DNA of 64,000 bases, from the IMG/VR virus record IMGVR_UViG_3300046727_000675, positions 1-64,000 of that record. One strand, given 5' to 3'. Below the pieces are notes generated by a model. The model was given only the letters and a program-made list of their open reading frames with translations. It made no database searches and had not been told where the DNA came from. The stretch's first letter is position 1. Each line of letters starts with the position of its first letter. Source of the stretch: a virus. This document shows, in pieces, positions 1 through 64,000 of the stretch. Both the position numbers and the translations under genes were made by a program.

Positions 1-46
1 GCGCCGGGGCGCCCGCACCTCCGGCGCGCGCCCCCCCCCCAACGCC

Positions 47-1468
47 GTGTCCAGCGCCGCGGCGCTGTGGGACCCGGACCGCGAGGCCGCCGTCGCCGAC
101 CACAACGACCTCGCCAACGCCAACCTGTTCGAGGAGCTCGCCGAGGGAAGGTTCCGGCACGCGGGCGCCCTGAAGACCTGGCTCGCCTGGAACGGCGTGC
201 ACTGGGACCGCGAGGCCGCCGTCGAGCTGCAGCGCGCGCTCGAGGGCGTGGCCGCGGAGGTCAAGCGCCGCGCGGAGCTGGTGCCGGACCAGCAGGCCAG
301 GACGCGCGAGCTGAAGTGGGCCGTCACCTGCGGCGAGACGTGGCGCTACGCCAGCCTCGAGAAGATGCTCACGTGGCGGCTCGACGTGCGCCTGGAGCTC
401 CTCGACAAGCGGCCGATGCTGCTCGCCTGCGGGAACGGCGTCGTGGACCTCGCGGCCGGGTCGTTCGCGCCGGGCCGGCCCGATGACTGGCTCACGCGCG
501 CCACGGACGTGATGTACGTGCCGAGGGCGAAGTGCCCGCGGTGGGACAAGTTCATGGACGAGATCATGCTCGGCGACAAGGAGATGGTCGCGTACCTTTG
601 GCGCGTGCTCGGCTACTGCCTCACCGGCGACACGAGCGAGCGGGCGTTCTTCCTGCTGCACGGGCACGGCCGGAACGGGAAGTCCACGTTCATGGAGGTG
701 CTGCACGCGATGCTGTCGCCCGGCGGCCGCGGCTACGCGCAGAAGGCGCGGTTCACAACCTTCCTGCAGAAGGGGCAGGTCAACGGCGGCGCGAACGACG
801 ACGTGGCCCACCTCGCGGGCGCGCGGCTCGTAGTCGCGGCCGAGAGCTCGGGCCGCGCGCCGCTCGACGTGCCGCTCGTCAAGGAGCTCACCGGCTCCGA
901 CACGATCAGAGCGCGCCACCTGTACGGGCGCGAGTTCGAGTTCAGGCCGAGCTTCAAGCTGTTCCTCGTCACGAACCAGGTGCCGCCGATCCACGAGTCG
1001 ACGTACGCGCTGTGGGACCGCCTGCACTACATACCGTTCAACTACCGCGTGCCGGACAAGGACGTCGACGCGCGCCTGCCGATCGCGCTAATGGGCGAGC
1101 TCGAGGGGATCCTCGCGAAGGCCGTGGCCGCGTGCCGCGAGTGGCTCGCGGACGGGCTGCAGCCGCCGGCGAAGGTGCTCAAGGCGCGCGAGGCGCTGCA
1201 GGAGGCCAACGACATGGTCGGTGAGTTCATCAGGGAGTGCTGCGAGCAGAGGGACGGCGCGCGGCAGGCGCACCCCGAGCTGTACTCGGTCTTCAACGGC
1301 TGGTCGAAGCGCGCCGGGCTCAAGACCCCGCCGACCTCGAAGCACCTCGCCGACGCGCTCGAGACGCGCGGCTGGGAGTTCCGGCGCGGCGCCGGCAACG
1401 TCCGGACGTGGCAGAACTGGGAGCTCAAGGCCGGCCAGAAGGACTTCGGACTTGACGGGCCGATCTAG
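47..1468 (+). CDS. Phage/plasmid primase-helicase, P4/D5 family (SF3 helicase part); probably 5'-truncated by the window edge
   Basis: D5_N-like 'LLACGNGVVDL...DWLTR', Walker A GHGRNGKST, 'VKELTGSDTIRARHLY', 'KLFLVTNQVP'. The frame is open back to position 2. Confidence 0.9.
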   Translation: MSSAAALWDPDREAAVADHNDLANANLFEELAEGRFRHAGALKTWLAWNGVHWDREAAVELQRALEGVAAEVKRRAELVPDQQARTRELKWAVTCGETWRYASLEKMLTWRLDVRLELLDKRPMLLACGNGVVDLAAGSFAPGRPDDWLTRATDVMYVPRAKCPRWDKFMDEIMLGDKEMVAYLWRVLGYCLTGDTSERAFFLLHGHGRNGKSTFMEVLHAMLSPGGRGYAQKARFTTFLQKGQVNGGANDDVAHLAGARLVVAAESSGRAPLDVPLVKELTGSDTIRARHLYGREFEFRPSFKLFLVTNQVPPIHESTYALWDRLHYIPFNYRVPDKDVDARLPIALMGELEGILAKAVAACREWLADGLQPPAKVLKAREALQEANDMVGEFIRECCEQRDGARQAHPELYSVFNGWSKRAGLKTPPTSKHLADALETRGWEFRRGAGNVRTWQNWELKAGQKDFGLDGPI

Positions 1469-1499
1469 ACACGGCCCGCAGACCGGCCGGGGCGATCGC

Positions 1500-1680
1500 G
1501 CGTTTTTTAACTGCCTTTTTCCCGTAAGTCCTTTGTTTGCAGCAAATACAATTTTTCATAGTTAAAAAAACATGCGCTTTATTATTTGCACGTATACGAG
1601 AGCGAGTATAAGAAATAATATATAACGGCATGTTTTTTTAACAATTTAACTTTCTCGTTTTTTTCTCATTTTCCTGTTTA
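1500..1680. promoter_or_regulatory. AT-rich intergenic region with a perfect 15-bp inverted repeat (candidate replication origin or packaging/late control site)
   Basis: GTTAAAAAAACATGC at 1561-1575 and GCATGTTTTTTTAAC at 1628-1642, with a related GTTTTTTAAC at 1502-1511. Lies between the helicase and terS. Confidence 0.55.
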
Positions 1681-1695
1681 CATCCGGCCGGCACT

Positions 1696-2229
1696 GTGCG
1701 CTTAATAGCGCTGTCCGAAAATTTAGGAGTCGCGATCGCCCCCGTGACGAAAGCTCCTCAAAACACGAACGACAAGAGGAAGACCCATGATTCTCTTGGC
1801 CGTCGCCTGCCAAAGAAGCACTCCCGCCCCAATTCGAATCCTCTTCGTGGAAAAGACAGTCCCCTCTCGGCGGCCGGCGCTCCGTATCGGTGGCAGAAGG
1901 GAAAGTCGGGGAACCCGGGCGGCCGGCCGCGCAACGTCATCAGCGACGCGATCCGCGCGGTGCTCGCCGAGGAAGACCCCGAGCTCCGCGTGACCAACGC
2001 GGAGGTCATCGCGCGCGGGCTCGTGGAAGACGCGAAGGGAACGGGCATGTCGCCGGCGCAGCGCGTCGAGGCCGGCGTCGACCCGCGCGTCGCGCTCATG
2101 GCCTCGGATATGGTGCTCGATCGCACCGAGGGAAAGCCCGCGCAGTCGATGATCCTGTCGGGCGGAGAAAATCCTATCAAAGTTCAGATGGAGGAAGTGC
2201 GTGGCAAGCTGTTCTCCAAGCTTGGTTGA
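1696..2229 (+). CDS. terS: Terminase small subunit (DUF5681-like); true start may be the GTG at 1744
   Basis: 'WQKGKSGNPGGRP' and 'VLDRTEGKPAQS' motifs; immediately upstream of terL. Confidence 0.75.
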   Translation: MRLIALSENLGVAIAPVTKAPQNTNDKRKTHDSLGRRLPKKHSRPNSNPLRGKDSPLSAAGAPYRWQKGKSGNPGGRPRNVISDAIRAVLAEEDPELRVTNAEVIARGLVEDAKGTGMSPAQRVEAGVDPRVALMASDMVLDRTEGKPAQSMILSGGENPIKVQMEEVRGKLFSKLG

Positions 2230-3844
2230 GAATCTCCCGCCGGTCTCGCTCGCGGACCAGTTCCGCGCGCTGACGGCGGAGGAGCGGCAGCGCCGCCTCT
2301 CGCTGCTCTCCGACGCGGAGGCGCAGGCCCTCTACTACGACTGGAAGTTCTGGGCGCGGCCGGCGCAGCTCACGCCCGCCGGCGAGTGGTACGCGTGGCT
2401 CGTGATGGCGGGGCGCGGCTTCGGCAAGACGCGGGTCGGCGCGGAGACGGTGCGGGAGTGGGTGCGGGACTTCGCGATCGTGAACCTCATCGGCCCGACG
2501 GTCGACGACGCGCGCGACGTGATGATCGAGGGCGAGTCGGGGATCCTCGCGATCTGCCCGCCGGACGAGCGGCCCGAGTACAAGAAGTCCTCGCGGCAGC
2601 TCGCGTGGCCGAACGGCGCGAAGAGCCTGATTTTCACCGCGGACGAGCCCGAGCGCCTGCGCGGCAAGCAGCACGAGAAGCTGTGGTGCGACGAGGTCGG
2701 CGCGTGGCGCTACCAGGAGTCGTGGGACCAGGCGATGTTCGGGCTGCGGCTCGGCGCCAGGCCCCAGGCCGTCGTCACGACGACGCCGAAGCCGCTGCAG
2801 CTGATCCGCGACCTCATCAAGGACAAGTCGACCTTCATCACCCGGGGCTCGACCTACGAGAACCGCGCGAACCTCGCGCCGGCCTTCTTCGCGAAGATCA
2901 TTACGAAGTACGAGGGCACGCGGCTCGGCCGGCAGGAGCTGAACGCGGAGCTGCTCGCCGACAACCCCGGCGCGCTGTGGCAGCGAAGCCAGATCGACAA
3001 GTGCCGCGTCGTCCGGCTTCCGCTCGACGTGGAGCGCAGCGTGTACGCGCTCGACCCGGCGACGACCTCGACCGAGGAGTCCGACGAGTGGGGCATCATT
3101 GGCGCGGCGCGCGACAAGCAGAACCCCCCGCACTTCTACATCTTCGACGACCGCTCCGAGATTCTCACCCCCGACGCGGCGTGCAAGCGCGCGGTCGCGG
3201 GCTACCACCTCAACAAGTCCGACCGCATCGTCGGCGAGGCGAACAACGGCGGCGACATGATCGAGGCGCTTCTGCGGCACGTGGACCTGAACGTGAGCTA
3301 CCGGAAGGTGACGGCCTCGCGCGGTAAGGTCGTGCGGGCCGAGCCGATCGCGGCGCTGTACGAGCAGGGGCGGGTGCACCACGTCGGGATGTTCGCCGCG
3401 CTGGAAGACCAGATGTGCGACTACAACCCGGCGACGGTGCAGAAAAGCCCGGATCGAATGGACGCGGCGGTGTGGGCGCTGACCGAGCTCAGCGAGGGAA
3501 TGTACACGCTGGGGGTCTTGGAGTACGCGAAGCAGGGCGGGCCGGACGCGGAGACGGGTGCCGCCGCGAAGGCGAACGGAGCGAAGCCGCCGGACCCCCG
3601 CGGCTCGGTGCCCATCACCGCGCCGGAGTCCTCCGGAAAAGTCTGCCCGGCCTGCGGGTCGGGTCTCATAAACCCGATCGCGGGCGGCCAGCTGCGCTGC
3701 AACGCCTGCGCGCACCAGTTCGGCGACGCGGTGGTCGCGGTGCCGGCGGGGCCGGGGCGCGCGAACGGGAACGCGGGGCACGGCGCGAACGGGCACGGCG
3801 CGTTGAGCCCGGCGAGCGGGCGGAAGTTCGGGGACCCGCGATGA
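2201..3844 (+). CDS. terL: Terminase large subunit with a C-terminal Zn-ribbon extension
   Basis: Walker A AGRGFGKT, Walker B 'LWCDE', coupling motif 'TTTP', nuclease motifs 'ALDPA' and 'SPDRMDA'; CPAC..CNAC at the C-terminus. Confidence 0.95.
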   Translation: MASCSPSLVENLPPVSLADQFRALTAEERQRRLSLLSDAEAQALYYDWKFWARPAQLTPAGEWYAWLVMAGRGFGKTRVGAETVREWVRDFAIVNLIGPTVDDARDVMIEGESGILAICPPDERPEYKKSSRQLAWPNGAKSLIFTADEPERLRGKQHEKLWCDEVGAWRYQESWDQAMFGLRLGARPQAVVTTTPKPLQLIRDLIKDKSTFITRGSTYENRANLAPAFFAKIITKYEGTRLGRQELNAELLADNPGALWQRSQIDKCRVVRLPLDVERSVYALDPATTSTEESDEWGIIGAARDKQNPPHFYIFDDRSEILTPDAACKRAVAGYHLNKSDRIVGEANNGGDMIEALLRHVDLNVSYRKVTASRGKVVRAEPIAALYEQGRVHHVGMFAALEDQMCDYNPATVQKSPDRMDAAVWALTELSEGMYTLGVLEYAKQGGPDAETGAAAKANGAKPPDPRGSVPITAPESSGKVCPACGSGLINPIAGGQLRCNACAHQFGDAVVAVPAGPGRANGNAGHGANGHGALSPASGRKFGDPR

Positions 3845-3923
3845 GGGCCTACCTCGTCCTCGCGCTGCCGTGCCTGCTGTTCGTCCTCGTGGTGTGGCGC
3901 GTCGCGCGGTCGCGGAGGGTCTC

Positions 3924-4265
3924 GTGAACCTCGGGCCGGGCGGCCTCTATCTCAAGCCCGAGGGCTTCGCCTTCTGGCAGAGGCTCGGTGAGGTGAAGGA
4001 CGTGGAGTTCCACGCGCCGGCCAACAAGGTGATGGCGCGCTACAACCCGATCGTCCTGCGCGAGACCGAGGAGCTCTCGGTCATCGAGCAGCTGAGGATG
4101 TACTGCGAGCACTACGGGCCGCTGAAGATTCAGTTCAACGCGTACGTCGCGCCGGGCCAGGTGTGGTTCAACGAGGGTGTCTTCATCATGAACGAGGCCT
4201 GGGCCAAGGCGCAGTTCTCGACGTTCGACGCGGCGCTGCTGAAGAGCATGGGGGTGAAGCCGTGA
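3924..4265 (+). CDS. Hypothetical protein
   Basis: Coding-like codon usage; overlapping GTGA start/stop with neighbours. Confidence 0.6.
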   Translation: MNLGPGGLYLKPEGFAFWQRLGEVKDVEFHAPANKVMARYNPIVLRETEELSVIEQLRMYCEHYGPLKIQFNAYVAPGQVWFNEGVFIMNEAWAKAQFSTFDAALLKSMGVKP

Positions 4266-4407
4266 CCAGGCGCTCCGCGTGCGGTCATCGTTCGTCGAAG
4301 TTCATCGGCGGCGAATGCCTGTCGTGCGGTCGCGCGGTGAAATTCGAGATTGTCATTCTTATAGTTATGATTCTGATGGGAATCTTCCATGGAAGGCTGG
4401 GCGGCCT

Positions 4408-4920
4408 GTGACGGATTTCGCCGAGCGGCTCGACGCCCTCCGCCCGCGGCTGCGGAACACGCTGCGGCGCCATGGGTGCCGCGACTACTTCCTCGACGAC
4501 GCGGTGCAGCAGGGGGTCATGCAGGCGTGGCGCCGGCGCGGCACGTTCCGCGGCGAGGCGGCGCTCGCGACTTGGGCGACCCGCGTGACGCTGAACGAGT
4601 TCTTCATGATGGCGCGCGGGAGCAAGATGAGCCGCAACACGCGGAACATGAACGAGGCGGACGAGCTCCGGGCGGCGAGCGAGCCGGACCCGGCGCCGTC
4701 GCCGCTCGACCTGGCCGTCGCCGGCGAGGCGCGCCGCCGCCTGGTGCGCGCGATCGCGCGGCTGCCGCTCGGGCAGCGGTCGATCCTGGCGCGTCAGCTG
4801 CTGGTCGACGAGACGTACAAGGAGCTCGCGGCGAGCTTCGGCACGACCGAGTCGAACATGAAGAGCCAGGCGTTCAAGGGGCGCGCGAAGGTGCGCCGGA
4901 TGCTGGAGGCACGGGCGTGA
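4408..4920 (+). CDS. ECF-type sigma-70 factor
   Basis: Region 2 'DDAVQQGVMQAWRRRGTFRGEAALATWATRVTLN'; region 4 'LPLGQRSIL...TYKELAASFGTTESNMKSQAFKGRAKVR'. Confidence 0.85.
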   Translation: MTDFAERLDALRPRLRNTLRRHGCRDYFLDDAVQQGVMQAWRRRGTFRGEAALATWATRVTLNEFFMMARGSKMSRNTRNMNEADELRAASEPDPAPSPLDLAVAGEARRRLVRAIARLPLGQRSILARQLLVDETYKELAASFGTTESNMKSQAFKGRAKVRRMLEARA

Positions 4921-5177
4921 GGAACTTGACGTTCCAGTCCGGCGACTGCGGGTATCCGGGTCCGCTAAGTCCCGCGCTCGAGCGATCGGAGCGAGACCGC
5001 TTCAGAATACTGGAAGCGCGCGTCCTGCTGTTCGCGGCGCGCAACCGCATATCGCCCGGCGAGACTACCTTGGTGCAGGTGATGACCGGGTCCGGGCCGA
5101 AGCTTTTCCCGCAGTGGCGGCCGGCGGTGGAGTCGATCATGTCCCTGAACATCGACCTGTCGAAGGAGATAAATTGA
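4917..5177 (+). CDS. Hypothetical protein
   Basis: Translationally coupled small ORF. Confidence 0.45.
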   Translation: MRNLTFQSGDCGYPGPLSPALERSERDRFRILEARVLLFAARNRISPGETTLVQVMTGSGPKLFPQWRPAVESIMSLNIDLSKEIN

Positions 5178-5371
5178 GGCGGATCGAGATCAGGACGGCC
5201 GACGCCGCGTGGCTGGCCGAGGTCGTGGTGAGGGAGATCCCCCGCGTCGGGGAGGTCGTCTTGCTCGCGGACCCGGAGCGGACGTTCAAGGTGATCGGGG
5301 TACGGCACGACCTGCGGCAGAACGCGGTGGGAAACCACCTGGTCACGGTGCTGGCGGAGGAGGCGAAGTGA
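5174..5371 (+). CDS. Hypothetical protein
   Basis: AAGGAG RBS upstream; coupled to neighbours. Confidence 0.55.
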   Translation: MRRIEIRTADAAWLAEVVVREIPRVGEVVLLADPERTFKVIGVRHDLRQNAVGNHLVTVLAEEAK

Positions 5372-5622
5372 AACGACGAAGCTTCATCTCATCGGTGCTC
5401 GCGTCGATCGCGGCTGTGCCATTCCTGCGCGCGGAGAAAGCGCTCGCATTCGCGGCGCCGCGGAAGATGAACATGATGCTGGTCGGAACCGGCTCCGTGT
5501 ACGGCGTCTCGCCGTTCGCGGCCGCGAACCAAAAAATACGGCTCGCGCTCGCGCGTCAAAATTTTCAACTGAAGTATTACTGCGAAGGGGCTGTTCCTGG
5601 AGCTAAGGAGGCAACCGCGTGA
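5368..5622 (+). CDS. Twin-arginine (Tat)-signal small protein carrying a portal-like segment
   Basis: N-terminus MKRRSFISSVLASIAAVPFL; the C-terminal 36 aa align without gaps to the portal segment encoded at 9341-9448. Confidence 0.7.
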   Translation: MKRRSFISSVLASIAAVPFLRAEKALAFAAPRKMNMMLVGTGSVYGVSPFAAANQKIRLALARQNFQLKYYCEGAVPGAKEATA

Positions 5623-6083
5623 GGCGTCGCTCTTTCATCTCGGCCCTGGTTGTCGCGGTCGCGTCGCTCGCGTTCCTGAAGGCGGAGACCGCGGCGGGGC
5701 TGCTGGAAGGGCCGGCGGACGAGAACGAGCTGACGATCAGCTACGCCTACGAGATCGGTCGCGGCGGGTTCCTGGACGAGCCGTTCGTCGTCACGGTGAA
5801 CGGCGAGGCGATGAAGTACGGCGAGGACTTCACCGTGAAGGACGGAACGTTCACGTTCAACATTCCGCGCGACGTCAGGCGGGTGAACGCGAACGGGGCG
5901 GTCTCCGGAAGGAGCGGGTCCTCCATAAAGGTGACCGATTCGCGCGGCCTCGCGCCGCTGGACCAGGCCGAGGTCTCCGATTCGAACCGGACGCGCTGGG
6001 TCGACGCGCGGCCACGGCGGTCTTTGGAGGAGCGTTACGCGGGACGGTATCCGACTCCGAAGTTCGGGGAGAAACAGGCGTGA
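5619..6083 (+). CDS. Twin-arginine (Tat)-signal protein with a structural-protein-like beta domain
   Basis: MRRRSFISALVVAVASLAFL; 'VTVNGEAMKYGEDFTVKDGTFTF'; AAGGAGG RBS. Confidence 0.65.
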   Translation: MRRRSFISALVVAVASLAFLKAETAAGLLEGPADENELTISYAYEIGRGGFLDEPFVVTVNGEAMKYGEDFTVKDGTFTFNIPRDVRRVNANGAVSGRSGSSIKVTDSRGLAPLDQAEVSDSNRTRWVDARPRRSLEERYAGRYPTPKFGEKQA

Positions 6084-6222
6084 CGGTACGCTTCACCTTC
6101 GAGAGCGCATTCGCCTGCCGCCAGAGCCTCTGGCTCCTGCGCGCGCTCGCCGCGATCGGGCACGAGGCGAGGCTGAACGCGTGGAGCCGGTCGTTCATGT
6201 TCGAGACCGGCTGGAGGATGTT

Positions 6223-6885
6223 TTGATCTTCAAGACCCCCTATGACTTCGCGAAGGAGCTCGCCGGCCGCGAGTCGCCGCACTCGTTCGACATGGACAAG
6301 GAGAAGGCCGCGGCGGCGCTGCGGGCGCTCGCCGGCCGGATCGAGAAGGACGAAGTCACGCTGCAGGCCGGCGGCGTCTACCGCCAGTCGAAGGTCGGCG
6401 AGTTCAGCATGACGGCGCTCCTGGTCGAGTACAGCGAGCGCGGGGAGGCGGTCGTCGCGCTGCACGGGCCGGGCGACAGCCTGCCGGTGGCGGTGGCGGT
6501 GGCGATCCCGGGCAGCGTGGTCGAGAATGCGACCTGCGAATACGATTTGGACGGAAGCCCCTGCGCCGCTGGGATCATCCCGTCGAAGGATTCCTACACC
6601 GGTTGGGAACACAAGAGCAAGGCCGCGTGGGGACACTTCGCCACGGACAAGAAGATCTCCGGCGACCAGTCGGGCCAGTTCCTGCCGTGTTCCGTTTGCC
6701 TGCGCGAGCCCGACGCCAACGAGGATCACTTCAAGATCGCGGGGCACAAGTACCAGGCGCTGATCGCGTTTGGGTCCCCGATCGATCGCCGCTGCCTGGT
6801 CCCCTGCGCCGCGTGCGGCAAGACGACATTAAACCCGTGGTGTCCGACACACGTCGTCACCTACGAGAACGGAAGCCGAGTTTGA
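6223..6885 (+). CDS. Hypothetical protein with Cys-rich C-terminus
   Basis: GGAGG RBS before TTG; CxxC motifs. Confidence 0.6.
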   Translation: MIFKTPYDFAKELAGRESPHSFDMDKEKAAAALRALAGRIEKDEVTLQAGGVYRQSKVGEFSMTALLVEYSERGEAVVALHGPGDSLPVAVAVAIPGSVVENATCEYDLDGSPCAAGIIPSKDSYTGWEHKSKAAWGHFATDKKISGDQSGQFLPCSVCLREPDANEDHFKIAGHKYQALIAFGSPIDRRCLVPCAACGKTTLNPWCPTHVVTYENGSRV

Positions 6886-7622
6886 GCGCCTCCCCCCAGC
6901 CCGTCGTCCGCAAGCCGCACGTGGCGCAGCGCCGCGACGTGCGCGCGCGGCTCGAGCGCGACGCGGTCCGCGTCGCGGAGGCGGACGCAAGCCGGCCCTG
7001 TTCCCGCGACGGCTGCGCGTCGACCATGCTCGTCTGCCCGACGATGTGGCCCATCGCGGTGGTCGCCGTCGTCTGCTTCGCCTGCGGCCGGGTGCGGGAG
7101 TACAAGGCGGCGCCGATGATCCTTTCGCCGCTCGAGGCGGCGCGGATGTACAAGAACCGCGGATTCGTCACGAAGCGCGGCGTGTCGCACGACGCGGACA
7201 CGAAGACGTGCCCGGCGTCGGACCTCGAGACGCTGGTCGAGCTGATCGTGATGGGGCGAGACGCGGGGATGAACCCGCGCGAGATCGCCGACTCGACCGG
7301 CACGACGATCCACTACGTTGACAACATCCTGCAGCTCGTCGGCGAGAACGCGAAATGCCTGGTCGCGGCGAAGGAAGAAGAAAAAGCGCCGAGGGCGAAG
7401 CGGGACCTGTCGCGCCGCCCCGAGCTCGCGGGCGCGGGGCTGACGCCCCGCGAGGGAGAGGTCCTGGCGCTGGTGACGAAGAAACTGTCCAACGCGGCGA
7501 TCGCCGAGCGGCTGTTCATCTCGCCGTTCACCGTGCGCCACCACGTGGGGCGCCTGCTCGCGAAGCTGCGGGCGGGCTCGCGCCGCGAGTTGTGGGCGCC
7601 GCGTGCGGAGGTCGTGCAGTGA
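6882..7622 (+). CDS. Transcriptional regulator with C-terminal LuxR/GerE HTH
   Basis: 'LTPREGEVLALVTKKLSNAAIAERLFISPFTVRHHVGRLLAKL'; N-terminal CxxC motifs. Confidence 0.85.
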   Translation: MSASPQPVVRKPHVAQRRDVRARLERDAVRVAEADASRPCSRDGCASTMLVCPTMWPIAVVAVVCFACGRVREYKAAPMILSPLEAARMYKNRGFVTKRGVSHDADTKTCPASDLETLVELIVMGRDAGMNPREIADSTGTTIHYVDNILQLVGENAKCLVAAKEEEKAPRAKRDLSRRPELAGAGLTPREGEVLALVTKKLSNAAIAERLFISPFTVRHHVGRLLAKLRAGSRRELWAPRAEVVQ

Positions 7623-7957
7623 CCCCTTGGCTCGTCATCTTCGCGATCGCGGCGGTCTGCGGCTTCGCCGGCTGGGTGTTTAGCCCGGCGCGTCCGGCGG
7701 CGGTGAGGATCCCGAAGCGCGATCCGAACGCCCCGTGCCCGGTGTGCGGCGACACGAACGGCCGGCTCCTGGCGGTGGCGGAGAAAACGAACGACGCGAA
7801 GTCGAAGGTGCTGCTGCAGCGGGAGTGCCAGTCTTGCGGTGCGCGGTCGTACGAGCTCCCGGTCGTGAGGGATCTCACGGTCGAGAAGGCCTGGCCGGCC
7901 CGCGCGGACTTCCGGAGCAGCCTGACGAACGTCACGCCGCTGCGGAGGAAGGCTTGA
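7619..7957 (+). CDS. Membrane-anchored Zn-finger protein
   Basis: Hydrophobic N-terminus; CPVC and CQSC. Confidence 0.6.
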   Translation: MTPWLVIFAIAAVCGFAGWVFSPARPAAVRIPKRDPNAPCPVCGDTNGRLLAVAEKTNDAKSKVLLQRECQSCGARSYELPVVRDLTVEKAWPARADFRSSLTNVTPLRRKA

Positions 7958-8025
7958 CCTGGGTCGTCGTCTTAGGATTTTTGTTGAACTACGCTCTGCA
8001 AATCTCGCTCCACAGGAGAACGCTC

Positions 8026-8325
8026 ATGACAGTCAAGGACAATCTGGACGCGATCGTCGCGCAGCTGAAGCAGAAGCTCCAGGACGCGCAGGACGCGGCG
8101 AAGGCGAACGCGGACGCGGTCACCGCCGAGCTCGGCCGCGTCAACGACACGATCGCGGCGCTGAAGACGGCGCAGCAGGGCGGCTCGGTCTCCGACGCCG
8201 ACCTGCAGGCGGCGATCGACTCGCTCTCCCCGGTGGCGGACGGGCTGGGCGCGGTGGTGACGAACCTCGGCGCGACGACCGCGGCCGCGGCGGCGGAAGA
8301 CCCGGCTCCCACGCCGGGCGCCTAG
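8026..8325 (+). CDS. Small Ala-rich coiled-coil protein
   Basis: AGGAG RBS then ATG; heptad-like pattern. Confidence 0.65.
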   Translation: MTVKDNLDAIVAQLKQKLQDAQDAAKANADAVTAELGRVNDTIAALKTAQQGGSVSDADLQAAIDSLSPVADGLGAVVTNLGATTAAAAAEDPAPTPGA

Positions 8326-8401
8326 ACAGACTTTCAACCGAGAGCGAGACGGCCTGTCACGCGTCTCGCCTCAATCTTCTCCTCATGAAAGGACTTGCGC
8401 G

Positions 8402-8581
8402 ATGAGCGGAAACGACGCGAGGCTGCTGCACTCGACCGGGGTGGACGACGCGAGCCAGTTCGAGAAGGCGCCGGAGACGGTCGAGGAGTTTCTGGAGAAG
8501 TACTCGGAGGACATTCCGAAGGAAGCTTTGGAGAAAGAGACAAAAACTAAATTGTCCGCCCAGCCCGCGGGGAAAGCGTAG
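8402..8581 (+). CDS. 59-aa acidic protein (not in the ORF track) containing a partial KYSED tag
   Basis: Manual translation MSGNDARLLHSTGVDDASQFEKAPETVEEFLEKYSEDIPKEALEKETKTKLSAQPAGKA*; AAAGGA upstream. Confidence 0.55.
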   Translation: MSGNDARLLHSTGVDDASQFEKAPETVEEFLEKYSEDIPKEALEKETKTKLSAQPAGKA

Positions 8582-8593
8582 CGACCTAAAAAC

Positions 8594-10819
8594 TTGGCCA
8601 GCCCGAACAATTCGATTGTCATCCGCCCGCTGACGCAGCTGGCGTCGCTGTTCTCCGACAAGAAGCCGGCGTTCGAGGCCCCGGCGGGCTACATCGAGGG
8701 CGTCGACGCCGCGAAGTGGCCGTCGCCGCTGCAGCCCGTCGCGCCGATGGGCCCCGCCGGCACCGAGCCGAAGGCCTTCCAGTTCTACGAGGGGCAGAAC
8801 CTGCAGTGGACGCCGCGCTTCGACGCGGAGTACTCCGCCGCGGACCTCAAGGCGCTCGCCACCTACCCGCTCGTCCGCATCTGCATCGAGAACGTGAAGG
8901 ACGTGATCTGCGACATGCCGTGGCAGATCCGGCCGCGCCCGACGCCGGGCGAGTCGATCAAGGAGAACGCGAAGCGCGCGGCCGGCGACAAGGCGATCCT
9001 GAAGGCGACGCGCTTCCTCGAGCGCCCCGACGGCCAGCACACGTGGGACGAGTGGCTGCGCCCGTGGCTCGACGACCTCATCGTGATCGACGCGCCCACG
9101 GTCCTGGTGCGCCGCAACTTCGGCAAGGGCACGCGGCCCGGCGGCGACGGCGACCTCCGCGAGCTGCGCGTCCTGCGCGGCGACTCGATCTCCGTGTACA
9201 TCGACCAGAACGGCTGGAGCCCGAACCCGCCGTCGATCGCGTACGCCCAAAACTGGTGGGGCCTGCCGCTCGTGGACATGACGCGCGACCAGTGCCTGTA
9301 CCGCCCGCGGAACATCGCGCCGCGCAACACGGTGGCGTCGCAGCTCTACGGCTACTCCCCGGTCGAGCAGCTCGCGCCGGAGCTGCAGATCGGGATCGCC
9401 CGTCTCGCGTTCGTCCTCGCCTACTACAAGGACGGCTCGGTGCCGGGGGTCGTGCAGGTCGCGCCGAAGGGGACGACGCCGGAGCAGATCAAGGAGGCGG
9501 CGCAGTGGATCAACTCGGACATCGCGGGGAACCTCGCGAAGCGCCGGCAGTGGAACATCATCCAGGGCTTCCAGGAGGACGGGAAGGCCGAGCAGATCAT
9601 CATGACGAAGGAGCCGCTGCTCGCCGACCTCTACGACGAGAAGCACATCCGCGAGGTGGCGTTCGGCATCGGCGTCAGCCCGCAGCGGCTGATGAAGTCG
9701 ATGAACCGCGCGTCGGCGGAGCAGTCGGACGACGCGGCGGAGACCGAGGGCACGCGGCCGTACGTGCGGTCGGTGCGCGGCCTCATGAACCACGTGCTGC
9801 AGGTGGTGATGGGGCTCGAGGAGTACGAGTTCGTCATCGACCCGGTCAAAGAGCTGGACATGGCGAAGCAGGCCGAGGCGCTGACGGCGAAGGTCGGCAA
9901 GGCGCTGATGACGCCGAACGAGGGCCGCGAGGCGCTGGGCCTCGACCGCGACCCGACGCCCGAGGCCGACAAGCTCGGCGTGATCACAGGCACGGGCTTC
10001 GTGACGCTCGAGCAGACGGCGCAGGCGGCGAACACCGCGGCGCAGGCCGCAGTTCAACCGGGAGGGAAAGATGGCGGTGATAACGCGCCGGTGGGTAAGC
10101 CGGGAGGAGCTGGAAAGGGAGCGGACGCGGGAAAGTCCGCGCGCTCGAAACCTAATGGACATGATCCAGCGGAGGATCATCGCGTACCGCGACCAGTTAA
10201 CTCGCTCGGGTTCGCCGCGGGAGCCGCGCCCGTAGCGCCTCCGGCGGTCGGCAAGTACTCCGAGGACGAGGCGCGCGACGAGCAGGGGCGGTGGACAGAG
10301 GGCGGAGAATCTTCGGCTGATGAGAAGGAGAAGTTGAGTAAAGCATTATGGAGCTGGCAGTCGGGCAGCGATGATGAAGGGGCAAAGGCCGAGCATTACA
10401 TCCAATCGGGCGAGCCGGAAGGCAGCGAGATCGTGAAGGGCATCCGGAACGAGACCTTCGGCGTGACGGCCTGGCGCGGCATGTTCGTTGAGAACGACGA
10501 CGCGATCCTTAAGCTGAAGACGGGGGACACGCTGCAGCTGATGCCGAGCTCGTTCAGCGATGACCGTAAAGTAGCCGCAAAGTTTTCAACGGGTGAGACG
10601 CTCGGGATGGAGGGCGAAAAGGGCTGGGGTGGGGTCATATTGCGCGTTAACAAGACCGCTGATGGGGCCGAGCCGCACGGCATCATGGTCGGCGACCGCG
10701 GTCATCCGGCTTGGCGGCAAGAAAATGAGATCATCACCGGCGGTCAGTTCACCGTGACGCGCGTCAACAAGTCGAAGAAGGCTACAACGCTTTTTATCTC
10801 GCAGAAGGGGATATTCTGA
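8594..10819 (+). CDS. Portal protein with a C-terminal ADP-ribosyltransferase-like extension
   Basis: Portal motifs 'LYGYSPVEQ', 'YYKDGSVPG', 'AFGIGVSPQRL', 'MTPNEGREALGL'; then a linker, the KYSED tag and an R-S-E motif set (WRG, SSFS, QENE). Confidence 0.9.
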   Translation: MASPNNSIVIRPLTQLASLFSDKKPAFEAPAGYIEGVDAAKWPSPLQPVAPMGPAGTEPKAFQFYEGQNLQWTPRFDAEYSAADLKALATYPLVRICIENVKDVICDMPWQIRPRPTPGESIKENAKRAAGDKAILKATRFLERPDGQHTWDEWLRPWLDDLIVIDAPTVLVRRNFGKGTRPGGDGDLRELRVLRGDSISVYIDQNGWSPNPPSIAYAQNWWGLPLVDMTRDQCLYRPRNIAPRNTVASQLYGYSPVEQLAPELQIGIARLAFVLAYYKDGSVPGVVQVAPKGTTPEQIKEAAQWINSDIAGNLAKRRQWNIIQGFQEDGKAEQIIMTKEPLLADLYDEKHIREVAFGIGVSPQRLMKSMNRASAEQSDDAAETEGTRPYVRSVRGLMNHVLQVVMGLEEYEFVIDPVKELDMAKQAEALTAKVGKALMTPNEGREALGLDRDPTPEADKLGVITGTGFVTLEQTAQAANTAAQAAVQPGGKDGGDNAPVGKPGGAGKGADAGKSARSKPNGHDPAEDHRVPRPVNSLGFAAGAAPVAPPAVGKYSEDEARDEQGRWTEGGESSADEKEKLSKALWSWQSGSDDEGAKAEHYIQSGEPEGSEIVKGIRNETFGVTAWRGMFVENDDAILKLKTGDTLQLMPSSFSDDRKVAAKFSTGETLGMEGEKGWGGVILRVNKTADGAEPHGIMVGDRGHPAWRQENEIITGGQFTVTRVNKSKKATTLFISQKGIF

Positions 10820-13800
10820 CCGTGCAGATTGTCGAGTACAACTCGGAGCTGTTGACGGTGCCATTCGACCCGCAGCGGATGACGCGCGGGAAGACGGAGA
10901 AGCTCGCCAAGTACTCGGAGGACGAGGCGCGCGACGAGCAGGGACGGTGGAGCTCTTCCGGCGGCTCCGGCGAGAACCGCCAGTTTCTCGACATCGTCGC
11001 CGAAGACCACGGGGCGAAGGTTGACTCGAGCGGCGTGACGGGCTCATTCGAACTGAAGCGCGACGAGACGTTCTACCGCGCGGAGGCCAATCCCGATCGC
11101 GCGCGGCGCTCTGGGTTGAAGGCGAGCCTGCCGCCGGAGGTAGCGGAGGGCGCCGACAAGGAAGATCACAAGGCCCTGACCGGCGTGTACCTCACCGATA
11201 AGGAGACGGCGACCGCGTACTTGAACGGACGCCTCGATGGCAAGGGCGAGGTGATCGCGGTCCATCTTCCGGAGGGGACGAGAATCTACCAGGACCCCGT
11301 GGACGACGAGGCGATCTTCGTGCGGGAGAGCCTTCCATCGCACGCGGTCGAGGGCGGCAGGCAGATGAGGGTATTCAAGCTCTCCCACGGCGACGCGCGG
11401 ACGATCATCCACCCGGGGCGCCTAGCGCCGACGTCGATCCTGGCGAAGCACCGGCTCGAGAAGATCCTGGCCAACGCCTTCGGCAAGATGCGCCGGAAGA
11501 CGGTGCGCGCGCTGCGGCGCGAGGCGGGGATCGCGGCGAAGGCGCTGCTCTCCAAGCAGCGCAAGTTTGACTCCGTGCAGTTCAATCTCGACGAGGCGGA
11601 CGCAAAGAAGGTCCTCGCGATCGCGGTCGACGAGCAGGACTGGGACCCGAAGGGACGCGACCTCGAGCCGCACGCCACGGTGCTGTTCGGCTTTGACGGC
11701 GCGACGTTCGACCAGGTCGAGGCGCTCACGCGCGGCACGGGTGACTGCCCCGCGGAGCTCGGCGAGCTGTTCTGCTTCCCGGCCGGAGACCACGGGTCGC
11801 CGCTGGTGATCCGGTTGAAGTCGCCGGAGCTGGTCGCGCTGCACGACAGGCTGTCCGCGCTGCCGCACACGGACACGCACGATGAATACATCCCGCACGT
11901 CTGCGTCGGCTATCTTAAGCCCGAGGCGGCGGAGAAGTATGTCGGTAAAGACTATGCGGGCCAGGGTGAGACGATCGTCCTCAAGGATCTGATCTTCTCG
12001 CTGCGCGACAAGACGCGCTTGTCGTTGGAGAAGGCGCTCGAGTATCTGAAGTATAGTGAAGATCAAGCAAGAGATGAGAATGGAAGATTTGCGTCTGAAG
12101 AAGACTCTGAGGGACGCGCAAAAACAATTTTGTACCATGGAACTACCGAAGAGGTAGCAAAAAAGATTTTTGATGAAGGATTAGACGCTTCAAGAGCTCC
12201 TGGGGGAACCTTTGCCACTGATTCCAAGCTTAGCGCGTTGGGGTACGCGAAGGGAGGAGCAAAATTTGAAGCTATTGAACGGGGAATGTCGAAGGAAGAT
12301 CGTAACAATCAATTAATCGGATTGGTGATCATAAAAGACCCCGAAAAAGCGGGGTTCAAGTATCTTCAAGGAGCCCCGGGATATTATTCTTCTACTAGCA
12401 ATGTTTCTCCTAACTTTGTAGATCGTGTTGAATTTTATAGATATGGAGATATATCGTCTTCAAATCCAAAACCAGCAAAAATTATTTCTAAAAATGCGTC
12501 AAAAAATAGTGTGGAAATTTACGTTCCAATTTTACTGAAAGAAAGTAAGACTGAGAAATTTACGAAGGCACTCGACGACGCGACGCAGCAGATCCTCGAC
12601 TCGCTCGCCGCGGAGTGGGAGGCGCTGGCGAAGGCCGCCGTCCTGCCGCTGACCGACGCGTCGACCGCGGGCGCCGACGCCGGCGCGCTGCAGCTCGACA
12701 TCACCGGCGACGACATGCTCGGCCGGGTCAACACCGTGGCCCGGGAGTGGGCCGCGGACCGCGCCGCGGAGCTGGTCGGCATGCGGTTCACGGATGACGG
12801 CGACCTGGTTCCGAACCCCGACGCGCGCTGGGCGATCTCCGATACGACGCGGGAGAGGTTGCGCGACGCGATCGCGCGGGTCTTCGCGGAGGAGCAGCCG
12901 ACGCTGAAGGACATCGAGGACGCGATCGCGGACGCGGGGATCTTCGACGACAACCGCGCGACGATGATCGCCCGGACCGAGGTCAGCCGGGCGCAGGCGC
13001 AGGGGAACCTCGACGCCTGGAAGACGAGCGGGATGGTCGAAGAGGTCAACTGGGTCCTGTCCGACGATCACGATGACGATGATATCTGCAATGAGAACGA
13101 AGAGGAGAGCCCGTACGCGCTGGGCGAGGTGCCGGAGTTCCCGGCGCACCCCAACTGCATGTGCGGGCTGACGCTCGGCCGGCTGAAGGGCGAGCCGGAG
13201 GACGCGGAGAAGGTGCTGAAATACTCGGATGACGAGGATCGCGACGAAAATGGACGTTGGACCGGTGGTGCCACGCACGGAACGTCGGTGTCCGCGGCGA
13301 AGAAGATCATGAAGGAAGGAATTAAATCAGGAAAAGTTTTAGGAAATGGGCAGCTCGGCTCTGCCTATGTCTCGCGCGACCCCGTGGTGGCGTTGTCGTT
13401 CGCGAAAGAAGCTGGGATGAACGAGTACACGCGGCTTTATCCTAACGCGCGCGTCGCTGAGCTTGACAGCAAAGCGAAGGCCGCTCTCGTGGTTCTCAAG
13501 CCTGGCGTAGAAAATAATTGGACACAGGAGCCCGATCGCCAGATTTTTAGGACCGAGAAGACGATTCCGGCTTCTAAGATTGATCGTGTGGAGATTTATT
13601 CGGTGAAGTCGATCAAGGATAGCATTGGCACGGGAAGTCTTCCGACCCCGGAAAAAATTATTCGCAAGGACGCTTCATCATCTGAGGAAGACACATTTTA
13701 CATCGCGGCAATCTTTGAAGAGAATGCGGAGGAGAGCTAGCATGCCATACTCGACCGTAGATCAGGTTCCGTCCTACGTGCCGGCGGGAAAGCGCGCGCA

Positions 13801-13969
13801 GTGGATGGCCGTCTGGAACTCGGCGCGCAAGGCCGCGCTGAAGGACGGGATGCCGGACAAGGACGCGGAGGCGAAGGCGTTCCGCGAGGCCAACGGCGTC
13901 GCCGGGCCCGGGTCGGAGAAGATCACGAAGTATAGTGACGACCAAGAACGCGATGATCATGGACGTTGG
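10253..13969 (+). repeat. Dispersed 42-nt / 14-aa repeat K-YS[ED]D[EQ]xRD[ED]xGR[WF], five copies
   Basis: Copies at 10253-10294, 10909-10950, 12049-12090, 13219-13260 and 13928-13969; the first two are near-identical at DNA level. Confidence 0.95.
10822..13740 (+). CDS. MuF/SPP1 gp7-like head morphogenesis polyprotein with three ART-like domains and a 2H phosphoesterase (Acb1-like) domain
   Basis: MuF core 'RATMIARTEVSRAQAQG...W...C...PAHPNCMC'; HATV and HVCV 2H motifs; YHGT and HGTS ART motifs; three KYS[ED]D tags. Confidence 0.85.
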   Translation: MQIVEYNSELLTVPFDPQRMTRGKTEKLAKYSEDEARDEQGRWSSSGGSGENRQFLDIVAEDHGAKVDSSGVTGSFELKRDETFYRAEANPDRARRSGLKASLPPEVAEGADKEDHKALTGVYLTDKETATAYLNGRLDGKGEVIAVHLPEGTRIYQDPVDDEAIFVRESLPSHAVEGGRQMRVFKLSHGDARTIIHPGRLAPTSILAKHRLEKILANAFGKMRRKTVRALRREAGIAAKALLSKQRKFDSVQFNLDEADAKKVLAIAVDEQDWDPKGRDLEPHATVLFGFDGATFDQVEALTRGTGDCPAELGELFCFPAGDHGSPLVIRLKSPELVALHDRLSALPHTDTHDEYIPHVCVGYLKPEAAEKYVGKDYAGQGETIVLKDLIFSLRDKTRLSLEKALEYLKYSEDQARDENGRFASEEDSEGRAKTILYHGTTEEVAKKIFDEGLDASRAPGGTFATDSKLSALGYAKGGAKFEAIERGMSKEDRNNQLIGLVIIKDPEKAGFKYLQGAPGYYSSTSNVSPNFVDRVEFYRYGDISSSNPKPAKIISKNASKNSVEIYVPILLKESKTEKFTKALDDATQQILDSLAAEWEALAKAAVLPLTDASTAGADAGALQLDITGDDMLGRVNTVAREWAADRAAELVGMRFTDDGDLVPNPDARWAISDTTRERLRDAIARVFAEEQPTLKDIEDAIADAGIFDDNRATMIARTEVSRAQAQGNLDAWKTSGMVEEVNWVLSDDHDDDDICNENEEESPYALGEVPEFPAHPNCMCGLTLGRLKGEPEDAEKVLKYSDDEDRDENGRWTGGATHGTSVSAAKKIMKEGIKSGKVLGNGQLGSAYVSRDPVVALSFAKEAGMNEYTRLYPNARVAELDSKAKAALVVLKPGVENNWTQEPDRQIFRTEKTIPASKIDRVEIYSVKSIKDSIGTGSLPTPEKIIRKDASSSEEDTFYIAAIFEENAEES

Positions 13970-15703
13970 ACCGAGGCAGCTTCAACCAAGAAAGATCATC
14001 GTGATGCTATGAAGTGGCACGACGCGAAAGCGGCGGAGGAAGAAGCTGCAGGACATCCGGTGACGGCAGATTACCACCGTGAAGCTGCAGGAAAACATCA
14101 ATATGCGGTCAGCATGGCAGGGAAAAATGGTCCTGGTGTTGACCCGGATCATTCAAAATCAGCAAATCGATCTTCAAAAGAAGCTAACCGGGCTTCTCAG
14201 TACGCGGCAAGACAAGATAAAGAAAAATCATCAGGAGGTGAAATGAAGAAGACCGAGGTGCCGGACAACGAGAAGCAGAGCCAGGTCGGGGTCGGCTACG
14301 AGAACCCGAGCTCCCGGCCGGGCGCGACGTGCGCCGGCTGCGTCCACTTCATCTCGCCCGACCGCTGCGAGCACGTGCAGGGCCCGATCGCCGCGGCGGC
14401 GTGGTGCCTGAAATTCATCAAGTGCGCTGAGGAGGAAAAGACCGTGACGACGACGCTCAAGAAGTTCATCCCGTTCGCGAAGGTGGACAACTCGATCGAC
14501 CCCGCGACCAAGCTGCCGCGCCGCGAGGTGTGGGGCATCGTCACCGCCGAGGTCCCCGACAAGGAGGACGAGGTCTGCGACTACGCGAAGTCAAAGCCGT
14601 TCTACCAGGCGGTGATCGACGAGATGTCCAAGGCCACGGACGGCAGGAACATGTTCCCGCTGCGCGAGATGCACGGGCTCTCCGCCGCGGGCAAGTGCAT
14701 TGGCTTCGAGTTCCGCGACGCCGACCGCGAGATCTTCATGGGCTTCAAGGTCGTCGACGACCAGGCCTGGAAGAAGGTCGACGAGGGCGTGTACACGGGC
14801 TTCAGCCAGGGCGGGTCGCTCGTCGGCGCGCTGGCGCCGGACCCGGTCTTCGAGGGCTGCATGCGCTACACGGCGAACCCGAGCGAGGTGTCGCTGGTCG
14901 ACAACCCGTGCCTCGCGGCCGCGCACTTCGCGTACGTGAAGGCGGACGGCTCGGTCGAGCTGCGTAAGTTCAAGCGGACGGAGGTCGCGCCGACGTCTAC
15001 GCGGCTCGAGAAGCTGGAAAAAGAAGTTGCGGATCTTCGTAAGGCGACGGGCACGGCCCCGCTCACGAAGACGGTCGACGGCGAGGCGCTCGCCGCGGAC
15101 GCGTTCGCGATCGCCGGCGACGCGAAGAAAGTTTCCACGTGGCGGCTGCCGCTCAGGTTCGCGACGAAGCAGAAGTCGGCGGCCTACGTGGCGCGCGCCG
15201 CGCTGCTCGTCAAGTTCAGCCCGAGGCTGTTCACGGACGCGGAGGCGAAGCAGGCCCTGAAGGCGATCGCGACGGCCGCGGACTGGGCGGGGGTGGACCC
15301 GCTGGCCGTCGTCCTCGAGTTCATCAAGGTGGGCGACCTCCTGCGCGGCGGGCTGCGCAAGCGCGTCAACAAGCTGGCGAAGACCCGGGACCCGGGCCAC
15401 CGGCTGAGCTTCGTGGACGCGGACCTCGGGAAGATGTCGATCGTCGCGCAGCGCCCGGCGAACGCGCAGGCGGACCTGGAGAAGGGCATGTACGAGGTCG
15501 GGCAGCTCGCCTGCCTCGTGCAGCAGCTCTCGTACCTCGTCTACGCCGCGGTGTACGAGCGCGAGCAGGAGCAGGACGGGTCGCTTCTCCCGCAGGACCT
15601 GACGGAGAACGTCGACGCGCTGCTCGACACGCTCGTCGCGATGCTCGCCGAGGAGGCGGGCGAGCTCAGCGAGGAGCTGAACTCGCGGGCCCACGGCGCC
15701 TAG
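13742..15703 (+). CDS. Prohead maturation protease (XkdF/HK97-like) with N-terminal ChaB-like, His-rich and HiPIP-like domains
   Basis: 'MPYSTVDQVPSYVP...WMAVWNSA' is ChaB-like; protease core 'VWGIVTAEVPDKEDE', 'LREMH', 'YTGFSQGG', 'EVSLVDNPC'. Confidence 0.85.
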   Translation: MPYSTVDQVPSYVPAGKRAQWMAVWNSARKAALKDGMPDKDAEAKAFREANGVAGPGSEKITKYSDDQERDDHGRWTEAASTKKDHRDAMKWHDAKAAEEEAAGHPVTADYHREAAGKHQYAVSMAGKNGPGVDPDHSKSANRSSKEANRASQYAARQDKEKSSGGEMKKTEVPDNEKQSQVGVGYENPSSRPGATCAGCVHFISPDRCEHVQGPIAAAAWCLKFIKCAEEEKTVTTTLKKFIPFAKVDNSIDPATKLPRREVWGIVTAEVPDKEDEVCDYAKSKPFYQAVIDEMSKATDGRNMFPLREMHGLSAAGKCIGFEFRDADREIFMGFKVVDDQAWKKVDEGVYTGFSQGGSLVGALAPDPVFEGCMRYTANPSEVSLVDNPCLAAAHFAYVKADGSVELRKFKRTEVAPTSTRLEKLEKEVADLRKATGTAPLTKTVDGEALAADAFAIAGDAKKVSTWRLPLRFATKQKSAAYVARAALLVKFSPRLFTDAEAKQALKAIATAADWAGVDPLAVVLEFIKVGDLLRGGLRKRVNKLAKTRDPGHRLSFVDADLGKMSIVAQRPANAQADLEKGMYEVGQLACLVQQLSYLVYAAVYEREQEQDGSLLPQDLTENVDALLDTLVAMLAEEAGELSEELNSRAHGA

Positions 15704-15779
15704 GATTTTTCACGCAGTCGGAAGGATTCACCCGCCGATCGGTCGCGCGGCGGGATTCGGAAGCGAAGGAGAAACAACG

Positions 15780-16418
15780 ATGAAGATTCAACTCGAAGAC
15801 CTCGTGAAGGCGCACTCGGGCCTCGCGAGCCACTTCACGAAGGCGGCGGAGTTCCACGCCGCGGCGCACGACCTGCACAAGGCCCACGCCGCGTTCGCGA
15901 AGGCCACCGCCGACGGCATGGAGGACGGCGACGTCCACAAGGGCTACTTCACGAAGGCCGCCGGCCACCACGAGGCGCACGCCGCGCTCCACAAGGGCAT
16001 GGCGGAGCACTCCGCCGGCATGGCCGCGGGCATGAACACCAAGGCCAAGGAAGTGGACCCGAACGACAAGGACGCCGTCGCGAAGGCCGCGCGGGAAGAG
16101 GCCGAGGCCAAGGCCGCGCTCGAGGCCGCCGCGGGCGGGACCGAGTCGGCGCTCGACAAGCTGATGACGGAGACCGTCGCGCGCGTCACGAAGAAGGCGC
16201 TCGAGGCCTTCGAGAGCGATCCGGCGATCGCCGCGCGCATTCAGGAGGGCGTGTTGAGCCGCGTGAACGCGGTGTTGGGAAGCACGATCGTCCCGACCAA
16301 GGTGAAGGGCGCGTTCGAGACGGCGCCGACGCTGATCAGGCGTCCCGGCCAGCCGGACCCGTCCGCCGCGGAGGTCGAGAAGGTCGACGCGTCGCTCCAG
16401 GACCTGGTGCAGGCGTAG
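15780..16418 (+). CDS. Probable scaffold protein (His/Ala-rich helical)
   Basis: Position between protease and capsid genes; strong AAGGAG RBS. Confidence 0.6.
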   Translation: MKIQLEDLVKAHSGLASHFTKAAEFHAAAHDLHKAHAAFAKATADGMEDGDVHKGYFTKAAGHHEAHAALHKGMAEHSAGMAAGMNTKAKEVDPNDKDAVAKAAREEAEAKAALEAAAGGTESALDKLMTETVARVTKKALEAFESDPAIAARIQEGVLSRVNAVLGSTIVPTKVKGAFETAPTLIRRPGQPDPSAAEVEKVDASLQDLVQA

Positions 16419-16488
16419 CTCGCAGCGGTTTTGACCCGCGCGCCGGACGCGCCGCGGAAATTTTGGCAGCACAGGAGCTGAGAACAAA

Positions 16489-18150
16489 ATGAAGATTCCA
16501 CAGGAGCTATACGCCTACGCCACGCTCGAGAGCCGCGGGCAGATCGCGAAGGCGCTGCAGGACAAGGGGGTCGAGAGCCTCGTCAAGGCGGCTCGCGCCA
16601 TCCCGCCGAAGGAGTGGTCGCTGGACCATCCACTCGTCAAGAAGGCGGGCCGCACCCTCGTCAAGGCCGGCGTCACCACGTCGCTCGGCTTCAACTTCTT
16701 CGACCTGCGCGGCCCCGCGCTGATGATCTTCCCGCTGCTCACCCCGTTCATCCAGATGATCGGGCGGCAGGGCAAGGTCAACGCGGGCGTCGGCACGGCG
16801 GCGCACTGGAAGGCCACGCGCAACCCGAACTCGAACTACACCTACGCCGGCGTCCAGGAAGGGCAGCGCAACGCGACGGCGACCCCGGACGAGATCGACT
16901 ACCTGGCGACGTACAAGGAGCTCGGCATGGAGGGCGGCGAGACCTTCACCGCGCAGTACGCGGGCGAGGGGTACACCGACAACCTGGCCGACGAGCACTT
17001 CCGCAACCTGGCGCGCCTCCGGCTCCAGGAGGAGATGATCACCCTCTGGGGCAACTCCGGCGTCGCCACCGGCAACAACGGCTTCGCCCTCGGGCAGGCC
17101 ACCACACCGACGCTCACGCTCGGCGCGGGCACGAGCCCGTTCGGGAACGCCGCCAACGTGTACGTCGCGGTGGTCGCGATCACCGGCATGGGCGTCAACC
17201 CCGGCGGGCAGGCCGGCTACGCCGCGCCGCCGACGGTCGCGGGCGGGCTCACCACGAGCTACACCCGCACGAACGCCGACGGCACGACCATGAACGTCAG
17301 CGCCGGCGTCAGCGCGATCTCGAACGTCTCGGCCGCGCAGCTCACGAACACGACCGCGCAGCAGGTGAACGCGTCGATCCCCGCGATGAAGGGCGCCGTG
17401 GCCTACGCGTGGTACGTCGGCGTCAACGCCAACTCCACGATCGGGACCCTGAAGCTGGTCGCGATCACCGCGTGGCCGTCGGTCACGCTGAAGACGCTGC
17501 CGGCGGTGGGGGCGCAGGCCGGGAACGCGGCGGGCCTCTCCGTCGACAACTCGTTCCAGCCCACGGACTTCGACGGGCTCGGCTCGTACTCCTTCACCAA
17601 GGGGAACTGGACGGACATGAACGGCGGCTCGTTCACCCCGCAGGGCAACGGCCAGGTGGCGGAGATCGAGTCCGACCTCGCCTTCCTCTGGGACAACTAC
17701 CAGGCGCAGCCGGACGCGATCTGGTGCTCGGCGGACGTGCGCGCCGCGCTCGAGTCGGCGATCATCTTCTCGTCGACCGGGCAGAACTCGTTCATCTTCC
17801 AGTACGACCGGGCGACGCAGGACTCCGGCCTGCTGGGCGGGTTCATCGTCAGCGCCTACAAGTCGAAGTACTCGATCAGCCCGACGGGCGGCGTGGCGAT
17901 CCCCATCCGGATCCACCCGATGTTCCCGGCCGGCACGCTCGTGTACGACATCAACACGAACCCCTACCCGCACTCCAAGGTCCCGGCGGTGCGGCAGTTC
18001 CTCATGCAGCGCGACTACTACTCGATCGAGTGGCCGATCGTCACGCGCATGTGGACGTTCGGCACGTACGTCCACGAGGTGCTCGCGCACTACATGCCGT
18101 GGATCACGGCGATCCGGACCGGCGTCGGCCCGTTCGTCAAGCCGGCCTAA
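16489..18150 (+). CDS. Major capsid protein with a Thr/Gly/Ala-rich insertion domain
   Basis: Synteny, highly biased codons, HK97-fold-like segments ('EEMITLWGN', 'DFDGL', 'IPIRIHPMFPAGT'). Confidence 0.85.
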   Translation: MKIPQELYAYATLESRGQIAKALQDKGVESLVKAARAIPPKEWSLDHPLVKKAGRTLVKAGVTTSLGFNFFDLRGPALMIFPLLTPFIQMIGRQGKVNAGVGTAAHWKATRNPNSNYTYAGVQEGQRNATATPDEIDYLATYKELGMEGGETFTAQYAGEGYTDNLADEHFRNLARLRLQEEMITLWGNSGVATGNNGFALGQATTPTLTLGAGTSPFGNAANVYVAVVAITGMGVNPGGQAGYAAPPTVAGGLTTSYTRTNADGTTMNVSAGVSAISNVSAAQLTNTTAQQVNASIPAMKGAVAYAWYVGVNANSTIGTLKLVAITAWPSVTLKTLPAVGAQAGNAAGLSVDNSFQPTDFDGLGSYSFTKGNWTDMNGGSFTPQGNGQVAEIESDLAFLWDNYQAQPDAIWCSADVRAALESAIIFSSTGQNSFIFQYDRATQDSGLLGGFIVSAYKSKYSISPTGGVAIPIRIHPMFPAGTLVYDINTNPYPHSKVPAVRQFLMQRDYYSIEWPIVTRMWTFGTYVHEVLAHYMPWITAIRTGVGPFVKPA

Positions 18151-18265
18151 CCCGTTCCGCCGCCTAGCGCGGCGCTCACGTGCGGTGAAGGGGGCTGCGC
18201 ATCCTGAAAAACGCAGATAATTTTTCGATGGCCGCGGCAGGAGCGTCCGGCCGGAAAGAGGAAAG

Positions 18266-19519
18266 ATGAAGATCGCGGTGATGTACCCGAAGAACCCGTT
18301 CGCGAGCTGGTACACGCTTGGGGGCTACCGGAAGACGCTCGAGGCGATGGGCCACGAGGTCGTGGCCGTCGAGTTCCCCGGGAACAACGTCGCGGACGTC
18401 GAGCGGCTGCAGAAGCTCGCGCCGACGGCGGAGGAGCTGGGCGCCTGCGACCTGGTGCTGTCGACGTTCCACGAGTACGTCGTGCCCTGGCTGATGCCGG
18501 TCTACGGCCGCGAGGCCTGGGACCGGGTGATGGAGAAGGTCCCGGTGGTCGCGCGCTTCGACGAGTCGATGGACCGCCACGACCTGGGGCTGAACCCCGC
18601 GCGCGTCGAGGAGCTGAAGGCCTGGGCGCACGCGTGGAGCTTTCCCGCGGCGCAGGACGCGAAGCGGTACGGCGGCGCCTGGCACCCGTTCGGCGCCGAC
18701 ACGGAGATGTTCAGGCCCTACTGCCGGTGCGCGGAGCCGAAGGTGCTGGTGTCGCGCGATCGCGGCGCGTGGTGCGAGGCCTGCGGAAATTCGCTGAACT
18801 TCAAAAACGGAAAGAACCAGTCCGGGAAGTACCGCATCGGCTTCGTCGGGTCGTTCTACGAGATGCGCGCGAAGTACCTGCGCGCGCTCGCGCCGCTGCT
18901 GCCCGACGACCTGACGTTCCACGCGGGTCCGTGCTTCGTGCAGGACCTGGACGGGGTCGCGGCCGAGGCGTCGACGTTCCTCCTGGCCGAGAACTACGCG
19001 AAGCTGAAGATCTTCTTCTGCCTGCCGCCGATGAGCCGCCTGCTGGTCGCGAAGGTGTTCGAGGTGATGGCGACGGGCACGTTCCTCATGTACCCGCGCC
19101 TGCCCGGCGACGCCGGCGAGAACCTGGAGATCTTCCAGGACGGGGTGCACCTCGCGTACTACGAGCCGGGGAACCTGAAGAGGAACGCGGCGCAGATCAG
19201 GAGCTGGCTCGAGCAGGACGCGGCGCGCGAGGCGATCGCGAAAGCCGGCGGCGAGCTGGTCAGGTCGCGCAACACGCTGCGCGGGATGCTCGAGTGCCTG
19301 GTCGGCATGGCGGGCAAGAAGACCGAGAAGTACGACGCGGACGTGCCCTACCGGTTCGAGAACAAGCCCGCCGCGAAGAGCTCGTCGAGTGTGCGGATCT
19401 TCGTGCCGCCGACGTCGATTGAGCGCGGGCGAAAGAAGACGATGACGGACGCGGAGACGAAAGAGTCGCCGGCCGAGAGATATGACGCCATGCACCTGAT
19501 CGGCGGAGGCGAAAAGTGA
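18266..19519 (+). CDS. Glycosyltransferase, GT-B (CgeB/Glyco_trans_1_2-like)
   Basis: 'IGFVGSFYEMR', 'KVFEVMATGTFLM', 'FQDGVHLAYY', 'REAIAKAG'. Confidence 0.8.
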   Translation: MKIAVMYPKNPFASWYTLGGYRKTLEAMGHEVVAVEFPGNNVADVERLQKLAPTAEELGACDLVLSTFHEYVVPWLMPVYGREAWDRVMEKVPVVARFDESMDRHDLGLNPARVEELKAWAHAWSFPAAQDAKRYGGAWHPFGADTEMFRPYCRCAEPKVLVSRDRGAWCEACGNSLNFKNGKNQSGKYRIGFVGSFYEMRAKYLRALAPLLPDDLTFHAGPCFVQDLDGVAAEASTFLLAENYAKLKIFFCLPPMSRLLVAKVFEVMATGTFLMYPRLPGDAGENLEIFQDGVHLAYYEPGNLKRNAAQIRSWLEQDAAREAIAKAGGELVRSRNTLRGMLECLVGMAGKKTEKYDADVPYRFENKPAAKSSSSVRIFVPPTSIERGRKKTMTDAETKESPAERYDAMHLIGGGEK

Positions 19520-20289
19520 GGCCGCGCGTCTACCGGTTCCCGGACACGCGAAACTGGGGCGACGTGTTCACGTCGTTCCTGCTGCGCGAGTGGCTGGGGC
19601 TGGACTTCGACGAGACGGAGAACGCGTCGGACGCCGACGTGTTCGCCTGCGGGTCGCTGGTCGAGCGGGTCCCCGACGGGTTCACGGGCCACGTGCTGGG
19701 CTGCGGCGCGGGATATGCGTCGACGCGCCGGAACCTGCAGAACATTCAGGGGCCGGGTCTGCTGCGCGGCGCGCTCACCGCAAAGCGGTGTGGATACAAC
19801 TTCATCCGCCTCGGTGACCCCGGGCTCTTGGCGTCGCGGTTTGCCACGCCGGGGCTGAAGAGGTCCTACGGGCTCGGGGTCATCCCCCACACCGTGGACA
19901 AGAACAACGGGGAGCTCGCCTACTTCGCGGACGCGCTGGGGGCGCTGCTCATCGACATCGAGGCGGGCGTGCGCGAGGTGATCGACGCGATCGCGCAGTG
20001 CCAGCGCGTCGTGTCGTCGTCGCTCCACGGGCTCGTGATCGCCGACTCGCTGGGCGTGCCGTCCGCGTGGTGGCAGCCGCAGCCGTCGAAGCTGCTGGGC
20101 GACGGGTTCAAGTTCTACGACTACTACTCGGCGTACGGCGAGCTGGCGAGCCCGTCGCGGACGATCGAAGACGCGGTCTGCCAGACGCGCGACGTCGAGA
20201 AGAACCGGCACGACGTCTCGGAGGTATTCCAGGAGTTTGCCTACGTCATGGCGAACGGCCCCCTGGCCAAAACGGAGGCGACGGTGTGA
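19516..20289 (+). CDS. Polysaccharide pyruvyl transferase (ExoV-like)
   Basis: 'NWGD', 'RGALT', 'LGDPGLL', 'GVIPH', 'SSSLHGLVIADSLGVP', 'FKFYDYY'. Confidence 0.85.
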   Translation: MRPRVYRFPDTRNWGDVFTSFLLREWLGLDFDETENASDADVFACGSLVERVPDGFTGHVLGCGAGYASTRRNLQNIQGPGLLRGALTAKRCGYNFIRLGDPGLLASRFATPGLKRSYGLGVIPHTVDKNNGELAYFADALGALLIDIEAGVREVIDAIAQCQRVVSSSLHGLVIADSLGVPSAWWQPQPSKLLGDGFKFYDYYSAYGELASPSRTIEDAVCQTRDVEKNRHDVSEVFQEFAYVMANGPLAKTEATV

Positions 20290-20873
20290 ACAAGATCGCG
20301 CTCACCTTCGACGATGGCCCGAACGCGCGGCACACGGACGAGCTGCTGGCGGTGCTCGCGCGGCACGGGGTCAAGGCGACGTTCTTCATGATCGGGAAGT
20401 TCGCGGCGCAGCTGCCCGAGGTCGCGAGGCGCGTGGCGATCGCGGGGCACGCGATCGGGAACCATACGATGAACCATGCGCGGCTGACGGAGCTGGCGGA
20501 GGAAGACATCGCGCGAGAGATCTCCGACTGCGACGGCGAACTTGGGAAGATTGTCGGAGAACACTCGCTTTTGTTCCGCGCGCCGTTCATGCTCTCGAAC
20601 GCTGTCGTGGAGAAGATCGTCGAAGACTACGGTTTGACCCCGGTCGGGTACGATGCGGCCGGCGGCGACGGCGCGCCGCGCACCGCGGACGAGATCTTCG
20701 CGAAGGTCGTCAACGAGCTAGGCGACGGGGGCGGGACCGTGCTGCTGCATGACGGCTGCCACCACGACGTGAATGCCGACCGGTCGTCGACCATCGAGGC
20801 CGTGGACCGGCTGATCGCGCGCCGGAAGTGGAAAGACGGATTCGAGTTCGCGCTTCCGCAGGAGCTAACCTGA
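20286..20873 (+). CDS. Polysaccharide deacetylase (CE4/NodB)
   Basis: 'ALTFDDGP', 'ATFF', 'GNHTMNH', 'FRAPF', 'VLLHD'. Confidence 0.92.
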   Translation: MNKIALTFDDGPNARHTDELLAVLARHGVKATFFMIGKFAAQLPEVARRVAIAGHAIGNHTMNHARLTELAEEDIAREISDCDGELGKIVGEHSLLFRAPFMLSNAVVEKIVEDYGLTPVGYDAAGGDGAPRTADEIFAKVVNELGDGGGTVLLHDGCHHDVNADRSSTIEAVDRLIARRKWKDGFEFALPQELT

Positions 20874-21595
20874 TGGCGAAGGAGCTCGAGGTGAAAAGCT
20901 TAACGCCGGCGATGCGCGAGCGCTGCGAGCGGACGATCGGGTCGAACCCGTTCTTCCTGCTCGTCGCCGACGCGCTCGCGAGCGGGACCGCGCTGTCGGT
21001 CGTCCGCATGGGCGACGGCGAAAAGCGGCTGTTCGAGCACTGCGCGAGCCACGGCGGCGAGGTCGTCCCGCCCAACTCGCCGTTCGACCGCGCCTGGCTG
21101 CGACAGATGGGGTGCCTCGGCATCCCGTGCGGCGAGCTGTACGTCCGGCTGAAGCGCGCCGCGGAGGAGTGCACGTACTTCGCTCCGCAGCTGATGGGGG
21201 CGCAGCGCCCGGAGTTCGACGTCGCGGCGACGTTCAGGCCGCGCGACCGGTACGTGGACAACTGGTTCGTGCGCGAATGGGAGACGAAGCTGCAGGACGC
21301 GCTGCTGCGCGCGGCGAAGAAGGTCTGTTTCATCCACGGGGACGAGGCCGTGATTGGGAAGTTTCGAAAGAGGTTCATCGGCTCCGCGCCGAACGGGCTG
21401 CTCGCGGTCCACCAGCTGTGCTGCTGGAAGGAGTCGGACGAGGTGGTCGAACGCGTGAAGAACGACGACGCGCCGCTGGTGCTATACGCCGGCGGTCCCG
21501 CGGGCAAGTTCATCGGCCCCGCGATCGCGTCCGGCGGCGGGCGGCCGAAGGTCGTGATTGACCTTGGGCAGGCCGCGGCGAAGGAGTGGCTGTGA
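20873..21595 (+). CDS. GT-D-fold-like glycosyltransferase domain protein
   Basis: 'SVVRMGDGE' and C-terminal 'GPAGK...VIDLG'. Confidence 0.6.
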   Translation: MAKELEVKSLTPAMRERCERTIGSNPFFLLVADALASGTALSVVRMGDGEKRLFEHCASHGGEVVPPNSPFDRAWLRQMGCLGIPCGELYVRLKRAAEECTYFAPQLMGAQRPEFDVAATFRPRDRYVDNWFVREWETKLQDALLRAAKKVCFIHGDEAVIGKFRKRFIGSAPNGLLAVHQLCCWKESDEVVERVKNDDAPLVLYAGGPAGKFIGPAIASGGGRPKVVIDLGQAAAKEWL

Positions 21596-23025
21596 TCTCG
21601 GTCCTGTGCCCGACTCGGGGAAGACCGAGGATGGCGGCGGATATGATCGCAAGCGCCTGCGCGACGTCGCGCGGAATGGGCCACATCGAATTTTTGCTCT
21701 ACGTTGATAATGATGATCCGTCGCTCGACGAATACCGAAAGATTCACGCGGTTCACACGCGTGGAGAAGACAGCAGTAGGGACCTGGTGACTTTGATCGT
21801 CGGCCCGCGGATGACGAAGATGACCGAGTATTGGAACATCTTGGCGCGCGCCGCGAAGGGCGATATTTTTCTGCAGGCCAACGACGACATCGCCTTCAGA
21901 ACCACGGACTGGGACAAGATGGTGCAGGACGCGTTCGACGCGTCGCCCGACAAGATCCTGCTCGCGCACGGCGACGACCTCGGCTGCGGCGGCGCCCGCG
22001 CCGGCGCGCACTGCTTCGTCCACAAAAAGTGGGTCGACGCGGTCGGGTACTTCATCGCGCCGCACTTCTCGTCCGACTACGGCGACACGTGGCTCAACGA
22101 CGTGGCGAACGAGCTCGGCCGGCGCGTGGTCCTGCCGGTCGTCATCGAGCACCTGCACGTGATCTACCGCAAGATGGAGCCCGACGCGACGTACCGGGAG
22201 CGCCTCGCGCGGCATGCGAAGGACGACGTGGACCAGCTCTACAAGGACCTGACGCCGCGCCGCGCGCTCGACGTCGCGAAGCTTCGCTCCGCAATCGCGG
22301 GCCGGCCGCTGTGGACGATCATGGTGCTCACGCAGCCGAGCCGGGAGGAGTACCTGAAGCGGCTCAAGACGCGCCTGCTTCCGCAGCTTGGAGGCGCGCC
22401 GGTCGACCTGCTGATCGAGCCGTGTGACACGCGCCTGACGGTCGGCGCGAACCGCCGGCGCATGACCGAGAAGGCCGCGGGGGAGTATGTCAGCTTCATT
22501 GACGATGATGATCTGGTCGCGGAGGACTACGTCGCGCGGGTCCTGCCGCTGCTCGACGGGGTCGACTACGTCGGCTTCCGGGTGCAGACGTTCGTCGACG
22601 ACCACGCGATCGAGCCGACGCACCACGCGCTTAAGTACGGCGGGGTCGGCTACGACGAGCGGATGAAGCGGAACTACCGTGACATCTCGCATCTGAACCC
22701 CGTGCGCCGCGAGCTCGCGCTCAGGGGCGTGATGGACGGCGGGGTCGGCGAGGACAGCCGCTGGGCCGACAGCCTGCGCGAGCAGGGGCTTTTGAAGACC
22801 GAGCACGTGGTCGACGAGAACGAGGTCATGTACTTCTACTACGCGCGCAGCCGCAAGGACGACGCGGACTACAAGTTTGTGACGATGCCGCCGGAGACGG
22901 TCGCCACCAAGTTCGACGGCATCGGCTTTGCCCGGGAGACGAAGACGTGCCCGCACTGCGGGTCGGGCGCGACGGCGCCCGGGAACGGCGCCATGATCTG
23001 CAATCAGTGCGGGAAGGGGTTCTGA
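21586..23025 (+). CDS. Two-domain GT2 glycosyltransferase with C-terminal Zn ribbon
   Basis: 'ISVLCPTRGRP', 'ANDD', 'YGDTWL'; second domain 'GEYVSFIDDDD', 'GEDSRW'; CPHC..CNQC. Confidence 0.85.
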   Translation: MAVISVLCPTRGRPRMAADMIASACATSRGMGHIEFLLYVDNDDPSLDEYRKIHAVHTRGEDSSRDLVTLIVGPRMTKMTEYWNILARAAKGDIFLQANDDIAFRTTDWDKMVQDAFDASPDKILLAHGDDLGCGGARAGAHCFVHKKWVDAVGYFIAPHFSSDYGDTWLNDVANELGRRVVLPVVIEHLHVIYRKMEPDATYRERLARHAKDDVDQLYKDLTPRRALDVAKLRSAIAGRPLWTIMVLTQPSREEYLKRLKTRLLPQLGGAPVDLLIEPCDTRLTVGANRRRMTEKAAGEYVSFIDDDDLVAEDYVARVLPLLDGVDYVGFRVQTFVDDHAIEPTHHALKYGGVGYDERMKRNYRDISHLNPVRRELALRGVMDGGVGEDSRWADSLREQGLLKTEHVVDENEVMYFYYARSRKDDADYKFVTMPPETVATKFDGIGFARETKTCPHCGSGATAPGNGAMICNQCGKGF

Positions 23026-23831
23026 TGGGAATACTGACGACCGCGTCGCGTAACTACTGGGACCGGCGCCCGTGCAACGTGGGGCACAGCCCGGCCGAGG
23101 TCGGCTCGATGGCCTGGTCGCGCGAGGTGACGTCGCGGAAGTACACGGTCGAGCCGCACATCCGGCGCTTCGCGGACTTCGACCGGTGGCGCGGGAAGGA
23201 CGTGCTTGAGGTCGGGTGCGGCATCGGCACCGACACGCTGGAGTTCCTGCGCGCCGGCGCGCGAGTCGACGCGATGGACCTGTCGCAGGCATCGATCGAC
23301 CTGGCGAAGAAGCGCTGCCGGGACTTCGGGGAACGCGTCAAGTTTATCTGCGACGACGCCCAGAACTGGGTGCCGTGGCTGAACAACCCGCACTACGACC
23401 TGGCGTACTCGTTCGGGGTTATTCACCACGTGGAACACCCGAAGACGGTTCTCGAGGCGATGCGCTCGGCGCTGAAGCCTGGCGGCGAACTGCGAGTCAT
23501 GCTCTACGCGCGGCGCAGCCTGAAGTTCCTGCTCGGCGAGCGGCCGGAGGCGCAGGCCGGGTGCCCGATCGTGAACTGGTACTCGGAGCGCGAGGCGCGG
23601 CGCCTGGTCGAGTCCGCGGGCTTCGAGATCATGAGCGTCGAGAAGACGCACATCTTCCCGTGGCGCGTCAAGGACTACGTGAACCACAGGTACGTAATGA
23701 GGTGGCCGTACCGGCTGATGAGCGAGGGGCTCTTCCGCTGGCTCGAGCGGCGCGCGGGGCACCACCTGCTGGTCATCGCGCGCAAGAAGATGGAGATCAA
23801 GTTCAAGGACTCGATCGAGGTGAACTATTGA
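23025..23831 (+). CDS. Class I SAM-dependent methyltransferase
   Basis: 'VLEVGCGIG', 'YDLAYSFGVIHH', 'LKPGG'. Confidence 0.9.
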   Translation: MGILTTASRNYWDRRPCNVGHSPAEVGSMAWSREVTSRKYTVEPHIRRFADFDRWRGKDVLEVGCGIGTDTLEFLRAGARVDAMDLSQASIDLAKKRCRDFGERVKFICDDAQNWVPWLNNPHYDLAYSFGVIHHVEHPKTVLEAMRSALKPGGELRVMLYARRSLKFLLGERPEAQAGCPIVNWYSEREARRLVESAGFEIMSVEKTHIFPWRVKDYVNHRYVMRWPYRLMSEGLFRWLERRAGHHLLVIARKKMEIKFKDSIEVNY

Positions 23832-24172
23832 GGCTGACGGAGCTCGAGCCGAAGTTCCTGAAGGTCACCGTGCCGAACAAGGAGTACGCCTACGTCGAGA
23901 CCATCGCGGAGGCGGACGGGGTAGACTTCCTCTGCCCCGAGTGCTTCCGCAGGCGCGGCGAGGCCCGCGGCGTCCATGGGGTCATCTGCTGGCGGCCGGC
24001 GGTGCCGTTGACGGAGAACATCGGCCCGGGGCGGTGGGAGCTGACGGGAAACAACTTTGAGGACCTGACGCTGGTCGCCGGGTCGAGTTCGGTGAAGCTG
24101 ACGGGCGGCTGCAACGCGCACTTTCTAATCGCGAATGGGGAGATCCAGTTCTGTGACGACTCAGGAAAATAG
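23828..24172 (+). CDS. Small Cys/His protein (DUF6527-like)
   Basis: 'FLCPEC...H', 'W...G...DLTL', 'CNAHFLIANGEI'. Confidence 0.6.
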   Translation: MRLTELEPKFLKVTVPNKEYAYVETIAEADGVDFLCPECFRRRGEARGVHGVICWRPAVPLTENIGPGRWELTGNNFEDLTLVAGSSSVKLTGGCNAHFLIANGEIQFCDDSGK

Positions 24173-25433
24173 CTTCGGGCGGGGGATCGCGGTCTGCGGG
24201 CTCGGCCGCCTGGGCGCGCCGGTGGCGGCGGCGTTCGCCGCGTCGGACGTGCCGGTGATCGGGCTCGACGTGGACGAGGCGAAGGTCCGCCACGTCAACG
24301 AGCGGCGCGCGCCGACGGTCGAGCCGGACCTGCAGGCCTACCTGGACCTGTTCCAGGTTCGCAACAACCTACGGGCGACCGCGGACCCGGCGATGGCCGT
24401 GGCGTCGTCGGACGCCTGCATCTTCGTGACGCCGACTCCGTCGCTTGACGACGGGAACTTCAACCACGACCTTCTGCTCGCGGCGGTCGAGTCGATCGCG
24501 CAGCAGGTGCGGAACCAGAAGCGCCGCAACTATCTGTTCATCGTCAGCTCCACCGTGGCCCCGAAGACGATGCAGAAGCGCGTGCGCCCCGTGATCGAGC
24601 GCCACCTCGGACGCGTCCCGTTCCTCCTGGCCTACAAGCCGGAGTTCATCGCGCTCGGGACGGTGCTGCGCGACCTGCACTACGCCGACGTGATGCTGAT
24701 CGGCGAGGACTCGGAGGAGGCGGGCGACCGGGTCGAGGGGCTCTACCGGCTGATGGCGCTCGGCCCCGTGAACGTGCGGCGCATGAGCCTGGTCGAGGCC
24801 GAGCTGGCGAAGATCAGCCTCAACTGCGCGGTCACGATGAAGATCAGCTTCGCGAACCAGGTCGGGCTCGTCGCGCGGCGGCTCGGCGCGGATCCACACC
24901 GGGTGCTCGCCGCCGTGGCCTGCGACAAGCGGATCGGACCCGGCGCGCTGCGCGCGGGGCTGCCGTACGGCGGACCGTGCTTTCCGCGCGACAACCGGAT
25001 GTTCCGCTTCGTCGCGGCGACCTACGGGGTGCAGGTTCCGCTCGCGATCGCGACGGACGTGGTGAACAAGATGGTGCTCGATGACATCCTGGAGAATCTG
25101 CTCGGGCGCGGCGGCGCCATCGGCATCCTCGGCCTGGCCTACAAGCCGGGCACGCCGGTGCTCGACGAGTCGCCGGGGCGGTGGTGGCTGCGCGCGCTGA
25201 CGCAGAAACACCGGACGGCGCGCGCGCACGACCCCGTGGCGCCCCACCCGCACTCGCTCGAGGACGTGCTGAGCTGCCAGACGGTGGTGGTGGCCACGGC
25301 CTGGCCGGAGTACGAGTCCCTGACTCTGCTGGCCGACGCGGTCCTGATCGACCCGTTCGGCGCCGTGAAGGAAGTGAGACGGCACGCGCGGGCACGAGTC
25401 GCGCCGCAGCCGGTGATGGAGATGGCGGAATGA
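24153..25433 (+). CDS. UDP-glucose/GDP-mannose dehydrogenase family protein
   Basis: Rossmann 'GLGRLG', 'TPTP', 'SSTV', 'PEF', 'AELAK', catalytic 'YGGPCFPRD', 'LGLAYKPGT'. Confidence 0.92.
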   Translation: MTTQENSFGRGIAVCGLGRLGAPVAAAFAASDVPVIGLDVDEAKVRHVNERRAPTVEPDLQAYLDLFQVRNNLRATADPAMAVASSDACIFVTPTPSLDDGNFNHDLLLAAVESIAQQVRNQKRRNYLFIVSSTVAPKTMQKRVRPVIERHLGRVPFLLAYKPEFIALGTVLRDLHYADVMLIGEDSEEAGDRVEGLYRLMALGPVNVRRMSLVEAELAKISLNCAVTMKISFANQVGLVARRLGADPHRVLAAVACDKRIGPGALRAGLPYGGPCFPRDNRMFRFVAATYGVQVPLAIATDVVNKMVLDDILENLLGRGGAIGILGLAYKPGTPVLDESPGRWWLRALTQKHRTARAHDPVAPHPHSLEDVLSCQTVVVATAWPEYESLTLLADAVLIDPFGAVKEVRRHARARVAPQPVMEMAE

Positions 25434-26212
25434 GCATCAAGGGAAAGAGCCTGCACCTGCTGACGCCCATGTATGGCGGGGTCAACACGGTGAACTATTT
25501 CGACGCGTTCCAGAAGCTGGTGATCGCGGTGCAGAAGTACGGCATCCCGTTCTGGTACTCGAACATCTGGAACGAGTCGCTGGTCACCCGCGCGCGGAAC
25601 AAGCTCGCCGACACGTACCTGAAGGAGGGCGAGGCGACGCACGCCGTGTACATCGACGCGGACATCGGGTTCGACGCGGACGAGCTGCTGTCGATGCTCG
25701 AGCGCGAGGACGAGGACATCATCGTCGCGCCGTGCTCGAAGAAGAGCGTGCGCTGGGACCGGGTGCAGCGCATGATCCGGAAGAACCCGGGGCGCGAGTA
25801 CACGGGCGAGGAGCTCCGCCGCGCCGGCGGCGACCTGGTCTTCAACTTCGAGGCGTTCGAGGGAGAGCGCACCTGGGACCTGCAGAAGATGTGGGACCTT
25901 CGCAACGGCGGCACGGGCATCATGATGATCCGCCGAGGAGTGTTCGAGAAGTTTAAGCAGGAGTACCCCGACCGGTGGTACGAGCCGCGGTCGGACGACA
26001 CGGTGCTCCCGGGGCCGATCCACGACTTCTTCCGCGCGGGCATCAACCCGGACACGCGCGAGTACGACTCGGAGGACTACTGCTTCTGCATCGACTGCAA
26101 GCGGATCGGCTTCAGCGTCCGTCTGTGCCCGTGGGTGCGGACGACGCACATGGGGTCGAACCTGTTCTACGGCGACCTGCCGGCGGTCTCGAAGCTGGCG
26201 GGGGAGCTGTGA
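25430..26212 (+). CDS. GT-A fold glycosyltransferase-like protein
   Basis: 'TPMYGG', 'NESLVTRARN', 'IDADI', 'GTGIMMIRR', 'SEDYCFC'. Confidence 0.75.
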   Translation: MSIKGKSLHLLTPMYGGVNTVNYFDAFQKLVIAVQKYGIPFWYSNIWNESLVTRARNKLADTYLKEGEATHAVYIDADIGFDADELLSMLEREDEDIIVAPCSKKSVRWDRVQRMIRKNPGREYTGEELRRAGGDLVFNFEAFEGERTWDLQKMWDLRNGGTGIMMIRRGVFEKFKQEYPDRWYEPRSDDTVLPGPIHDFFRAGINPDTREYDSEDYCFCIDCKRIGFSVRLCPWVRTTHMGSNLFYGDLPAVSKLAGEL

Positions 26213-26278
26213 TGAGCTCGCAGAATTTTTCGCGGCACGAGCGCGGAGTTTAGGAAGATTGACCCAGGAGGAACGACC

Positions 26279-27001
26279 ATGAACGCAGAACCGATCTTCA
26301 CCGACGACCGAGGGAGGCCGATCAAGGAACCTCGCAAGACGCTGCGGGCGAAATTCAGCGGGCTGAATCCAACGCAGAAGGCGTTCGTCGGAATGGTGAT
26401 CTTGTTCCTCACCGCGCCGATTCTGATGGCGGCGGTGACGCAGATCGACCTGTCCACGCAGGCCAAGGGGACGCTGGCGACCAGCAACGGAGGCACGGGC
26501 ACCACGTCGACGCTCTCGGGCGTCGTGCGCGGCGGCAGCGCGTATACCGCGGCCGAGCTCTCGGGCGACGCCACCACCTCCGGGTCCAACGCCGTGACCG
26601 TGGTGAAGGTGAACGGAACGACCGTCCCGACCAACGCGGCCGCCGACCAGGTCATCCGCACCACCTCCTCCGGCGTCGCGACCTGGGGAACCCTCGCCGA
26701 CACCTCCGCGGGCGGGCTGGCCGAGACGTACAACACCTCCACCCACGCGTTCGGCACCATCTCGGTCTTGTCGGGGTCGTTCGCGGACAATGAGACTCCG
26801 TCCGGCACGATCGACGGGTCCAACACCGTGTTCACGCTGGCGCACACGCCCAGCCCGGCCGCGTCGCTCACTTGCATGAAGAACGGCCAGTGGCAGATCG
26901 CGGGCGGCGCGGACTTCACGCTCGCCACCGCGACGATCACCTACACGGCGGGCGGCAAGCCGCTGACGGGCGACGCGATCCGCTGCAATTACCGGTTCTA
27001 G
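26279..27001 (+). CDS. Thr/Gly-rich fibre/decoration-like protein with a hydrophobic N-terminal segment
   Basis: 'NGGTG', 'LSGDATTSG', 'ETPSGTIDGSNTVFTLAHTP' motifs typical of virion proteins. Confidence 0.65.
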   Translation: MNAEPIFTDDRGRPIKEPRKTLRAKFSGLNPTQKAFVGMVILFLTAPILMAAVTQIDLSTQAKGTLATSNGGTGTTSTLSGVVRGGSAYTAAELSGDATTSGSNAVTVVKVNGTTVPTNAAADQVIRTTSSGVATWGTLADTSAGGLAETYNTSTHAFGTISVLSGSFADNETPSGTIDGSNTVFTLAHTPSPAASLTCMKNGQWQIAGGADFTLATATITYTAGGKPLTGDAIRCNYRF

Positions 27002-27013
27002 CGATTTCGAGCG

Positions 27014-28048
27014 ATGAAGAAGACACCCAAACTCGTCCTATACCTGACGTCGATCCTGACGCTGGTGTTCTGCGCCGCCGCGACCACGCTGATCGACGCG
27101 GCGCACCAGCTGACGGGGACCGTCGGCGTCGCCAACGGCGGCACCGGCCTCGCCACGCTCACGGCGAACCAAATCTACAAGGGCAACGGCACCTCGGCGA
27201 TCGCGGTCACGACGTGCGACGACGGCGGGACCACGGCGAACACGCTGACCTGCACGGACACGGCGGGGATAGTCGCGCCCTCGTTCGCCCCGTCGGGAAC
27301 CACGGCGACGTTCATGGACTTCGCGCAGGGATCGGATTCCTCCGCGGCGGCGCTGTGCGCGACGGCGAACAGCATCTGCTTCCAAGGTCCGACGAGCGTC
27401 ACGAAGCAGCTTCGCACGTGGGCGGGCACCCCGGCGACGGGGATCGAGCATTGGACGAACACGAGCGGCTCGATGCCTGAGACCATCAGCGCCGTGGACC
27501 TGGCCAGCGCCGACGTGACAGGGATACTCCCCGCGGCCAACGGGGGCGTGGGCACCCAGCTTACGATGTCGACGATCCCGTTCTACGCCCAGTCCAGCAC
27601 GCAGGCTTACTCTTCGCTGACCACCCGGGAGGCCTACTACTTCGAGGTCACCAAGCCGATCACCGTCAACAAGATGTACTGGTGGATCTCGACGAATACC
27701 ACGACGGGCACGGTCAAGAACTGCGTCTACACCGCGAACGGGGCGACGAAGGTCATCGACGTCACCACGACGCCGACCGGAAGCACGGGGGTGCAGACCG
27801 CGACCGTGTCCGCGGTCTTATTGAACCCCGGCGGATATTACATGGTCCTCGGGTGCGCTACCACCTGCAGCCACACGGCGGTGGCCGCGCCGGTCGAGGC
27901 GACGAGCACGATGTACGGCGCGGGCACGCCGGCCGGGAAGACGGTTTGGCACGGGACGGTCAGCCACACTAGCGGGACGTGCAACACCACGCTGGGCACG
28001 GTAACGGGCGCCGTCGACAAGACGATAGGATTCAGACTGGACAACTGA
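27014..28048 (+). CDS. Thr-rich fibre-like protein with a signal-peptide-like N-terminus
   Basis: MKK plus hydrophobic stretch; 'VANGGTG', 'VTGILPAANGG'. Confidence 0.65.
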   Translation: MKKTPKLVLYLTSILTLVFCAAATTLIDAAHQLTGTVGVANGGTGLATLTANQIYKGNGTSAIAVTTCDDGGTTANTLTCTDTAGIVAPSFAPSGTTATFMDFAQGSDSSAAALCATANSICFQGPTSVTKQLRTWAGTPATGIEHWTNTSGSMPETISAVDLASADVTGILPAANGGVGTQLTMSTIPFYAQSSTQAYSSLTTREAYYFEVTKPITVNKMYWWISTNTTTGTVKNCVYTANGATKVIDVTTTPTGSTGVQTATVSAVLLNPGGYYMVLGCATTCSHTAVAAPVEATSTMYGAGTPAGKTVWHGTVSHTSGTCNTTLGTVTGAVDKTIGFRLDN

Positions 28049-28049
28049 G

Positions 28050-28796
28050 ATGAGAGAACTTCTAGCGATTGTCATGTGCCTCGCCGCGGTTCTTCCGCAG
28101 GGCATCGGCGGCAAGGCCGGCGGGATGGGCGGCAAGGCCGGCGGCGTCGGGGGCGGAAGCAACTGGCACGTCGTCAATTACTGCGACAACATCGGCGGGG
28201 TCGTCGGGACCTGCACGGTCGGGACCTGCACCACCAGCACGTGCACCTTGACCGTCGCGGCGATCAAAGCCGGGGACCTGGTCTTCACGGCGCTGGTGAG
28301 CGGCGTCGTGAGCAACACGATTTCGACCGACGTGATTTCGGGGGAGAGCTTCTCGAACTGCGCGGCGGGGTTCCAGGTCAGCCTGGCCGGAACCGGAAGC
28401 AACGACTGCCGCTACGTCCTCGCGGCGGCGGGCGGGGGAACGTCCGTGACGATGACGCCGACCACGACCGGCGGCGGCGGAAACGTCTACGCGATCGTCG
28501 AGGTCGGCCCGGTCGTCGGCCATGTCCCCTCCGTCGACGGCTCCCCGGTGAGCACGACGAACGCGTCGTGCTCGTCGTGCGTCACGGCCACGTTCACGCC
28601 CTCGGCGAACGACGTCGTGTTCCAGGTGATCGGGTCCAGCCAGACCCCGACGGCGATCTCCGGGGCATATCTGAATCCGGACGGCGTCACCGGCAGCATC
28701 ATGGGGATCGGCGCGAACCTGACGGCGGCGCAGGCGCCGACCTGGACGGTGTCTCCCTCGGGAGGCGCCGTCATGTCAACGATAGGATTCAAATGA
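28050..28796 (+). CDS. Cys/Thr/Gly-rich beta protein with a signal-peptide-like N-terminus
   Basis: MRELLAIVMCLAAVLP; GGKAGG repeat. Confidence 0.6.
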   Translation: MRELLAIVMCLAAVLPQGIGGKAGGMGGKAGGVGGGSNWHVVNYCDNIGGVVGTCTVGTCTTSTCTLTVAAIKAGDLVFTALVSGVVSNTISTDVISGESFSNCAAGFQVSLAGTGSNDCRYVLAAAGGGTSVTMTPTTTGGGGNVYAIVEVGPVVGHVPSVDGSPVSTTNASCSSCVTATFTPSANDVVFQVIGSSQTPTAISGAYLNPDGVTGSIMGIGANLTAAQAPTWTVSPSGGAVMSTIGFK

Positions 28797-29164
28797 GCGG
28801 GCGGTCCAAGTACTCTTGGTGGAGGTCGAAAGTGCGGCAGCGCGCCCGGCTTCGCAAGCGCGAAGTCCAGCTGGACGCCGAAATTTTTAAGCTCTGCATG
28901 GAGATCCAGAGCGAATTGTTCGGCGCGGCGGTGTCTCTCCTGAGCCCCGCCGAGTTCAGGGTCTACGAGCTGGTCCGCGTCGGCCGCGCGAACAAGGAGA
29001 TCGGCAGCGCCCTGAACATCTCGGAGCGCACCGTAAAGTTCCACGTCTCCGCCATGCTGGCCAAGTTCGGGGTGGCCAAACGCCAAGAGCTGCAGAGGAA
29101 CGAGATAGTCTCGATCTCGTCGATGGAAAACGTGGTTCCGATTCAGGGGAAAAAAGCAGGCTAA
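28793..29164 (+). CDS. LuxR/GerE HTH regulator
   Basis: 'LSPAEFRVYELVRVGRANKEIGSALNISERTVKFHVSAMLAKFGV'. Confidence 0.88.
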   Translation: MSGRSKYSWWRSKVRQRARLRKREVQLDAEIFKLCMEIQSELFGAAVSLLSPAEFRVYELVRVGRANKEIGSALNISERTVKFHVSAMLAKFGVAKRQELQRNEIVSISSMENVVPIQGKKAG

Positions 29165-29186
29165 ATCGAAGTCCAAGGAGAAAAAC

Positions 29187-29726
29187 ATGAAGACAACGTT
29201 GAAGATTTGCATCGCACTGGTTCTTGTGGCCTGCGCGACGGCGGCGCAGGCCGCCCCGAGGCTGACGGGGCTTCCGCTCGCGCGAAGGGAAGCGCTCGCC
29301 GTCCCGAGCTTGAAGGGCGTCGTGCCGGTCGCAGCCGAACGGCCGGTTCTGAGCCTGAAAACGGCGGAACCTCCGGCCGGCGCGTGCCCCGGCTCCGCCG
29401 TGCACTGCGTCATCTCGACGTGGACGGCCTCGAGCGACGGCGCGGCGAACCCGACGCTCGCCTACAACTTCTACCTCTGGCCGGTAGGCGGAACGGCGCC
29501 GGTCTGCACGGCGACGGGTCCGTGCACGGGCGCCGCGCCCGTGAACGCGGCCCCGGTCGCCGCGGGGTGCTCGGCCGCGTGCGGGTTCACGGATACGGCG
29601 GTCGTTCCGGGCAAGTTCAACGCCGCGGTGACGGCGATCCTCAACGGCGTCGAGTCTTTTCTCTCGAACGTGATCTTCGTCACGATCGCCCCAGCGGCCC
29701 CGGTGCTGAGCGGATCGGGGCAGTAG
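29187..29726 (+). CDS. Secreted Fn3-like protein
   Basis: Sec signal ending AQA; 'TWTAS...YNFY...FTDT...VTAILNGVES..SN'. Confidence 0.7.
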   Translation: MKTTLKICIALVLVACATAAQAAPRLTGLPLARREALAVPSLKGVVPVAAERPVLSLKTAEPPAGACPGSAVHCVISTWTASSDGAANPTLAYNFYLWPVGGTAPVCTATGPCTGAAPVNAAPVAAGCSAACGFTDTAVVPGKFNAAVTAILNGVESFLSNVIFVTIAPAAPVLSGSGQ

Positions 29727-29727
29727 C

Positions 29728-30147
29728 GTGGATCCCCGCGGCGAGCGGTACGTGGACAGGCATCCGGAGGCGGAGCACTCGCCGGACGTCGCGGCCGTGA
29801 TGCTCCGCGGCGAGCCGCGCTGGAACGTCATCGTCTTTCTGTTCGTCGTCCTGGCGGCCGCGATCGCGCTGGCCGCCTTCGGGTGCGGGAACCAGCCGCC
29901 GCCGGTCGTGACGGTCCACGGCGCGAGCCTGACGTGGACCGACGCCGACGCGGCGAGCGTGAGCGGCTACAACGTCTACCGCAGCGCGGCGAGTGGCGGG
30001 CCTTATTCGCTGCTGGGCTCGACCTCCGCGCTGAAGTACCTGGACGCGTCCGCTCCGGCGGGGTCGACGTTCTTCTACATCGTGACATCGGTCGAGGCGG
30101 GCGCGGAGAGCGCGCGCTCGAACGAGGTCAGCGTGACGGTACCATAG
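29728..30147 (+). CDS. Probable lipoprotein with Fn3 domain
   Basis: Hydrophobic stretch and AFGC lipobox-like motif; 'SLTWT...GYNVYRS...YIVTSVEAGAESARSNEV'. Confidence 0.7.
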   Translation: MDPRGERYVDRHPEAEHSPDVAAVMLRGEPRWNVIVFLFVVLAAAIALAAFGCGNQPPPVVTVHGASLTWTDADAASVSGYNVYRSAASGGPYSLLGSTSALKYLDASAPAGSTFFYIVTSVEAGAESARSNEVSVTVP

Positions 30148-30157
30148 GAGAAAAAGC

Positions 30158-31282
30158 GTGACGCCGATCCTAGACCAGTTCACCGGGGACGGAACCACCC
30201 AGATCTTCGCGCTGACGCGCGCGCCCCGCCCCGGCGCGCCCGTGCTCGTGTGGTGGAACGGCCTCCTGCAGTCGACGCCGGCCGACTACGTCGTCGCGGG
30301 GCAGGCCGTCGCGCTGACGCTGGTCCCCGCGCTCGGCGACCCGGTGCAGGTCGAGTACTACCCGGCCGTCACGGCGTCGGGCACGTTCGCCGCGCCGGTC
30401 GATCTCACGAGCCTCGACGCGGTGAAGCAGCGCGCCGAGCTCGACCCGAAGAAGGCCTACGACGACGACGTGGAGATCCAGGCCGCGATCACGGGGTTCA
30501 GCCGGTACGTGCTGAACAAGTCCGGCGTCGCGACCCTGAACTCGGTCGCGTCGCTGCTCGAGACCTACGACGGGAACGGCAACGAGCGGCTGTTCCTGCG
30601 CTCGCGGCCGATCCTGACCCTCTCGCCCGTCACCGTCAGCGGCGTCACGATCCCCGTGTCCACGGGCTTCGGGGTCTGGGGCGTGTTCGTCGAGGACTCG
30701 AAGAAGTCGATCGCGATGCGCTCCGGGCCGGCCGGCGGCACGCGGTTCCAGGGCGGCTGGGTCGCGCCCGGGGCCTATGGCGGGTGGGGCGGGAAGGTGC
30801 GCGGCCCGAACTTCCTGCTCGGGACCGGCAACGTCCAGGTGCCTTACACGGCGGGATACCCGCCGCAGCCCGTCGAGAACGAGCCGCAGACGGTCGCGGA
30901 CCAGACGATCGTCCTCGCCGAGTCTCCGTGGGTCGCGGATGGCGGAGTGGTCTACGCGTCGAACCTCGTCCCGCTCGCCGCGGTGGCGGGCTCTCCCGCC
31001 GCGGGCCAGTACGTCGTGGCGGACGGGCTCTACGCGTTCAACGCCGCGGACAACGGGCAGAAGATCTTCGTCTCCTACTCGGTGGCGCGCGCGCCGGAGG
31101 ACCTCGAGTACGCGGCGCGCTGCGCGTGCGCGATCAACTACAAGCGCAAGAGCTGGCAGGATCAGGCGAGCCGCACCGTGTCGAGCGCGGGGAGCTCCGC
31201 GACGACGCGGTACCGCGACTGGGAGTGGCCGCCCGAGGTCCAGTGCGTGATCGACTACTACATCCGGAGGAGCGTCACGTGA
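30158..31282 (+). CDS. Head-tail adaptor (gp15/gp6-like) with accessory domains
   Basis: 'DLTSLDAVK', 'ETYDGNG...LFLRSRPI', 'NVQVPYTAGY', 'PEDLEYAA'. Confidence 0.75.
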   Translation: MTPILDQFTGDGTTQIFALTRAPRPGAPVLVWWNGLLQSTPADYVVAGQAVALTLVPALGDPVQVEYYPAVTASGTFAAPVDLTSLDAVKQRAELDPKKAYDDDVEIQAAITGFSRYVLNKSGVATLNSVASLLETYDGNGNERLFLRSRPILTLSPVTVSGVTIPVSTGFGVWGVFVEDSKKSIAMRSGPAGGTRFQGGWVAPGAYGGWGGKVRGPNFLLGTGNVQVPYTAGYPPQPVENEPQTVADQTIVLAESPWVADGGVVYASNLVPLAAVAGSPAAGQYVVADGLYAFNAADNGQKIFVSYSVARAPEDLEYAARCACAINYKRKSWQDQASRTVSSAGSSATTRYRDWEWPPEVQCVIDYYIRRSVT

Positions 31283-31869
31283 TCCAGCTTTCGTTCAACG
31301 GCACGGACAAGCGCGTGGAGCTGGCGATCCGGGAGAAGGGGCCGGCGGTGCGCGCGGAGCTCAATGCCGAGATGGGGCGCATGATGCTCGAGCTCCTGCG
31401 CCGCGTGCAACAGAAGCTGTCGGGCGAGGTGCTACACGTGAGGAGCGGGAAGCTCCTCGGATCGGCCCACGTCGAGCCGACCGTGTCCACCGCGACGTCG
31501 ATCGTCGGCCGCGTCACGGCGGCCGCCGGGCCGGCGTTCTACGGGAAGTTCCACGAGAACGGCGGCACGCGCTGGTACGACATCGTGCCGGTGAACAAGA
31601 AGGCGCTGGCGTTCTTCCCGGGCGGGTCGTTCGGCGCGGGGTTCGGGCAGACCGGGATCCGCCAGCTGCGCTTCGTGCAGGGGAAGAACCGCGGCTCGCT
31701 GCGGCCGGGGCAGTACGACGCGTTCGCGAAGGCCGGCGGGATCGTGGTGATGAAGGTGCACCACCCGCCGCTGCCGGTGCGGAGCTTCATGCGCTCGTCG
31801 CTCGCCGAGCTGCGGGACAGGATCACGCGGCAGCTGCACGCGGCCGCCGCGCGCGGGGTGAGGAGCTAG
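31279..31869 (+). CDS. Neck/tail completion protein (HK97 gp10-like)
   Basis: 'VRSGKLLGS', 'YGKFHENG', 'PVRSFMRSSL'; synteny. Confidence 0.7.
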   Translation: MIQLSFNGTDKRVELAIREKGPAVRAELNAEMGRMMLELLRRVQQKLSGEVLHVRSGKLLGSAHVEPTVSTATSIVGRVTAAAGPAFYGKFHENGGTRWYDIVPVNKKALAFFPGGSFGAGFGQTGIRQLRFVQGKNRGSLRPGQYDAFAKAGGIVVMKVHHPPLPVRSFMRSSLAELRDRITRQLHAAAARGVRS

Positions 31870-32370
31870 ATGCCGGCGATCGTGAAATACGACGACCCGA
31901 CGTACCTGGAGGCCGTGTACGCGGCGCTGTTCGCGAAGCTGCAGACGGCGGCGCTCCCGGCGGGGTTCCAGTTCCAGTCGGCGCTGCGCGTCAGCGTCTG
32001 CCCTGACGAGGTCCCCGCGGCGGAGCAGCCCGCGCTGCGGCTCGCGCCGGGTCCGCTGCACGTCGAGCAGAAGAGCGTGATGGGGCCGACGAAGTGGGTG
32101 TTCACGGCGATGGCGGTCGTCTACATCCGCGCCGACGGCGCGGCCGCGGCGACGGGGCAGCAGAACCCGCTGCCGGCGACGATCGTCAACTACTTCGTCT
32201 GGGCGCTGACCCAGGCGCTGGCCGGCGGCGACGCCTACAACGCGACGAAGCAGACGCTGGGCGGGCTCGTCGAGAACTGCTGGGCCGAGGGGGAGATCAC
32301 TCCGGAGACCGAGGGCGAGCAGATCGTGTTCGGGGTGCCGATCCTGATGCTGCCGGGGCCGGTGGCGTGA
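31870..32370 (+). CDS. Probable tail terminator
   Basis: Synteny; 'QTLGGLVENC'. Confidence 0.6.
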   Translation: MPAIVKYDDPTYLEAVYAALFAKLQTAALPAGFQFQSALRVSVCPDEVPAAEQPALRLAPGPLHVEQKSVMGPTKWVFTAMAVVYIRADGAAAATGQQNPLPATIVNYFVWALTQALAGGDAYNATKQTLGGLVENCWAEGEITPETEGEQIVFGVPILMLPGPVA

Positions 32371-32408
32371 GAGTTTATCGGATGTTAATGTTTTAGGAGG
32401 TTTACTCA

Positions 32409-33170
32409 GTGAATATACAATTCGGTAGCGGGGTTCTCTACGGAAAGCCGTCGGCGGGAAACTTGCCGGCGAACCCGACTCCCTTCAAGTTCGGCGTGCT
32501 GCAGGAGTGCAACGTCGACTTCAAGGGCGACCTGAAGAAGCTCTTCGGGCAGTACCAGCTCCCCGTGGCGACCGCGCGCGGGAAGCTCGAGGTCAACATC
32601 AAGGGGAAGCTCGCCGTGTTCGACATCGGCATGCTGAACCAGGTCTACTTCGCGCAGACCCAGACCCCGGGCTACAACAAGGTCTCGGACGGCGGCATCG
32701 GCGCGGCGCAGGCCGTGAACGCCACGACGAACACGGCGACCGTGTCCAACACCCCGATCGTCGAGGACTGGGGCGTGCAGGACGGCGTGACCGGGCAGAA
32801 CCTGGTCTACTCGGGCGGCGGCGCGCCGGCGGCCGGGCAGTACAACGTCAACCTGACGAGCGGCGTGTACACGTTCAACAGCGGCGACGGCCGCACCTCG
32901 GTGCGCATCAGCTACACCTACGCGTCGAACGTGACGGGGCAGGTGACGGTGTCCCTGGCCAACCAGCTGATGGGGTACGCCCCGGAGCTGTCGATGCTGC
33001 TCTACGACAACTTCCGGTCGAAGTACCTGGCGCTGGAGCTCAACGACGTGACGCTCGGCTCGATCTCGATGCCGACGAAGCTCGAGGACTTCTGGATCTC
33101 GGACTTCGACGGCTCGGCGAACGCGGACGCGTCGAACAACCTCGGCAAGCTGATGGCCGACCTCGCCTAG
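32409..33170 (+). CDS. Major tail tube protein
   Basis: AGGAGG RBS, biased codons, position before the chaperone and tape measure genes. Confidence 0.75.
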   Translation: MNIQFGSGVLYGKPSAGNLPANPTPFKFGVLQECNVDFKGDLKKLFGQYQLPVATARGKLEVNIKGKLAVFDIGMLNQVYFAQTQTPGYNKVSDGGIGAAQAVNATTNTATVSNTPIVEDWGVQDGVTGQNLVYSGGGAPAAGQYNVNLTSGVYTFNSGDGRTSVRISYTYASNVTGQVTVSLANQLMGYAPELSMLLYDNFRSKYLALELNDVTLGSISMPTKLEDFWISDFDGSANADASNNLGKLMADLA

Positions 33171-33243
33171 CCTGGCGAGGAGCGGCAATTGAGAGGGCGG
33201 GGGCGGCAGGACCGGCCCCCGCGCCCCTCGGAAAAGGAAGACC

Positions 33244-33582
33244 ATGGAAGAGCGGGTCAAGTACGACGGGGAAAGAATCAAGCTGGGCGACCGCGAGTTC
33301 GTCATCCCGTGCCTGACAGTGAAGCAGGCCAAGAGGATGTGGACGCAGATCACGGAGCTCGACAAGGGGATCACCGAGCAGAACCTGCCGGAGAAGTACT
33401 CGTCAGCGGTCGAGGTCATCCACGCGGCGCTCTCGCGCAACTACCCGGACTTGAAGGTGGACGAGCTCGAGGAGCTGCTCGACGTGAGGAACCTGCGGGC
33501 GGCGATGCTCGCCGTGATGGGGCGATCGGGGCTCAAGCCGCGCCCGGGGGACGAGCCGGCGGCGGGACCCACCGCGTCCTGA
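33244..33582 (+). CDS. Tail assembly chaperone (gpG-like)
   Basis: Position between tube and tape measure genes; acidic. Confidence 0.75.
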   Translation: MEERVKYDGERIKLGDREFVIPCLTVKQAKRMWTQITELDKGITEQNLPEKYSSAVEVIHAALSRNYPDLKVDELEELLDVRNLRAAMLAVMGRSGLKPRPGDEPAAGPTAS

Positions 33583-33881
33583 GCTGGGCCCGGCTGTACG
33601 GGCTCATCATCACCGCCACCGGCTGGACGTTCGAGTACGTGGACGACATCGACCTGCCCCGCGCGCTGGAGCTTGCCGGGTTCGCCGGGGAGGAGTCAAG
33701 GGCGGTCCGCGGGGAGTTTCGCGGCGACGCGGCCGAGAGTCCGCGGAGCGAGATCGACCCGGCGGCCGTCTCGAAGCTCTCGACGATGCCGGGGCTGGGC
33801 GGCATGCACCAGCTGACCGACGCGGCGCGCGAGGCGATCGCGTGGGCCGAGCGGATGAAGGAGAAGCACAAGATCTCGTAG
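33546..33881 (+). CDS. Tail assembly chaperone frameshift extension (gpT-like, -1 frame)
   Basis: -1 frame ORF 'LSWARLYGLIITATGWTFEYVDD' with no evident start of its own; G-run at 33546-33550. Confidence 0.6.
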   Translation, partial: GGRAGGGTHRVLSWARLYGLIITATGWTFEYVDDIDLPRALELAGFAGEESRAVRGEFRGDAAESPRSEIDPAAVSKLSTMPGLGGMHQLTDAAREAIAWAERMKEKHKIS

Positions 33882-33888
33882 AGACCCT

Positions 33889-36783
33889 ATGGCGACCAAC
33901 GACACGGTTCTAGAGGTAGGCGCGCTCATCGACCTTGGGCAGTTCACCCCCGGGGTTCAGACGATGGCGTCGGAGACCCACGCCGCGACCGAGGAGATGA
34001 ACACCGACTTCGACCGCGTGGTCAGCGGGTCGAAGAAGCTCGGCTACAGCATGACCGAGGCGCGCCACACGGTGGTCGGCCTCGGCGAGGAGATCGGCGT
34101 CCACGTCCCGCGCGTCATCTCGACCTTCATCGCGTCGATCGGGCCGATCGGGTCGATCCTCGCGGCCGCGTTCGCGCCGATCGCGCTCATCGGGATCGTG
34201 CAGCTCCTCGGGCAGGTCGGGCAGAAGCTCGCCGAGCTCAGCGAGCAGGAGGAGAAGACCAGGACCGACGTCGCGAACTTCGACCGCGAGATGAACGCGT
34301 CGGCCGAGGCGCTCGACCGGGTGAAGGAGAAGGCCGCGGAGCTCGCCGGGGGGCCGCTCGCAGGCCTGGCGGCCGAGATGGCGCTCGCCGGCGACAAGAC
34401 CCTCGACATCTCGAAGTACGTCGAGGAGCTGAACAAGAGGCTGGCCGACTCGCCGGGGTTCTGGCGCTCCGTCGGCGGCGCGATCGGCGGCGCGGCCGTC
34501 GACGCGTGGCACCTGTTCGACGACGCCGCGGACGACGCGGAGCGCACGTCGAAGGACTTCAACCAGGAGCTGGCCAACTCGGTCAAGCAGTCGCGCGACC
34601 TGGGCGGGGCGATCGACCTGATGGCGGGGCGGCTTCGGTCCCTGAAGGACGCAAAGGCCGGGGTGAACCTCGCCGCGTACACCGTCGCGCAGGACGAGGA
34701 GTTCGACCGGCAGATCAAGATCACGGCGCAGGCCCTCGCGCACCTGAAGGAGATGCAGGCGAAGTTCGACCAGGAGAAGGCGAACCAGGCCAGCGAGGCG
34801 AGCCTGAAGCTCCTGAGCGAGCAGGAGAAGTCCGTCCTAAAGCAGAACGAGCTGGAGTCCGCCCGCGTCGCATTGCTGCGCAGGCTCGGGCTGCAGACAG
34901 AGGAGGAGACGCGCTCCAGCCTCCTGCGTCTCGAGGACGAGCGCTTCCGGATCGCGTCGGCCGGGGTCGCCCGCCAACGCGTCCTTCTCGAGCAGCAGGC
35001 GAAGGCGCAGCCCGGCGTGGACTTCGCCCAGGCGCGCGCGGGGCAGGACGCGCAGGCCGCGGAGCTCTTCCAGGAGCACGAGAAGAAGAGGTTCGAGATC
35101 TCAAGCGCGACGGACGACAAGATCACCGCGCGGGACAACGCGCTGGCGCTTCAACGCGTGACCGGGGCGAAGGAGGTGGCCGCCGCGGTGGCGGCCGCCG
35201 CGACCGCGGAGGTCGAGCGCGAGTTCCAGGCGCGCGAGGTCACAGCCGAGCGCGAGACCCAGGTGCTGCGGGCGCAGGCGGAGAAGCGGCAGCGGGCGGA
35301 GCAGGACGTGCTGGACGAGCAGTTCCGGCAGGCGCAGGCCCGCGGCGAGGTCGGGGAGAAGGACCGGCAGGAGATCGACGACAAGCGCCGCGCCCACCTG
35401 GTCGCCAGCCAGGCGGAGCTCGACAAGATCGACGCGGACGGGAAGAAGAACAGCGAGGCGAGGTTCGCCGAGAACGTGGACCGGCAGCTGGCGCTGTCGC
35501 GCGAAAGCCTGGCCGAGCAGGAGCGGCTCCTGACGGCGGCGATCGCGGCCTATGTCGCGGCCTACGGCGCCGACGGCGAGGCCTACGAGAAGCTGGTCCA
35601 GAAGAAGAGCGAGCTGACCCTGCGGCTGGCCGACGCGCAGCGCGCCGAGCGGGCGCTCGAGCTCGACGCGGCCCTGGCGCATCAGCGCGCGCTTCTCTCG
35701 ATCGAGCGCGCCGGCATCGAAACGCGGCAGGCGGTGGGCCTCCTGAGCCCCGGCCGCGCGGAGGCGCAGCTGGAAGCTGTGTCGCAGGTCGAGATCGCGG
35801 CCGAGAGACGGACGCTGCTGGCGAAGCAGGCCCTCTGGGAAAAGGGCTCCGCGGAGTACGCGCGGATCCAGAAGGAGCTCGAGGCGCTGAATGATCAGGG
35901 GCTGAGGCTCCAGGCCGAGGACGAGAACCGCGCGTTGCACGAGCGGATGGCGCGGTGGAAGACGTTCAGCGGGCAGCTCGCGGGGGACTTCTCGAACGCG
36001 ATCGGGCAGATGATCCAGCGGCAGCGCACCGCGAGCGAGGCCTTCCGCGAGCTTGTCGGGAGCATGGTCACGCAGTTCGTGCAGGGGCTGGTGAGGATGG
36101 CCGTGCAGCACGCCCTGACCGAGCTCCTCATGCTGACCAGCACCGCGAAGACGCAGACGGCGCAGACGGCCGCGGTGGGGGCCGCGCAAACGGCGCAGAC
36201 GGCCGCGATCGTCGCGGCGCAGACGGCGCAGACGGCCGCGATCGTCGCGGCGGGCAAGGCCCAGAAGGCGAGCGGCGCGGCGTCCGAGCCCGGCGACGGC
36301 TCCGCGGCGACGGACGAAGGAGCCGGCGCGGGGCCGACCGCGGCCGGGCTCGGGGCCAAGCCGACCGCAATCAGCCACGCCTACCAGGACGCGGCGAAGG
36401 CGTTCCACTGGGTCATGGGCGCCGTTCCTCCTCCGATCAGCTTCGCGCTCGCGCCCATCGTGGCGGCCGGCGTGTTCTCCGCGGAGATGGCGTTCGCGAG
36501 CGGCATCATCGCCTCGGCGGCCGGCGGGTTCGAGGTGCCGCACGACCAGCTCGCGTTCCTCCACAAGGAGGAGAAGGTGCTGCCGCGCGGAATCTCCCAG
36601 GGCTTCAACCGCATCATCGAGCAGGGCGGCGCGGGCGGCGCGACGAGCGTGACGCACCACCACAACTACAACATCACCGTGCCCCAGGGGCCGAACCGGG
36701 CGGAGACCCTCAGGATGGTGCACGACGAGCTTGTGCCGATGATCCGGTCGGCCTCGCGGAAAGGGCTTCTCCCCAGCGCATGA
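33889..36783 (+). CDS. Tape measure protein
   Basis: 964 aa, Ala/Glu/Gln-rich helical; C-terminal 'SAAGGFEVP...LHKEEKVLP'. Confidence 0.9.
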   Translation: MATNDTVLEVGALIDLGQFTPGVQTMASETHAATEEMNTDFDRVVSGSKKLGYSMTEARHTVVGLGEEIGVHVPRVISTFIASIGPIGSILAAAFAPIALIGIVQLLGQVGQKLAELSEQEEKTRTDVANFDREMNASAEALDRVKEKAAELAGGPLAGLAAEMALAGDKTLDISKYVEELNKRLADSPGFWRSVGGAIGGAAVDAWHLFDDAADDAERTSKDFNQELANSVKQSRDLGGAIDLMAGRLRSLKDAKAGVNLAAYTVAQDEEFDRQIKITAQALAHLKEMQAKFDQEKANQASEASLKLLSEQEKSVLKQNELESARVALLRRLGLQTEEETRSSLLRLEDERFRIASAGVARQRVLLEQQAKAQPGVDFAQARAGQDAQAAELFQEHEKKRFEISSATDDKITARDNALALQRVTGAKEVAAAVAAAATAEVEREFQAREVTAERETQVLRAQAEKRQRAEQDVLDEQFRQAQARGEVGEKDRQEIDDKRRAHLVASQAELDKIDADGKKNSEARFAENVDRQLALSRESLAEQERLLTAAIAAYVAAYGADGEAYEKLVQKKSELTLRLADAQRAERALELDAALAHQRALLSIERAGIETRQAVGLLSPGRAEAQLEAVSQVEIAAERRTLLAKQALWEKGSAEYARIQKELEALNDQGLRLQAEDENRALHERMARWKTFSGQLAGDFSNAIGQMIQRQRTASEAFRELVGSMVTQFVQGLVRMAVQHALTELLMLTSTAKTQTAQTAAVGAAQTAQTAAIVAAQTAQTAAIVAAGKAQKASGAASEPGDGSAATDEGAGAGPTAAGLGAKPTAISHAYQDAAKAFHWVMGAVPPPISFALAPIVAAGVFSAEMAFASGIIASAAGGFEVPHDQLAFLHKEEKVLPRGISQGFNRIIEQGGAGGATSVTHHHNYNITVPQGPNRAETLRMVHDELVPMIRSASRKGLLPSA
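36154..36252 (+). repeat. 33-nt tandem repeat (QTAQTAAxVxAA, about 3 copies) in the tape measure gene
   Basis: Repeated CAGACGGCGCAGACGGCCGCG units. Confidence 0.8.
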
Positions 36784-37709
36784 GCAACGACGTCTATCCC
36801 TCCCCGTTCCGCGGGCTCGCGTTCACCGTGACCAAGACCCCGCAGTTCTCGAACATCCTGCAGTCCTCGGCCTCGCTCGCGGAGGTCACGATCGCGCAGA
36901 CGGCGAACCCGGTCTGGGCCTGGCAGCTCGTCTACGAGGTGCTGTTCAACGACGCGCGCTCCACGGCGGGGTTCTCGCCGTACACCGACCTGCAGGAGCT
37001 GATGGGGTTCTTCCTCAAGCAGCAGGGGCGGTTCTCGAACTTCCTCTACCTCGACCCCGACGACAACGCCGTGGGCCCGGCGATCTCCTCCAACGGGGCG
37101 AACCTCGCCCCCGCGGCCACGGGGACCCCGAGCGCGACGGCCGCCCTGCAGCTCGTGAACGACGGCGCCGGGAACTACTACACCCCGTTGCAGCGGAACC
37201 TGGGCGGGCAGTTCTATGAGGACGTCACGGACCTGAACGCGGCCGGGACCTACGGCGGCGCGGCGCAGGCGATCTACGTCAACGGGGCGCTAGCGAAGGG
37301 GTACCTCGTGGCGGGCCCGGGCCTCGCGATCCCCGGCCACTCGTTCGGCGGGTTGTACGTCCCGTGGGCCTGGCGCGCGGGGCACGCGTACGCGCTCGGC
37401 GACACGATCATCGACCCCGCCGGACACCTGCAGAAGGCGACGACGGCCGGAACGTCCGGGGGGACGATCCCGACGTTCAACGACGCGGGCAGCACGACCC
37501 CCGACGGCGTCGGGACCCTGGTCTGGACGGACCAGGGCGCCGCGGCCGGTGTCACGGGGCAGTTCTCGTTCTACTTCCGCGTGCGCTTCGACGCGGACCA
37601 GCAGGACTTCGAGAAATTCGTCTACAACCTCTGGACGATCGGGGGCAGCGAGGGGCGGAACGGGAGCGGGTCGCTGAAGCTGGTGACGAGCCGGGTGCCG
37701 CTGATATGA
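36780..37709 (+). CDS. Distal tail protein (DUF2460/GTA-like)
   Basis: 'KTPQFSN', 'FLYLDPDD', 'FSFYFRVRFD'. Confidence 0.75.
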   Translation: MSNDVYPSPFRGLAFTVTKTPQFSNILQSSASLAEVTIAQTANPVWAWQLVYEVLFNDARSTAGFSPYTDLQELMGFFLKQQGRFSNFLYLDPDDNAVGPAISSNGANLAPAATGTPSATAALQLVNDGAGNYYTPLQRNLGGQFYEDVTDLNAAGTYGGAAQAIYVNGALAKGYLVAGPGLAIPGHSFGGLYVPWAWRAGHAYALGDTIIDPAGHLQKATTAGTSGGTIPTFNDAGSTTPDGVGTLVWTDQGAAAGVTGQFSFYFRVRFDADQQDFEKFVYNLWTIGGSEGRNGSGSLKLVTSRVPLI

Positions 37710-38905
37710 GGAGCTTCACGGGGGGAGACGGGTCGGACACCACCGCGGCGGTCCTCGCGTGGCTGGCGGCCCACCGCGCCCTCATCCCGGCCGACCTCTA
37801 TCTCATCGGGGACCTCGACGACCCCCAGGCGCTGGCGCTCACCAGCTGGGAGTCGCCGCTCTGCTGGCCGATCTGGGGGACGAAGGACCCCGTGACGGGG
37901 CTCCTGCGGTTCCTCCCCGCCGTCGTCGAGCGGGGGGACATCGAGAGCAAGATCGGGCTCGCGGTCTCGGACCTCGAGCTCACCTGGACGCCCCTGAACA
38001 CCGCGTACAGCGAGTCGATCGAGACGGCGAGCCCGTACCAGCTCGCGCAGCTCGGGTTCTTCGACAACAAGCTTTTTCGGTGCTGGACGACGCTCATGCC
38101 GACGCCGGGCGACGCCAGCACCTTCGGCGCCGCGGCGATGTTCGGCGGGCGCGTGGGGCAGTCGAAGACCGACCGCGGCAAGATCGTGTTCACCGTCAAC
38201 AGCTTCCTCGACGTGGTGAACGAGATGGTCCCGACGAACGTGATCGAGCTGACGAACGCGCTCGCGGGGTACGCCGGCGCGACCCCGCCCGCGGGGATGG
38301 ACGCGATCCCGCAGTTCGCCGTCGTCGCGGGCAGCGGGGGAAGCCCGCTGACCGCCGGCACGATCATCGGGGACGAGACGGGCCCGAACGCGCACCAGCT
38401 GTTCGCGCGGGACGCGCTGCGCGGCGGGTTCCTGATCTTCAACGCCGGCGCCGGCGCGACGCTCGCGCGGCAGCTCGCGCGGATCGCCTCGAACGACGTG
38501 GTCGTCATCGGCCTGAACCACTACAACCGGTTCATCCTCTACGACCCGCTGCCGTGGGCCCCGACGGTCGGGGTCGACACGTTCTTCGTGAGCGGCGCGG
38601 CGCCGGTCAACACGGGGGCGATCACCTCCGCGGAGATCGACAACCCCGGGACCGGCTTCACCGTCGGAGACCGGCTGTCGGTCAGCGATGGGCACGCGGG
38701 GACGGCCGCGGTGATCGAGGTCATGGCGGTCGGCGGGGGCGGCGCGATCGCCGCGGTCCAGGTCGTCGACGGCGGCCAGGGGTACATCCCGACGACGGGC
38801 GCCGCCGCCTCGGGCGGGACGGGCGCCGGCGCGACGTTCGACATCGGCGTGGTTCCAGAGGGGCAGGGGTTTCCGTACGTCCCCGCCCCGCAGACGGGGG
38901 TCTGA
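37706..38905 (+). CDS. Baseplate hub protein (DUF2163-like)
   Basis: Synteny; C-terminal 'GFPYVPAPQT'. Confidence 0.7.
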   Translation: MRSFTGGDGSDTTAAVLAWLAAHRALIPADLYLIGDLDDPQALALTSWESPLCWPIWGTKDPVTGLLRFLPAVVERGDIESKIGLAVSDLELTWTPLNTAYSESIETASPYQLAQLGFFDNKLFRCWTTLMPTPGDASTFGAAAMFGGRVGQSKTDRGKIVFTVNSFLDVVNEMVPTNVIELTNALAGYAGATPPAGMDAIPQFAVVAGSGGSPLTAGTIIGDETGPNAHQLFARDALRGGFLIFNAGAGATLARQLARIASNDVVVIGLNHYNRFILYDPLPWAPTVGVDTFFVSGAAPVNTGAITSAEIDNPGTGFTVGDRLSVSDGHAGTAAVIEVMAVGGGGAIAAVQVVDGGQGYIPTTGAAASGGTGAGATFDIGVVPEGQGFPYVPAPQTGV

Positions 38906-38906
38906 G

Positions 38907-39395
38907 TTGATCGAGCTCGCGAACGACGGGATCTTGAAGAGACGCGCGGCGATCGTCGCGGAGGCGCGGTCGTGGGCCGGAACGCCGTACGTCGTGGGCG
39001 GCCGCGTCAAGGGCGCGGGCTGCGACTGCGGCTCGTTCCTCATCTCGGTGGCCGTGGCCTGCGGGCTGGTGACGGACGAGCAGCTCGCGCCGTACTCGAT
39101 GGACTGCTGGCAGCACTGGAAGGACGAGGTGTACTTCAAGCGGATCATGCGCGACACGGTCAAGGTGCTCGAGGGGGTGGTGTACCGCACGACGGAGATC
39201 CTCCCGGGGTCCCTGGTCCTCACGCGCACGGCCACGAGCAGTCACTTCAACCACGGCGGGATCGTCACCGCCTGGCCGCTGATCATGCACCAGCCGGGGC
39301 CCACGGCGCGCGAGGCCGACGCGACGAGCCACCACCTGTGGGCGTACCACCCGCTGGCCGTGTTCGACTTCAACGCGCTGCGGGGAGGCGCGTAG
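38907..39395 (+). CDS. NlpC/P60 tail-associated peptidase
   Basis: 'EARSWAGTPY...KGAGCDC', 'HGGI', second His. Confidence 0.88.
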   Translation: MIELANDGILKRRAAIVAEARSWAGTPYVVGGRVKGAGCDCGSFLISVAVACGLVTDEQLAPYSMDCWQHWKDEVYFKRIMRDTVKVLEGVVYRTTEILPGSLVLTRTATSSHFNHGGIVTAWPLIMHQPGPTAREADATSHHLWAYHPLAVFDFNALRGGA

Positions 39396-42300
39396 TGTTC
39401 GGCGGGAAGTCCAACGCGCTCCACCGCGCCTACCTCGCGGGGCTGCAGGCGCAGACCAGCGTGTACGGCGCGACGATCCCGGTCTACTACGGCCGCACGC
39501 GCGGGAACCCGCTCGTTACCTGGGCCGCGAACCTGCGCGAAGGGTCGTCACTCACGCAAAAAAAATCTTCACTTTTTTTCCATCCGACGACCTACGTCCG
39601 CAACGCGGACTACCTGATCGGTCACAACCCGATCGTCAACCTGCTGCAGATGTGGTGGAACAACAACAAGCTCAGCCTGAACTTCGTCAAGTACACGGCG
39701 CTGATCACCTACCCGTTCGCGAACTCGAACGGCCACGTCACCATCCCCGACGCGGAGTTCTACTGCGTGCTCGCCGTGACGGCGAACGTCGCCTACGACG
39801 AGACGTTCGACGACTACGGGGGGCAGGGGCCGAACCACGTGACGGGCGTCTTCGAGGCGCCGCTGTGGAACGTGAACTACGCCGGGCCGGACCCGACCGA
39901 CCAGAACGGCTACCGCCAGTACCCCGCCGTGTACCAGTGGCTCCCGGGGTCGGGGCCGACGGTGAACTTCCCGCCGGGCGCGGTGTCGCTCATCCCGAAC
40001 ATCGTGCCCGACGGCGCGAGCTTCGACGTCAACATCTACTACGCGCAGCTCTCGCCGGGCGCGTGGAACTTCCACAGCAAGCATTCAAGGGGGATATTCG
40101 TCCCGTGCAACGCGCTGCGCTTCGGCTTCGAGTCGGTGCTCGGCAGCGACGCGTTCGTCTACACGGACGACGGCGCGCCGGCCGAGCAGCAGATCCAGTA
40201 CCCGGCCTACGCGGGAATGGGGTCATCGTTCGAGGACTGCGGGGTGTCGGGCGTCGCGCCGCCGCTCCTGGCGGAGGTGCTCGGCTCGTTCCCGGTCAAC
40301 GACCCCGACGGCGACGCGGACCACGCCGACATGATCGAGGACATCTTCAAGTCCGGCCCGGCGCAGGCGGGCTCGGGCGCGCCGGCCGCGTACGGCGACC
40401 TCCACCACGGGCTCGGGTGCCTCGACTTCCCCGGCACGATCCAGAAGAAGGTCGTCTACGGCGGCGTCCAGCCGTGGCTCGACAACGTGACCTTCGACCT
40501 CGCGAACACGAAGGGGAACTACCTGTTCTGCCAGCTCGTGCAGGACACCCTGGTGCCGCAGGACGTGGGGATCTCGGACACCGCCGGGAACGCCTGGACC
40601 CCGCTGTACCCGCCGACGCTCTCGAAGCAGCTGTGGTACTGCGTGGCGAAGGCCGCGCAGTCGAACAAGATCACCTTCACGAACATCGATCGGTTCATGT
40701 CCGTCACGCTGCTCGAGATCGGGGGCCTCGACACGCTCGACGGCGCCCCGGCCTACGCGGCCGGCACCGGGGGGAAGTACCAGGCGACGGTCACGCCGAC
40801 GAACAGGCCGGGCGAGGACGCGCTGATCCTGTCGTTCGTCTCCGTGGACCCGGGGCAGGGGCCGATCCCCGCGCCGCCGTTCCACTGGGAGCGCAGCGTC
40901 AACGGGGGAGACTCGGTCGCCGCGCCGTCGCTCGCGATCGACTTGTACCGCACCAAGTTCCCGAAGGCCTACCCGCTCTCCTACTCCTTCGGGGGCGGGG
41001 CCCACTGGAACGTGGTCCTGCTGTGCCTCAAGAACTCCGAGCCGAACACGTTCACCTCGCCGCTCGGCGACATCCTCGATGACGCGACGATGCGGCAGGC
41101 GCGGCTCCAGGCGCGGGCGTACGGGCTCAACGGCTCGCTGGTGATGGACTCGCAGAAGAAGGCCTCGGACTGGCTCGAGGAGCTGTACCGGGTGCTGAAC
41201 GCGGCGCCGGTCTGGAGCGGGTTCAGGCTGAAGTCGATCCCGTACGCGGAGCAGAGCTTCGCGGGGCGCGGCGCGGTCTACGTCTCGCCGACGGCCGCGG
41301 GGCCGGTCATCGACCTGACGGAGGACGACTTCATCGCCGACGAGACCAACCCGCCGGTGACGGTGACGCGCAAGGCGCAGGTCGACGCGCCGAACCTCCA
41401 CCAGATCCAGGCGCCGAACCGCGACTCGAACTACGACGTGAGCGTGACCGCCGAGGCGGACAACGGGTCGATGACCCTGTACGGGACGCGCAAGGACTCG
41501 CCGAAGGCGTTCGCCTCGATCCAGACCACGCGGGTCGCGCGCATGATCCTCGGCATCATCTCCCGCGAGCAGAACATCATCCGCAACGCGTACTCGTTCA
41601 GGCTGCAGGCCCGCGTCGGCATCCCGCTCGAGGCCATGGACCTGGTCATGATCCCGAAGCAGGCCGTGCAGCCCGCGCCGGACCCCGCCCGCCCGGTCGC
41701 CGGCGCGATCGCGCTGCGGCTCACGAGCGTGAAGACGGACGGCAAGTACGGGGTCGCCTGCGAGGCGGAGCCGTTCATCTACGGGCTGCGCACCCCGCTC
41801 CCGCTCACGGTCTCGGTCGCGAACCCGAACCTGCCCGCCTTCGGCGGCGCCCCGCCGGACGTCAACGTCCCGGTCATCTTCGAGGCGGTGCCCGCGATCG
41901 CGGGGAAGACGAACCTCGGCGAGCTCTGGCTCGTCCTGTCGGCCGCCGGGAACTATGGCGGCTGCGTCGCGTACATGTCCACGGACGGCGGGGCGAGCTA
42001 CCCGCTCCTCGGCCCGAACGGAGGGGGAATCATCACGGGCAGCGCGACGACCGGGGTCTCCACCGCCGACTGGCCGGCCGGCGCCGACCCGGACACGGCG
42101 AACGACCTGCCCGTGGACCTGACCGAGTCCGCCGGCGCGCTCGCCTCCTTCCAGGTCTCGGACGAGGACAACTTTGTCTACCCGTGCTACATCGCGGGCG
42201 GCGGCGCGAACCCGATTCCGTACGGGCTGCTGGCCTACGCGATCGCGAACCTCACCGCGCCGAACAAGTACACGCTGAAGGCGACGGGCGGCGGGACCAA

Positions 42301-42604
42301 CCACCTTCGGCGCTCCGTGTTCGGCGCCCCCTGCCCGAGCCCCGACGTGGACCACCCGAACGGCTCGCGGTTCGCGTTCCTCGACCCGAACAATCCGGCG
42401 CCGGCGGGGATCCTGCGGCTCCCGCTGAACCCCGCGTGGATCGGCGTCACGCTGCACTTCAAGTTCACATCGTTCAACGCCGTCCACGGCGGCGTCCAGG
42501 ACGTGGCCACCGTGACGGACTACACCTTCACCCCGACCGGGGTCCCGGGCGGCGTCAACCCGTCGGGGATCGGCCCCGTCGTGGGGCTGGTGAACGGAGC
42601 CTAG
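39395..42604 (+). CDS. Tail tip / host-specificity protein
   Basis: 'TSVYGATIPVYYGRTR', large beta-rich protein, 'HFKFTSFN'. Confidence 0.8.
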   Translation: MFGGKSNALHRAYLAGLQAQTSVYGATIPVYYGRTRGNPLVTWAANLREGSSLTQKKSSLFFHPTTYVRNADYLIGHNPIVNLLQMWWNNNKLSLNFVKYTALITYPFANSNGHVTIPDAEFYCVLAVTANVAYDETFDDYGGQGPNHVTGVFEAPLWNVNYAGPDPTDQNGYRQYPAVYQWLPGSGPTVNFPPGAVSLIPNIVPDGASFDVNIYYAQLSPGAWNFHSKHSRGIFVPCNALRFGFESVLGSDAFVYTDDGAPAEQQIQYPAYAGMGSSFEDCGVSGVAPPLLAEVLGSFPVNDPDGDADHADMIEDIFKSGPAQAGSGAPAAYGDLHHGLGCLDFPGTIQKKVVYGGVQPWLDNVTFDLANTKGNYLFCQLVQDTLVPQDVGISDTAGNAWTPLYPPTLSKQLWYCVAKAAQSNKITFTNIDRFMSVTLLEIGGLDTLDGAPAYAAGTGGKYQATVTPTNRPGEDALILSFVSVDPGQGPIPAPPFHWERSVNGGDSVAAPSLAIDLYRTKFPKAYPLSYSFGGGAHWNVVLLCLKNSEPNTFTSPLGDILDDATMRQARLQARAYGLNGSLVMDSQKKASDWLEELYRVLNAAPVWSGFRLKSIPYAEQSFAGRGAVYVSPTAAGPVIDLTEDDFIADETNPPVTVTRKAQVDAPNLHQIQAPNRDSNYDVSVTAEADNGSMTLYGTRKDSPKAFASIQTTRVARMILGIISREQNIIRNAYSFRLQARVGIPLEAMDLVMIPKQAVQPAPDPARPVAGAIALRLTSVKTDGKYGVACEAEPFIYGLRTPLPLTVSVANPNLPAFGGAPPDVNVPVIFEAVPAIAGKTNLGELWLVLSAAGNYGGCVAYMSTDGGASYPLLGPNGGGIITGSATTGVSTADWPAGADPDTANDLPVDLTESAGALASFQVSDEDNFVYPCYIAGGGANPIPYGLLAYAIANLTAPNKYTLKATGGGTNHLRRSVFGAPCPSPDVDHPNGSRFAFLDPNNPAPAGILRLPLNPAWIGVTLHFKFTSFNAVHGGVQDVATVTDYTFTPTGVPGGVNPSGIGPVVGLVNGA

Positions 42605-43120
42605 ATGCCGACGCCCCCGACGCCCACGAGCTTCAACTTCTCGGACACGAACCCCGCGGCGCCAGCCGGCCGGGTCAACGGCAAGTGGCTCGCGTCCGCG
42701 CCGTACCCGCTCGTCGTGCTGGTCAACAACGTGCCGGTGACGATGCAGTTCCGCGACTTTTCCGTCGACCTCCCGGACGTGGGCTCGGGGAGTGTGATCG
42801 GTTTTGTGATGAATAGCGGGGCGACGGGGACAAACGTCGGTGCTATGATGATTGCGCCGCACGCGGGCGCAATCACGAAGGTCAAGCTGGTGACGAAGGC
42901 GTCGGACGCGGCGATCGACCTCACGTTCGACATAAAACAAAACGGCGTATCAATTTTCACCGCGCCGCTGACCGTGGCTCACGGCACCGCATCCGGCACT
43001 CTTACCACGTTCGCGGGAGTGCTGACCAGCTCCCCGCTCGCGATCGCGGCGGACGACATATTCACGATCGACATCACCAGCGGCGCCGCGACCTGGCAGT
43101 TCACGGTTCAAATTGAATAG
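42605..43120 (+). CDS. Minor tail protein
   Basis: Beta-rich; directly follows the tip gene. Confidence 0.6.
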   Translation: MPTPPTPTSFNFSDTNPAAPAGRVNGKWLASAPYPLVVLVNNVPVTMQFRDFSVDLPDVGSGSVIGFVMNSGATGTNVGAMMIAPHAGAITKVKLVTKASDAAIDLTFDIKQNGVSIFTAPLTVAHGTASGTLTTFAGVLTSSPLAIAADDIFTIDITSGAATWQFTVQIE

Positions 43121-43129
43121 GGGTAACCC

Positions 43130-44083
43130 ATGTCGACACAGCAGCTTCAACTGGTAGAAGACTCCTCCTCTCTCGCGAACTACAAAGCGTGGGCGCAGGC
43201 GATCAGCGACTGGTTCCGCACCGTCGGCTACACGAACACGACGGACACCGGGCAGCTCAACGGCGCAGGCGGCGGGGTGGGCGGCGCGGCGGGGTGGGCG
43301 GCGCTCGGCGCGGCCCCTGGCTCCGCCGCGTTCTTCTACGAGATCTTCCAGTCCAACGGCAGCGGACTGACGACGTTCTACGTCAAGCTGGAGTACGGGA
43401 ACATCGCGGGGACCAATTCCCCGACCATCGCGATAACGCTGGGCACGGGCACGAACGGGTCGGGGACGCTCACGGGATTCGTGACGACGCGGCACCGCAC
43501 GGCGTCCGCTTCATTCACCCCCGCGAGCGCGACGACGCCGTACGAGTGCGATTTCACCGGGGATGGCGCGAACGACCGCATCGGCGTGATGATGTGGCGA
43601 AATGCGGTAATCAATAGCCAAGTCGGTCTTATCGCGATCGAACGCTCCATCAACGCGTCCGGCGTGTACACGTCGGGGTACGTGACGGTGTACGTGATCA
43701 ACGGAAGTGAAACCGGAACGAGCGCGTCGGGCACTATGGAGACGATCGTCTTCGGCGTGGGCGTCGCTCCTACCCCTTTTGACAGAGGATTTTCCGCAGG
43801 GGCGACCGGTTGGCCTGTGAGATCGTTTTCGCCGACTACCGGCGGCACTCTCGCTTTTAACGGCTCGATTCCAGTCGATACGATCGCGCCGTTCGTGGGT
43901 TTCATTGATTACCCCGGTACGATGGTCGCCAGCATGTTTGGCGCGGACTTCGCCGAGGGAGTGCCGTTCCAGATAACGCTGTACGGAAGCACCAGAACGT
44001 ATATGGTCAGTAAGAACGGAGGATTTGCGACATCCGGTGTTGCACTCGGCGGACTGCTGGCAACCGCGATGAGATACGACTAA
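43130..44083 (+). CDS. Minor tail / receptor-binding-like protein
   Basis: Gly/Thr-rich beta protein; lower-GC 3' half. Confidence 0.6.
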   Translation: MSTQQLQLVEDSSSLANYKAWAQAISDWFRTVGYTNTTDTGQLNGAGGGVGGAAGWAALGAAPGSAAFFYEIFQSNGSGLTTFYVKLEYGNIAGTNSPTIAITLGTGTNGSGTLTGFVTTRHRTASASFTPASATTPYECDFTGDGANDRIGVMMWRNAVINSQVGLIAIERSINASGVYTSGYVTVYVINGSETGTSASGTMETIVFGVGVAPTPFDRGFSAGATGWPVRSFSPTTGGTLAFNGSIPVDTIAPFVGFIDYPGTMVASMFGADFAEGVPFQITLYGSTRTYMVSKNGGFATSGVALGGLLATAMRYD

Positions 44084-45127
44084 ATGGCGATTGCACCTGT
44101 CAACGGGTCGACGGTCAACAACGGAGCCACGCCGGGGGTGTCTTTATCTTTCGGCGCGATCTCCATCGCGGCCGGAGGCGACATCGTCGTCGCGGTCGCG
44201 ATCCTGACGACGACCGTTTCCGTCACCGGGATCACCGATACCGCGCTCAACACCTACACGCTCAAGTCGTCCGTCAACAACGGAGCAAACGTCCGCGTGG
44301 AGATATGGGAGGCGCACAACGTGACCGGCAACGCGGCGGACGTCATCGTCGTTGCGCTGAGCGGCGCGACGCTCGCGGCGGCGGCGTTCGAGCAGTACTC
44401 CGGCGTGAGCGCGGTGGGGAATATCGGCGCGACCGCGACCGGGAGCGGATTCACCGCCGAGGGGGACGTCGCCACGCAGGACGGGAACAACTGGTCGGTG
44501 TGCGCGATCGCGGCGGCTACGTCCTCCGGAGACACGCTCACCGCGGACATGGGCGCCAAGAGGCAGGCGTCGGTCCCCGCCGCGACCGCCGCCGCCATCG
44601 CGCTCGTGGATAATTCCAGCATCGGGATCGTCTCCGCGCTGCGCGGCGACGTGATGATCTCCGCGTCCCGCCAGTGGGCGGCGGCGGCGATCGAGCTCCG
44701 CAGCGGCGGCGGCGCGATCAATTTCACTTCCGCGAGCATCCCGACGCCGACGGGCAGCGCGGCGTCGTTCGCGAAGCATCAGGTTACGAAAGCAACGGCG
44801 GGGCCGATTAGCAGCGGCGGTGGCCCATCCACTCCGGTGCCGGTCGCCCAAGTGTTAAAGGGCGGCGTGATTGGTTCTGCGTACACGGAGACAATATCGA
44901 CTCAGGGCGGCGTCGCGCCGTACGCGTACGCGGTAGTCTCCGGCGCGCTTCCTACCGGAGCTACACTTAATACGTCGTCAGGCGTGATCAGCGGCGCGAC
45001 TCTTACCGCCGCCGGGACTTTCAGCTTCACGATTCAGGTCACCGACGCCAACGGCGCGATAGGCACGACCGCGTTCCAGATAATCGTAAGCGCTCCGGTC
45101 GCGAGCAACTACGGGTTCGTGAGCTAG
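44084..45127 (+). CDS. Minor tail protein with C-terminal He_PIG-like Ig domain
   Basis: 'GGVAPYAYAVVSGALPTGATLNTSSGVISG...GTFSFTIQVTDANG'. Confidence 0.75.
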   Translation: MAIAPVNGSTVNNGATPGVSLSFGAISIAAGGDIVVAVAILTTTVSVTGITDTALNTYTLKSSVNNGANVRVEIWEAHNVTGNAADVIVVALSGATLAAAAFEQYSGVSAVGNIGATATGSGFTAEGDVATQDGNNWSVCAIAAATSSGDTLTADMGAKRQASVPAATAAAIALVDNSSIGIVSALRGDVMISASRQWAAAAIELRSGGGAINFTSASIPTPTGSAASFAKHQVTKATAGPISSGGGPSTPVPVAQVLKGGVIGSAYTETISTQGGVAPYAYAVVSGALPTGATLNTSSGVISGATLTAAGTFSFTIQVTDANGAIGTTAFQIIVSAPVASNYGFVS

Positions 45128-45149
45128 CCGCGCGGGCCCGGCCCCGCCG

Positions 45150-45278
45150 CTAGTCGCGGCGGGCGGCGAGCCAGGCGCGCAGGAAGATCAGGCCCAGCGT
45201 GACGGCGCCGACGGCGACGAAGCCGGCGGCGACCAGCCGGGCGAACGAGTTGAGGTCGATGTTCATGACGAGGATCAT
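45150..45278 (-). CDS. Possible small single-TM protein on the opposite strand
   Basis: (MILV)MNIDLNSFARLVAAGFVAVGAVTLGLIFLRAWLAARRD fills the intergenic gap. Confidence 0.45.
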   Translation of the reverse strand: MILVMNIDLNSFARLVAAGFVAVGAVTLGLIFLRAWLAARRD

Positions 45279-45317
45279 ACACGGTTTCACGAAGGAAGTA
45301 CACGGCCGAGGAGGCGC

Positions 45318-45794
45318 ATGACGGACAACAACTTCTGGCAGTTCAACTTCAGCTCCATGATCGCGCTGATCAGCGCCTCCGTGACGATCGTCGGCTGGCT
45401 CTACTTCGGGATCACGTGGAAGGCGGACATCGACCGCAAGATGAAGATCATCTGGGAGATGTTCGTCGAGCCGATGATGAAGAAGGCGTTCTCCGACCAG
45501 CTGATCATGCGCAACAGCCCGCTGCGGCTCGACGTCACGGTCCTCGAGAGGCACCCGGTGTACGAGAAGATCAAGGCATTCTACGTCGCCGACGGCCAGA
45601 AGCTCGACGACTGGGAGCTGCTGAGCCAGATCAAGCGGCGCTTCGGGCCGGAGCTCGCCGCCGCGGCGCGCGCCGAGGGGAAGACCGAGGAGGGGTTCGA
45701 GGTCGCGGCGCTGTTCCTGGTGCGGCCGAAGATCGAGCTGTTCAACGAGCTCGACGCCAACCACAACTGGGGAAAGAAGGACGACGATGGCTAG
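45318..45794 (+). CDS. Membrane-anchored protein in the lysis cassette
   Basis: GAGGAGG RBS; one N-terminal TM; directly upstream of the endolysin. Confidence 0.65.
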   Translation: MTDNNFWQFNFSSMIALISASVTIVGWLYFGITWKADIDRKMKIIWEMFVEPMMKKAFSDQLIMRNSPLRLDVTVLERHPVYEKIKAFYVADGQKLDDWELLSQIKRRFGPELAAAARAEGKTEEGFEVAALFLVRPKIELFNELDANHNWGKKDDDG

Positions 45795-46266
45795 GTTCGA
45801 GGACGCGATCGACTACGTGCTGGCGAACGAGGGCGGGCTCGAGGTGAATGACGCCGACGCGGGCGGCACGACCAACTTCGGGCTCGCGCAGCGCGACCAC
45901 CCGGACGTGGACGTGCGCGCGCTGACGCGGGACCAGGCCGTCGAGCTCTACCGGACGGGGTACTGGCGGTTCGACGGGGTCCGGGACCAGCGCGTGGCCA
46001 CCAAGCTGTTCGATGAGTACGTGAACGGGCCGGTGCGCGCGGTGCGGTGCGCGCAGCTCGCGCTCGCGCACCTGCAGGCCGGCCCGGTCGTGCCGGACGG
46101 GAAGTACGGGCGGCAGACCGAGGACCACCTGAACGCGTCCGACCCCGGGAAGTTCGTGGACGAGTACAAGGCGTGGCTCGTCAAGACGCGCCACGACGAG
46201 GTCGCGGCGAAGCCCGACCAGCAGGTGTTCCTGCTCGGCTGGCTGCGCCGCGACGTGAAGGGATAG
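45787..46266 (+). CDS. Endolysin, glycoside hydrolase family 108
   Basis: 'NEGG...DAGGTTNFG', 'DGKYG..T', 'FLLGWLRR'. Confidence 0.9.
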   Translation: MARFEDAIDYVLANEGGLEVNDADAGGTTNFGLAQRDHPDVDVRALTRDQAVELYRTGYWRFDGVRDQRVATKLFDEYVNGPVRAVRCAQLALAHLQAGPVVPDGKYGRQTEDHLNASDPGKFVDEYKAWLVKTRHDEVAAKPDQQVFLLGWLRRDVKG

Positions 46267-46275
46267 GGGGAAAAT

Positions 46276-46692
46276 ATGAGGACGGGCATCTGGATTCACC
46301 TGGCGATCAGCGCGGCGTGGCTCGCCGCGTTCTTCTACATCGCGCGGAACCTCACGATGAAGGGCTGGCAGGACTTCCTCGACTCGCTGTCGACCTCGGG
46401 CGGGAACGTGGTCACGCTGTTCTTCTGCTCGATGGGCTCCGGGCTCCTGTGGTGGACGGTGTACAACCAGCACGGGTCCGACGGCCAGGCTGTGATGGCC
46501 ACGTTCGGGATCTTCGGCGGCTTCACCGGAGCGCTGCTCCAGGCGCAGAAGGGGAACGCCAGCCGGCAGCAGATGATGGACCGCGCCGGCGTGCCGGCGC
46601 CGCCGGCGGTGGTCCCGCTGAAGAACCCGACCGACGTCACGGTCGTGGCCACGGGGGCGACGACCGACCCGGCGGCGGGCGGCGGGTCGTGA
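46276..46692 (+). CDS. Putative holin (about 3 TM)
   Basis: Three hydrophobic segments; follows the endolysin. Confidence 0.55.
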   Translation: MRTGIWIHLAISAAWLAAFFYIARNLTMKGWQDFLDSLSTSGGNVVTLFFCSMGSGLLWWTVYNQHGSDGQAVMATFGIFGGFTGALLQAQKGNASRQQMMDRAGVPAPPAVVPLKNPTDVTVVATGATTDPAAGGGS

Positions 46693-47357
46693 GGCGCGCG
46701 CTCGACGCCGCGAAGCTCGTGGCGCTCCTGGCCGCGACGGCGCTGTGCGCCTACACGGTCGCGCTCGAGCGCTCGGCGAAGGCCGGGGCGGCCGCGTTGG
46801 CGCCGAAGTTTGCGGCGCTGCCGGCGGACGTGCACGCGCTGGTGCTGCCGACGCAGAAGCTCGAGGCGACCTGGGCCGCGGCGGGCCTGACATTCGCGCA
46901 GACCGCCGCGAAGGAGCGCGACGCGTTCGCGGCGCAGCAGGACAGCTACCTGCGCTTGACCAACCGCGGAGTGAACGTGCTCGACGCGGCGGCGACGGCC
47001 ACCTTGAAGTTCGGCGAGGCCGCCGACTCCTTGAAGACGATCGCCCCGGCGGTGACGGCGCAGGTGGAGCAGGTCGGCGCGGATGTCCGCGTGACGCTGA
47101 CGGCCACGCGGGCGATGGCCGAGGCGGTGACGGCGGACCTGAACGACCCGGCGATCAAGGCGAGCCTCGCGAACGTCGAGGGGCTGACTGCGGCGCTGAA
47201 GACCGCCGCGGAGCACGGCGACAAGGTGATGCTGGACGTGGAGAAGGTCGCGGACCACTACGAGCTGAAGATCGACACCCCCGCGACCGCGGGGCAGAAG
47301 TTCCGGGCCGGGGCGATCGTCGTCGCGCGGATCCTGGGAGACTTCATGAAGTTCTGA
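46689..47357 (+). CDS. Membrane-anchored coiled-coil protein (possibly spanin-like)
   Basis: N-terminal hydrophobic helix and Ala-rich coiled coil. Confidence 0.5.
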   Translation: MRRALDAAKLVALLAATALCAYTVALERSAKAGAAALAPKFAALPADVHALVLPTQKLEATWAAAGLTFAQTAAKERDAFAAQQDSYLRLTNRGVNVLDAAATATLKFGEAADSLKTIAPAVTAQVEQVGADVRVTLTATRAMAEAVTADLNDPAIKASLANVEGLTAALKTAAEHGDKVMLDVEKVADHYELKIDTPATAGQKFRAGAIVVARILGDFMKF

Positions 47358-47444
47358 CGCGCGAGTTTCTCGGGCGACCGCGGGCCGAGGCCGGCGGCGC
47401 CCCCGGAAAGAAGGAGCATCAATTGAGCAAAGGAGAGTTGAGCC

Positions 47445-47870
47445 ATGAGCTGGTTAAAGAAGATCGGCCACGTCCTGGGAAAGATCCTGCACGTGGTCGC
47501 CACTGACGCAAAGCCCGTCGCGGACATCGTCGCGCCGGTGCTCGAAACGCTGTTCCCCGGGCTCGCGGTCATGATCCAGGCCGGCGACAGCCTGATCTCG
47601 AAGATCGCGAAGCAGGCGCTCGTCGCCGAGACCACGGTGCAGGCGGTGGAGGCCGCGCCGACCGGCCCCGCGAAGCTGCAGGCGGTGCTCGCGAACGTCA
47701 CGCCGGACATCGACGCCTGGGTCGAGAACGCCTTCCCGGGCTCCGCGAAGCTGACGGACATCGAGCGGGCGGGGCTGGTCAACGCGATCGTCGCGATCCT
47801 CAACAAGGTCGCGCCGCAGGAGCTGATCCCCGTGACGCCGGCCGCGCTTCCTGCGTCCCCCAAGGCCTAG
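47445..47870 (+). CDS. Hypothetical protein
   Basis: AAGGAG RBS; amphipathic N-terminus MSWLKKIGHVLGKIL. Confidence 0.7.
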   Translation: MSWLKKIGHVLGKILHVVATDAKPVADIVAPVLETLFPGLAVMIQAGDSLISKIAKQALVAETTVQAVEAAPTGPAKLQAVLANVTPDIDAWVENAFPGSAKLTDIERAGLVNAIVAILNKVAPQELIPVTPAALPASPKA

Positions 47871-47893
47871 TTACTCAGACATAACAATCTGAC

Positions 47894-47920
47894 CGGGGTG
47901 CCCTCGGGGGCACCCCGTTT
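47894..47920 (+). terminator. Probable intrinsic terminator ending the late operon
   Basis: Perfect 10-bp stem CGGGGTGCCC / TCGG loop / GGGCACCCCG followed by TTT. Confidence 0.7.
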
Positions 47921-47942
47921 CCTCCCGGTGCCGCCCGCCTGA

Positions 47943-47999
47943 AAATAGCTGTATACAATCTCCGGCGGATGTTGTATACTTGCCTCAGTTCGGCGGGGC
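47943..47999 (+). promoter_or_regulatory. Sigma70-like early promoter, copy 1, with dyad
   Basis: TATACA-17 nt-TATACT; GTATACAA...TTGTATAC dyad; 45/57 identical to 52839-52895. Confidence 0.75.
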
Positions 48000-48022
48000 G
48001 GCTCGGTCTAAGCCCATCGCCA

Positions 48023-48334
48023 ATGAACGGGAGGAAGAAGATGAACAAGGCCACGCAGGACGTATCCAAGCTCCTCGGCGTACCGCTCGAGGAGGCCGCA
48101 AGAATCCAAAACAAGATGATAGAGAACGAGCTCGACTTCTCGGAGTGCTCGCGCCGCGAGTTCAACAAGGCCGCGATCGTCGCGCACGTGCAGTTGACGA
48201 TCGACGACTGTCGAACGGCGCTCGCCACGAATTTCGATGCTCCGGCCGATCGCATCCTCAGCTTCCACGGCTCTAAAGTAAAGCTCACCTCAAACGAAAT
48301 GCGCGAACTGCTGCGCGAGGCGGTGCAATCGTGA
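48023..48334 (+). CDS. Hypothetical early protein
   Basis: First ORF after the promoter; GGAGG RBS supports the ATG at 48041. Confidence 0.6.
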   Translation: MNGRKKMNKATQDVSKLLGVPLEEAARIQNKMIENELDFSECSRREFNKAAIVAHVQLTIDDCRTALATNFDAPADRILSFHGSKVKLTSNEMRELLREAVQS

Positions 48335-49017
48335 AAAAAACAGACAATCTGAAAGTTGGAACTGAGGTTTACATCGGCCGCTACACCGGCCATGGCCGCG
48401 AGTACGCGAAGGCGACCGTGGTCAAGGTCACCCCGAAGGGATTCGCCGACGTCAAGATCGGCGCGTCCGAGTTCATCATACGGTTCAACCCGGACGGCGA
48501 CGAGCCCGGACGTCGCCTGCTGTCGTGGTCGATCGACGCTGAGATGACGGTCGCGCAGCGCGTGCAGTACGTCGCGCGGGAGGAGCGCGAGCGCGCAGCG
48601 CGGAAGATCGTGCGAGGCCTCGCGATCGGTAAGATCCATGACTTCGAGGACAGGCAGGGGATGCTCAATGCGATCGGCATCTTGCGCCGCGACCTCGACG
48701 CGGCGCACGCCGCGGTCCTCGCGATCGAAGCCGGACTTACGGCCGTCTCGCCGCTCATGCTCGCCCGCAAGTTCTCCGAGCTCCTGCTCGCCGAGATCGG
48801 CGCCGCGTCGCTGCGCGCCGCCGTCGAGCGCAACGGGCGCCCCGAGTACAAGGAGCACGACTCCTGCGCGACGCACGACTTCTGCGACGCCAACATGGTC
48901 ATGCTCGCGGCCTTCGAGTCGCTCGGCACGCCGGTGAACAACGACGCGCCCCAGCTCTGGAACGACGCATGGACGCAGGCCAAGCTCAACGGGTTCTTCA
49001 TGGAGGCGTCGTCGTGA
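48331..49017 (+). CDS. Hypothetical protein
   Basis: Coupled ORF; 'CATHDFCDANMVM' motif. Confidence 0.65.
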   Translation: MKKTDNLKVGTEVYIGRYTGHGREYAKATVVKVTPKGFADVKIGASEFIIRFNPDGDEPGRRLLSWSIDAEMTVAQRVQYVAREERERAARKIVRGLAIGKIHDFEDRQGMLNAIGILRRDLDAAHAAVLAIEAGLTAVSPLMLARKFSELLLAEIGAASLRAAVERNGRPEYKEHDSCATHDFCDANMVMLAAFESLGTPVNNDAPQLWNDAWTQAKLNGFFMEASS

Positions 49018-49910
49018 AGATCAGGTACAGGGACTTCAGGTTCAAGCCGTCCACGCTCGCGACGATCGAGAAGGCCAACGAGATCATCGCCGAGTACGCG
49101 GCGCAGGGCTTCGACCTCACGCTGCGGCAGCTCTACTACCAGTTCGTGTCGCGCGACCTCATCCCCAACACGATGAGGAGCTACAAGGCGCTCGGCGGGG
49201 TCGTGAACGACGGGCGCCTCGCCGGCCTCATCGACTGGGGCTCGATCGTCGACCGCACGCGCGAGGTGCGGCGGCTCCCGCACTGGAGCTCGCCGGCCGA
49301 GATCGTCGCCGCGTGCGCCTCGCAGTTCAACGTCGACCGCTGGGCGGGGCAGCCGTACCGGCCGGAGGTGTGGATCGAGAAGGACGCGCTGGTCGGCATG
49401 TTCGAGCGCACCTGCAGCGGCCTCGACGTCCCGCTGCTCAGCTGCCGCGGGTACACCTCGCAGTCCGAGATGTGGGGATCGGCGCAGCGGCTGCGCGGGT
49501 ACCGCGCGGCGCGGCAGGTGCCCGTGATCCTGCACTTCGGCGACCACGACCCGAGCGGCCGCGACATGAGCCGCGACATCACCGACCGGCTCGAGCTGTT
49601 CACGGGCGGCGCCCTGCGGTTCGAGCGCCTCGCGCTGAACATGGACCAGGTCGAGGATTACGCGCCGCCGCCGAACCCGGCCAAGGTCACCGACTCCCGC
49701 GCCGCGGCATACATCGCCGAGTTCGGCCACGAGAGCTGGGAGCTGGACGCGCTCGACCCGTCGGTGCTCGACGGGCTCGTGCGCGGCGCGATCGAGCGGT
49801 TCATCGACCGCGGAAAGATGGACGCGGCCGAGGCCCTGCAGGCCGAGCACCGCGCAACGCTGACGAAGATTTCGGACCGGTTCGACGACGTGCAGGAGTT
49901 CTTGGAGTAG
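49014..49910 (+). CDS. wHTH-Toprim protein (Topo VI-A/JetD-like fold)
   Basis: 'TLRQLYYQFVS', 'VWIEKDAL', 'RGYTS', 'HFGDHDPSG', 'ELDALDP'. Confidence 0.75.
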   Translation: MKIRYRDFRFKPSTLATIEKANEIIAEYAAQGFDLTLRQLYYQFVSRDLIPNTMRSYKALGGVVNDGRLAGLIDWGSIVDRTREVRRLPHWSSPAEIVAACASQFNVDRWAGQPYRPEVWIEKDALVGMFERTCSGLDVPLLSCRGYTSQSEMWGSAQRLRGYRAARQVPVILHFGDHDPSGRDMSRDITDRLELFTGGALRFERLALNMDQVEDYAPPPNPAKVTDSRAAAYIAEFGHESWELDALDPSVLDGLVRGAIERFIDRGKMDAAEALQAEHRATLTKISDRFDDVQEFLE

Positions 49911-49996
49911 CTTCACCGGCGCCGGCGGACCGCGGGGGACCACCCGCGCGGCATCCCGCCAACAGGGCGCCGCGATTCGTAAAGAGGAGAAACACC

Positions 49997-51133
49997 ATGG
50001 CCATGATTCATCACGGAAGCGACACGTACCCCGAGGCGGTCTCGAAGGCCGCCAAGCACTTCAGGCAGAAGCTCGACGGCATGTTCCACGCCTCCGAGCG
50101 CCGCGTGACGGCGGTCATCGAACAGGTCGAGCGCGACGTGCCCGAGGACATGATCGTCGCGGGCCGCAAGCTCGAGTTCGAGGCCCACGACTTCGACAAG
50201 GAGCACGGCGGCACGACGCTGCTGGTGCACGCGCCGGGGCAGGCGCCGCTCACGCTGCACGCGAACGCGGTCGAGCAGGTCTCGTACAAGGCGAAGGTGC
50301 GGAACCTGCCGGCGTTCGTGAACGACCTCTCCGCGCGCGGGGAGTGGGGCAAGAAGCTCGTCGCGCGCAACCTCAACGAGATCTACCGCAAGATGAACGG
50401 CGACCGCTTCCTGCTGCGCTCGGTGCGCGGCGAGCTGCGCGGGTTCCTCAGCGACCAGTACCGCCGGCTCGACTCGCGGCCGCTGCTCGACGCGTTCGTC
50501 GGCACGATGAAGCAGTACGGCGCCCGCCCGACCGACGGATTCGCGCTGCAGACGAAGATCAAGGTGCGCTGCTTCCTGCCGATGGTCTTCGAGCCGTTCC
50601 CGGGCGAGATCATGGCGTTCGGCGCGGAGCTGAGCGACTCCGACTACGGCGACGGCGCGCTGCGGCTCTCGGGCATCGTGCTCCGCATGTACTGCACGAA
50701 CCTCGCCTGCCTCGAGGACGTCATCCACCAGGTGCACCTCGGCAAGCGCCTGCCGGAGAACGTCCGCTTCTCCGAGCAGACGCTCGCGCTCGACACGAGG
50801 GCGATGGCCTCGGCGATCGGCGACATGGCCTCGTCGGTGCTCGGCCCCGGCGCGGTCGAGGACTACTGCGCGCTCGTCCGCTCTGCGAACGAGGAGCACG
50901 TCGAGCCCGGCGCGATCACGGCCTGGGTGAAGAAGAACCTCTCGAAGCCGGAGGGCGAGAAGCTCGTCGAGAAGTTCGCGAGCCCGGACGTCGAGCTTCT
51001 GCCGCCGGGGCAGACGCGGTGGCGGTGGTCGAACGCGCTCTCGTGGCTCGCGAACGAGACGACGGACGAGCGCCGCAAGCTCGACCTGCAGGACTACGCC
51101 GGCGCGATCGCGCGTCCGCGGCAGAGGGCGTAG
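49997..51133 (+). CDS. DUF932-like protein
   Basis: 'RGFLSDQYRRLD', 'SDSDYGDGAL', 'RMYCTN', 'HLG'; AGAGGAG RBS. Confidence 0.7.
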   Translation: MAMIHHGSDTYPEAVSKAAKHFRQKLDGMFHASERRVTAVIEQVERDVPEDMIVAGRKLEFEAHDFDKEHGGTTLLVHAPGQAPLTLHANAVEQVSYKAKVRNLPAFVNDLSARGEWGKKLVARNLNEIYRKMNGDRFLLRSVRGELRGFLSDQYRRLDSRPLLDAFVGTMKQYGARPTDGFALQTKIKVRCFLPMVFEPFPGEIMAFGAELSDSDYGDGALRLSGIVLRMYCTNLACLEDVIHQVHLGKRLPENVRFSEQTLALDTRAMASAIGDMASSVLGPGAVEDYCALVRSANEEHVEPGAITAWVKKNLSKPEGEKLVEKFASPDVELLPPGQTRWRWSNALSWLANETTDERRKLDLQDYAGAIARPRQRA

Positions 51134-51206
51134 GATCCCAGCTTCGGGGCCACGGTCGCCGCCGCGGCCCCGGAGAAGTGATCCTACGATCGAAGGGATA
51201 AAAAAG

Positions 51207-51482
51207 ATGAGCGAAAAATTGAGCTGGCGGCGTGACCGCCACGAGCACCGCGCGATGAACTTACGCGTCCAGGCGAATGTGGCCGACGCGGAGAGAAACA
51301 ATTTTTTGGTCCAATCACAAGCGTATGCAGGTCAGGAGCTTGACCACGTTGTGGCCGAGCGCAGGTTCCGCCTCGAGCGGTCGCAGCGGGCGGCCCGCCG
51401 GAACCGGTGGCTGCTCGCGAACGCGTGGTGGCTGATCGCCGCCGCCGTCGCGGGCGCCGTGTTCCTGGTCGCGGGGCGCTGA
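51207..51482 (+). CDS. Hypothetical protein with C-terminal TM
   Basis: ORF with a hydrophobic tail. Confidence 0.55.
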   Translation: MSEKLSWRRDRHEHRAMNLRVQANVADAERNNFLVQSQAYAGQELDHVVAERRFRLERSQRAARRNRWLLANAWWLIAAAVAGAVFLVAGR

Positions 51483-51484
51483 CC

Positions 51485-52573
51485 GTGCTGATCGACCATG
51501 TCGTCCATGGGTACCACGAGTCGGCGCAGGGTTGCCATGACATTGCGCTCACCGAGCCTGACCCGAAAAAGCGCGTCGACCTCGAGCTCCATGCGGAGTA
51601 TGAGCAGAAGGTCGCACGGGAGATCAACGTCAGTGTCCGCTACTGGCTTGACGTGCGCGAGCTCGAGCGCCTAAAGGGCGCGCGCTTCAAGGGCCTGGCG
51701 TTCCCGCCGGTCATTCACGACGGAATCTTCATCGAGTTCAACGGACGGCTGACGTTCGGCTTCCGTCCATGGGCGCGTCCCGACGTGTTGATCGCCGACA
51801 GCAAGACTAAGGTGCGGGCGCCGCTTCAGGAGATCGCGCCGCGCGCGTTCACGAATGACCTGCCGACGACCGAGTACCGCGGTGTCTACATCCGCCGGTA
51901 TGTTCCGCCGCACCACTACGTAGACTGGCCTGAGGAGCCCGTGGTGCGCGTCACCTGGTTCGAGACGCCGCGTTCGGTGCTCGACCGGCAAACAGGCAAA
52001 ACCTACCCGTGTCTCGACAACTACTCGGCGTCGTTCACCCAATCTTCTTGGCCGAACCGTTTTGACCCTTACAAGATTCTCGACAACGACGAACTTGTCC
52101 ATTCCGGCGAGCGCGAGCACGGCGAGCGCCTGTTCCGCACCGCGGTGAACCTGCTCTACTTCCTCGCCGCGGAGAACGTCGTGCGCGTGCGCATCCGGCC
52201 GGAGATGCGCCGCGGCCCGCGCGCCCGCGAGCTGAAGGGGCTCCCGAAGTCCGACCGGCCGTACTACGTCACGCCGTTCCAGCTGCCGCGCTACAAATAC
52301 TTGCACCGGTCGGCGCCGACCGGCGCGCGCGTCAGCGTGTGCTTCGACGTACGCGGGTTCTTCCGCACGCTGACGAACGACCGCTACGGGAAGAACGAGG
52401 ACGGCACGTGCCGCGTCATCTGGGTCGCGCCGCACCGGCGCGGGCTCGGGAACCCGTACCGGCCGCAGGTGCGCCGCGGCGCGATCGACTCGCTGTTCCT
52501 GGACTACGACAAGTTCATCGCCGGCGAGGAGCGCCGCGCGCGGGAGGGGGCGAGGCGTGCGAAGCCGAATTGA
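51485..52573 (+). CDS. Hypothetical protein
   Basis: C-terminal 'VRGFFR...IWVAPHRRG' motif seen in phage early proteins. Confidence 0.65.
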   Translation: MLIDHVVHGYHESAQGCHDIALTEPDPKKRVDLELHAEYEQKVAREINVSVRYWLDVRELERLKGARFKGLAFPPVIHDGIFIEFNGRLTFGFRPWARPDVLIADSKTKVRAPLQEIAPRAFTNDLPTTEYRGVYIRRYVPPHHYVDWPEEPVVRVTWFETPRSVLDRQTGKTYPCLDNYSASFTQSSWPNRFDPYKILDNDELVHSGEREHGERLFRTAVNLLYFLAAENVVRVRIRPEMRRGPRARELKGLPKSDRPYYVTPFQLPRYKYLHRSAPTGARVSVCFDVRGFFRTLTNDRYGKNEDGTCRVIWVAPHRRGLGNPYRPQVRRGAIDSLFLDYDKFIAGEERRAREGARRAKPN

Positions 52574-52844
52574 AGAGCCGCGGCCGTGCGCGGCAACCGT
52601 GTACCACGGCGGCTTCCACCGGACTCATTGCCGGAACGACGCACGACCCGGGATCGTGTTCTGCGCCGTCCACGACCCGAAGAACATGAAACTCCGCCGC
52701 GATCGCAGCGAACAATTATGGGAGAATAAGCACCGCGCATTCCAGGCGCCATGGCTCGCGCTCGAGAAAGCGCGGCGGCGCATCAGGCGGCTCGAGCGCC
52801 TGGTCCGCCGGCTCGGCGGCCAGGTGCCGCCGGAGCGGAAATAA
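52557..52844 (+). CDS. Small Cys/His protein
   Basis: C..C..'FCAVHDP'; coiled-coil tail. Confidence 0.55.
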   Translation: MRSRIEEPRPCAATVYHGGFHRTHCRNDARPGIVFCAVHDPKNMKLRRDRSEQLWENKHRAFQAPWLALEKARRRIRRLERLVRRLGGQVPPERK

Positions 52845-52895
52845 CAGTTTACAAGATCCGCCGATTGTTGTATACTGACCCCAGTCCGGCGGGGC
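52839..52895 (+). promoter_or_regulatory. Sigma70-like early promoter, copy 2
   Basis: TTTACA-17 nt-TATACT; followed by AGGAGG and the ATG at 52936. Confidence 0.8.
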
Positions 52896-52935
52896 CCGAG
52901 GGCCCGGCGCCAGGGGACGAACAGGAGGAAAGACG

Positions 52936-53397
52936 ATGAACAGAAACACGGTGTACGTCGAGCTCGACTTTGCCGATGCTGACGACGCCACGCGGCCGGC
53001 GGTCGATCGTGCCATGGCGATCGCGAGGCGCGCCGCGAGGCTCGGCTGTGCGATTGTCGGCTATAATCATGAAGGACCGGGCGGCGGATGGCCGTCAGCC
53101 GCGTTCATGTGCCCGAACAGGAGCGTGGCCGATGCGTTGGTCACGCGTTTCTATGGCAACAAAGGCCGGGAGCCACTCGACTCATACATCGTCTTTGAGC
53201 CGCTTGACGCGGCGGAGGTGGCAAAGTCGCTCGACACCGCCATCGAGAACGGTTACGACGTGCTCGATGGGTGGACGGCGGCGGAGATCGCTGACGACCT
53301 CGCCTCGTACGATGCCGGCTTCGAGGGCGTGGACCCGCGAGCGATCGCGCCGCATGCGCAGTCATGGCTTGACGCGCGAAGGGCGGCGGTCCGATGA
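52936..53397 (+). CDS. Hypothetical early protein
   Basis: AGGAGG RBS after the promoter. Confidence 0.7.
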   Translation: MNRNTVYVELDFADADDATRPAVDRAMAIARRAARLGCAIVGYNHEGPGGGWPSAAFMCPNRSVADALVTRFYGNKGREPLDSYIVFEPLDAAEVAKSLDTAIENGYDVLDGWTAAEIADDLASYDAGFEGVDPRAIAPHAQSWLDARRAAVR

Positions 53398-54044
53398 GCG
53401 TCGCTCCCTGGAAGCAGCCGGAGGAAGTCCCCATCTATATGCTGAAGGACGGGCAGCGGTTCCGCCTGAACTTCCTGGACGTGGGATCCGACCGGGTCGT
53501 GACGGGCACGCTCATCAGCGTCAACAAGTGCTCGGCGCACGTGGCGCTCGACGGGACCGGCGTCCGGTCGTTCACGGCGCACGGGGAGGACGGCGAGGAG
53601 CGCGAGGTCACGATGCCGGGGCGGGCGCACGAGACGTACTGGGCGCCGAACGCGCTGGTCGAGCCGGTGGACGAGTTTGTACCGTTGGAGCAGTTCGCAG
53701 ACAAAGGAGGCCAAACAATGGCCAAGATCAAGAAGACACCGAAGGAGAAGAAGGCGAAGGAGCCGAAGCAGCTGCTGACCACGCGGTACGAGGTCACGGC
53801 GAAGTCGGCGGTGAACGCCGGGTACGCGGATCCGGAGAAGAAGACGCAGGCCGCGCTGATCTACCGCTTCGTGCGGGACGCGAAGACGCCCCCGACGTTC
53901 GCGGAGATCCTCGCCGGCATCGACAAGCGCAGCCTCAAGACGGAGTCCAAGAAGCTCGAGAACAACTTCCGCTGGTACATCAACGACCTGCGCAAGAAGG
54001 GGTTCGTCAAGTCCGTCGAGGAGCGCGAGCCCGCCGCCGCCTGA
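53394..54044 (+). CDS. Hypothetical protein with basic C-terminal wHTH-like domain (internal start at 53718)
   Basis: Internal AAAGGAGG and ATG (MAKIKKT...); domain resembles the methyltransferase C-terminus. Confidence 0.65.
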   Translation: MSVAPWKQPEEVPIYMLKDGQRFRLNFLDVGSDRVVTGTLISVNKCSAHVALDGTGVRSFTAHGEDGEEREVTMPGRAHETYWAPNALVEPVDEFVPLEQFADKGGQTMAKIKKTPKEKKAKEPKQLLTTRYEVTAKSAVNAGYADPEKKTQAALIYRFVRDAKTPPTFAEILAGIDKRSLKTESKKLENNFRWYINDLRKKGFVKSVEEREPAAA

Positions 54045-54108
54045 GCAGGATCGCGGCCCGCGGCAGGCTCCTTTATGAGGGGGGCCTGACGAGGCCCACG
54101 ATCCGACT

Positions 54109-54978
54109 ATGACCGGACACACCGCCGTCCCCGCGCCCGACCGCCGCGCGCTCGCGTCGTTCTGGGCGTTCGCGCTCGAGCGGCAGGCCGTCTGGCAGCG
54201 CCGCGCCCGCGGCCTGCCGCCGCCCTGGACCGACGACCCGGTCCTGCGCGCGCACAGGTTCACCAACATCTACCGGGAGCTCGACCGCGGCACGATCGCC
54301 GCGCACCGCTACTACGCCGCCGAGGCGCGCCGGGGGAGCCCGCGCGACCTCGCGTGGCGCGCCGTGTGCTTCCGGCTGTTCAACCGCGCCGCGACGCTCC
54401 AGGAGGTCGACTTCCCGTCGTGCGCCGCGTGGCCGCGGATGCGCCGCGGCGCGCTCGACGCGCTGCGGGCCAGGTCCGCCGCCGGCCGGCCGCTGTACAC
54501 GGGCGCCCACCAGGTGCGCGCGTGCACCGTGGACTGGGCCGGCGAGCTGCTCGACTCGGCGCACGCGTTCCTGCAGGGATGGGACTTCCGCGAGCGCGGC
54601 GCCGCCGCGTTCTACGCGGGCCTCAAGGAGGTCCGCTTCATGGGCGAGTTCCTCGGCCACCAGGTGTGCCGCGACCTCGCCGAGGAGGGCGCGCTCTCCG
54701 GCGGCCGCGACTGGTGCGTGGTCGGCCCCGGCGCGAGGGCCGGCCTGCGCCTGCTGTACGGCGCCGGCCTGCCGCGCGCCGCCGAGCCCGCCGCGATCGC
54801 GGCGCTGCTCGAGACGCAGTCGGTCCGCGCGCTCGTCGCCGCCGGAGGCCGCCGCATGCGGGCGCCGGAGGCGGAGCACGCGCTCTGCGAGTTCTTCAAG
54901 TACGACCGGATCCGGAGCAGCGCCGGCTTCGCGCGCACCAAGGGCGGCCCGTTCCGCCCGAGCGAGGAGCCGCTGTGA
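54109..54978 (+). CDS. aGPT-pyrophosphorylase / amino acid:DNA transferase-like protein (DNA base hypermodification)
   Basis: 'ERQAVW...PPPWTDDPVL...RFTNIYRELDRGT', 'FRLFN', 'GPGARAGL', 'EHALCEFFKY'. Confidence 0.8.
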   Translation: MTGHTAVPAPDRRALASFWAFALERQAVWQRRARGLPPPWTDDPVLRAHRFTNIYRELDRGTIAAHRYYAAEARRGSPRDLAWRAVCFRLFNRAATLQEVDFPSCAAWPRMRRGALDALRARSAAGRPLYTGAHQVRACTVDWAGELLDSAHAFLQGWDFRERGAAAFYAGLKEVRFMGEFLGHQVCRDLAEEGALSGGRDWCVVGPGARAGLRLLYGAGLPRAAEPAAIAALLETQSVRALVAAGGRRMRAPEAEHALCEFFKYDRIRSSAGFARTKGGPFRPSEEPL

Positions 54979-56453
54979 GGGTCATCGCCATCAACAGCTA
55001 CGCCGGATCGCTGCTGATCGCGGCGCGCATGGCCGGCGCCGAGGTCCTGTGGTCGCTCGAGGACCACGGCTACGCGAGGGAGACGCAGCGCGCCAACTTC
55101 CCGGGCGTGCCGTACCGGGCGGAGCCGCCCTGGCCCGACGAGGACCTGGCCGACGTCCCGGTCATCGCGCACCCGCCGTGCGCCGCGTTCTCCGTGCAGA
55201 ACACCGGCGCGCGCCAGGCCGCGTCCCGCGGCGTCGAGGGCGGCCACTTCAAGAGCACGAAGGCCGTCGTCGACTACGCGGTCGGCCGCGGCTCGCCGGC
55301 CGTGATGATCGAGTCGGTGCCCGGCGCCTACGAGGGCACGCGCGGGTTCTACGACGGCATCGCGGCGGCGTCCGGGTACGGCGTCTACAGGATCCTGCAG
55401 AACGCCGCTGCGTTCGGCGTCCCGCAGTGGCGGCCGCGGTTCTGGTGCGTGCTGCTGCGCCCGGACCTCGCGGCGCGGCCGTTCGTCGTGCACCACCGGC
55501 CGGAGATGCGCACCGTCGCCGAGATACTCGAAGGCATCGATCCCGATGGCCCGGCCGTGAAGGCCGTCGTGCACGACTTCGACCGCACGGTCCGATCGCT
55601 TCGCGCCGCCGGCATCGCCGATGACGAGGCGGCCGCGCTGCTGCGCGGCGAGCACGGATATGGCCACCTGCACCGCGGCCTGCGAGCCGGCTTCGGCGTA
55701 AAGCTCACGACCGAGAACCGCACCGCGACGCTAAAGAAGTACGTGGGCATCAGCTTCAACTCCCAGATACCGCACATCCTGGACCCGACCGGCTCCTGCG
55801 CGACGCTCATCAGGACGAGCATCTGGATACACAACGAGCGGCCGCTGCCGGCCGCCGGCTACTGCCGTCTGATGGGCTACCCCGACGGCTACGTCTTCAG
55901 GCCGGAGTCGGAGCGCCTCGCGCTCCTGTCCCGCGGCGTCGTGCCGGCGGTCGCGGCATGGCTGCTCGACACGGTCCGCCGCCACCTCGAGGACCGGCCG
56001 CCGGACTCCGTCGAATACGGCGACTTCCTGTTCAACATGAAGCCGGGAGACACGGCGAACATGCTCATCACCGACGACGAGTTCCGGCAGACGAAACTGG
56101 ACATGGAGTCGCGCGACTCGCACGAGGATACGGCGAAGCGAGAACGATCGCCGCGCGCCGCGAGGCAGGCCGCGGCGCCGCGCGAGCCGCGCATCGGCGC
56201 CAGGTGGCGGCTCGCGAAGATCCCGGCGGCTCGCATGGAGTACGTGCGGAAGCTTATGTCGAGGGACTGCCGCACGCACAACGCGGCAGTGGCGAAGGCG
56301 CTCTCCGGCGAGCGCGGCGGGATCGCGTTCGACGAGATCATGGCCCGCGCAAGGGCCGACGGCTGGGAGACGACCAGCCCGAACCCGAGGGGCATCCTCA
56401 AGTGGCACCTGGACCTGCTGCGTAAGATGGGGATCGTGGAGGAGGCGAAGTGA
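54975..56453 (+). CDS. Divergent C5-cytosine DNA methyltransferase with C-terminal wHTH-like domain
   Basis: Motif IV 'HPPCAAFS', VI 'IESVPG', VIII 'FGVPQWRPRFW', IX 'RLMGYPD', X 'SRGVVP'. Confidence 0.75.
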   Translation: MRVIAINSYAGSLLIAARMAGAEVLWSLEDHGYARETQRANFPGVPYRAEPPWPDEDLADVPVIAHPPCAAFSVQNTGARQAASRGVEGGHFKSTKAVVDYAVGRGSPAVMIESVPGAYEGTRGFYDGIAAASGYGVYRILQNAAAFGVPQWRPRFWCVLLRPDLAARPFVVHHRPEMRTVAEILEGIDPDGPAVKAVVHDFDRTVRSLRAAGIADDEAAALLRGEHGYGHLHRGLRAGFGVKLTTENRTATLKKYVGISFNSQIPHILDPTGSCATLIRTSIWIHNERPLPAAGYCRLMGYPDGYVFRPESERLALLSRGVVPAVAAWLLDTVRRHLEDRPPDSVEYGDFLFNMKPGDTANMLITDDEFRQTKLDMESRDSHEDTAKRERSPRAARQAAAPREPRIGARWRLAKIPAARMEYVRKLMSRDCRTHNAAVAKALSGERGGIAFDEIMARARADGWETTSPNPRGILKWHLDLLRKMGIVEEAK

Positions 56454-56800
56454 CGCGGTCCGAGATCATGTCGCGGATCCGGTCGGTCAGCGCGCTCGAG
56501 GCCGAGGCCCGGCCGATCGCGTCCCGCCGCGCGGGCTGCCGGCTGCGGCACCAGCCGAAGGGGATCCACGGCCGCCCGGACTACGCGAACAAGGCGAGGC
56601 TCACCGCGGTGTTCGTCCACGGCTGCTGGTGGCACCGCTGCCCCGCGCACTTCAAGGCGCCGAAAACAAACAGGAAATTCTGGGCAAGGAAGTTCGCGCG
56701 GAACGTCGCGCGGCACCGCGAGGTGTCCCGCGCGCTGCGGCGCCGCGGGTGGCGCGTCTTGACGATATGGGAGCACGAGGTAAGGGGGAGGAAGCCGTGA
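56450..56800 (+). CDS. vsr: Very-short-patch repair endonuclease
   Basis: 'RSEIMSRIRS', 'GRPD', 'FVHGCWWHRC', 'FW..K..RNV.R', 'GWRVLTIWE'. Confidence 0.9.
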   Translation: MTRSEIMSRIRSVSALEAEARPIASRRAGCRLRHQPKGIHGRPDYANKARLTAVFVHGCWWHRCPAHFKAPKTNRKFWARKFARNVARHREVSRALRRRGWRVLTIWEHEVRGRKP

Positions 56801-57717
56801 AGACGATCGTACTCGAGGGGCCCGACGGGAGTGGCAAGACGACGCTCGCGGCCGCGCTCGAGAGGCTCGGCTACGCCCGCGCGCACCGCGGGGTCCCGAA
56901 GCCGGGCCTGACCCCGGAGGGGATGATGTGGACGTACCTCGCGCCGCTGCTGCCGGCGCGGGGGAGCGACGGCCTGCGGGTGTTCGACCGCCTGCACCTC
57001 GGAGAGACCGTGTACGGCCCCGTCATGCGCGGCGGCTCGCAGCTCACGGAGCTGGGCGCGGCGCTCATCGACTCGTACGTCGAGGCGATCGACGGGCAGG
57101 TCGTCGTGTGCCTGCCGCCGTGGCGGTTCGTGCTCGCGAACTGGCTGCGCACCAAGAAGGACCAGTACGTGCGGACGCCGCGGCAGCTGCTGCGGATATA
57201 CCAGGGCTACCAGCGGCTGCTGTTCGGCGCGAAAAAGAACCGCGACTACCTCCACTTCGACTACACGCGGCACGGGGCGGCGACGGTCGCGGCCGCGCTG
57301 CGGGCGCTCTCCGGGTTCCCGCTGCCCGCGGACTGCGCCGGCTCGCAGCGGCCGCGGTTCGTCTTCGTCGGGGACCGCGCCGGGCGCGACGGACCCGACC
57401 TCCCGTTCATGTCGTGCGACGGGCCGGCCGGCTGGCTCCACGGGTGCCTCGCCGACGCCGGCTACCAGTGGCACGAGACCGCGTTCGCCAACGCGCTCGA
57501 CCCCGGCGGGCTCCCGCACAACCTGTCGCAGCTCGCGACGCGGTTTCCGGCGCGGCCGAGGTTCGTGGCGCTCGGCGCCGAGGCCGACCGCGGGCTGAAC
57601 GCGGCGCTGATCGAGCACCACGCGCTGGGGCACCCGCGGGACGCGGCCGGGAGCAGGGGACGCGCGCGGTACGTGCGCGCGCTGGCGGACATCCGCCGGG
57701 GGACGAGGACGCGATGA
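56797..57717 (+). CDS. P-loop dNMP kinase fused to a UDG-like domain
   Basis: 'IVLEGPDGSGKTT', 'FDR.HLGE.VYGP'; C-terminal 'VFVGDRAG', 'VALG..A', 'LGHP'. Confidence 0.7.
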   Translation: MKTIVLEGPDGSGKTTLAAALERLGYARAHRGVPKPGLTPEGMMWTYLAPLLPARGSDGLRVFDRLHLGETVYGPVMRGGSQLTELGAALIDSYVEAIDGQVVVCLPPWRFVLANWLRTKKDQYVRTPRQLLRIYQGYQRLLFGAKKNRDYLHFDYTRHGAATVAAALRALSGFPLPADCAGSQRPRFVFVGDRAGRDGPDLPFMSCDGPAGWLHGCLADAGYQWHETAFANALDPGGLPHNLSQLATRFPARPRFVALGAEADRGLNAALIEHHALGHPRDAAGSRGRARYVRALADIRRGTRTR

Positions 57718-57914
57718 TGGAAAAATACGGAAACATAGTGGTGATGGCGCCGTTCATTTTATTTTGGCTTTGTATGATGTTTGAGCGTCTTCCCGCGCGC
57801 TGTTGCTACTGCCGGCGGTGGAGTTGGATGTTCAAGATGCAGGACGTAGTATTTTCAGGAAACGGACCTGAGTCTTGCGAGGCGGGACGTTGCCATCCTG
57901 GATGCGCGCGATGA
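57714..57914 (+). CDS. Small Cys-rich membrane protein (lower GC)
   Basis: Coupled ATGA overlaps at both ends. Confidence 0.45.
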   Translation: MMEKYGNIVVMAPFILFWLCMMFERLPARCCYCRRWSWMFKMQDVVFSGNGPESCEAGRCHPGCAR

Positions 57915-58786
57915 TCATCCGGGGCGGGGACGTCTACGAGGCGTGGCGGCAGCTGCTGTGGCAGCTCACGGTGAACGGCCGCGAGGTGTCGCCGCGCGGG
58001 CTCGCGACCAAGGAGATTCTCGGGGTGCAGCTCCGCATCGACGACGCCTACCACAACATCATCGCCGACCCGGTTCGGAGGCTCAACTTCCGCTTCCTCG
58101 TGGCCGAGATGATCTGGATGGCGGCGGGGCTCGACGACCTCGCGCCGCTGACGCGCTACAACAGGGAGATGGCGAAGTTCTCGGACGACGGCGCGAGGCT
58201 CGCCGGCGCCTACGGGCCGCGGCTCGCGCAGCAGTGGACCTACGTCGTCGACACGCTGCTGTACGACGCAAGCTCGCGCGGCGCGGTGAGCGGAATCTGG
58301 CGCTGGCCGCAGGGGCGGTCGAAGGACGTCCCGTGCACGCTTTCCATGCAGTGGCTCATCCGCGCCGGGCTCCTCGAGACGATCGTGACGATGCGCAGCT
58401 CCGACGCCTGGCTCGGGATCCCGTACGACGTGGCCTCGTTCACCTTCCTCTCGAACCTGCTCTGCTGCTCGCTGAACGAGACGCGCCCCGAGCTGAACCT
58501 GCGGCTGGGCGGCCTCATCATGAACCTCGGCTCGTCGCACCTCTACGGGCCGAACTGGGAGGCCGCGTACAAGATCGCGGACCTGGGGCTCGGCCGCTCC
58601 GTCAAGAGCCCCCCGATCATCGAGTCGGCGCCGCTCGCGGCCGTCGCGCAGAGCCTGGTGAACGACGCCGATCCCGCGTGGGACCTGCTGGAGGGCCCGT
58701 GGCTGTCGTGGGCGCGCTGCCTGCGGGCCGGCACCAGCGAGAAGGCGCGGGTCATCCTCGAGGAGCTGGAGGACGGCCGTGCGTGA
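57911..58786 (+). CDS. Thymidylate synthase superfamily protein (Asp variant; dCMP (hydroxy)methylase-like)
   Basis: 'GAYGPR', 'DVPCT', 'MRSSDAWLGIPYD', 'SSHLY'. Confidence 0.85.
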   Translation: MIIRGGDVYEAWRQLLWQLTVNGREVSPRGLATKEILGVQLRIDDAYHNIIADPVRRLNFRFLVAEMIWMAAGLDDLAPLTRYNREMAKFSDDGARLAGAYGPRLAQQWTYVVDTLLYDASSRGAVSGIWRWPQGRSKDVPCTLSMQWLIRAGLLETIVTMRSSDAWLGIPYDVASFTFLSNLLCCSLNETRPELNLRLGGLIMNLGSSHLYGPNWEAAYKIADLGLGRSVKSPPIIESAPLAAVAQSLVNDADPAWDLLEGPWLSWARCLRAGTSEKARVILEELEDGRA

Positions 58787-59237
58787 GAGCCGCGAGGCGT
58801 ACTTCGTCAAGATGCTGGGGCTCGTCGCCGCGCGCTCGACCTGCGCGCGGCGCGCGGTCGGGGCGATCATCACCGACGTCCAGGGCCACGTGCTGTCGAT
58901 GGGCTACAACGGCGTGCCGTCCGGGGTCGCTCACTGCGTGGCCGGCGAGCGCACGTGCGACGGCTTCCAGGACCCGAAGGGCGACGTCCGGCGGTGCCTC
59001 GCGGTGCACGCCGAGCAGAACGCGCTGCTGCAGTGCTCGCGGCTGGACCTGGCGCACACGGTCTACGTCAGCTGCACGCCGTGCTTCGCGTGCGCGAAGA
59101 TGATCCTGAACACGCCGATCGCGCGCGTCGTCGCCGTCGCGCCGTACGTCGGCGACGACCTCGGGCAGGAGCTGCTGGTGAGACGGGAGAGGCTTTTCTA
59201 CTATGACGCAGACGCAGACCTCGCTGTCCTTTACTGA
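58779..59237 (+). CDS. dCMP deaminase
   Basis: 'RSTC.RR.VGA', 'GYNG', 'HAEQNA', 'PCFAC'. Confidence 0.92.
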   Translation: MRESREAYFVKMLGLVAARSTCARRAVGAIITDVQGHVLSMGYNGVPSGVAHCVAGERTCDGFQDPKGDVRRCLAVHAEQNALLQCSRLDLAHTVYVSCTPCFACAKMILNTPIARVVAVAPYVGDDLGQELLVRRERLFYYDADADLAVLY

Positions 59238-61068
59238 CGGGACAAGCTTCGGCCCCGCCGGGGACCGCGGACCGCGGCGCCAGGGGTCGGGGCTGAGGCC
59301 CGACGCGCTGCCGGACCAGTTCCCGGAGGGCGCGTGGCCCGCGATCGACGTGGAGTCGGACGGGCTCGGCCGCGACGCGCTGCCGGTCGGCATCGTCGTC
59401 GCGACGGCCGACGAGTCGCGCTACTTCCCGTTCGGGCACGCGGAGGGGCGGCAGCATGACCCGAAGGCCGTGCGCGTGTGGTGCGAGGAGCACCTGGCCG
59501 GCGAGGACCTGATCTTCCGCAACGCGAAGGGCGACCTCGACTGGCTGCGCCGGTGGGGGCTCGACCTCGAGGCGCTCGGCGCGCGGCCGCACGAGATCCA
59601 GCACCCCGCCGCGCTGCTCGACGACCGCCGCCGCAAGTTCAAGCTCGAGGACCTGGCGCAGGACCGCCTGGGCCGCGGCAAGCTGGCGCCGCCGCCGGGC
59701 AAGATCCACGAGTTGCCGGCCGACGTGGTCGCGCCGTACGCGCGCGAGGACGGGCGTCTGACCCGCGAGTGCTGGTTCAGCTACCTGCCGGACATCGAGC
59801 GCGAGGGGCTCGGCGAGGTGCTGGCGCTCGAGGACGGCTTGATCTGGTCGACCATGGCGATGGAGCGCGCCATGGCGCCGATCGACGCGCCGAAGCTCGA
59901 GCGGTGGATAGCCGAGGTGACGGCCGAGCACCAGAAGCGGCTGATGGACATCTGGCGCCTGACCAAGTTGCGCGTGAACCCGGACTCGGGCCGGGACATG
60001 CGCAAGTTCTTACAGAACTTCGGCGTCGCGCACACGGGCTTCACGACCGAGAAGGGGAACGAGGCCTTCACCGAGGAAGCGCTGCTGCGCCACTCGGGAC
60101 GCTATGAAGGAGACGGAAAAGATCGAAGATGGGTTATCACGAACCCGGCGGTCCACGCCGCGCTCGAGGCGCGGCAGCTCGCGTCGCTGCTCTCGAAGTA
60201 CCTGCTGAAATACCGGGACGCGCTGCTGCCCGGCGGCCTCCTGCCGTACCAGCTGCACCAGCTGCGCGGCGACGAGAACGGCACGATCACCGGGCGCTAC
60301 GCGTCGTCGAAGGTGAACATCCAGCAGGTCTACAAGCCGGATAAGCAGCCGGCCCTGACGCAGCGGTGGGTCATCCGCGAGCTGTTCCTCGCCGGCGAGG
60401 GCGCGGACCTGCTCGACGCCGACGCGAGCCAGATCGAGTACCGGCTGTTCGCGCACAACTCGTCGGTGCCGCCGCCGCACTCGACGCGCCTCATCGAGGC
60501 CTACAACGACGACCCGGACACGGACTTCCACCAGCTCGTGACCGACGAGATCCTGCAGAACGTAATGGAGCGCGTGTACGCGAAGAACTGGAACTTCCGC
60601 AAGCTCTACGGCGGCGGCGTGGCCAAGTCGGCCGCGATGACGGGTCTTCCGCTCGAGCGGTGCAAGGAGATGGACGCGCAGTACGACCGCCGCTTCCCCG
60701 AGGCCACGCGCCTGCTGCGCTTCTGCGAGCGGCTCGCCGAGCGGCGCGGGTACGTGAAAACGATCTCCGGCCGGCGGTCGCGCTTCCAGGAGGGCGACCG
60801 GTTCTACAAGGCGCTGAACTCGGTGCTGCAGGGGTCAGCGGCGGACATCATGAAGAAGAAGATCCTGCGGCTGTACAACGAGCGCAAGACCCTCGAGATC
60901 GTCCTGCGCGCGACGGTGCACGACGAGGTGTGGGGCGATCGAAAAAATAAGAGCAAGAAGTCAGCGAGGCTGCTCGAAGAGTGCTTCGCCGTGCAGGAGT
61001 ACAAGCTCAACGTGCCGATCACGTGGAGCATCGGCTACGGCAAGAACTGGGCGGAGGCGATGACGTGA
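59203..61068 (+). CDS. DNA polymerase family A with 3'-5' exonuclease
   Basis: Exo motifs 'IDVES', 'NAKGD', 'YARED'; 'TITGRYASS..NIQQ'; motif A 'DASQIEYR', motif B 'KNWNFRKLYG', motif C 'VHDEV'. Confidence 0.95.
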   Translation: MTQTQTSLSFTDGTSFGPAGDRGPRRQGSGLRPDALPDQFPEGAWPAIDVESDGLGRDALPVGIVVATADESRYFPFGHAEGRQHDPKAVRVWCEEHLAGEDLIFRNAKGDLDWLRRWGLDLEALGARPHEIQHPAALLDDRRRKFKLEDLAQDRLGRGKLAPPPGKIHELPADVVAPYAREDGRLTRECWFSYLPDIEREGLGEVLALEDGLIWSTMAMERAMAPIDAPKLERWIAEVTAEHQKRLMDIWRLTKLRVNPDSGRDMRKFLQNFGVAHTGFTTEKGNEAFTEEALLRHSGRYEGDGKDRRWVITNPAVHAALEARQLASLLSKYLLKYRDALLPGGLLPYQLHQLRGDENGTITGRYASSKVNIQQVYKPDKQPALTQRWVIRELFLAGEGADLLDADASQIEYRLFAHNSSVPPPHSTRLIEAYNDDPDTDFHQLVTDEILQNVMERVYAKNWNFRKLYGGGVAKSAAMTGLPLERCKEMDAQYDRRFPEATRLLRFCERLAERRGYVKTISGRRSRFQEGDRFYKALNSVLQGSAADIMKKKILRLYNERKTLEIVLRATVHDEVWGDRKNKSKKSARLLEECFAVQEYKLNVPITWSIGYGKNWAEAMT

Positions 61069-61221
61069 CACGGCTTAGGCTTAAGAAGATAAAATGTCTC
61101 TCTGCCCGCAAGAACCGGCGCGGCGGCGCGTGCGTTTGCCGGCGCGAAGTGTCCCATGACGGCGATTGCCGGTGCTCGCGCTGCAAAAAAACATGGAATA
61201 GAAAGAGAGGAACAAACTGAC

Positions 61222-62493
61222 ATGGCGACAGAACCCCTGATCAACTGCCCGAAGTGCGGCGCCGAGATCGCGGTGACCGAGGCCCTCGCGGGCCCGATCG
61301 TCAAGCGGCTCGAGGCCGAGACGAAGAAGAAGCTCGACCTGCAGGCCGACGCGCTGAAGAAGCGCGAGCAGGCGCTCGCGGCGGGCGAGGCGGCCGTCGA
61401 GCAGACGGTGCGGCAGCGGCTCGCGGCCGAGTCCCAGCGCGTCGAGGCCGGGCTGCGCGCGGAGATCAGCGGCGAGCTCGGCGCGTCGTACGAGAAGTCG
61501 AAGAAGCTCGCCGAGGACGCGCTCGCCGCGGAGCGCCGGCGGGCCGAGGGCCGCGAGGCCGAGCTGCGCGGGCTGACGGCGAAGCTCGCCGAGGCCCAGG
61601 AGGCGCAGGCCGGGGCGGAGCGGGCCCGGCGCGACTTCGAGGAGAAGACGCGCGAGCTGAACCTCACCGTGGAGCGCCGCGTCACCGAGGAAGCCGACCG
61701 GCTGCGGTCGCGGCTCACGGAGGAGATCACCGGCGCCGAGCGGACGAAGCTCGCCGAGAAGCAGCACACGATCGACCAGATGGCGTCGCAGATCGAAGAC
61801 CTGAAGAAGCGCGCCGAGCAGGGCAGCCAGCAGCTGCAGGGCGAGGCCCAGGAGCTCGTGCTCGAGTCGGACCTTCGCCTGGCGTTCCCGACCGACGAGG
61901 TCGAGCCGGTCGGCAAGGGCGTCCACGGCGCCGACTGCGTGCAGCGCGTGGTCACGGTCGCTGGCGCCGCGGGCAGGATCCTGTGGGAGTCGAAGCGCAC
62001 GAAGAACTGGGGGCCGGATTGGCTCGCGAAGCTGCGCGACGACTGGCGGAGCTCGGGCGCCGACGTGGCGGTGATCGTGTCGCAGGCGCTGCCGGAGGGG
62101 GTCGCGACGTTTGCGCTGGTCGAGGGCGTCTGGGTGTGCGCCCCGGCCTACGCGGTGCCTCTGGCCGCCGCGCTGCGCCAGGCCATCACGGGGATCGCGA
62201 AGGCGCGCGCGGCGCAGGCCGGTCAGCGCACGAAGGCGGAGCTCGTCTACGCGTACCTGACCGGCGACGGCTTCCGCCACCGGATCGAGGCGATCGTCGA
62301 GCGGTTCGGCGGGCTGCGCGAGGACCTGGAGAAGGAGGAGAAATTCATGACCAAGCAGTTCGCGAAGCGGCGCGAGACGCTGGCGCAGGCCGTGACGAGC
62401 CTCGGCGGCCTCTACGGCGACTTGGAGGGCATCGCCGGCGCGGCGGTCGCCGAGCTCCCGGCGCTGTCGCTCGGGACGGGGGAGGAATCATAA
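61222..62493 (+). CDS. DUF2130-like coiled-coil protein
   Basis: 'CPKCG', long coiled coil, 'GSQQLQGEAQEL', 'ILWESKRTKNW'. Confidence 0.8.
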   Translation: MATEPLINCPKCGAEIAVTEALAGPIVKRLEAETKKKLDLQADALKKREQALAAGEAAVEQTVRQRLAAESQRVEAGLRAEISGELGASYEKSKKLAEDALAAERRRAEGREAELRGLTAKLAEAQEAQAGAERARRDFEEKTRELNLTVERRVTEEADRLRSRLTEEITGAERTKLAEKQHTIDQMASQIEDLKKRAEQGSQQLQGEAQELVLESDLRLAFPTDEVEPVGKGVHGADCVQRVVTVAGAAGRILWESKRTKNWGPDWLAKLRDDWRSSGADVAVIVSQALPEGVATFALVEGVWVCAPAYAVPLAAALRQAITGIAKARAAQAGQRTKAELVYAYLTGDGFRHRIEAIVERFGGLREDLEKEEKFMTKQFAKRRETLAQAVTSLGGLYGDLEGIAGAAVAELPALSLGTGEES

Positions 62494-62494
62494 T

Positions 62495-62725
62495 ATGGAG
62501 AAAAAGTGGAGATTCAAACGGTGGTATCCCAAGACAATCGGTGGGAAGATTATTCTGACGGGCAGGGTAACCGCCACGCCGTGCTTGGGGCGAACCGTTC
62601 TGTGGATGACCGCCGGAGGTCTGAATACCCATTTCAAATTTGAGCTTCCTGTGTCTTCGCGTCACTTTCGGCATGGCGACACGGTGACCATCGTGGTGTC
62701 GCGCGATCGCAGGAGAAAAAGATGA
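62495..62725 (+). CDS. Hypothetical protein (lower GC)
   Basis: GGAGG RBS; coupled to the next ORF. Confidence 0.5.
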   Translation: MEKKWRFKRWYPKTIGGKIILTGRVTATPCLGRTVLWMTAGGLNTHFKFELPVSSRHFRHGDTVTIVVSRDRRRKR

Positions 62726-63009
62726 CCAGCAACGAGCGCGAGCGGATCGCCCTGGACCTCGCCCAGGAGGAGTGCGCCGAGCTGGCCGTGGTCATCTCGA
62801 AGGTGAAGCGCTTCGGGATCCTGTCCGACAACGACGGCAGGATGCCGGCGAACAACCGCGCGCTGCTCATCCAGGAGATGGCCGACGTCGAGTACTTCAT
62901 CAACTTCATGCGCCGCGAGTACAAGGTCGACGAGGACGAGTTCAGGGACGCGTACCACAGGAAGTGCCAGAAGGTGAACAAATATCTGTACCCGGAGGAG
63001 AAGACATGA
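62722..63009 (+). CDS. MazG-like nucleotide pyrophosphohydrolase
   Basis: 'QEECAEL...QEMADV' EExxE/ExxD pattern. Confidence 0.7.
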   Translation: MTSNERERIALDLAQEECAELAVVISKVKRFGILSDNDGRMPANNRALLIQEMADVEYFINFMRREYKVDEDEFRDAYHRKCQKVNKYLYPEEKT

Positions 63010-63380
63010 TGCTACAGACCGAAGTTTCAATTCCCCAGGAGCTGCTGAAGCGGTTCGACGCGCTGACCGCGAAGATCGGCGAGGCCGGCGGCACGGCCTG
63101 GGGCTGGTACGTGCGGCAGTCCGTGATTGACGGAGCAGAGGCGCTGGCCGTGGCGGGCGTTCTTCTCGCCGCCGCCGTCTTTTGTCTGTGGTTCGGGACA
63201 AAACTTCGCCGGACCGCGGACAAGGTGACGATCGACAGCGGCAGGTCCTTGCACGAGGTGTGGTGGCTCGGAAGCGCGATCGCGGGCGCGGCCGCAGTGT
63301 TCTTCACCGCTAACGGCCTCGACCTGCTGCTGAACCCGTCCTACTGGGCGCTGCAGCGTCTTCTTGGAACGAGGTGGTGA
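63006..63380 (+). CDS. Two-TM membrane protein
   Basis: Two hydrophobic helices; 'LNPSYWAL'. Confidence 0.6.
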   Translation: MMLQTEVSIPQELLKRFDALTAKIGEAGGTAWGWYVRQSVIDGAEALAVAGVLLAAAVFCLWFGTKLRRTADKVTIDSGRSLHEVWWLGSAIAGAAAVFFTANGLDLLLNPSYWALQRLLGTRW

Positions 63381-63383
63381 CCG

Positions 63384-63602
63384 ATGGCCCTTCGTAATGA
63401 ATCCGGCGAAGACAACGACTCGCGCGTCGCCGAGGCGCGCGACATCATGAGGATCGTCGAGGACGAGACCGAGAAGCTGTCGGGGCGCGAGACGCAGTTC
63501 GTCGAGTCGATCGCCGACCAGCTGACATTCGCGGTTCCGAGCATCAGCGCAAAACAAATCTTCTGGCTGCGCGACATCAAGGACAAGGTGGTGGGATCGT
63601 GA
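63384..63602 (+). CDS. Hypothetical protein
   Basis: GAGGTG RBS; 'SAKQIFWL'. Confidence 0.6.
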   Translation: MALRNESGEDNDSRVAEARDIMRIVEDETEKLSGRETQFVESIADQLTFAVPSISAKQIFWLRDIKDKVVGS

Positions 63603-63784
63603 AGATCAAGCGGCATCCGGTCCAGCCGGAAGACGTGAAGCTCGCCTATGACCTGACCATGTCGCTTGGCTCGCCGTCCGACGGCGCGTTCCACTGCCTG
63701 ATGGCGTCGCACCTGAACCTGATCCTGGGGCGTCGCACCCTGCTCTCGCGGGTGAAACGATTTTTCACGAGGAGACAACCATGA
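63599..63784 (+). CDS. Hypothetical protein
   Basis: Coupled overlaps at both ends. Confidence 0.45.
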   Translation: MKIKRHPVQPEDVKLAYDLTMSLGSPSDGAFHCLMASHLNLILGRRTLLSRVKRFFTRRQP

Positions 63785-64000
63785 AGGTCGGCACAAAGTC
63801 CGTCCTGTACGGCGCGCACTGCTTCCTGCTCCACCCGTGGTTCGTCGCCGCGGGCTGGCGCCGGCTCTACGGCTTCCCGTGGGATCCGCGCCTGTGGGTG
63901 GCGTTCTTCGTCCATGACCTCGGCTACTGGGGCAAGCCAAACATGGACGGGCCGGAGGGCGAGCTTCACCCGTTCCTGGGCGCGAAGATCATGGGACGTC
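63781..64000 (+). CDS. Possible HD-domain protein, truncated by the window end
   Basis: Manual translation MKVGTKSVLYGAHCFLLHP...FFVHDLGYWGKPNMDGPEGELHP; GAGGAG RBS. Confidence 0.6.
   Translation, partial: MKVGTKSVLYGAHCFLLHPWFVAAGWRRLYGFPWDPRLWVAFFVHDLGYWGKPNMDGPEGELHPFLGAKIMGR

Follow-up and report, generated by a model that had tools for sequence, protein, structure and literature searches.

The IMG/VR virus record analysed here is 87,304 nt long and complete according to CheckV, and the window, meaning the whole stretch of DNA that was studied, comprises its first 64 kb (GC 67.6%). The large terminase gene is found at 2201-3844 and the portal gene at 8594-10819. Between the two lies a block of small genes headed by a sigma factor of the extracytoplasmic function (ECF) type, and within this block an open reading frame (ORF) of 84 codons, hereafter the mini-ORF, combines an export-type leader with a stretch resembling portal proteins. 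The features on which the analysis draws are the following.

4279..6226, + strand: accessory block, consisting of an ECF-type sigma factor ORF (ending at 4920) and five small ORFs with starts at 4917, 5174, 5368, 5619 and 6080
5356..5363, + strand: Shine-Dalgarno-like GGAGGAGG, recognised by reading the sequence, 4 nt before the GTG of the mini-ORF and within the last codons of the upstream ORF
5368..5622, + strand: mini-ORF (P0001), 84 aa, GTG start at 5368 and TGA at 5620-5622, with the best codon score of the six frames
5368..5436, + strand: RR-type leader, codons 1-23 (KRRSFIS, hydrophobic core, FL-R-AE), a diverged duplicate of the next ORF's codons 1-23
5434..5604, + strand: portal-derived stretch, at its widest residues 23-79 (alignment with a Streptomyces-phage portal), with a robust core at residues 42-79 (5491-5604)
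5530..5604, + strand: rare-codon, AT3-rich patch, codons 55-79, where 15 of 25 codons each make up at most 7% of their synonymous family in the genome
5605..5611, + strand: AAGGAGG, the Shine-Dalgarno for the next ORF, whose GTG follows after 7 nt; within the last codons of the mini-ORF
5619..6083, + strand: next ORF (P0003), 154 aa, with a paralogous RR leader; a singleton lacking similarity to the structural proteins of the genome
8594..10819, + strand: resident portal gene, 741 aa, with a PF04860 core (E 7.7e-18) and a C-terminal extension; residues 250-285 are encoded at 9341-9448

Coupling and distribution of the accessory block

The sigma factor ORF is matched by the NCBIfam sigma70-ECF model (E 6.3e-20), and promoter-like sites are present at 4337-4371. 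The five small ORFs are chained by 4-nt start/stop overlaps (GTGA or TTGA), and at the mini-ORF this arrangement is found on both sides, where its GTG overlaps the TGA of the ORF at 5174-5371 and its TGA overlaps the GTG of the ORF at 5619-6083, each time as GTGA. A Shine-Dalgarno-like motif occurs 4-9 nt upstream of the start, being clear in four of the five small ORFs and weaker at 6080. Three ORFs of the chain begin with GTG AGG or TTG AGG, though AGG accounts for only 7.4% of arginine codons, while the second codon of the mini-ORF is AAA, which makes up 7.5% of lysine codons; both second codons create the TGA of the upstream ORF. The presence of rare second codons that create this TGA argues for selection for coupled translation, which is in turn evidence for translation of the mini-ORF. 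The mini-ORF is thus probably translated, linked to its neighbours by Shine-Dalgarno sites and 4-nt overlaps.

The portal gene has five prophage relatives, four of them in Acidobacteriota MAGs, a hint that Acidobacteriota may be the host phylum. The only genes that these relatives have between terminase and portal are homologous to the small ones at 6181 and 7355. In all five, and in an IMG/VR phage of 46% GC (L008), neither the mini-ORF nor P0003 had a match outside portal genes, and in the five prophages P0003 had no match at all. The sigma factor ORF and the reading frames at 5114-5371, 4917-5177 and 5174-5371 were likewise unmatched there, and the ORF at 6080-6226 gave a single match of E 0.064, in L078. 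Because all five prophage relatives are without the block, it is best regarded as a lineage-specific accessory insertion that separates terminase from portal. No toxin or immunity family of Pfam, NCBIfam or PHROGs matched P0003.

Relationship of the mini-ORF to portal proteins

An earlier, sequence-only reading of this DNA had aligned codons 43-78 (5494-5601) without gaps to portal residues 250-285, with 14 identities in 36 positions, and this match was reproduced. In BLASTP, the alignment with the resident portal extends over 63 ungapped columns (34.7 bits, E 2e-7), and the Smith-Waterman score of 76 was reached by none of 5000 shuffles (mean 30.2, sd 4.2, max 63; Gumbel p 5e-7). The comparison with portal profiles that the same reading had proposed also gave significant results. 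A family HMM of 767 positions, built from 121 portal homologues, detected the mini-ORF among 1224 six-frame pieces of the window with E 6.8e-6 (model positions 242-278) and among 1700 pieces of the whole 87-kb genome with E 9.4e-6, its only other matches being the portal itself and a gene neighbouring the portal, the latter via fused C-terminal domains. An hhalign comparison with an alignment of 44 portals reached 94.2% (E 1.1e-7, 38 columns), and PHROG 2662, "portal protein", matched with E 4.4e-4 as the sole name given by PHROGs. The Pfam Phage_portal model (PF04860) aligned with these residues too, yielding 13.6 bits (E 0.039), under its gathering cut-off of 39.1 bits; the resident portal scores 65.2 bits with this model. 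A tblastn search of 50,697 cultured-phage records matched 18 records (best E 1e-3), in every case inside the portal gene; 16 of the matched genes are annotated as portal protein or putative portal protein, and the other two as gp34, of phages C31 and BT1, which is the portal protein in other records of the same two phages. These comparisons confirm the segment as a true homologue of a conserved portal segment.

The view that this is a conserved part of the portal also holds, with five of the 34 invariant columns of the portal alignment (A1) falling in the segment and a family mean identity of 67% there. Foldseek matched the AlphaFold model of the portal (44 homologues) with the portal structures solved for phage 812, HK97, GTA and T5, at E values as low as 1.4e-14, and in this model the segment forms a short helix, a long helix (256-280) and a turn before the clip strands; we interpret the long helix as the first stem helix, which runs into the clip. 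The robust core of the mini-ORF comprises YG-SP, the first stem helix and the G-VPG turn, and its single-sequence AF2 model, of low confidence (pLDDT 58), places a helix at residues 49-74, equivalent in position to the portal helix. The mini-ORF covers 37-57 of about 450 portal core residues, and the full wing-stem-clip-crown fold is absent, making ring formation impossible.

The divergence is considerable. Over a 48-aa segment that aligns with the resident portal family without gaps and in an open frame, the mini-ORF has a mean identity of 0.32 (max 0.42) to the 121 family portals, whereas the portals share a mean of 0.67 (min 0.38) with each other, so that nearly all pairs of portals are more alike than the mini-ORF is to any of them. 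The resident family has 19 columns with a conservation of 90% or more; the mini-ORF keeps 8 of these and lacks 11, among them near-invariant residues of the helix (E, Q, A, E and G). Portals of other phages resemble the mini-ORF at least as well. That of Streptomyces phage RemusLoopin, of the phiC31 group, aligns with residues 23-79 at 26/61 identities (43%, E 5e-10) and with its 41.2 bits outscores the resident portal at 34.7 bits; that of L008 shares 48.6% over 35 aa and uses identical codons at five shared residues; and Brevundimonas phage portals also match residues ~42-79. Considering the low identity to the resident family and the better matches to foreign portals, we infer that the portal piece was donated by a portal gene from a different lineage, one that is either unsampled or strongly diverged. 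A low-GC donor is possible; the high-GC portals of phiC31-type phages match equally well. In a blastn search of the region against phages nothing was significant, the best match being 30 nt at 90% identity in a Streptomyces-phage portal (E 0.2). Two other origins were considered and set aside: a recent duplication of the resident portal, since the shared amino acids fully account for the similarity in DNA and other portal lineages are closer in protein, and a decayed full portal pseudogene around the mini-ORF, since no further portal piece occurs in any frame of the 87-kb genome.

Searches for relatives of the mini-ORF as a whole have returned the mini-ORF alone. At E <= 0.001, the only protein found among 1.84 billion representatives was itself, and a search that also covered 5.8 billion clusters returned identical copies only. 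Its cluster holds two members on 14 contigs, which differ only in the written form of the GTG start. Near-identical DNA is present in soil and rhizosphere metagenome contigs, and those of four further soil or rhizosphere runs (X5, X7, X8 and X10; 20 listed) have no differing letter over the mini-ORF. Scans of IMG/VR with P0001, P0003 and P0006 (an 86%-identical portal) and a metagenome scan with P0006 found nothing. Diverged orthologues were not found. When three aligned sequences of the segment served as a pattern to scan IMG/VR, 52 loci were retrieved at 38-50% identity, all of them portal genes or partial portal copies: at 50 loci the match lies inside a long frame of 334-804 codons (at least 412 where the locus leaves the frame uncut), that is, a portal gene, and the remaining two are partial copies beside a full portal gene. 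The Tat-plus-portal-fragment ORFs that the sequence-only reading had proposed to look for in other phages were thus found neither among the 1.84 billion representatives nor at the 52 IMG/VR loci.

Partial copies and insertions were also encountered at the portal genes of other viruses. In one IMG/VR record (G001), two ORFs lie behind a full portal gene. Both start with the portal's C-terminal half, and at their other ends they carry toxin domains, Ntox37 and glutamine deamidase. The small ORF after the second of these cassettes is Imm35-like (E 8e-5, below the cut-off), and a fourth, frameshifted portal remnant (profile positions 157-292) ends the series. The three extra partial copies share 300 nt at 98, 94 and 80% DNA identity, the last being the frameshifted one. 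By analogy, the series is a polymorphic-toxin orphan-cassette architecture with the portal as its trunk, and such portal-trunk toxin/immunity cassettes are a by-product of the analysis that may matter more than the mini-ORF. In an Acidobacteriota prophage (L077), the portal ORF has an in-frame, intein-like insert of ~375 aa exactly between ...LYGQ and SPTEQ..., at the position where the portal block retained by the mini-ORF starts. Three listed portal homologues carry a LAGLIDADG family among their precomputed Pfam domains. Together, the arrays of G001 and the intein-like insert of L077 appear to mark this part of the portal as a recombination and mobile-element hot spot. Given partial portal copies and an intein-like insert at YG|SP, a stray portal piece is therefore unsurprising.

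The leader, the codon usage and the fate of the product

The N-termini of the mini-ORF and P0003 share 15 of 40 residues in BLASTP (E 4e-7), and against six-frame pieces of the whole genome the leader similarity is recovered by both BLASTP (E 3.7e-4) and phmmer (E 4.7e-4). At the DNA level it extends into the start region (GGAGGC..GTGA). Both leaders consist of [K/R]RRSFIS, a hydrophobic core and FL[R/K]AE, and that of the mini-ORF reads KRRSFIS, then SVLASIAAVPFL, then RAEKALA. The RRSFIS-type pattern occurs twice in the window, where 0.08 would be expected, and genome-wide only at these two N-termini. Relative to its paralogue, the mini-ORF leader has undergone roughly 40% DNA divergence with all hallmarks of an export signal kept, and its retention despite this divergence suggests that the product is used. 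A family of proteins combining an RR leader with a structural fragment was considered and is not supported for P0003, which matches no structural protein of the genome.

Tat signal peptides are characterised by a twin arginine, a hydrophobic core and small c-region residues at -3 and -1. The mini-ORF has in common with them an N-terminal RR-x-F-I, a moderately hydrophobic core, a basic c-region residue and an A-x-A-like site, but unlike them it is matched by no curated profile. The Tat signal named in the sequence-only reading is accordingly upheld as far as the RR motif and the hydrophobic core can be read, and not by the Pfam and NCBIfam Tat-signal profiles, which gave no match at E <= 1; the latter is weak evidence, since HMMER filters easily lose short motifs. 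The ESM Atlas provided a weak Tat lead (rank 8, score 0.90), with TAT_signal on 11% of the cluster's members. With a KRR N-terminus and one hydrophobic span, the positive-inside rule predicts that the portal-like part should lie outside the cytoplasm.

This predicted location bears directly on the proposal that the mini-ORF encodes a portal mimic. The assembly of portals and their sensing by Avs-type proteins are cytoplasmic processes. A decoy conflicts with an export leader for this reason, as the leader should carry the fragment away from both portals and sensors. In its fullest form, the proposal holds that a stem-helix fragment tethered by its leader would bind and block the portal subunits of a competitor or a portal-sensing defence protein, and we regard this as very improbable. 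Much the same low credence is given to its variant in which the stem helix, being of a foreign lineage, would act as a dominant-negative "portal bait" that intercepts subunits or the sensor at the membrane or the Tat machinery. The fragment is indeed a real homologue of the helix through which subunits pack, and its likeness to foreign portals is no weaker than that to the resident portal, a pattern that a weapon aimed at competitors might show. Portal sensors are also known to exist, and in the accessible text of a recent preprint Avs1-4 are said to bind directly to the folds they recognise, and newer Avs families to rely on extended interfaces (bioRxiv 10.64898/2026.01.04.697583); a single helix of ~37 aa, by comparison, offers little fold. 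The loss of 11 of the 19 conserved columns, with the near-invariant helix residues among them, weighs against a working mimic, and so does the absence of the arrangement from every other phage among the 1.84 billion representatives and the IMG/VR loci. No description of a portal decoy, or of an ORF joining a leader to a portal fragment, was found in those parts of the literature that were accessible. A complex prediction with two portal cores and the mature mini peptide scored 0.00 (mark 0.32) and returned no answer, which counts neither for nor against a mimic.

The existence of the ORF, the motif-based RR-type leader and the true portal segment reported in the sequence-only reading have consequently been borne out. 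Its suggestions of a decoy, a poison for portal rings or an anchor for head assembly have found no support, the fusion being absent elsewhere, the conserved residues lost, the segment not a copy of the resident portal and the product predicted to be exported. That reading had also named three observations that would count against it. Of these, the lack of homologous fusions elsewhere is what was found and a lack of portal profile hits is not, while neutral decay is seen in part: there are signs of relaxed constraint in the 11 lost columns and in the 15 rare codons among the 25 of codons 55-79, and the loss of conserved residues is that of a gene remnant, while the frame is undisrupted and the translation signals are in place. 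If the peptide were found to bind portals or their sensors, it would represent a new class of weapon, inter-phage or anti-defence; none of the present results points in that direction.

The codon usage of the portal-like part is atypical. In the leader part GC3 stands at 0.79, and in the portal-like part (5494-5622) at 0.60; neighbouring genes have values of 0.81-0.95, and the equivalent segment of the resident portal has 0.97. Codons 31-54 are ordinary, with one rare codon in 24, and the rare codons are concentrated in codons 55-79, the patch that coincides with the best-conserved portal-like amino acids and in which third positions are AT-shifted. Such a patch could reflect a donor of lower GC, selection for open RNA structure before the next start codon, or both, and the conserved amino acids within it could mean that the peptide itself matters. 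Beyond the portal piece only about 5-6 residues follow, and these overlap the ribosome-binding site of the next gene. The sole RNA-family match was snoRNA-like, sub-threshold and located elsewhere; the mini-ORF itself gave none.

These properties would suit an untranslated relic or spacer, in which the open frame is a by-product of DNA with 68% GC and the AT-richer 3' part serves as the unstructured initiation region of the next gene. The GC3 of 0.60, a codon score at the 3.7th percentile of genuine in-frame windows, a frame that is open for 149 codons irrespective of the start, a rare-codon patch that ends at the Shine-Dalgarno of the next gene and the singleton status are all in its favour. 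The same codon score is reached by only 1.3% of off-frame windows (it beats 98.7% of them), though, and the frame beats the other five. The mini-ORF is preceded by a Shine-Dalgarno of its own, 4 nt away, and overlaps each of its neighbours by 4 nt in the manner of all other junctions of the chain, and the features of the leader have been retained relative to the paralogue. Taking both sides into account, an untranslated relic appears unlikely.

A co-opted exported peptide deserves more attention, although we hold it to be doubtful. The mini-ORF would then be a small secreted or membrane protein of the ECF-sigma operon, for instance an envelope modulator or a superinfection-exclusion factor. 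Into it, with the same tentative standing, an amphipathic, net-basic helix derived from a portal would have been recruited for a function unrelated to portals. The intact Shine-Dalgarno, start, leader and frame, the coupling to the neighbours and the helix predicted at 49-74 are consistent with such a peptide, as is a gapless open frame persisting through deep divergence. The adjacent gene with its paralogous RR leader would give the operon two predicted exported products, and the block is headed by a sigma factor of the extracytoplasmic function type. On the other side stand the absence of homologues among the 1.84 billion representatives, the cluster of rare codons, the lack of a match to a Tat-signal or any other family profile, and models of low confidence. 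To the AF2 model (pLDDT 58) can be added that of the ESM Atlas (pLDDT 0.45), whose structural rows reach TM <= 0.51 and whose nearest clusters are unnamed small proteins. A passenger of 57 aa with a single helix is, moreover, an unusual cargo for the Tat pathway.

Origin of the mini-ORF and comparison with known systems

The account to which we give somewhat better than even credence is that the mini-ORF is a young, lineage-specific chimeric ORF carrying a portal relic. It starts from the observed homology, chimeric make-up, singleton status, loss of conserved residues, atypical codons and coupling signals. Its first ~23 codons, together with the ribosome-binding region, would stem from an old duplication of the beginning of the adjacent RR-leader gene, and the next ~37-57 codons would be a captured, heavily diverged piece of a portal gene foreign to the resident portal, presumably acquired by recombination. 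The ORF would then most likely have been kept as a translated link in the coupled operon, with the passing of ribosomes to the next gene as one of its roles. Its product would be an 84-aa peptide bearing a leader, exported or held in the membrane, and the likeness to portals a historical relic that probably has no portal-related function, rather than a working mimic. Against a chimeric ORF with a mere relic it can be said that a purely neutral relic with more than half of its conserved residues changed would be expected to show indels or stops, and the gapless alignment and open frame hint at some selection. If this origin is correct, the locus provides a worked example of a phage accessory operon building a small ORF from scraps, with both donors named. 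It also serves as a caution that true homology to a structural protein does not imply a mimic.

Among known systems, the orphan modules of Rhs and CdiA offer one comparison, being cassettes of polymorphic toxin loci that contain fragments of the trunk. Like these orphan cassettes, the mini-ORF is a partial copy of a trunk that forms a small ORF by itself, separate from the full gene. A further resemblance is shown by the last copy in G001, which comprises the same portal block in a state of decay. The mini-ORF differs from orphan cassettes in having no in-frame toxin and no immunity module following it, in lying 3 kb upstream of the portal instead of downstream and in carrying a leader. With at most 50% aa identity, it is also too diverged to act as a recombination arm. 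Polymorphic toxins with a MuF trunk are described in the accessible text of earlier work (Zhang 2012, PMC3482391; Jamet 2017, PMC5576092), which does not use the word "orphan" (0 occurrences in that of Jamet 2017, PMC5576092).

When set beside portals of the HK97 type (PF04860), residues ~42-79 of the mini-ORF are homologous to the YG-SP block and the first stem helix, but unlike those portals the mini-ORF joins this part to an export-type leader and lacks 11 of the 19 conserved columns. The closest likeness in make-up is to the chimeric ORFans and gene remnants found at the mosaic joints of phage genomes, with which the mini-ORF shares a lineage-specific occurrence, two unrelated sources, atypical codons and a lack of homologues. 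It stands apart from them in that both of its donors can be named and in that it is neatly wired into a translationally coupled operon.

Accessory block between terminase and portal genes

The mini-ORF (window 5368-5622, + strand; 84 aa), which combines an RR-type leader with a portal-derived stretch, is followed by a second RR-leader ORF, P0003. The features of this region are the following.

window 4279-6226, accessory block between the terminase and portal genes
window 5619-6083, + strand, P0003
window ~6882-7622, LuxR-type HTH gene downstream of the accessory block

The block contains an ECF-type sigma factor and five small ORFan ORFs, its ORFs are linked by 4-nt start/stop overlaps, and promoter-like sites have been detected at window 4337-4371. 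Like the mini-ORF, P0003 is a singleton, and no counterpart of either was found outside the portal genes in any of the five prophage loci related through the resident portal. P0003 has no significant similarity to the structural proteins of its own genome, so it does not bear out the proposal that proteins joining a leader to a structural fragment form a family.

Prophage relatives of the resident portal

The closest relatives of the resident portal in prokaryote genomes are these five prophage loci (L074-L078), with 40-58% identity. Four of them lie in Acidobacteriota MAGs, with the other in a Binatia MAG, and this distribution of the nearest portal relatives suggests that the phage may infect an Acidobacteriota-type soil bacterium. 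One of the Acidobacteriota prophages has the following portal gene.

L077 5983-9753, portal ORF of 1256 aa

This ORF is interrupted in frame by an insert of ~375 aa, placed exactly between ...LYGQ and SPTEQ..., within the conserved block also kept by the mini-ORF. The insert resembles an intein; it begins with C and ends with N, followed by S. The LAGLIDADG family is present among the precomputed Pfam domains of three portal homologues.

A recurring acidic motif

Several ORFs of the window, and of L008, the phage locus whose portal is matched by the mini-ORF, share a short, acidic KYSEDEARDEQGRW-type motif that occurs repeatedly. The window sites are as follows.

window 10240-10300, KYSEDEARDEQGRW-type motif
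window 10903-10974, KYSEDEARDEQGRW-type motif
window 13195-13278, KYSEDEARDEQGRW-type motif
window 13889-14038, KYSEDEARDEQGRW-type motif

The genes concerned are the portal, in its C-terminal extension, the large ORF at 10822-13740 and the ORF that follows it; in L008 (11280-21400), it is found ~10 times in the giant ORFs that come after the portal. The motif apparently delimits domains of cargo or polyvalent head proteins, and its occurrences are possibly processing sites.

Partial portal copies in record G001

Repeated portal sequences occur in another IMG/VR record.

L071 (record G001, whole 13,192-nt contig) 2485-8859, portal and partial-copy array
L072 (record G002) 108-2672, further locus for the same observation

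Behind a complete portal gene (732 aa) lie two further ORFs, 452 and 450 aa long, whose N-terminal part corresponds to the portal C-terminal half (positions ~190/200-445 of the A1 portal alignment profile) and whose C-terminal ends are Ntox37 and glutamine-deamidase toxin domains. The intervals of the array contain small ORFs, of which one is Imm35-like, and a fourth portal copy downstream is a frameshifted remnant. The array copies have 300 nt in common, with 98, 94 and 80% identity. The array looks like a set of orphan toxin/immunity cassettes in which the portal serves as the trunk, provided that it did not arise as an artefact when strain variants were assembled.

Follow-up and report, generated by a model that had tools for sequence, protein, structure and literature searches.

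What is the role of a short peptide that occurs five times within the head genes of a single phage? The window, the whole 64,000-nucleotide stretch that was analysed (IMGVR_UViG_3300046727_000675:1-64000), comes from an uncultured phage of 87 kb. A 14-residue tag with the consensus K-YS[ED]D[EQ]xRD[ED]xGR[WF] starts five add-on modules in its portal, MuF and head-protease genes. The initial annotation suggested that these modules are effectors, that the protease frees them and that the tag is a retention or ejection signal.

Tags, carriers and cargos

The five tags are listed below.

10253..10294 (+): tag 1 (KYSEDEARDEQGRW), portal aa 554-567; third-codon GC (GC3) 1.0, resident-like codons
10909..10950 (+): tag 2, MuF ORF aa 30-43, 30 aa from the ORF start
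12049..12090 (+): tag 3 (KYSEDQARDENGRF), MuF ORF aa 410-423; GC3 0.14
13219..13260 (+): tag 4 (KYSDDEDRDENGRW), MuF ORF aa 800-813; GC3 0.50
13928..13969 (+): tag 5 (KYSDDQERDDHGRW), protease ORF aa 63-76; GC3 0.36

A six-frame scan of the 64 kb confirmed these five copies and found no sixth. A DNA repeat finder recovers the tags too; tags 1 and 2 are identical at 45 of 48 nt (94%), and the remaining copies have 65-81% nt identity to their reference copies. The tag peptide is far from chance. All five copies are preceded by the hydrophobic-x-K triplet that had been annotated (VGK, LAK, YLK, VLK and ITK). The further claim that such triplets mark other domain borders did not stand, as the pattern fits 88 of 168 lysines across the three proteins and its occurrence at borders is not above chance.

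Pfam, PHROG, NCBIfam and Foldseek support the carriers first annotated, namely a portal protein, a MuF-domain protein and a prohead protease, and the protease proves to have the assemblin fold of T4 gp21. The gene order is portal, MuF, protease, a 212-aa ORF and capsid, and the gene next to the toxin-type end of the MuF protein is that of the protease. The features of the portal and MuF genes are:

8594..10819 (+): portal gene, 741 aa; stop TGA at 10817-10819
10295..10816 (+): cargo 1, R-S-E type ADP-ribosyltransferase (ART)-like domain; GC3 0.74
10822..13740 (+): MuF-domain polyvalent protein, 972 aa; GTG start, GAAGGGG upstream, frame different from that of the portal
10951..11340 (+): cargo 2, unknown family, about aa 44-173
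11341..11550 (+): conserved portal-MuF connector, not cargo; last ~70 residues of the segment after tag 2
11551..12048 (+): 2H phosphoesterase/Acb1-like domain without a tag ahead; resident codons, GC3 0.89
12091..12567 (+): cargo 3, ART-PolyVal-like; AT-rich imported DNA, GC3 0.35
12601..13218 (+): MuF (SPP1 gp7-like) head-morphogenesis domain, aa ~600-799; GC3 0.95
13261..13737 (+): cargo 4, ART-PolyVal-like, aa 814-972, C-terminal end of the MuF protein; GC3 0.60

The portal protein consists of a portal domain (aa 94-449), a low-complexity linker, tag 1 and a C-terminal effector-type domain, and matches Pfam PF04860 (7.7e-18) and phrog_2662 (8e-47). Its cargo has no sequence match in Pfam or PDB; the language-model look-alikes (Atlas) are ADPrib_exo_Tox (0.97, 189 shared features), and a homologue in P0227 begins 8 aa past a tag. 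Tags 1 and 2 flank the inserted ART plus the stop codon.

The MuF domain is recognized by PF04233 (1.1e-4, below the Pfam cut-off), by NCBIfam SPP1 gp7 TIGR01641 (1e-4) and by the PHROG head-morphogenesis families phrog_1657 (1.2e-13) and phrog_2662 (7.5e-15). Cargo 2 has no match in Pfam, and its likeness to ARTs is a weak lead (Atlas 0.90, Tox-ART-HYD1/Arr-ms/PARP, recognition below the mark). The connector that follows has phmmer matches to 18 related ORFs over query residues 130-198 of the 10951-11550 segment, and in related phages its place is between the portal domain and the MuF domain. The 2H/Acb1-like domain (Pfam PF13563 2.6e-7, PF23474 5.4e-6) is found at the same place in 8 related ORFs. 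The domains after tags 3 and 4 have sub-threshold ART-PolyVal and KptA matches, which for cargo 3 are Pfam PF18760 at E 0.002-0.005 (below the cut-off) and NCBIfam KptA at 0.0017. Cargos 3 and 4 are paralogues (BLASTP 1e-7, cargo 4 against 12091-12600), and the MuF-tag-ART layout of cargo 4 recurs in L202.

The protease gene carries the fifth tag and its cargo:

13742..15703 (+): prohead protease ORF, 653 aa from MPYS...
13742..13927 (+): N-terminal helical module of ~58 aa; pLDDT >93
13970..14242 (+): cargo 5, His-rich three-helix unit; imported DNA, GC3 0.34
14294..14431 (+): small Cys-rich HiPIP-like domain (Foldseek 3h31 prob 0.97, 52 columns; NCBIfam Iro 4.2e-4)
14462..14971 (+): assemblin-fold serine protease domain, aa 241-410
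14972..15700 (+): helical, scaffold-like C-terminal part (AF2 secondary structure)

In relatives the N-terminal helical module heads either the protease ORF or the MuF ORF. The AF2 model of the protease ORF predicts that tag 5 is disordered (pLDDT 39-56) and that cargo 5 forms helices at 83-102, 106-126 and 135-164 (pLDDT 82-95). The protease domain resembles T4 gp21 (5jbl; Foldseek E 9e-4, prob 1.00, TMt 0.59-0.65), and His311 and Ser355 are invariant among 120 homologues. Weaker matches to this domain are Pfam PF14550, phrog_34096 and Pfam S78_2 (E 0.13). The cargos had been annotated as four ART-like domains and one His-rich helical domain. The His-rich assignment stands, while of the four ARTs, cargos 3 and 4 are sub-threshold matches, cargo 1 has look-alikes only and cargo 2 is weak.

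Imported cassettes and distribution of the tag

The resident parts of the three genes have a GC3 of 0.89-0.99, which drops from about 0.93 to 0.14-0.60 at tags 3, 4 and 5 (tag/cargo values of 0.14/0.35, 0.50/0.60 and 0.36/0.34, respectively). Because third-codon GC falls at the tags, a tag and its domain are taken as an imported cassette. Codon usage switches at tag 3 exactly between K (12049) and Y (12052), with resident codons returning near 12568, and at tag 5 exactly at Y (13931); at both, the x-K codons are resident and the tag itself is foreign. The mobile unit is the tag, a Gly/Ser-rich linker and one effector-type domain of about 100-175 aa. These units were spliced by recombination into domain borders of the portal, MuF and prohead protease genes, and at least 3 of the 5 are derived from DNA of much lower GC. 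The tag is accessory, since only 3 of 80 related phages (loci) have tags. Among protease homologues 4 of 120 are tagged, all at one site, and an alignment with P0032, P0069 and P0090 places cargo 5 and its tag at the same site in 3 other homologues. The composition breaks and these counts bear out the earlier suggestion that the cassettes are swappable.

A DNA pattern fixing only Y, S, D, R, D, G, R and W was run on viral loci. It gave at least 100 matches in at least 79 loci, with 2-4 copies in at least 16 loci, and 96 of the 100 matches listed also have Q/E, P/E/A-type and R residues at the scored positions. At the positions left free (n=115 tags), K precedes Y in 63, Q occurs in 87, P in 64 and T after W in 73, followed by G-rich sequence. 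R, D and G of the tag core are invariant and Y, D and R exceed 90%. A search with the tag profile found 3,368 protein clusters at E<=1e-3, 633 at <=1e-10 and 68 at <=1e-30, the best matches being giant proteins with 5-10 tag copies. In the 150 top proteins, tags are spaced at a median of 255 aa and almost none lies close to the C-terminus (5th percentile 155 aa), while the first tag is <=60 residues from the N-terminus in 73 of 142 proteins (regular-expression matches). Some tags are at protein N-termini, behind leaders of 2-25 residues.

Which domains surround the tag in other phages? Upstream of tags in viral contigs (n=102 segments) are MuF domains (8) and portal families (10), and neither was found in any of 116 downstream segments. 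The downstream segments contain ADPrib_exo_Tox (6), ART-PolyVal (5), Zeta (3) and GNAT (3) domains as well as Pesticin, methylase, NUDIX, RNase A, Fic, Gln amidase and two protease families; lysozymes and nucleases are also among the domains 3' of the tag in viral contigs. The prediction that diverse enzymes would follow the tag was thus borne out, and the tag is, as had been proposed, a portable marker, which in many phages goes with variable non-structural domains on the portal, MuF and protease genes. Modules begin with this header in thousands of polyvalent proteins associated with phage heads and of toxin-like proteins from prophages. A cultured phage carrying the tag was not found.

Could the tag be simply a junction inherited by descent? 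It would then have no dedicated role and would be a tolerated linker, spread by cassette recombination and hitch-hiking with effector domains. The composition breakpoints at either tag edge, the near identity of tags 1 and 2 around the inserted ART and stop codon, the accessory nature of the tags in this lineage and the analogy to the demarcation motifs of polymorphic toxins are consistent with such a history. However, the amino acids are kept across GC3 values of 0.14 to 1.0 and across 3,368 clusters, the identity between most copies here is too low for efficient homologous exchange, and a neutral linker would not hold 8-10 near-invariant residues. Because the amino acids are kept despite codon usage and DNA divergence, selection acts on the peptide, and this explanation is distinctly unlikely. 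The related proposal that the repeat DNA is a recombination anchor survives in part. As a side effect it is plausible, because breakpoints fall at either tag edge and tags 1 and 2 share 45 of 48 nt; as the main reason for conservation it fails, because the peptide is kept with very different codons.

The tag also stands before toxin-type domains in prophage-borne proteins without a recognisable portal or MuF part. Families from Nitrospirillum, Azospirillum and Caulobacterales have the tag between a conserved N-domain and a variable C-terminus, which in one is Ntox50. These proteins would fit a tag that acts in the infected cell, where a host or phage factor would read it for localisation, activation, timed degradation or neutralisation, and a universal partner would fit the uniformity of the tag. 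This role is very unlikely, as it lacks a candidate partner and would make the strong link to head genes secondary, and as plasmid records contained no tag outside MuF domains in a search that was insensitive.

Probable processing or handling of the cargo

The tag probably functions in the processing or handling of cargo. A possible cleavage site is found in the capsid protein of the same phage:

16663..16665 (+): Lys59 of the major capsid protein (16489-18150), end of L-x-K; candidate maturation cut site

In a 47-sequence alignment this L-x-K just before the conserved core has Leu at P3 in 39 of 47 and Lys at P1 in 44 of 47, and phrog_13692 aligns to the capsid protein from residue 60. The conserved L-x-K may instead have a structural role.

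It is tentatively proposed, at somewhat less than even confidence, that the five peptides are portable module headers, and that the protease frees the effectors with the tag serving as a docking or handling element. The cargo would enter the prohead along with its portal, MuF and protease carriers, because these are assembled into the prohead. The assemblin-type protease would then act on the resident hydrophobic-x-Lys that directly precedes the tag, a site matching the L-x-K that ends the capsid leader, and the products would be free effectors beginning with the tag. The tag would be more than a cut site, most likely a common docking or handling element for processing, and a role in exit with the DNA may also be possible. 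A common handling element would explain how a cassette remains functional once it has moved from one phage to an unrelated one. Tag recombination would be a by-product that speeds cassette exchange.

The support for cleavage is circumstantial. It consists of the gp21-like fold of the protease with its invariant His and Ser, the L-x-K ahead of the capsid core, the hydrophobic-x-K ahead of all five tags, the resident x-K codons next to the foreign tags 3 and 5, and the predicted disorder of tag 5. The residue before the tag is also alike within one protein in 81% of pairs compared to 47% in shuffles, and module duplication could be a source of this sameness. An S78, S78_2 or Mu-like protease is present in 26 of 44 larger tag-bearing contigs and ClpP in none, a tally that has no base-rate control and includes many fragmentary contigs. 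Several observations count against this proposal. Hydrophobic-x-K is a common pattern in the three proteins. Lys immediately precedes the tag in only 63 of 115 cases and in 316 of 471, the other tags having F, A, R, W or D at this position, and variant tags carry their Lys one residue further off. The 13-residue invariant core is far beyond the known needs of prohead proteases. N-terminal tags with short leaders need no release from a carrier. Untagged cargo is possible, as illustrated by the 2H domain here and in 8 relatives.

It has been considered that the tag is a handle without cleavage, which docks to a conserved partner in the prohead or exit channel and governs loading, retention or ejection while the polyproteins stay intact. 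The long invariant core looks less like a cut site than like a binding epitope. AF2 predicts the tag to be disordered alone, a flexible Gly-rich linker comes after it, and tags are common at the N-termini of proteins, behind very short leaders; the tag also works after transfer between phages of very different composition. Modules already fused to portal, MuF or protease, however, need no loading signal, and one tag per module, with up to 10 per protein, is hard to explain in an undivided chain. There is also no obvious conserved receptor, because the portal families of tag-bearing phages differ (PF04860, PF06074, PF05136 and PF21919). A handle of this kind is unlikely.

Protease-freed effectors with a handling tag can be placed in a broader scheme, which is possible although doubtful, in which one two-part plug-in signal for capsid cargo is universal among tailed phages. 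The resident gene would supply a phage-specific cut site, here hydrophobic-x-Lys, and the 13-residue header YSxDQPRDxxGRW, with HPRDxxGR[FW] variants, would move with each effector cassette, which the protease would free. If true, any enzyme domain could be inserted in any prohead protein, freed by the protease and handled for DNA-linked delivery, and the header would serve thousands of phage lineages as a natural and transferable tag for protein delivery.

Comparison with known systems

The initial annotation considered the locus a candidate for an undescribed system, which is too strong. Polyvalent proteins and the toxin fusions of MuF and portal form a protein class that is already known, the locus is of the phage-type polyvalent protein kind, and the tag is the new part. 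The tag was found in no Pfam or NCBIfam model and in no paper, and it is a very widespread and apparently undescribed module header of capsid-carried effector proteins.

The account of polyvalent proteins by Iyer et al. (2017, PMC5512222) describes several effector domains per polypeptide among head genes, with MuF or portal as fusion partners of ART-PolyVal, 2H phosphoesterase and other domains, and proposes that these proteins are packaged in the capsid and delivered. The MuF ORF here, with one 2H/Acb1-like, two ART-PolyVal-like and one unknown domain, is similar, and the carriers are likewise among the head genes of a portal-terminase phage and fused to MuF or portal. The main text of PMC5512222 has no mention of a repeated header peptide, although its supplementary alignments may include the motif. 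It discusses proteolytic processing for P1 DdrB and DarA in a proposal that relies on an in-chain zincin-like peptidase (PMC5512222); no Pfam match to such a peptidase was found in the portal, MuF or protease ORFs. Jamet et al. (2017, PMC5576092) described MuF domains followed by variable C-terminal toxins as exchangeable modules in temperate phages, and their main text describes no junction motif or cleavage. The MuF-tag 4-ART order and toxin module exchange are shared with those proteins, but here the portal, the protease and the region N-terminal to MuF carry modules as well.

In giant phages (SPN3US gp245), many head-packaged, ejected proteins are cut by the prohead protease at maturation (PMC7411985, PMC10052503, PMC5694885). 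As far as these accounts go, a conserved 13-residue header and cassette mobility are not among the features described for ejection proteins. The cut sites of giant-phage ejection proteins are three-residue motifs.

In T4, an ART (Alt) is carried in the head and the assemblin-fold protease gp21 processes Alt and internal proteins. The T4 capsid targeting sequence has about 10 residues and is not known to be conserved between phages; this signal is N-terminal, lies before the cut, which occurs after L/I-x-E, and is removed. ART-type cargo, an assemblin-fold prohead protease and a hydrophobic-x-residue (here a putative cut site) adjoining a short signal are common to both phages. The tag, however, would come after the presumed cut, lies inside the protein in 3 of 5 cases, is found in repeated copies and is uniform even between phages that are unrelated, and with tags at aa 554, 30, 410, 800 and 63 the extreme N-terminal position of the T4 signal is not seen.

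The demarcation motifs of polymorphic toxins, VENN in CdiA and the DPxGL-type end of the Rhs core, are short conserved peptides directly N-terminal of a hypervariable toxin domain, with recombination breakpoints at that position. The tag similarly lies directly ahead of diverse domain families and GC3 switches at tags, but it has another sequence, other carriers and several copies per protein. The RDxxGR[WF] portion of the tag may resemble the YD-repeat turn.

Tag-headed units in the head genes

The IMG/VR source record has 87,304 nt and is rated 100% complete; the window is its first 64 kb and has a GC content of about 68%. The head module lies on the + strand at 8.6-18.2 kb of the window and includes the following genes.

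8594-10819, +, portal gene (Pfam PF04860, 7.7e-18)
10822-13740, +, MuF-domain protein, 972 aa (PHROG head-morphogenesis families, 1e-13 to 1e-15; NCBIfam SPP1 gp7, 1e-4; Pfam Phage_Mu_F below cut-off)
13742-15703, +, protease protein, 653 aa (gp21 fold match of the AlphaFold2 model)
15780-16415, +, His-rich helical ORF, 212 aa, between protease and capsid (no family match)
within the 8.6-18.2 kb module, +, capsid protein, 553 aa

A six-frame scan for the tag, K-YS[ED]D[EQ]xRD[ED]xGR[WF], recovered exactly five copies, all where the initial annotation had placed them in the portal (tag 1), the MuF protein (tags 2-4) and the prohead protease (tag 5), and zero elsewhere in the window. A repeat finder also recovers the copies in the DNA: tags 1 and 2 share 94% identity over 48 nt, and identity to the respective reference copy is 65-81% for the rest.

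Four of the cargos, the non-structural domains directly after the tags, had been described as ART-like and one as His-rich and helical. The latter description holds, as cargo 5 is a His-rich three-helix unit with a pLDDT of 82-95. Among the other four, cargo 1 is probably ART-like, cargos 3 and 4 plausibly so, and for cargo 2 the likeness is unproven. The nearest language-model clusters of cargo 1 are phage ADPrib_exo_Tox proteins (0.97), and it has no Pfam match and no PDB sequence match. Cargos 3 and 4 are paralogous domains (BLASTP 1e-7) with sub-threshold matches to ART-PolyVal and KptA; a word-based search for longer proteins related to the ART-PolyVal-like cargo returned the window's own protein only. 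Cargo 2 has about 125 residues, an unassigned family and weak ART-like leads. Downstream of it is a connector that is also present between portal and MuF of related phages, followed by a 2H/Acb1-like phosphoesterase that has no tag of its own (11551-12048; PF13563, 2.6e-7; PF23474, 5.4e-6). This domain matches eight related ORFs at E 1e-38 to 1e-46 (L190, L205, L208, L209, L211, L216, L219, L220); in these relatives it is untagged and sits either in the portal-MuF interval or at the C-terminal end of the portal. The 2H phosphoesterase is an old resident of the portal/MuF lineage.

The protease is barely detectable in sequence libraries (S78_2, E 0.13; phrog_34096, E 0.009). An AlphaFold2 model with 120 homologues as input (mean pLDDT 83) matches T4 gp21 (5jbl) with probability 1.00, E 9e-4 and TM 0.59-0.65, and herpesvirus proteases more weakly. 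His311 and Ser355 are invariant in the 120-homologue alignment. Tag 5 (residues 63-76) falls in the two lowest-confidence blocks of the model (pLDDT 39 and 56), and the 58-residue N-terminal module before it is modelled at a pLDDT above 93.

Other parts of this region have features of their own. The helical N-terminal module (13742-13927; MPYS...VP...KR.QW..V.NSA), which resembles ChaB-like proteins, is not detected by Pfam; it starts the protease ORF in some relatives and a separate MuF ORF in others (27 matches; loci L185-L223). Between the His-rich unit and the protease domain lies a small Cys-rich domain (14294-14431) resembling high-potential iron-sulfur proteins (Foldseek 3h31, probability 0.97; NCBIfam iron oxidase Iro, 4.2e-4), and a similar insert is present in the protease homologues P0002, P0032 and P0069. 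The 212-aa ORF contains an internal 51-nt repeat (15894-15944 and 15948-15998, 73%), has homologues at the equivalent place in the related phages L186 and L202, and is probably a scaffold or decoration protein. Homology between this ORF and the His-rich cargo 5 was considered and rejected, as the comparison was not significant (E 0.17).

Spread of the tag and polarity of its modules

The tag is neither a chance occurrence nor local to this phage. IMG/VR was scanned with a degenerate DNA pattern in which only Y, S, D, R, D, G, R and W were fixed; it matched at least 100 times in at least 79 loci, with two to four copies in at least 16 of them. Of the 100 matches listed, 96 retain the R and have Q/E at the fifth and a P/E/A-like residue at the sixth position, both of which the pattern left free. 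Among 115 distinct tags the residue before the Tyr is Lys in 63, Phe in 15, Arg in 10 and Ala in 10. Other unconstrained positions are also conserved (Gln 87 and Glu 25; Pro 64, Glu 26 and Ala 16; acidic 95; Thr after the Trp 73), and a Gly-rich run follows. A profile built from 117 tags (33 columns) matched 3,368 of 1.84 billion cluster representatives at E<=1e-3; of these, 633 reach <=1e-10 and 68 reach <=1e-30. The top-scoring proteins are 800-3,800 residues long and contain 4-10 matched stretches each. In them, canonical and variant tags alternate, and the variants include [FW]-D-[PE]-x-[QK]-[PH]-P-R-D-x-x-G-R-[WF]. All ten tag proteins looked up by cluster are metagenomic and carry no informative names.

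The 25-aa tag stretch found no match in GenBank phages by tblastn, as expected for so short a query. The whole MuF ORF matched phages only in its MuF and 2H domains, always below 35% identity, and there is therefore no close cultured relative. For P0122, a giant protein with six tags, the listed tblastn matches in phages and plasmids all fall in query residues 646-1073, are annotated as minor head, MuF-type or portal proteins, and carry no information on tags in cultured phages or plasmids.

The domains on the two sides of the tag differ. For the tags in viral loci, both flanking stretches, of at most 300 residues each, were scanned against Pfam; the segment sets include 3-4 chance matches (L019, L051, L065, L044), which the tag alignment A3 leaves out. 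The 102 upstream segments contain Phage_Mu_F eight times and four portal families ten times, and the 116 downstream segments contain neither. Downstream, ADPrib_exo_Tox (6), ART-PolyVal (5), Zeta toxin (3), DUF7178 (3), GNAT (3) and ART (2) were found, along with single cases of Pesticin-type lysozyme, DNA methylase, His phosphatase, NUDIX, CdiA-type RNase A, glucosaminidase, Fic, glutamine deamidase and PFIN, and of the proteases S78_2 and Mu-like_Pro. The diversity of downstream enzymes that the initial annotation had expected from a profile search is thus borne out. In the 150 best proteins the tag-to-tag spacing has a median of 255 residues (interquartile range 192-334), and the stretch from the last tag to the C-terminus is rarely short (5th percentile, 155 residues). 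A regular expression found a tag in 142 of these proteins, and 73 of the 142 have their first tag no more than 60 residues from the N-terminus; in many proteins the leader before the tag has only 2-25 residues. Together, the domain polarity, the spacing, the N-terminal first tags and the short leaders show that the tag heads a module, both where a gene begins and within polyproteins.

The same DNA pattern, applied to one prokaryotic genome per species, gave 83 matches in 80 loci among the matches listed, and 49 are tag-like. Many are from Nitrospirillum, Azospirillum sp. B4, Caulobacterales and Rhizobiales. These proteins have a conserved N-terminal domain of 115-155 residues, the tag and variable C-termini, one of which is Ntox50; their genes adjoin small ORFs and an HTH gene, and IMG/VR "provirus" records with an S78 protease contain identical proteins. 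This use of the tag is polymorphic-toxin-like. Two prophage-associated families (L089, L098, L111, L131 and L152 of Nitrospirillum and Azospirillum; L143, L148 and L158) are present in several copies per genome. Their N-terminal domains belong to no Pfam family, and their variable C-termini include, by eye, HExxH-like and lysozyme-like ones, with Ntox50 in the relative L162.

Codon usage and related loci

Resident and imported DNA are sharply told apart by the GC content at third codon positions.

Third-position GC (GC3) of resident segments and of tags with their cargos
Portal core: 0.93
MuF domain: 0.95
Protease: 0.99
Capsid: 0.99
Tag 1 / portal ART: 1.0 / 0.74
Tag 3 / its cargo: 0.14 / 0.35
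Tag 4 / its cargo: 0.50 / 0.60
Tag 5 / its cargo: 0.36 / 0.34

At tags 3 and 5 the Lys codon is still resident and the Tyr codon after it is already foreign, which places the switch between the two. Resident usage is back near 12568 after cargo 3 and near 14243 after cargo 5. Only four of the 120 protease homologues, the window's included, have a tag. In all four it occupies one site, with the N-terminal module before it and a His-rich unit behind; minimal homologues begin at the protease domain. Eighty related viral loci were surveyed with flanks of up to 10 kb. A portal is present in 59 and a MuF domain in 62, mostly as one fused ORF (770-1130 aa; loci L184-L262), and a tag of at least 12 bits is found in only three: L186 (protease), L202 (a degenerate copy in the portal and two in MuF) and L226 (MuF). 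L202 has the same MuF-tag-ART layout as the window. Tags are accessory in these phages, and the claim that the units are tagged, swappable cassettes is well supported by their rarity and by the GC3 switches. The window phage therefore split an ancestral portal-connector-(2H)-MuF gene and loaded that gene and the protease gene with five tag-headed units.

At the split itself (10817-10822), a TGA is followed 2 nt on by a GTG at which MuF restarts in a different frame; GAAGGGG there resembles a ribosome-binding site. The inserted ART, the stop codon and a new leader of 29 aa lie between the near-identical tags 1 and 2. The portal ORF of L202 (starting at nt 3869) has a decayed tag near its end, at about aa 598, that reads YSEDQPR and then VPAGEANGG, which suggests that tags can erode after the cargo is lost.

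Possible release of the cargo and novelty of the header

It had been suggested that the protease frees the cargos and that the tag is a retention or ejection signal. These are reasonable candidate roles. In favour of a cut, the carrier protease is a gp21-fold enzyme. In 47 aligned capsid N-termini, a Leu lies three residues before the conserved core in 39 and a Lys just before it in 44 (K59 in the window), a sequence pattern that would fit a maturation cut after L-x-K. Hydrophobic-x-K directly precedes all five window tags, and at tags 3 and 5 the x-K is resident and the tag foreign, as if each phage supplied its own candidate cut site. The tag is disordered in the model and a flexible linker follows. 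Among 44 tag-bearing contigs of at least 15 kb, S78 or S78_2 is present in 22, Mu-like_Pro in 4 and ClpP in 0, a tally without a base rate. Furthermore, the residue before the tag is identical in 81% of within-protein tag pairs, compared with 47% (maximum 53%) in 500 shuffles; however, this sameness could be explained by duplication. On the opposing or neutral side, Lys precedes only 55-67% of tags, N-terminal tags need no release, and a near-invariant core of 13 residues is far beyond what a cut site needs. Hydrophobic-x-K also accounts for 88 of the 168 lysines in the three carrier proteins, and the further sites that had been read as domain borders therefore carry no weight. A complex prediction of the protease domain (aa 236-415, 120-row alignment) with the 33-residue tag alignment scored 0.02 and 0.00 and counts for neither side. 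The idea of an N-degron, in which a cut would expose Tyr, Phe or Trp, was set aside because Lys and the aromatic residue are not adjacent in variant tags.

What is new is the header peptide and the codon-precise cassette borders; the class of system is already known, as phage-type polyvalent proteins and MuF toxins have the architecture of the window proteins. Searched by term, the main texts of Iyer et al. (2017; PMC5512222) and Jamet et al. (2017; PMC5576092) make no mention of such a linker, boundary or motif. Literature searches with motif strings (DQPRD, RDxxGRW, HPRDxxG and others) found nothing relevant, and no header peptide came up in a wider search. Neither Pfam nor NCBIfam has a model that covers the tag: Pfam gave no meaningful family for 117 tag windows, and NCBIfam no model over a tag in the three carrier ORFs and two tag proteins.

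Effectors carried by phages, such as ARTs, anti-CBASS 2H enzymes and toxins, decide the first minutes of infection. To our knowledge, the way in which arbitrary enzymes enter and leave the capsid has been worked out in only a few model phages. A short, uniform and portable header in 3,368 protein clusters would offer a sequence handle for virion cargo in metagenomes and delimit the modules of giant unannotated proteins. Should its role be confirmed, the header would be a simple means of directing chosen proteins into phage heads. The uptake of foreign effector cassettes by head genes is visible here at single-codon resolution.

A profile search of the PDB with the tag gave one weak match (E 0.19), QPRDASGRF in a 454-aa chain of 9RKU. 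This is chain Af of the phage 7-7-1 baseplate core, where the tag-like stretch (residues 83-99) continues into a Gly-rich one; if real and resolved, it would be the sole structural view of the motif.
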